A stretch of DNA of 13,165 nucleotides from an uncultured archaeon (GTDB taxonomy: Archaea; Iainarchaeota; Iainarchaeia; Iainarchaeales; CSSED10-239): the NCBI GenBank assembly GCA_964468895.1, contig CAYXWT010000011.1, positions 1-13,165 on the forward strand, read 5' to 3'. The translations under genes and the position numbers were made by a program. The notes beneath the pieces were generated by a model that was not told the DNA's origin, did no database searches, and worked only from the letters and a program-made list of their open reading frames with translations. Of the stretch, positions 1-13,165 are shown in pieces (the stretch's first letter is position 1; each line of letters starts with the position of its first letter).

Positions 1-23
1 TATATTTTTCTAAAAGCATTCAT
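1..23 (-). CDS. 5' end of an unidentified gene running off the window (MNAFRKI...)
   Basis: ATG at 23..21 is preceded by AGGTG (30..34, minus sense) with a 6-nt spacer. This matches the SD geometry of other operon-internal genes here. Only 7 codons are visible, so no product call. Confidence 0.35.
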
Positions 24-46
24 TAAAAACACCTAAACATTATAAT

Positions 47-2800
47 TTATTTATATCTTAAAAGGGCAGCAACACCACCAAAATTATAAAAAAATTGGTT
101 TCCTTCAGAAGTTTCAGTAGATATTAATTCAACTATACCACCCATTGGTTGAGTTAAATCAACAATATAATCAAAAAAATCTACTTCTTCAATTAATTCC
201 ATAGGCTGCCCACAATTAGGACATGCATGTTCTAAACTTTTTTCCACTTTTTTAATATTATCTTTATCTTTTACAATTTTAGGAATTTCTATATTACAAC
301 TAGAACATTTAAATTTTAAAATATTCCATTCAATTGCTTCAGAAACTAAAACTATACTTGCCTTACCTTGTTTAATTGACTCTATAGTTTCCAGAAAACC
401 ATATGTTGCTAATTGATTTTTTGCAACCTGTTCTAAAAACTTATTAATTAAATTTCTTTCTTTAACAATTCCTACGTCTTTTAATATATCTGTACATTTA
501 TCTAATATTTCTTTAATTCCAGATTCATTAGTGTAACAAGTATCTACAGTTCCTAAAACTTTATTTTTAATTCTATGATCTAAACTACCTTGATCAATAA
601 AAGCTTGTTTAGTAAGACCAGGTCCACCAAAAACCATACCTTTGAATTTAGCTAAACCAACATAAGAAGTATTTATTCTCTCAGCAACTCTTTTATAAAA
701 ATCTTGAGCAGCTTTTTCTCTTAATCTTTCAAAACGAGCAGCTGAATTATGTACCATAATACCATTTGCTAAAAAGTTTTTATTTTTTATAGAAATATCT
801 ATCATTTTTGTTTTACCAGTAGTTATTTTTATATCTTTAATTCTTACAGGTAGTAATGGTATATTATAAATTTTTAATAATTCATAATATAATTCTTTGT
901 TTTTAATATTTTTTAAAATTGAATCTTTAAATATTTCTTTACTCATCTTTCTTTTATTATTAAAAAAAGAACTTACTTTTGGAAATAACTCTAAATTACA
1001 ATTATATTTTTCAATAATTTTTCTTATATATTTACCAGACTTGAAAATTTGTCTACTATAACTTGTCTTAGATTTCATTTTCAAAATATTATCTAACTTA
1101 TTACTTTTCTCTTTAAACGTAAATCCAATTTTTTCTTTAAATAATTCTATAGATTTTCTTTCAGAAATACTAATAGTAAACTTAGGATTATTTGAGTATT
1201 TATTAGCTCTATTATCATATTCAAATAAAGAACTAATTATTGAAAATCTTAATAATAAAAGTTGCATTTCTGTAGCTAACTTTTTATTATTTACAGAAAA
1301 ACCAACACTTTTTCTATTTTTGTTAATATACCCTTCAGCATCATATATTCCTCTTAAAAAACCACCTATAACACTTACATTTGATTTACAAATTTTATTA
1401 GGTACTCTTGAATCCAAAGCTTTTTTAATTTCTGGAAAGTTTTGTTTTATAAATCTAACAAGCGGTCTACTAGTAAATCTTAATTGATGATAATTCTTAG
1501 ATTCTCTAAACCTATAACTACTACAAATATTAAAATAAGTATCATAGGTTTTTTTATAGTGTAAAGCAACTTCTTTGTTTTGTTCAAAAAAAGAAATTCT
1601 ATCTACCTCTAAACAACCATCCCCTATAAGATATCCTATAAACTTTGCAAAAATTGGATCTAAAATTTTAGGCAACTCAATATTTTCTAATTCATTCTTA
1701 CTAGTAAAGTTTTTTAAAAAATTGGTATAATTAACATTTAATTTTCCACAAATATTTTTAATATTTTGGGGTCTTATATTTTGTTTACCTAACTCTATTT
1801 TAGAAATTGTAGTTGGACTTAAATTTAATAATCCAGACAAATCTTTTTGAGTTAATTTTAATTTGAGTCGTTTATTTTTTAGTAAACCTCCTCCTTTTTT
1901 AGAAATACCTAAAGAATTATAATTTTCTTTAATATTTAATAATTGCTTTTTTCCTTTTGTAATTATTATTTCTGGAACTATAAGATAATCTTCTGTTGTT
2001 AAATCTTTTGCTTTTTTTTCAATAATATCATCAAAATTAGTCACAAACAAAACATGATCTTCACTACATTCTATCTCTAACCTTGGACATTTTGTAATTA
2101 TTTTATAAGTTTTATTTTTATTAACATTCCAAACCATATCTATTTTTGAAGATTTAGTAGTATAATTATTATTTTTAAAAATAGAGTTTATAGATTGATT
2201 ATTTTTACAATCTTCAATATCAATTAAAGACCCATTATTTTGTTGAACTAGACAATTTTTTAAACATTGGCCACCAGCACGTGTTTTACCAGGCACACCA
2301 GAAGTTGTATGATTAACAATAGTATAAGATTTACCATTTAAAATAGCAATAGTTGCTTCTCTTTTATCAATAGCAACAATACCATAAACCTCTTCACTTT
2401 GTACCAATTCTTCAAGTGGAGCTATATGAAAAGAAGAATCACACCAATATAATTTAGTTTTAAGAAGTTTAGGAGGTTCAAAAATTAAAAGTATAACATC
2501 TATTTTAGAAGGATTTTCACTTACATTTCCTGAAAATAAAACTAAACCATTTTCAGGTAATTTAAAATCAATTTGTCTTAAATAATTAATAATTCGTTTT
2601 AAAGCAGCTTGAACATTTTTTCTAGTATGTTGACTTTTAATATTAGAAGATTGACTAGATTCATCAGTTAATTGTTTAGTAACCGAACTTCTATCTGCAT
2701 TTGGAGGTAAATATAGACTAATTAATTGTGTACCTTCACCTTTATAGGATTTTATTTCTTTTAATTTTCTTTTTAATAATAATGCTTTATTTCTATTCAT
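47..2800 (-). CDS. prf1: Peptide chain release factor aRF1 precursor, interrupted by an intein
   Basis: N-extein carries NIKS (SSNIKSQ), YxCxxxF (YWCDSSF) and ends PGKTRAGGQ. C-extein starts SAARFERLREKAA and ends FGGVAALLRYK. Exteins are 180+232 aa from the track start, i.e. a 412-aa aRF1-sized product. The track start at 2806 is TTG; the ATG at 2800 (MNRNK...) is preferred. Stop is TAA at 47..49. Confidence 0.95.
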   Translation of the reverse strand: MNRNKALLLKRKLKEIKSYKGEGTQLISLYLPPNADRSSVTKQLTDESSQSSNIKSQHTRKNVQAALKRIINYLRQIDFKLPENGLVLFSGNVSENPSKIDVILLIFEPPKLLKTKLYWCDSSFHIAPLEELVQSEEVYGIVAIDKREATIAILNGKSYTIVNHTTSGVPGKTRAGGQCLKNCLVQQNNGSLIDIEDCKNNQSINSIFKNNNYTTKSSKIDMVWNVNKNKTYKIITKCPRLEIECSEDHVLFVTNFDDIIEKKAKDLTTEDYLIVPEIIITKGKKQLLNIKENYNSLGISKKGGGLLKNKRLKLKLTQKDLSGLLNLSPTTISKIELGKQNIRPQNIKNICGKLNVNYTNFLKNFTSKNELENIELPKILDPIFAKFIGYLIGDGCLEVDRISFFEQNKEVALHYKKTYDTYFNICSSYRFRESKNYHQLRFTSRPLVRFIKQNFPEIKKALDSRVPNKICKSNVSVIGGFLRGIYDAEGYINKNRKSVGFSVNNKKLATEMQLLLLRFSIISSLFEYDNRANKYSNNPKFTISISERKSIELFKEKIGFTFKEKSNKLDNILKMKSKTSYSRQIFKSGKYIRKIIEKYNCNLELFPKVSSFFNNKRKMSKEIFKDSILKNIKNKELYYELLKIYNIPLLPVRIKDIKITTGKTKMIDISIKNKNFLANGIMVHNSAARFERLREKAAQDFYKRVAERINTSYVGLAKFKGMVFGGPGLTKQAFIDQGSLDHRIKNKVLGTVDTCYTNESGIKEILDKCTDILKDVGIVKERNLINKFLEQVAKNQLATYGFLETIESIKQGKASIVLVSEAIEWNILKFKCSSCNIEIPKIVKDKDNIKKVEKSLEHACPNCGQPMELIEEVDFFDYIVDLTQPMGGIVELISTETSEGNQFFYNFGGVAALLRYK
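1106..1654 (-). other. LAGLIDADG homing-endonuclease core of the intein
   Basis: Motif 1 is IFAKFIGYLIGDGCL and motif 2 is VIGGFLRGIYDAEGYI. Both keep the acidic residue before the final Gly. They are about 95 aa apart, as in double-motif enzymes. Confidence 0.85.
1715..1885 (-). other. XRE/Cro-C1-type helix-turn-helix segment embedded in the intein
   Basis: LLKNKRLKLKLTQKDLSGLLNLSPTTISKIELGKQNIRPQNIKNICGKLNVNYTNFL (aa 308-364) follows the HTH_3 pattern. Confidence 0.7.
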
Positions 2801-2945
2801 AAACAATCTTTTTTTTAAAAATCTAAACTAAATATAATATTAGACACACTTATATTTAAATAAAAACAGTTGTGCTATGATAATAATTCAAGTATATCTT
2901 TAAATTTAAACATAAAAATCAATAATTTTATATATCTAATATATA

Positions 2946-3401
2946 TTATAGGTCTGCATGTTTTTTTAAGCATTTGTTTTGATAAGGAAAAGAAACCCAA
3001 AACTCTTCTTTGATGTGATTAATATAAAATTTAGGTTTAAACTCACCTTTAGATCTATAAAATACACATGCCAAAAAGATATTTTTTACCAAATTATATT
3101 TATCTTTTATAACACTAGTAATTTCATAAGCACTTTCTTCAAAAAAATCATCTACTAAAAGTATATTATCTTTAGGAATCTTAAGAGAAGATATTTTTGA
3201 ATCTACTTTATAATCAACACCTATACTTTTTGCAGAAATTACACCTAAAGGTAGATTTAATATTTCTGACAGTATTCTACCTAATAAAAGTCCACCTCTA
3301 CTTACACAAACAATTTGATTAAACTTAATATTTGAAGAAATAATTTGTTTTGCTAAATCTACACTTAATTTTTCAAATTCATTCCAAGATATTTCATACA
3401 T
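2946..3401 (-). CDS. Type I phosphoribosyltransferase, Gpt (xanthine-guanine PRT)-like, with atypical PRPP loop
   Basis: 151 aa. SWNEFEKLSVDLAKQI...IVCVSRGGLLLGRILSEILNLP and ILLVDDFFEES...EEFWVSFPYQ parallel the Gpt architecture (VSRGGL, hydrophobic-DD, W..PW-like C-terminus). ATG at 3401, TAA stop. Confidence 0.7.
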   Translation of the reverse strand: MYEISWNEFEKLSVDLAKQIISSNIKFNQIVCVSRGGLLLGRILSEILNLPLGVISAKSIGVDYKVDSKISSLKIPKDNILLVDDFFEESAYEITSVIKDKYNLVKNIFLACVFYRSKGEFKPKFYINHIKEEFWVSFPYQNKCLKKHADL

Positions 3402-3420
3402 ACTTAATATTTTAATACGA

Positions 3421-3433
3421 TAAAAATATAAAA
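3421..3433 (-). promoter_or_regulatory. TATA-box candidate for the phosphoribosyltransferase gene
   Basis: TTTTATATTTTTA (minus sense) is centred about 26 nt upstream of the ATG at 3401. It is preceded by A-runs on the plus strand (T-runs in minus sense) that could terminate the upstream operon. Confidence 0.3.
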
Positions 3434-3492
3434 TAAAGTTATTTAAAAAATTAAATATGTTTTATAAAAAGTAAACAATAAAAACAAAACTA

Positions 3493-4377
3493 TTACTTAT
3501 CAAACCTTATATTACTAATATAATTTTGTAATAACTTCTTTAATTTATAATTTTTAATATTTTTCAAAGAAATAGATGAATATTCATAAATTAGCTTATT
3601 ATATTCTGATACACTTTTATTATTTTTATTTACATATTTTGCAAAATAACTTATTTTTGAAATTAAAGATTTATATTTATTATAAATAGACTTTAGTTTA
3701 AATTTATTTTTAGAGATTAAATCTAAATCTAAAGGTACATCTGTATTATTATTTAAAAACTCATATACTAAACTATCTGTAGGTTCATAAGAATTTTCTA
3801 TAAGTAAACTTGTAATTTCTAATATCAGATTAATATTTTTAGAAACATTCATACTATCTAAAAAATTAACGGTCTTTTTTTTAGTATCAAAAACAGGACC
3901 TACTAAAACCCATTCTGCAGATAAACACCTTTCAGTCTGTATTTTTATTAAATTAATATTTTGAAATTTATTATTTAAAATATTTCTTTTTTTATCTAAA
4001 GTTCTTTTCAAATTTTTTAATTCTTTAATAATACAATTCAATTTCAAAAATTCACTATCACTTAAAATTTGAGTATACTGCTTAATAGATATTTTTTTCC
4101 TAACCTTATTTTTAAAAACAGCTTTACCTAAATAATAAATACCATTAGAATCTTTTTTTAAAATCTTTTTTTTAGAATCATGTACATCAAAATAAACATG
4201 AGTAATAGAAGATCTAGCACCAATAGCAGGGGCCTTAGATTTAGAAATATGCTTATATCTAACATTATTTTTTTTAGAACTTTGTTTAGATGAACGAACA
4301 TCTTTTTTTGCATTTTTAAAAACTTTATTTTTTATTTTTGCAAAAATACTATTTTCTAAATCTAACAAACAAAACAC
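3493..4377 (-). CDS. Hypothetical protein, Lys/Asn-rich, basic N-terminus, no recognised family
   Basis: Long uninterrupted ORF, co-directional and 29-38 nt downstream of the PAC2 gene. The track start is GTG at 4377. GGTG at 4375..4378 plus a 6-nt spacer points to TTG at 4368 as an alternative start. There is no internal ATG until about aa 175. Confidence 0.55.
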   Translation of the reverse strand: MFCLLDLENSIFAKIKNKVFKNAKKDVRSSKQSSKKNNVRYKHISKSKAPAIGARSSITHVYFDVHDSKKKILKKDSNGIYYLGKAVFKNKVRKKISIKQYTQILSDSEFLKLNCIIKELKNLKRTLDKKRNILNNKFQNINLIKIQTERCLSAEWVLVGPVFDTKKKTVNFLDSMNVSKNINLILEITSLLIENSYEPTDSLVYEFLNNNTDVPLDLDLISKNKFKLKSIYNKYKSLISKISYFAKYVNKNNKSVSEYNKLIYEYSSISLKNIKNYKLKKLLQNYISNIRFDK

Positions 4378-4406
4378 CTTTATTTAACAACATATTTTTA
4401 TTAAAA

Positions 4407-5201
4407 TCATCTGATATAACTTGCTGGATGATCTTTTTTATTTTCTAAATCTTTAAGCTTAGTTGTGATTTTAGAAAATGAATTTTCAATTTTTTTAGCT
4501 TCTTTATTAATTTTATTTAAATCTAATTTAAAAGGAAGCAATTTAGAAATTACAGCTAAAACATTCTTTGCAGAACCTGAATCTCCAAAAACCAATTTTT
4601 GATTAGTTTCACCCATAAAACAACAACCAGAAATGTTAAATTTATATTTTGCAACACCAATTAATAAACCTGCTACACCAGATATTAAAGTATCACTATT
4701 ATCTTTTTCAAAAACTAAATCTTTAATTTTTAGTTTTTGTAAGTCTTTTTTTATTTTAATATCACTAGCAACACAAATTACTTTTGGCTTTTTATTAAGC
4801 CTATCTTGACCTATGTTTAATCCTGCAAAAGTATATATTTTTTTAACACCCATTTTTTTTGCAAATTTAGCAATAGTCTCAGAAAAATCATAGTGTAGAT
4901 ATGAATTACTAGGAGTTACTAAACTTGGTTGAACAGGACCAATTAAAAATAAATAATCTTGATTTTTATATCTATAAGAATAAATTTCATCACATATTAA
5001 TTCTAAAATGCCATTTTTAGAATGAACTGCAGGAGGAAAAGAATCTGAAATTAAAGTGGCAAACAATTTACATTTAGGTTTTAATTCATTAACTACATAG
5101 TCAATTGCAATTTTTCCTACTAAACCAATACCAGGAAGTCCAACCAATAAAATTGGACTTTTAAGTTTTTGTTTTTTATTTATATCTATACTTGTAACCA
5201 T
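4407..5201 (-). CDS. PAC2-family (PbaA/PbaB-like) proteasome assembly chaperone
   Basis: PILLVGLPGIGLVGKIAIDYVV N-terminal signature of the PAC2 family. The track start at 5252 is TTG and overlaps aIF2-alpha. ATG at 5201 is preceded by AAGGTG (5208..5213) with a 6-nt spacer. The C-terminus ...PASYIR is not a canonical HbYX. Confidence 0.8.
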   Translation of the reverse strand: MVTSIDINKKQKLKSPILLVGLPGIGLVGKIAIDYVVNELKPKCKLFATLISDSFPPAVHSKNGILELICDEIYSYRYKNQDYLFLIGPVQPSLVTPSNSYLHYDFSETIAKFAKKMGVKKIYTFAGLNIGQDRLNKKPKVICVASDIKIKKDLQKLKIKDLVFEKDNSDTLISGVAGLLIGVAKYKFNISGCCFMGETNQKLVFGDSGSAKNVLAVISKLLPFKLDLNKINKEAKKIENSFSKITTKLKDLENKKDHPASYIR

Positions 5202-5207
5202 TCCTAA

Positions 5208-5213
5208 CACCTT
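5208..5213 (-). promoter_or_regulatory. Shine-Dalgarno (AAGGTG) for the PAC2 gene
   Basis: AAGGTG lies 6 nt upstream of the ATG at 5201. Confidence 0.5.
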
Positions 5214-5226
5214 ATTAAATACAAAT

Positions 5227-6000
5227 TTATTTTTTCTTATCACTTTTAACAATATTTAAATCGCAACCTTTAAGATTTTTAGTAAGAACGTCACTAATTT
5301 TTTTAAAATCTTTAAGTGCTGTTTTATAATCTATAGCAGAAACTGAAATTTCATATTTTCCAGGACCTGTATATATAATATTCATATTATCATGATCTTT
5401 AATAGATTTTTCTAAACCACTTTTGATTACTTTACTACCATTTTCTTTATCATTAGAAATTTCTAGAATTGCACTAATAACTTTATCTTTAACAGTTATA
5501 TTTTTAGATAAAATTTCTTTTAATTTTGAAGCATATTCTTTTTTAATATTTGGATAAGAATCAAAACCATACTTTAAAATATTTACAAAACCAGTATATA
5601 AACTATTATCAACTAATAAAATTGGATCTGCAATTTCTTCCCAAACAGTATCATCAGTTAAATCTAATTCTTTTGCAACTATTTGAAGAAGACTTTGTGC
5701 TCTTTTAAAAAGTCTATAATCTGAAATTTTTCTTTTTTCATCAGCACCAGAAACTCTGTTAAAAGAAAGATCAATGTGTTTTTTATATATATCTACACTT
5801 AAAACTTTAGCAACTCTTATTTGATTTGGTTTTACATGGTTATGGATATTTTTTATCCATGTTGAAGAAACTTGTGAAATATGAATAAAACCTTCCATAT
5901 TATCGTATTCTAATAATTCTACAAACACACCATAATTAGTAATTTTACTTACTTTACAAACTGCAAATTCATTTACTTTTGGAAATTCAACCATAATCAT
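5227..6000 (-). CDS. eif2a: Translation initiation factor aIF2 alpha subunit
   Basis: S1-fold N-terminus FAVCKVSKITNYGVFVELLEYDNMEGFIHISQVSSTWIKNIHNHVKPNQIRVAKVLSVD...IDLSFNRV is typical of aIF2-alpha, as is the size. Candidate starts are GTG 6003, ATG 6000 and ATG 5994; I chose the first ATG. Confidence 0.92.
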   Translation of the reverse strand: MIMVEFPKVNEFAVCKVSKITNYGVFVELLEYDNMEGFIHISQVSSTWIKNIHNHVKPNQIRVAKVLSVDIYKKHIDLSFNRVSGADEKRKISDYRLFKRAQSLLQIVAKELDLTDDTVWEEIADPILLVDNSLYTGFVNILKYGFDSYPNIKKEYASKLKEILSKNITVKDKVISAILEISNDKENGSKVIKSGLEKSIKDHDNMNIIYTGPGKYEISVSAIDYKTALKDFKKISDVLTKNLKGCDLNIVKSDKKK

Positions 6001-6004
6001 CACT

Positions 6005-6559
6005 TTATACTTTTTTAACTATATTTTTAGACTCTAAAATAGAACAAACATTTTTTGGAAGTTCACAAACTTCTTCTTTGTCAAAAGGCCCATATTCTTT
6101 CATATCAGTACCAATAAAAGCAGGAATACTTTGTAAAACCATAACTTTTATTAAATCAATATTATTTTCAATAATTTTCTTTTTAACACCAAATAACGAG
6201 TTAGTATAATCAACTTGCTTATCCATTAATTTTAAAACACCTTTTACAAAATCAACTTCAAAATCTATTAAATTATCTTCTTTAAAATCATTAGTTCTAC
6301 TATATATTAAACATAGATTCAAACACTTTTTTAATCTAATTTCTCTAATTTTTGTTACCATTTTTTTTAAATTTTCGAACTTTTTTAAATCTACTGGTGA
6401 AAAATCTTCTAAAGCAGAAGTATATTTTTTTTTTTCTTCACTTATAAATTTTTTAAGAGATTTATAAAAAGAAACATCTAGCTTAGATAATTTAGGACAT
6501 TTAATTTCTAATCTATACACCCTTCTTAATTCATCAAAATCTAAATTATAATCAGTCAT
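6005..6559 (-). CDS. GINS subunit, Gins51/Gins15 type
   Basis: C-terminal B-domain-like VMVLQSIPAFIGTDMKEYGPFDKEEVCELPKNVCSILESKNIV. N-terminal LSKLDVSFYKSLKKFI. Conserved archaeal adjacency to priS. ATGA overlap with the priS stop. GGGTG SD at 6567..6571. Confidence 0.7.
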   Translation of the reverse strand: MTDYNLDFDELRRVYRLEIKCPKLSKLDVSFYKSLKKFISEEKKKYTSALEDFSPVDLKKFENLKKMVTKIREIRLKKCLNLCLIYSRTNDFKEDNLIDFEVDFVKGVLKLMDKQVDYTNSLFGVKKKIIENNIDLIKVMVLQSIPAFIGTDMKEYGPFDKEEVCELPKNVCSILESKNIVKKV

Positions 6560-7815
6560 ATACCTGCACCCTTTAATATTAAAAATACTGCTTGAGCAAT
6601 ATTAACCTCAATAATTTCTCCAACTTCATAAGGTCCATAATAATTATCTAAAAACTTAAATTCAGGAGTTTTTTGAACAATTCTTACTTTTTTTGTATTT
6701 TTTGTATCTAAAACAATTGGATCATAAAAAGCATCAAAGCTTTTTAATAAATCAACATCTTTTATTAAATTAGATAAAAAACCACTACCACCATGCAAAG
6801 TATCTGGAGCCCTCATAATTTTATAAACATCTACTGATGAAGATGCATCTATGTCAAAAGAATTTTCTTTAATAGCTTTATTTAACACATCTGTCCAAAA
6901 ATTAAAAGCACCATTAAAATTACTCCATAAAAACTTATTATACAAACTATTTAAAATTACTTCTTTATTATCTATAATAGTTTGAGCTTTTTTAGAACCA
7001 ATTTTAAATTTAGATATTAATTCTTTTTTATCTAAATTAACTGTATTAATAATAGAAATCATAATCTTTTTAGACCAACCTTTTAAATTGTCAGGTTTAG
7101 GGCAAAACCAGTGTTTTTTGTCTTTATGATAACCTAATTTTTTTAAATCTAAATTTGTACCTTTAATATAATCTACCAGTTGTAATCTTGCAGATTTAGA
7201 TAAAGGTATTATACTTTTATCTGTAATTCTTATGTGATAACCTTTTGAACCTGAAAAACTAATTATAAACGTAGAAGGATCTAAATTAAATTCATTTTCA
7301 AGAAAATCAATTAATCTTAAACTTTCTTTTTTAGCAAAACCAAGACAATCTTTACAAGTCCATTGTGTAATTTTAGTATTAGAATTACATTTTGGACAAA
7401 TGGTTAGATTTCCATATCCACTACTATTACATTCTTTATTAGAACAAACCCAAACATTATGTTTATCATGGCATGGTAAATCAAAGTCATCAGAATCAAA
7501 TTCATATACAATATCAGAACCAAGCCATTCTTTATTACTCATAGGTCTTCGTTCAGGGTATTTAAAATAACTTGTTGAATATGATATGAAAAAAGGTGTT
7601 TTTGTTCTTAAATAATAATTTAAATCATCATTTGAATTAAAATTAAGATGCCTAGCACTTATTTTCTTACCATAATCACCAATACCAAATTCTCTTTTAT
7701 TAATATCTATTACACTTTCAACAATATTTTTTTTATAATAACTTTGGAATTCATTTCTTATAAAATTAACATTCTTATTTAATATTGCTGTAGAATTATA
7801 ATTTGCAAAATCCAT
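6556..7815 (-). CDS. priS: DNA primase small (catalytic) subunit PriS
   Basis: REFGIG...ARHLNF, catalytic acidic cluster DIVYEFDSDD, Zn-binding Cys/His region, and FSGSKGYHIRI, all AEP primase hallmarks. ATG at 7815, TGA stop. Confidence 0.92.
   Translation of the reverse strand: MDFANYNSTAILNKNVNFIRNEFQSYYKKNIVESVIDINKREFGIGDYGKKISARHLNFNSNDDLNYYLRTKTPFFISYSTSYFKYPERRPMSNKEWLGSDIVYEFDSDDFDLPCHDKHNVWVCSNKECNSSGYGNLTICPKCNSNTKITQWTCKDCLGFAKKESLRLIDFLENEFNLDPSTFIISFSGSKGYHIRITDKSIIPLSKSARLQLVDYIKGTNLDLKKLGYHKDKKHWFCPKPDNLKGWSKKIMISIINTVNLDKKELISKFKIGSKKAQTIIDNKEVILNSLYNKFLWSNFNGAFNFWTDVLNKAIKENSFDIDASSSVDVYKIMRAPDTLHGGSGFLSNLIKDVDLLKSFDAFYDPIVLDTKNTKKVRIVQKTPEFKFLDNYYGPYEVGEIIEVNIAQAVFLILKGAGI
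6567..6571 (-). promoter_or_regulatory. Shine-Dalgarno (GGGTG) for the GINS gene
   Basis: GGGTG lies 7 nt upstream of the ATG at 6559, inside the 3' end of priS. Confidence 0.5.
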
Positions 7816-7836
7816 ACTAATATATATTATAGACAG

Positions 7837-7846
7837 ATATATTTAA
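7837..7846 (-). promoter_or_regulatory. TATA-box candidate for the priS operon
   Basis: TTAAATATAT (minus sense) is centred about 26 nt upstream of the ATG at 7815, with no SD. Confidence 0.35.
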
Positions 7847-7905
7847 TAAATAAAGTATATAAAAAACAAAAGTAAAATATAAATTACAAAAATATTTAAA
7901 AAAGG

Positions 7906-7914
7906 TTTTAAAAA
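7906..7914 (+). promoter_or_regulatory. TATA-box candidate for the pilin cassette
   Basis: TTTTAAAAA is centred about 28 nt upstream of the ATG at 7938, with no SD. Confidence 0.3.
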
Positions 7915-7937
7915 CTAGAAAATAACTTAATTATAAT

Positions 7938-8138
7938 ATGAAAAACTACAAAATAAAATTTAAAAAAATAATAAATGATAAAAGAGCACAAATATCTGCA
8001 GAGATGATAATTCTTTTAGCAGCAATTATTGCCATTGTTTTATTAGTAGTAAGCCAGTTACAAAAAACTACTAAAAAAGCAAATGCAACTGTAGAAAAAA
8101 AAGCTGATAAAGTATTTGATGAAATTGAAGATATTTAA
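7938..8138 (+). CDS. Class III signal peptide (DUF361-type) pilin-like protein, 66 aa
   Basis: Lys-rich leader, then KRA|QISAEMIILLAAIIAIVLLVV. This is a prepilin-type cleavage motif with Gln at +1 and Glu at +5, followed by a hydrophobic helix. Confidence 0.8.
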   Translation: MKNYKIKFKKIINDKRAQISAEMIILLAAIIAIVLLVVSQLQKTTKKANATVEKKADKVFDEIEDI

Positions 8139-8562
8139 ATATAAATTTATAAACCTAAAAAAAATAAAAACAAATAAGGCACAAATTTCTCTTGAATATA
8201 TGTTAATATTTACAGCCTTACTAGTTATATTTGGTACAATATTATTAACAGCAACAAACATCTATAATAAAAATCTTAATATTATGGATAATCAGGAATT
8301 AAAAAACACTTCAGAAAACATTCAAAAAATTATTAACTTTCAAGAACTACAAGTAAGTTCTATTTATAACATAAAAATTAATCCACAAAATTGTTGGAAA
8401 TTTACAAAAATAAACAACAATTCTTTTTATGTAGAAAATCAAAAAAAAATATATGAAATAAATAGTAATTATAAAATAAATATAAGTAATATAGAAATTT
8501 GTTCAAAAAAGATAATAGATATACAATTAAAAGAAAAACAATTTGATTTTAAATTTAATTAA
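8119..8562 (+). CDS. Class III signal peptide (DUF361-type) pilin-like protein, 147 aa
   Basis: Leader ...KTNKA|QISLEYMLIFTALLVIFGTILL carries the same motif as the upstream gene. ATG at 8119 (the track TTG at 8116 is unnecessary). It overlaps the previous gene by 20 nt. Confidence 0.75.
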   Translation: MKLKIFKYKFINLKKIKTNKAQISLEYMLIFTALLVIFGTILLTATNIYNKNLNIMDNQELKNTSENIQKIINFQELQVSSIYNIKINPQNCWKFTKINNNSFYVENQKKIYEINSNYKINISNIEICSKKIIDIQLKEKQFDFKFN

Positions 8563-8576
8563 TAGTAAATAGATAT

Positions 8577-9089
8577 ATGGATATTAATCTTTTTTTATCA
8601 ACAATTTTATTTCCAGGAATTATTTTTCACGAACTTGGTCATGTAATAGCATGTTTATTTTTAGGTGTACCTATAGAAAAAATAAAATGGTGTGGTAAAG
8701 ATGGAGGCTATGTTATACATAAAGATTCTAAACCTTATAAAAATATAATAATTGCCTTAATACCTTTTATTTTTAATATATTTATATCCTTAATTTTAGC
8801 AAGAATATATTTATTAAATACAGATATAATTATTAGAATTATATGCGTATGGTTTGCAATTTCAGCTTTATTTTTTTGTGTACCTAGTAGCCAAGATGCA
8901 CAAAATGTATTTAATGCTCTTAAAGAAAATTATTCTAAAACAAACATATTACAAATTTTACTAAATATAATATTTCTACCTTTAACAATAATTATACTAA
9001 TAATTAGTTTTTTCTTTAAAATAATACATAATTCATTGTATTTTAGAATAATTTTAATATTAATTTGGCTATTTTTATTTATAATCTAA
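8577..9089 (+). CDS. Polytopic membrane protein with HExxH motif (M50B/DUF3267-like putative zinc metallopeptidase)
   Basis: FHELGHVIACLFLGVPIEKIKWCGKDGGYVIH lies in or next to the first hydrophobic segment. There are about 5 predicted TM stretches. The conserved-looking PSSQDAQN could supply a third metal ligand. It starts 14 nt after the second pilin gene. Confidence 0.6.
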   Translation: MDINLFLSTILFPGIIFHELGHVIACLFLGVPIEKIKWCGKDGGYVIHKDSKPYKNIIIALIPFIFNIFISLILARIYLLNTDIIIRIICVWFAISALFFCVPSSQDAQNVFNALKENYSKTNILQILLNIIFLPLTIIILIISFFFKIIHNSLYFRIILILIWLFLFII

Positions 9090-9143
9090 AAAAGAATACT
9101 ATTTAAAGTTTATTATTAATATAATATTTACAAAGAAATAAAC

Positions 9144-9149
9144 TTTTTT
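9144..9149 (+). terminator. Oligo-T tract, candidate archaeal terminator after the HExxH gene
   Basis: T6 lies 55 nt after the stop at 9089. Archaeal RNAP terminates at oligo-T, but such runs are common in this AT-rich DNA. Confidence 0.3.
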
Positions 9150-9219
9150 CTAATTTATTGGTATATGTAATTAATATATTAATACAAATTTTAAAAAAAA
9201 ATAAAAAAATGGATTTAAT

Positions 9220-9420
9220 ATGCGACTTACAAAATATGAAATTACTAGAATTGTTTCAGCTAGAGCTGATCAATTAGCTTGTGGAGCTCCTCCATTAGTT
9301 AAACCAAAAAAAGAAAGCACTGCTTATTCATTAGCAAAAAGAGAATTTGATGAAAAAACAATGCCTCTAGCAGTACTTAGAATAATAAATGGGAAAAAAG
9401 AAATTATTAGTGTTAATTAA
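9220..9420 (+). CDS. rpoK: DNA-directed RNA polymerase subunit K (Rpo6/omega-like)
   Basis: LTKYEITRIVSARADQLACGAPPLV...LAKREFDEKTMPLAVLR matches the Rpo6/RpoK core pattern. 66 aa. Confidence 0.85.
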   Translation: MRLTKYEITRIVSARADQLACGAPPLVKPKKESTAYSLAKREFDEKTMPLAVLRIINGKKEIISVN

Positions 9421-9433
9421 GGGTGTTTAATTT

Positions 9434-9712
9434 ATGGGAAAATCAATGTCTAATAAGATAAAGTCAAAAGCAAGAATAATTATAAAAGAATTTAGAAAAG
9501 AATTATCAATAGAATTTAGAAAAAATAAAGAATTTTTAAAAAAACTAAGTTTGCCATTTTCAAAACTTACAGTAAATTTAATGGCTGGTTATATTACAAG
9601 AGTTTTAAAAGCTGATAAAAAAGAAAAAGAATCTCTAAAAATAGATACTGAAAAAATCAAAACTGTACCTATTAGAGAAATTAAATCTGATAGAAACATA
9701 ATTAAATCTTAA
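9434..9712 (+). CDS. rps17e: Ribosomal protein eS17 (S17e) with C-terminal extension
   Basis: MGK...IKSKARIIIKEFRKELSIEFRKNKEFLKKLS...SKLTVNLMAGYITRVLK parallels the eS17 pattern (MG.vR...vKr.a..i.eky...l..dF..NK..v......sk.lrNkIAGY.T). GGGTG SD at 9421..9425, 8 nt before the ATG. Confidence 0.8.
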   Translation: MGKSMSNKIKSKARIIIKEFRKELSIEFRKNKEFLKKLSLPFSKLTVNLMAGYITRVLKADKKEKESLKIDTEKIKTVPIREIKSDRNIIKS

Positions 9713-9724
9713 GATGTTATTAAT

Positions 9725-9763
9725 TTTTTCTTAAAATTTGTAAAAAATAAATTTTAAGAAAAA
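9725..9763. repeat. Perfect 15-bp inverted repeat with 9-nt spacer
   Basis: TTTTTCTTAAAATTT (9725..9739), spacer gtaaaaaat, then AAATTTTAAGAAAAA (9749..9763), exact reverse complements. A third TTTCTTAA copy lies at 9769..9776. The left arm includes a T6 run just after the eS17 stop. Confidence 0.85.
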
Positions 9764-9814
9764 CATAATTTCTTAATAGTAAATTTAAAATTACTAATTT
9801 TCTGAGGTCTTACA

Positions 9815-10285
9815 ATGAAACAAAATTTATTTATATTTATTGTGATAACCATGATAATATCTAATTCTATATGTGCTTATGATAATTATTATTATTCTAA
9901 TAATGAAGGTGACTATGCACTTAAAGTATTAGGTTTTGGTTATGATGATTCATACAACTACCAAAATTATAACTCAAAAGATTATCAACAATGGGAAGAT
10001 CCTTCAAATTTATATTATAAACCAACATTTTCTCAAAAGATTTATTTAAAAATGGATGGTTTTAAAACCATAGATACTTTATTTTGGGAAGTTTATAATA
10101 ATAAAATGAGTGATGTACAAGTATATGGAAATCCAGCTTATCCTGATAGTATAGATTACATAAATGAATATGAACAAATCAGGGTTTATCCTAAAGAACC
10201 TTATAATTTTAAATATTGGAAAAATACATATTATGATTTTGAAATAATAGAATCTGAAAACTATTTAGGACCAAAAACAAACTAA
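9815..10285 (+). CDS. Secreted hypothetical protein, extremely Tyr-rich
   Basis: N-terminal signal-like segment MKQNLFIFIVITMIISNSICA. 24 Tyr in 156 aa by my count. GAGGT at 9804..9808 lies 6 nt before the ATG. Confidence 0.6.
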   Translation: MKQNLFIFIVITMIISNSICAYDNYYYSNNEGDYALKVLGFGYDDSYNYQNYNSKDYQQWEDPSNLYYKPTFSQKIYLKMDGFKTIDTLFWEVYNNKMSDVQVYGNPAYPDSIDYINEYEQIRVYPKEPYNFKYWKNTYYDFEIIESENYLGPKTN

Positions 10286-11310
10286 ATTTTAAATCTTAAA
10301 ATACCAATAATTCCACCAAAAGAATTTAAGGTTTTAGATATATTTTCATGAGTATTATCAACAACATGAACCTTAGTTTTAATTTGTTCAGATTTTCTAA
10401 TTAAATTTTGTATATTGTCAATGTCTTTTTTCCATAATCTTTCAGATATTAAAATATCTTCTATAGCTCCAAATTCAATAGCTTTACTTATTTCTTTCAA
10501 ACCATAAATTGCTTTTTGATTATTTTTACCAAGATTTTCTAAAAATAAATTTATCAAATTATTTTCTTTATAAATTATAGAATTTTTAAAAAACTTAGAC
10601 ACTTCTTTTTTATTAAATAATTCATTAATTGCAGAATTACTTATATTTTGAATATTTACTTCTAATATATTTAATTTAGAATTTTTATTTTTAAAGTATT
10701 CTCTAAATCTAGATTTAGCTTTTCCAGGTCCTGCAATGATAATTTGAAAATCATATTTTTCAATTAAATTATAAATATTATCAAAGTAATCTGTTTCTTT
10801 ATAATTTGTAGCATAACGTTTACCACCTCTATTAGATTCTATTTTTGCAAGTAATTTGTTTTGAATATTATCTAATTTAAATATATTTGCAAAATCATTA
10901 TCTAAAGCTATAATAACAACATTTGTAGAAATTTGTGATGACTTTTTTAACAAGTTGATTTCATAATCAAACAATTCATTTTTTTTAATAGTATAAAAAC
11001 TATCTAATTCAATTTCCAAAGTATGGTGCTCACCTAAAGGTGCAAATTCACAAGGTTTCGAATCAATAATTAAACCAGTAAATCTTAAAGAATTAAGTTC
11101 TGAAGAAAAATCAAATTTTTCTATATTTAAAGTTACAAACACAGGTTTTCTAACAGAATCGCTAGAACTATCTTGTCTTTGTCTTCTATAACTTCTACCA
11201 CTAATAATATCATTTATATTTAAAATATTTTTTATAGTCCAAAGATCTTCTAAAGTTTGAGGAGCAAACTTTATAGTTTTAGTTTTTTTATCTAAATATA
11301 ATATTTTCAT
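10282..11310 (-). CDS. pelA: mRNA surveillance protein Pelota (aRF1 paralog)
   Basis: MKILYLDKKTKTIKFAPQTLEDLWTIKNILNINDIISG...LRFTGLII N-domain pattern. C-terminus FGGIIGILRFKI parallels the aRF1 C-terminus. No GGQ or NIKS. Confidence 0.9.
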   Translation of the reverse strand: MKILYLDKKTKTIKFAPQTLEDLWTIKNILNINDIISGRSYRRQRQDSSSDSVRKPVFVTLNIEKFDFSSELNSLRFTGLIIDSKPCEFAPLGEHHTLEIELDSFYTIKKNELFDYEINLLKKSSQISTNVVIIALDNDFANIFKLDNIQNKLLAKIESNRGGKRYATNYKETDYFDNIYNLIEKYDFQIIIAGPGKAKSRFREYFKNKNSKLNILEVNIQNISNSAINELFNKKEVSKFFKNSIIYKENNLINLFLENLGKNNQKAIYGLKEISKAIEFGAIEDILISERLWKKDIDNIQNLIRKSEQIKTKVHVVDNTHENISKTLNSFGGIIGILRFKI

Positions 11311-11331
11311 AATATACCTAGGTAGAAAAAC

Positions 11332-11340
11332 ATATATTAA
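11332..11340 (-). promoter_or_regulatory. TATA-box candidate for pelota (leaderless-type spacing)
   Basis: TTAATATAT (minus sense) is centred about 26 nt upstream of the ATG at 11310, with no SD in between. Confidence 0.35.
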
Positions 11341-11432
11341 TTTATTTATTAGAACAAAGATTTACAAATGGATTATAATTAATATTCAAATATTTAATAC
11401 CTTCAAATAGTTTAATACTAAGTATTAAACTA

Positions 11433-12968
11433 TTATTTTTTAATTAAACTTTCGCTCATATAATTTGGAATATCAATATCTAACACATCCAAAATTGTTG
11501 GTGCTATATTAGCAATACTTAAATTAGAATTAGGTTTTATTAATTCATATTTATCATTACTAATTAAAATAAAAGGAACTTTACTTAAACTATGAGATGT
11601 ACTAATACAATCATCTTCAAATAACATTTCATCACAATTACCATGATCAGCTGTTATAATTACAGTTGCTTTCTCTAAATCAAAATTAGAAAATATTATT
11701 TTAAGACATTTATCTACAGTTTCTAAAGCAGAAACAGTTGCTTTTATATTACCTGTATGACCAACCATATCTGGATTAGCAAAATTTAAAACTGTTAAAA
11801 TATAATCTTTATTAAAAGTAGATAATAATTCTTTAGTTATTATTTTTGCAGACATTTCTGGTTTTAAATCATAAGTAGCAACTGAAGGAGATGGAATCAA
11901 AATTCTATCTTCATTTTTATTAGGTTTTTCTTTGCCAATATTAAAAAAATAAGTTACATGAGCATATTTTTCACTTTCTGCAATTCTTAGTTGTTTATAT
12001 CCTAATTTAGAAATAATCTGGCCTAATCCAGGCAATTGTTCTTTTGGAGGAAATAATACTTTCACATTTTTAATTTTAGAATCATATTGTGTAAAAGTAA
12101 TAAAATTAATATTTAATTTTTTAGTTTCAAATTTAGAAAAATGTTTTGAACAAAAAGCACTTGTAAATTGTCTAGCCCTATCACTTCTAAAATTAAAAAA
12201 TAAAATGGTATCTTTATTTTTTATAAAACTATTTTTTATAAAATAAGTAGGTATAAAAAATTCATCATTAATACCTTCTTGATAACTATTTTTAATATAA
12301 TTAGTAATACTTTCTGAATAATCACCTTTATTATAAACTAACAAATCATAATATCTTTTTAATCTATCCCAATTATTATCTCTATCCATTCCATAATATC
12401 TTCCAGAAATACTTGCAATTTCTCCAAGACCAATATCATTTAATTTCTTTTGTAATCTTCTAACATATTTTATTGCAGATTTAGGTCGAGTATCTCTACC
12501 ATCACTAAAAACATGTATATAGACTTGCTTTATATTTTTATAACTTTTAATAACATCTAATAAATAAAATAAATGATTTATATGTGAATGCACACCTCCA
12601 TCACTAACAAGACCTACTAAATGAAGTGTATTTTTGTTTTTAATATTTTTAAGATTCTTAATTAAAACTGAATTGTTTTTAAATTCACCAGATTTTATAG
12701 AATTATTAATTCTTTTGATTTCAGATAATAAAACTCTGCCTGCCCCAATAGTAGAATGACCAACTTCGCTAGTACCAATTTGTTTAGAAGGTAATCCAAC
12801 ATATTCTTCACTAGCTCCAAGTTTAATATGAGGGTTATTTTTTAAAAGAGTATCATAAAATAACATTTTAGCTTTAGAAATAGCATTTCCTTTATATTTT
12901 TTATTAACACCAAAACCATCTAAAATAATTAACAATATTTTTTTATTTAAATTAATCATATATTTCAT
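11433..12968 (-). CDS. gpmI: 2,3-bisphosphoglycerate-independent phosphoglycerate mutase, bacterial GpmI type
   Basis: LIILDGFGV, GTSEVGH (catalytic Ser), SDGGVHSH, DGRDTRP, GRYYGMDRDNNWDR, FNFRSDRAR, SEKYAHVTYFFN, NPDMVGHTG and ITADHGNCDEM are all present. 511 aa. Confidence 0.95.
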   Translation of the reverse strand: MKYMINLNKKILLIILDGFGVNKKYKGNAISKAKMLFYDTLLKNNPHIKLGASEEYVGLPSKQIGTSEVGHSTIGAGRVLLSEIKRINNSIKSGEFKNNSVLIKNLKNIKNKNTLHLVGLVSDGGVHSHINHLFYLLDVIKSYKNIKQVYIHVFSDGRDTRPKSAIKYVRRLQKKLNDIGLGEIASISGRYYGMDRDNNWDRLKRYYDLLVYNKGDYSESITNYIKNSYQEGINDEFFIPTYFIKNSFIKNKDTILFFNFRSDRARQFTSAFCSKHFSKFETKKLNINFITFTQYDSKIKNVKVLFPPKEQLPGLGQIISKLGYKQLRIAESEKYAHVTYFFNIGKEKPNKNEDRILIPSPSVATYDLKPEMSAKIITKELLSTFNKDYILTVLNFANPDMVGHTGNIKATVSALETVDKCLKIIFSNFDLEKATVIITADHGNCDEMLFEDDCISTSHSLSKVPFILISNDKYELIKPNSNLSIANIAPTILDVLDIDIPNYMSESLIKK

Positions 12969-13165
12969 TTTTTATATTTTTTATTATCAACTTTGTTAAA
13001 TAATTGAAAAGGATGTTTAACTTTACAATCATTAATACAAAAACCATTTGATTTAATAGTTTGACAACTAGCTACAGAATATTTCTTATCAAAAATGTTT
13101 TTAATTTGATAGCTAGCAATTTTTTCATCAAAATTAGGTGCTTTTCTATAAATATTAATAATTTC
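12965..13165 (-). CDS. priL: 3' end of a partial gene, probably DNA primase large subunit PriL (Fe-S domain C-terminus)
   Basis: Not in the ORF track. The minus frame reads EIINIYRKAPNFDEKIASYQIKNIFDKKYSVASCQTIKSNGFCINDCKVKHPFQLFNKVDNKKYKK*. The Y..SC..I...G.C...C....P pattern resembles the PriL Fe-S cluster region. Its TGA stop (12965..12967) overlaps the gpmI ATG (ATGA). Confidence 0.5.
   Translation of the reverse strand, partial: EIINIYRKAPNFDEKIASYQIKNIFDKKYSVASCQTIKSNGFCINDCKVKHPFQLFNKVDNKKYKK

Follow-up and report, generated by a model that had tools for sequence, protein, structure and literature searches.

Closest described systems

The closest described relatives of the element reported here are archaeal class-1 inteins in which the Hint splicing domain is split by a two-motif LAGLIDADG domain, namely TliVMA/PhoVMA (7qss, 7qsu and 7qst), PI-PfuI (1dq3) and PI-TkoII (2cw7). 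PI-SceI, the intein of yeast VMA1 (1vde, 1lws), is likewise bifunctional, combining splicing with LAGLIDADG homing, and a DNA-recognition region outside its endonuclease core adds DNA contacts. Among translation factors, the intein-containing archaeal IF-2/aIF5B (PRK14845) is interrupted by a LAGLIDADG intein, whose insertion site lies in the GTPase P-loop. A LAGLIDADG fold and a helix-turn-helix (HTH) are also combined in one polypeptide in WhiA (3hyi), a bacterial transcription factor whose LAGLIDADG domain is degenerate and inactive and whose HTH is C-terminal.

We analyzed a stretch of 13,165 nucleotides (the window) from a very AT-rich DPANN archaeon, in which the gene of the release factor aRF1 carries an intein. 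The nearest named relatives of this aRF1 are from Iainarchaeota (Diapherotrites). The intein shares Cys1, the block-B His, the terminal His-Asn and the location in a conserved functional motif of an essential host protein with the archaeal inteins named above. These were also its best matches, both in phmmer (E 6.5e-13) and in Foldseek (E 5e-23 to 1e-19, TM 0.57-0.77), where TliVMA 7qss (E 5e-23) was followed by PI-TkoII 2cw7, PI-PfuI 1dq3 and then the PI-SceI entries. However, it differs from them in its host (aRF1) and its site (GGQ/S; the slash marks the insertion point), the identity is only 11-16%, and the aRF1 intein has an extra XRE-type HTH; the phmmer match to 7qss begins only at intein residue 181. 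PI-SceI (Foldseek E about 1e-13) has a eukaryotic host and superposed poorly (rmsd about 25 Å). The additional DNA-binding region of PI-SceI lies within its Hint domain, whereas that of the aRF1 intein is a separable HTH_3 domain. Apart from aRF1 itself, no NCBIfam model matched the intein better than PRK14845 (E 6e-21, intein residues 36-456), which belongs to a different host protein; its score of 74 versus a cutoff of 756 bits limits the relatedness to the intein parts. WhiA (Foldseek E 3.6e-7) differs in having no Hint domain and in not being mobile.

The aRF1 precursor gene

The mechanically defined reading frame (47..2806, minus strand) begins with TTG at 2806 and is open over 919 codons. 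The likely start of aRF1 is the ATG rather than this TTG, so that the precursor would have 917 aa and the spliced product 410 aa (Table 1). One database protein identical to that of the window (P0241) and one with a single different residue (P0001, V356I) both begin at the Met of this ATG. The original prediction was correct in the junctions and the extein layout, while its sizes of 919 aa for the reading frame and 412 aa for the product should probably be replaced by these values. The translation of 47..2806 reads ...PGKTRAGGQ/CLKNCLVQQ...FLANGIMVHN/SAARFERLREKAA...FGGVAALLRYK.

The assignment to aRF1 was based on NCBIfam TIGR03676 (E 1.6e-126, 422 bits versus a cutoff of 234.7), which matched in two stretches flanking the intein. 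In the precursor, Pfam detected eRF1_1 (E 8e-15), eRF1_2 (E 6e-30, again in two stretches) and eRF1_3 (E 1e-17). By these Pfam matches and the TIGR03676 equivalog cutoff, the three-domain architecture of class-I aRF1/eRF1 is present. Rfam and tRNA scans of the window detected no further features.

Table 1. Features of the intein-containing aRF1 gene in the window.
Feature	Position	Strand	Remark
aRF1 precursor gene	47..2800	-	917 aa; ATG 2798..2800, stop codon 47..49
N-extein	2267..2800	-	178 aa; aRF1 domain N and start of domain M
NIKS stop-codon recognition motif	2633..2644	-	in N-extein
YxCxxxF motif	2429..2449	-	YWCDSSF; in N-extein
GGQ hydrolysis motif	2267..2275	-	end of N-extein
Intein	746..2266	-	507 aa (CLKNC...MVHN), residues 181-687 of the 919-codon frame; Hint interrupted by HTH module and LAGLIDADG endonuclease domain
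Cys1	2264..2266	-	TGT; intein N-terminal nucleophile
Block B	2054..2065	-	S68-E-D-H71; equivalent of TxxH with Ser for Thr
XRE-type HTH module	1697..1921	-	intein residues 116-190; between N-terminal Hint part and endonuclease domain
Pfam HTH_3 core	1730..1882	-
LAGLIDADG motif 1	1616..1642	-	FIGYLIGDG; acidic D216
LAGLIDADG motif 2	1331..1357	-	LRGIYDAEG; acidic E311
Blocks F and G	746..799	-	DISIKNKNFLANGIMVHN; His506-Asn507 at end
C-extein	47..745	-	232 aa and stop; remainder of domain M, then domain C
Ser+1	743..745	-	nucleophile (native GGQ-S motif); first residue of C-extein
CxxC...CxxC zinc-ribbon insert	212..307	-	within domain C

Splicing domain and junction residues

The profile searches, which had been specified in advance, were significant for both parts of the intein, with Pfam Intein_splicing at E 4e-17 (65 bits versus a cutoff of 35.8) and LAGLIDADG_3 at E 2e-19 to 5e-19. 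TIGR01443 (intein_Cterm) reached 17-18 bits versus a cutoff of 15.6. In an alignment of 84 sequences, C1, S68, H71, D490, H506 and N507 were invariant and Ser+1 was kept in at least 90% of the homologues. The intein therefore has the Cys1, block B His, block F Asp, His-Asn and Ser+1 of class 1, and Ser+1 is native to the GGQS motif. The AF2 model of the intein (pLDDT 94.7, pTM 0.92) displayed beta-strand N- and C-terminal parts, and Foldseek with this model matched solved inteins over the full length. Together with the empty allele described below, the profiles and the predicted structure confirm that this is a real, intact, full-length class-1 LAGLIDADG intein located directly after the GGQ of aRF1, as originally predicted. 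Judged from its sequence, the intein is expected to be active in splicing.

Decay does occur in this family, since GGQ and the first residues of the intein are missing from one homologue (P0109). An insert that does not splice in the window, be it a permanent domain insertion, a pseudogene or an assembly chimera, is nevertheless barely credible. The 919-codon frame is open, and all nucleophiles and assisting residues are intact and invariant across the homologues (Ser+1 at the frequency given above). As a permanent insertion, 507 extra residues in the GGQ loop would be expected to keep it from reaching the peptidyl-transferase centre. An assembly chimera was ruled out by an independent contig (L002), which is 99.9% identical over 2864 nt, and by the same junctions in more than 100 independently assembled homologues.

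Intein-free allele and insertion site

An intein-free allele (P0121/L001) was identified in a sibling metagenome sample. It is 93% (amino acids) and 93.8% (nucleotides) identical to the exteins of the window, with 171 of the 178 residues identical in the N-extein and about 94% identity in the C-extein. The allele is contiguous across the site (...RAGGQSAARFERL...), and in blastn of L001 against the window the breakpoints were exactly 2266 and 745, the boundaries of the intein. The empty site is GTTCCAGGAAAGAGTCGTGCTGGTGGTCAA/TCGGCAGCTCGTTTTGAAAGA in L001 and GTGCCTGGTAAAACACGTGCTGGTGGCCAA/TCAGCTGCTCGTTTTGAAAGA in the reconstructed window-type sequence, in agreement with the intein-less target that had been proposed. 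Among the best 120 matches of the spliced product 119 were intein-free, and every intein-free one displayed GGQ-S; both intein-bearing and intein-free alleles of the GGQ/S site are present in the databases.

Between the intein-plus and intein-minus alleles, which differ by 6.2% overall, 12 substitutions are clustered at -45..+9 nt around the insertion site, a post hoc observation with an uncorrected p of about 1e-4. Ten of them are synonymous single-base changes, and the other two share one codon and change Thr to Ser. Either co-conversion or resistance of the empty allele would be compatible with the cluster.

Endonuclease and HTH modules

The two LAGLIDADG motifs and their acidic residues, both part of the original prediction, are well conserved in the 84-sequence alignment. 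In motif 1, G211, Y212 and G217 were invariant and G215 and D216 were kept in at least 90%; in motif 2, G306, D309 and A310 were invariant and E311 and G312 were kept in at least 90%. The fold of the endonuclease resembles I-DmoI (Foldseek, TMt about 0.7). Indirect evidence that the endonuclease may cleave intein-less aRF1 genes in a site-specific manner comes from the empty allele, the discordance between intein and extein similarities and the substitution cluster around the insertion point.

The HTH module, which was absent from the original prediction, was detected by HTH_3 with E 1.6e-11 (46 bits versus a cutoff of 23 with the intein alone). Intein residues 117-189 matched the controller protein C.BclI (2b5a) in phmmer (E 8.5e-6), and AF2 predicted a helical bundle at residues 123-187. 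Among homologues the module is a clean presence/absence indel of about 75 aa and is dispensable in relatives. The HTH would probably extend the DNA recognition of the endonuclease.

Distribution, family history and composition

The GGQ/C junction was found in 119 of the 120 best homologues, and HN/S was recovered by a simple pattern in 101. Insertions at the GGQ site were detected in hundreds of public metagenome-derived archaeal proteins from several phyla, with hosts in Woese-/Nanoarchaeota, Iainarchaeota, Aenigmat- and Micrarchaeota, one Asbonarchaeaceae MAG and Thaumarchaeota, and are widespread among DPANN archaea. The variants included full-length inteins, HTH-less inteins of 426-439 aa, an endonuclease-degenerate form of about 271 aa (P0144), mini forms of 141 aa (L067) and 144 aa (L073), and empty alleles, which together represent all stages of a homing cycle. 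As a separate observation, one clade of classical aRF1s has GGW, GGM or GGF in place of GGQ. If these aRF1s without the catalytic Gln are the sole release factor there, this would outweigh the intein in importance.

The similarities of inteins and exteins to those of the window were discordant. In a first group, mostly Diapherotrites/Iainarchaeota where named, the exteins were about 47-54% and the inteins 40-48% identical to the window. In a second group, mostly named as Woese-/Nanoarchaeota, the exteins were only 36-43% identical while the inteins reached 49-56.5%. These sequence comparisons indicate horizontal transfer in the history of the aRF1 intein family. A scan of IMG/VR for a viral vector found only three distant endonuclease relatives (26-29%) and zero aRF1 inteins.

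The exteins had a higher GC content than the intein (27% versus 21%), as had been noticed originally, and codon positions 1 and 2 account for the difference. The GC3 was low throughout, with 0.10 in the intein, 0.05-0.08 in the exteins and 0.07-0.13 in the neighbouring genes. Since GC3 is equally low everywhere, the contrast reflects amino-acid constraint, and a recent foreign origin could be ruled out as its explanation.

This composition also bears on whether the intein is still mobile. Splicing may have been kept with an inactive endonuclease, so that the intein is only inherited vertically, because it is hard to delete precisely from a catalytic loop that is essential. Many inteins splice but have no active endonuclease, the composition of this one (GC3 0.10) has fully converged on that of the host, and the nearest database intein of a different organism shares only 64% identity, so that a recent homing event is not documented. 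We still consider this possibility unlikely, because both acidic residues of the LAGLIDADG motifs are present and kept in at least 90% of the homologues, the discordance of inteins and exteins points to past lateral movement in the family, and the empty allele of the sibling sample differs mainly by synonymous changes near the target site.

Proposed mode of action

Our preferred reading, to which we assign a probability of about 0.88, is that of a canonical selfish class-1 intein, inserted in aRF1 at GGQ/S and equipped with a LAGLIDADG homing endonuclease plus an XRE-type HTH as accessory module. The aRF1 gene would be translated into the 917-aa precursor, and the Hint domain would then splice in four steps, namely the N-S acyl shift at Cys1, transesterification to Ser+1, cyclisation of Asn507 and an O-N shift. 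The products would be aRF1 of 410 aa, its GGQS loop intact, and the free intein of 58 kDa. The free intein would act as a site-specific endonuclease on the GGQ/S-coding sequence of intein-less aRF1 alleles, and repair from the intein-bearing copy would spread the element (homing). Such a selfish passenger would survive because the site is indispensable and slowly evolving and because splicing is efficient.

It had also been proposed that the unspliced precursor could be an inactive competitor and make termination dependent on splicing. Slow or environment-responsive splicing would be rate-limiting or conditional in vivo and set the amount of active aRF1, while the precursor, with its domains N and C, would compete for ribosomal A sites and titrate terminating ribosomes, so that termination capacity or stop-codon readthrough would depend on splicing; the released HTH-bearing intein could in addition, or instead, be a DNA-binding regulator. 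With the intein in the catalytic GGQ loop, the precursor would indeed be expected to fail at peptidyl-tRNA hydrolysis, given the role of GGQ. Among other archaeal inteins, that of RadA, for example, is a documented case of conditional splicing (PMC11409957), and position 5 of the window intein is a second Cys. However, Cys5 is confined to the closest relatives, ruling out a redox switch through Cys1 and Cys5 (CLKNC), and the splicing residues are canonical and invariant, with ordinary residues at -1 and +1. Moreover, close relatives are intein-free (P0121) and others have mini or degenerate forms, so that the host does not depend on the intein, and selection would act against a dominant-negative precursor if the factor is essential. 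The analysis gave no support to regulation by splicing, and we regard it as very improbable.

Novelty and implications

In the literature searched (inteins in combination with release-factor, GGQ and DPANN topics), no described intein of aRF1 or eRF1 was found. The Anaeramoeba intein paper contains no release-factor intein. The survey of Novikova et al. (2015; PMC4760082) names no release factor in its main text and reports few inteins in core transcription and translation components. The suggestion that the insertion site was undescribed thus stands for the literature, to which the GGQ host site of aRF1 is apparently new. It does not extend to the databases, with their hundreds of public proteins, some of which are automatically annotated in IMG as "eRF1/intein/homing endonuclease"; the element itself is of a known kind and not rare.

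The names given by NCBI to many of these aRF1s are "LAGLIDADG family homing endonuclease", "helix-turn-helix domain-containing protein" or "hypothetical protein". In many MAGs, these names hide aRF1, which serves as a marker gene in phylogenomics.

With this intein, a translation termination factor that is split at its catalytic GGQ loop joins the list of intein hosts. The family is also a source of numerous diverged inteins for protein engineering, all of them compatible with a -1 Gln and a +1 Ser and some of them lacking the separable HTH. The near-identical empty allele in a sibling sample makes homing directly testable in uncultivated archaea.

Organization of the aRF1 gene and its neighbourhood

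The longest open reading frame of the window encodes an aRF1 interrupted by an insert of 507 residues. As had been read from the DNA alone, the N-terminal aRF1 part ends ...PGKTRAGGQ, the insert runs from CLKNC... to ...GIMVHN, and the C-terminal part begins with SAARFERLREKAA; the translation matched this reading exactly. Pfam profile searches with the whole protein detected eRF1_1 (E 8e-15), eRF1_2 in two stretches (E 6e-30) and eRF1_3 (E 1e-17), together with the anticipated Intein_splicing (E 4e-17) and LAGLIDADG_3 (E 5e-19) and an HTH_3 domain (E 1.6e-11) that had been overlooked. E-values this low exclude chance as the source of these matches. The NCBIfam aRF1 equivalog TIGR03676 scored 422 bits (cutoff 234.7), also in two stretches flanking the insert. 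Translation probably starts at an ATG downstream of the TTG, and two database proteins of 917 residues, P0241 (identical) and P0001 (one substitution), begin at the Met encoded there. With this start the precursor has 917 residues and the spliced product 410 aa, so the original prediction of a normal-sized aRF1 stands with its length corrected from 412 aa.

Coordinates in the window of aRF1, its intein and the other features discussed
Feature	Position	Strand	Remarks
aRF1 ORF	47..2806	-	919 codons counted from TTG
Probable aRF1 start	2798..2800		ATG
Intein	746..2266	-	ORF residues 181-687
Zinc-ribbon-like insert	212..307	-	CSSC...CPNC, domain C of the C-extein
Block 1 shared with L001	2899-2266		L001 1-634, 94.8% identity
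Block 2 shared with L001	745-17		L001 634-1362, 92.7% identity
Substitution cluster	2267..2311, 737..745		54 nt, -45..+9 of the insertion point
Lys/Asn-rich ORF	3493..4377	-	294 aa, 19% GC, no Pfam match
Pilin-like ORF	8116..8562	+	148 aa, archaeal class III (pilin-type) signal peptide
M50-like membrane protease	8577..9089		after the pilin-like ORF
Pelota/Dom34 homologue	10282..11310	-	342 aa, eRF1_1 and eRF1_3

The neighbours of aRF1 are archaeal housekeeping genes, for a phosphoribosyltransferase, a PAC2 proteasome-assembly chaperone, aIF2-alpha, GINS51, the primase small subunit, the pilin-like protein, the M50-like protease, Pelota and iPGM. Pelota, about 7.5 kb from aRF1, is a paralogue without GGQ and carries no intein. 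Scans for tRNA genes and Rfam families found none in the window. The GC content of 22% and the closest named aRF1 relatives, from Diapherotrites/Iainarchaeota, identify the window as a DPANN chromosome fragment.

Conserved residues and predicted fold of the intein

Conservation was evaluated by aligning the intein to 83 full-length homologues. The splicing residues Cys1, Ser68 and His71 of block B (SEDH in the window), Asp490 of block F and His506-Asn507 were invariant, and Ser directly after the intein was conserved at ≥90%. In the LAGLIDADG cores G211, Y212, G217, G306, D309 and A310 were invariant, while G215, G312 and the acidic residues D216 and E311 were conserved at ≥90%. The class-1 nucleophiles and the two LAGLIDADG motifs with their acidic residues were therefore found as originally described, and on sequence grounds both the conserved class-1 splicing apparatus and the two-motif endonuclease are intact.

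A highly confident AlphaFold2 model built from this alignment (mean pLDDT 94.7, pTM 0.92) displayed beta-rich N- and C-terminal segments (Hint), an HTH and an alpha/beta endonuclease core. In a Foldseek search against the PDB the best matches were homing-endonuclease inteins, with TliVMA (7qss, E 4.7e-23) listed first, followed by PI-TkoII (2cw7), PI-PfuI (1dq3), PhoVMA (7qst) and PI-SceI entries, and then by free-standing LAGLIDADG enzymes such as I-DmoI and by WhiA. The modelled HTH is a five-helix bundle (residues 123-187), and in a sequence search residues 117-189 resembled C.BclI, an XRE-type controller protein (2b5a, E 8.5e-6). The HTH is a separable module, and WhiA, which combines HTH and LAGLIDADG folds, offers a precedent for the combination.

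Exact insertion at a site contiguous in an empty allele

With the in-silico spliced product as query, the best intein-free match was P0121, an aRF1 of 410 aa with 93% identity (N-extein 171/178 residues, C-extein about 94%), which is continuous across the insertion site (...GKSRAGGQSAARFERL...). Its contig L001 (ENA ERZ27316532) aligned to the window as two blocks whose ends at 2266 and 745 make the 1521-bp difference exactly equal to the intein, and the non-coding DNA upstream of aRF1 is orthologous as well. An intein-bearing contig (L002, ENA ERZ27316679, a neighbouring accession number) was 99.9% identical to the window. Alleles with (L002 and the homologues) and without (P0121) an insertion at GGQ/S are thus both represented, and these alignments show exact, in-frame insertion of the intein at a position that a near-identical relative reads through without a break. 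Among the 120 best matches to the spliced product 119 were intein-free, all with GGQ-S. Hence the Ser in the position of the +1 nucleophile is native to the host, a conserved residue of the GGQS loop.

The window and the empty allele differ by 12 substitutions within 54 nt around the insertion point, ten being synonymous single-base changes and the other two lying in one codon (Thr to Ser). Against the gene-wide substitution rate of 6.2% this cluster has a binomial p of about 1e-4 for a stretch chosen post hoc. Co-conversion of donor flanks would account for it, as would an empty allele drifting from, or resisting, the endonuclease target.

The exteins had been described as more GC-rich than the intein. 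This contrast is real (26.9-27.3% vs 20.9%; window 22.0%) but confined to codon positions 1 and 2, and GC3 is low throughout (intein 0.10, exteins 0.05-0.08, neighbouring genes 0.07-0.13). The composition of the intein is fully converged on that of its host, and the difference in GC mirrors which amino acids a conserved protein contains.

Proposed splicing and homing

By the established intein mechanism, the precursor would splice itself through a Cys1 thioester, attack by Ser+1, cyclisation of Asn507 and an O-N shift, yielding normal aRF1 and liberating the 58-kDa endonuclease. The latter would cut empty alleles at the GGQ/S-coding sequence, and repair would copy the intein into them. The HTH most plausibly provides DNA contacts beyond the LAGLIDADG saddle, by analogy with the DNA-recognition region of PI-SceI; it would be accessory, since relatives manage without it.

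The GGQ motif has to reach the peptidyl-transferase centre, so a body of 507 residues in this loop should leave the precursor catalytically dead. The original prediction went further, proposing that the precursor could act as an inactive competitor and make termination capacity depend on splicing. Nothing favouring this was found, and we consider it very improbable: the junctions are canonical, Cys5, the sole unusual feature of the intein, is not conserved, and close relatives survive without the intein or with decayed ones.

Size classes and decay within the family

At least 342 relatives of the precursor were present in the databases (E≤1e-5). Among the 120 best, the GGQ/C junction occurred in 119, and a simple pattern picked up the HN/S junction in 101, the remaining rows being mostly pattern artefacts. 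The inteins fall into a class of about 498-510 aa with the HTH and one of 426-439 aa without it, and this absence is a clean indel of about 75 residues, seen even in P0004 and P0007 among the window's nearest relatives. In P0144 (about 271 aa) the Hint parts and the second endonuclease half are retained but the HTH and LAGLIDADG motif 1 are gone, and mini-inteins of 141 aa (L067) and 144 aa (L073) occupy the same site. The NCBI protein P0109 (888 aa) has lost both GGQ and the initial ~20 residues of the intein (...GHFSEAGNPAAVKSVDF...); it resembles a decayed precursor that does not splice and is possibly a pseudogene. An exhaustive HMMER search covering 1.84 billion cluster representatives retrieved 2477 sequences related to the intein at E≤1e-3, with 69 of them at E≤1e-30. 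Nearly all of the strongest matches were aRF1 precursors, and the weaker ones lay in much longer proteins, taken to be putative other intein hosts.

Taxonomic spread and horizontal movement

A scan of GTDB species representatives, in which all counts are lower bounds, located the GGQ/C intein, among the matches listed, in Woesearchaeota/Nanoarchaeota, Aenigmatarchaeota and Thaumarchaeota, in Iainarchaeota and Micrarchaeota, each with a complete genome among the carriers (Ca. Forterrea multitransposorum, CP045477, and Ca. Fermentimicrarchaeum limneticum, CP058998, respectively), and in one MAG of Asbonarchaeaceae (L033), which we take to be an Asgard lineage. An IMG/VR scan found no aRF1 intein in viral sequences.

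The homologues separated into two groups. Where named, the first is mostly Diapherotrites/Iainarchaeota (extein about 404-418 aa; identity to the window about 47-54% for exteins and 40-48% for inteins) and the second mostly Woese-/Nanoarchaeota (about 363-374 aa with two outliers; 36-43% and 49-56.5%). Within the second group, identity to the window is higher for the intein than for the essential host protein, and over all homologues compared the two identities gave r = -0.13. These values are a signature of horizontal intein movement.

The exteins also differ in length. The window aRF1 is of a 410-aa type with a zinc-ribbon-like insert in domain C, and CxxC pairs occur in the matching region of L033, L039 (Thaumarchaeota) and L046 (Aenigmatarchaeota); the type of about 365 aa, found mostly under Woese-/Nanoarchaeota names, has about 45 residues fewer.

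aRF1s without the catalytic Gln and a second intein site

The catalytic GGQ motif is otherwise universally conserved. Of 47 cluster representatives whose intein lies at this site, 35 have Q at -1, 5 have W, 4 M, 2 F and 1 S, and the codons of three GTDB loci with non-Gln residues are genuinely TGG and ATG. The Gln-less aRF1s (loci L029, L046 and L054; proteins P0262, P0264, P0274, P0280, P0284, P0286, P0290, P0292, P0296, P0302, P0305, P0313 and P0388-P0507) form a large clade, classical in its three-domain layout, with GGW, GGM or GGF (GGS in one representative) in place of GGQ. Named members are mostly Aenigmatarchaeota, with one labelled Woesearchaeota, and some carry the intein while others do not.

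GGQ was found nowhere in the 120 closest intein-free relatives of the spliced L046 extein, which read GGWSQ (75), GGWSA (33), GGMSQ (10), GGFSQ (1) and GGMSS (1). Gln is thus present at +2 in 86/120 and absent in 34/120 (GGWSA, GGMSS). NIKS is intact in 112/120, and YxCxxxF in all tabulated. The two Gln-less members tested scored 460 and 474 bits with TIGR03676, above the canonical P0121 (454), and Gln-less and GGQ-type aRF1s share 43-53% identity, the same as Gln-less members among themselves. Literature pairing GGQ with Aenigma* yielded no mention of this clade. The window aRF1 itself has GGQ, and its reading is unaffected. The presence of the intein at GGW, GGM, GGF and GGS loops shows that its site is set by loop position and not by the Gln.

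The aRF1 of a Thaumarchaeota MAG (L039, VBPK01000067.1) contains two inteins, at GGQ/S and inside YxCxxxF (...YLYM/CVAPET...FLVHN/CDDHY...). Inteins therefore occupy no fewer than two sites in aRF1, each within a functional motif. P0343 is similar to L039 in length and GGQ-site junction.

Relation to known inteins

By every sequence and structural test applied, the window element is a member of the class-1, LAGLIDADG-bearing inteins, and its presumed mechanism is ordinary. The closest known examples, the archaeal VMA, PI-PfuI and PI-TkoII inteins, share 11-16% identity with it, and it differs from them in host protein, site and the HTH_3 module. A Promethearchaeota MAG (L037, JBHLPI010000063.1) has a related HTH-plus-LAGLIDADG intein in a non-aRF1 host protein (...VIAIE/CLSPNT...ITHN/SGGMF...), so HTH-bearing inteins of this design are not confined to aRF1. 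The translation of L054, read by eye, shows an HTH-like segment C-terminal to the endonuclease domain instead of before it. From its placement in L037 and L054, the HTH looks like a mobile accessory module within the intein family.

In its main text, a 2015 survey of intein hosts among archaea names aIF2 and no release factor, and reports few inteins in translation core components (PMC4760082). Full-text literature searches found no description of an aRF1 or eRF1 intein. The suggestion that the site may be undescribed thus holds for the literature searched but not for the databases, where the aRF1 GGQ site is already present and several family members carry the IMG name "eRF1/intein/homing endonuclease". 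In NCBI, P0006, P0008, P0013, P0039, P0056, P0061, P0087 and others are named "LAGLIDADG family homing endonuclease", "helix-turn-helix domain-containing protein" or "hypothetical protein". Since many intein-bearing aRF1s of NCBI MAGs are named in this way, an essential release factor is hidden in those annotations.
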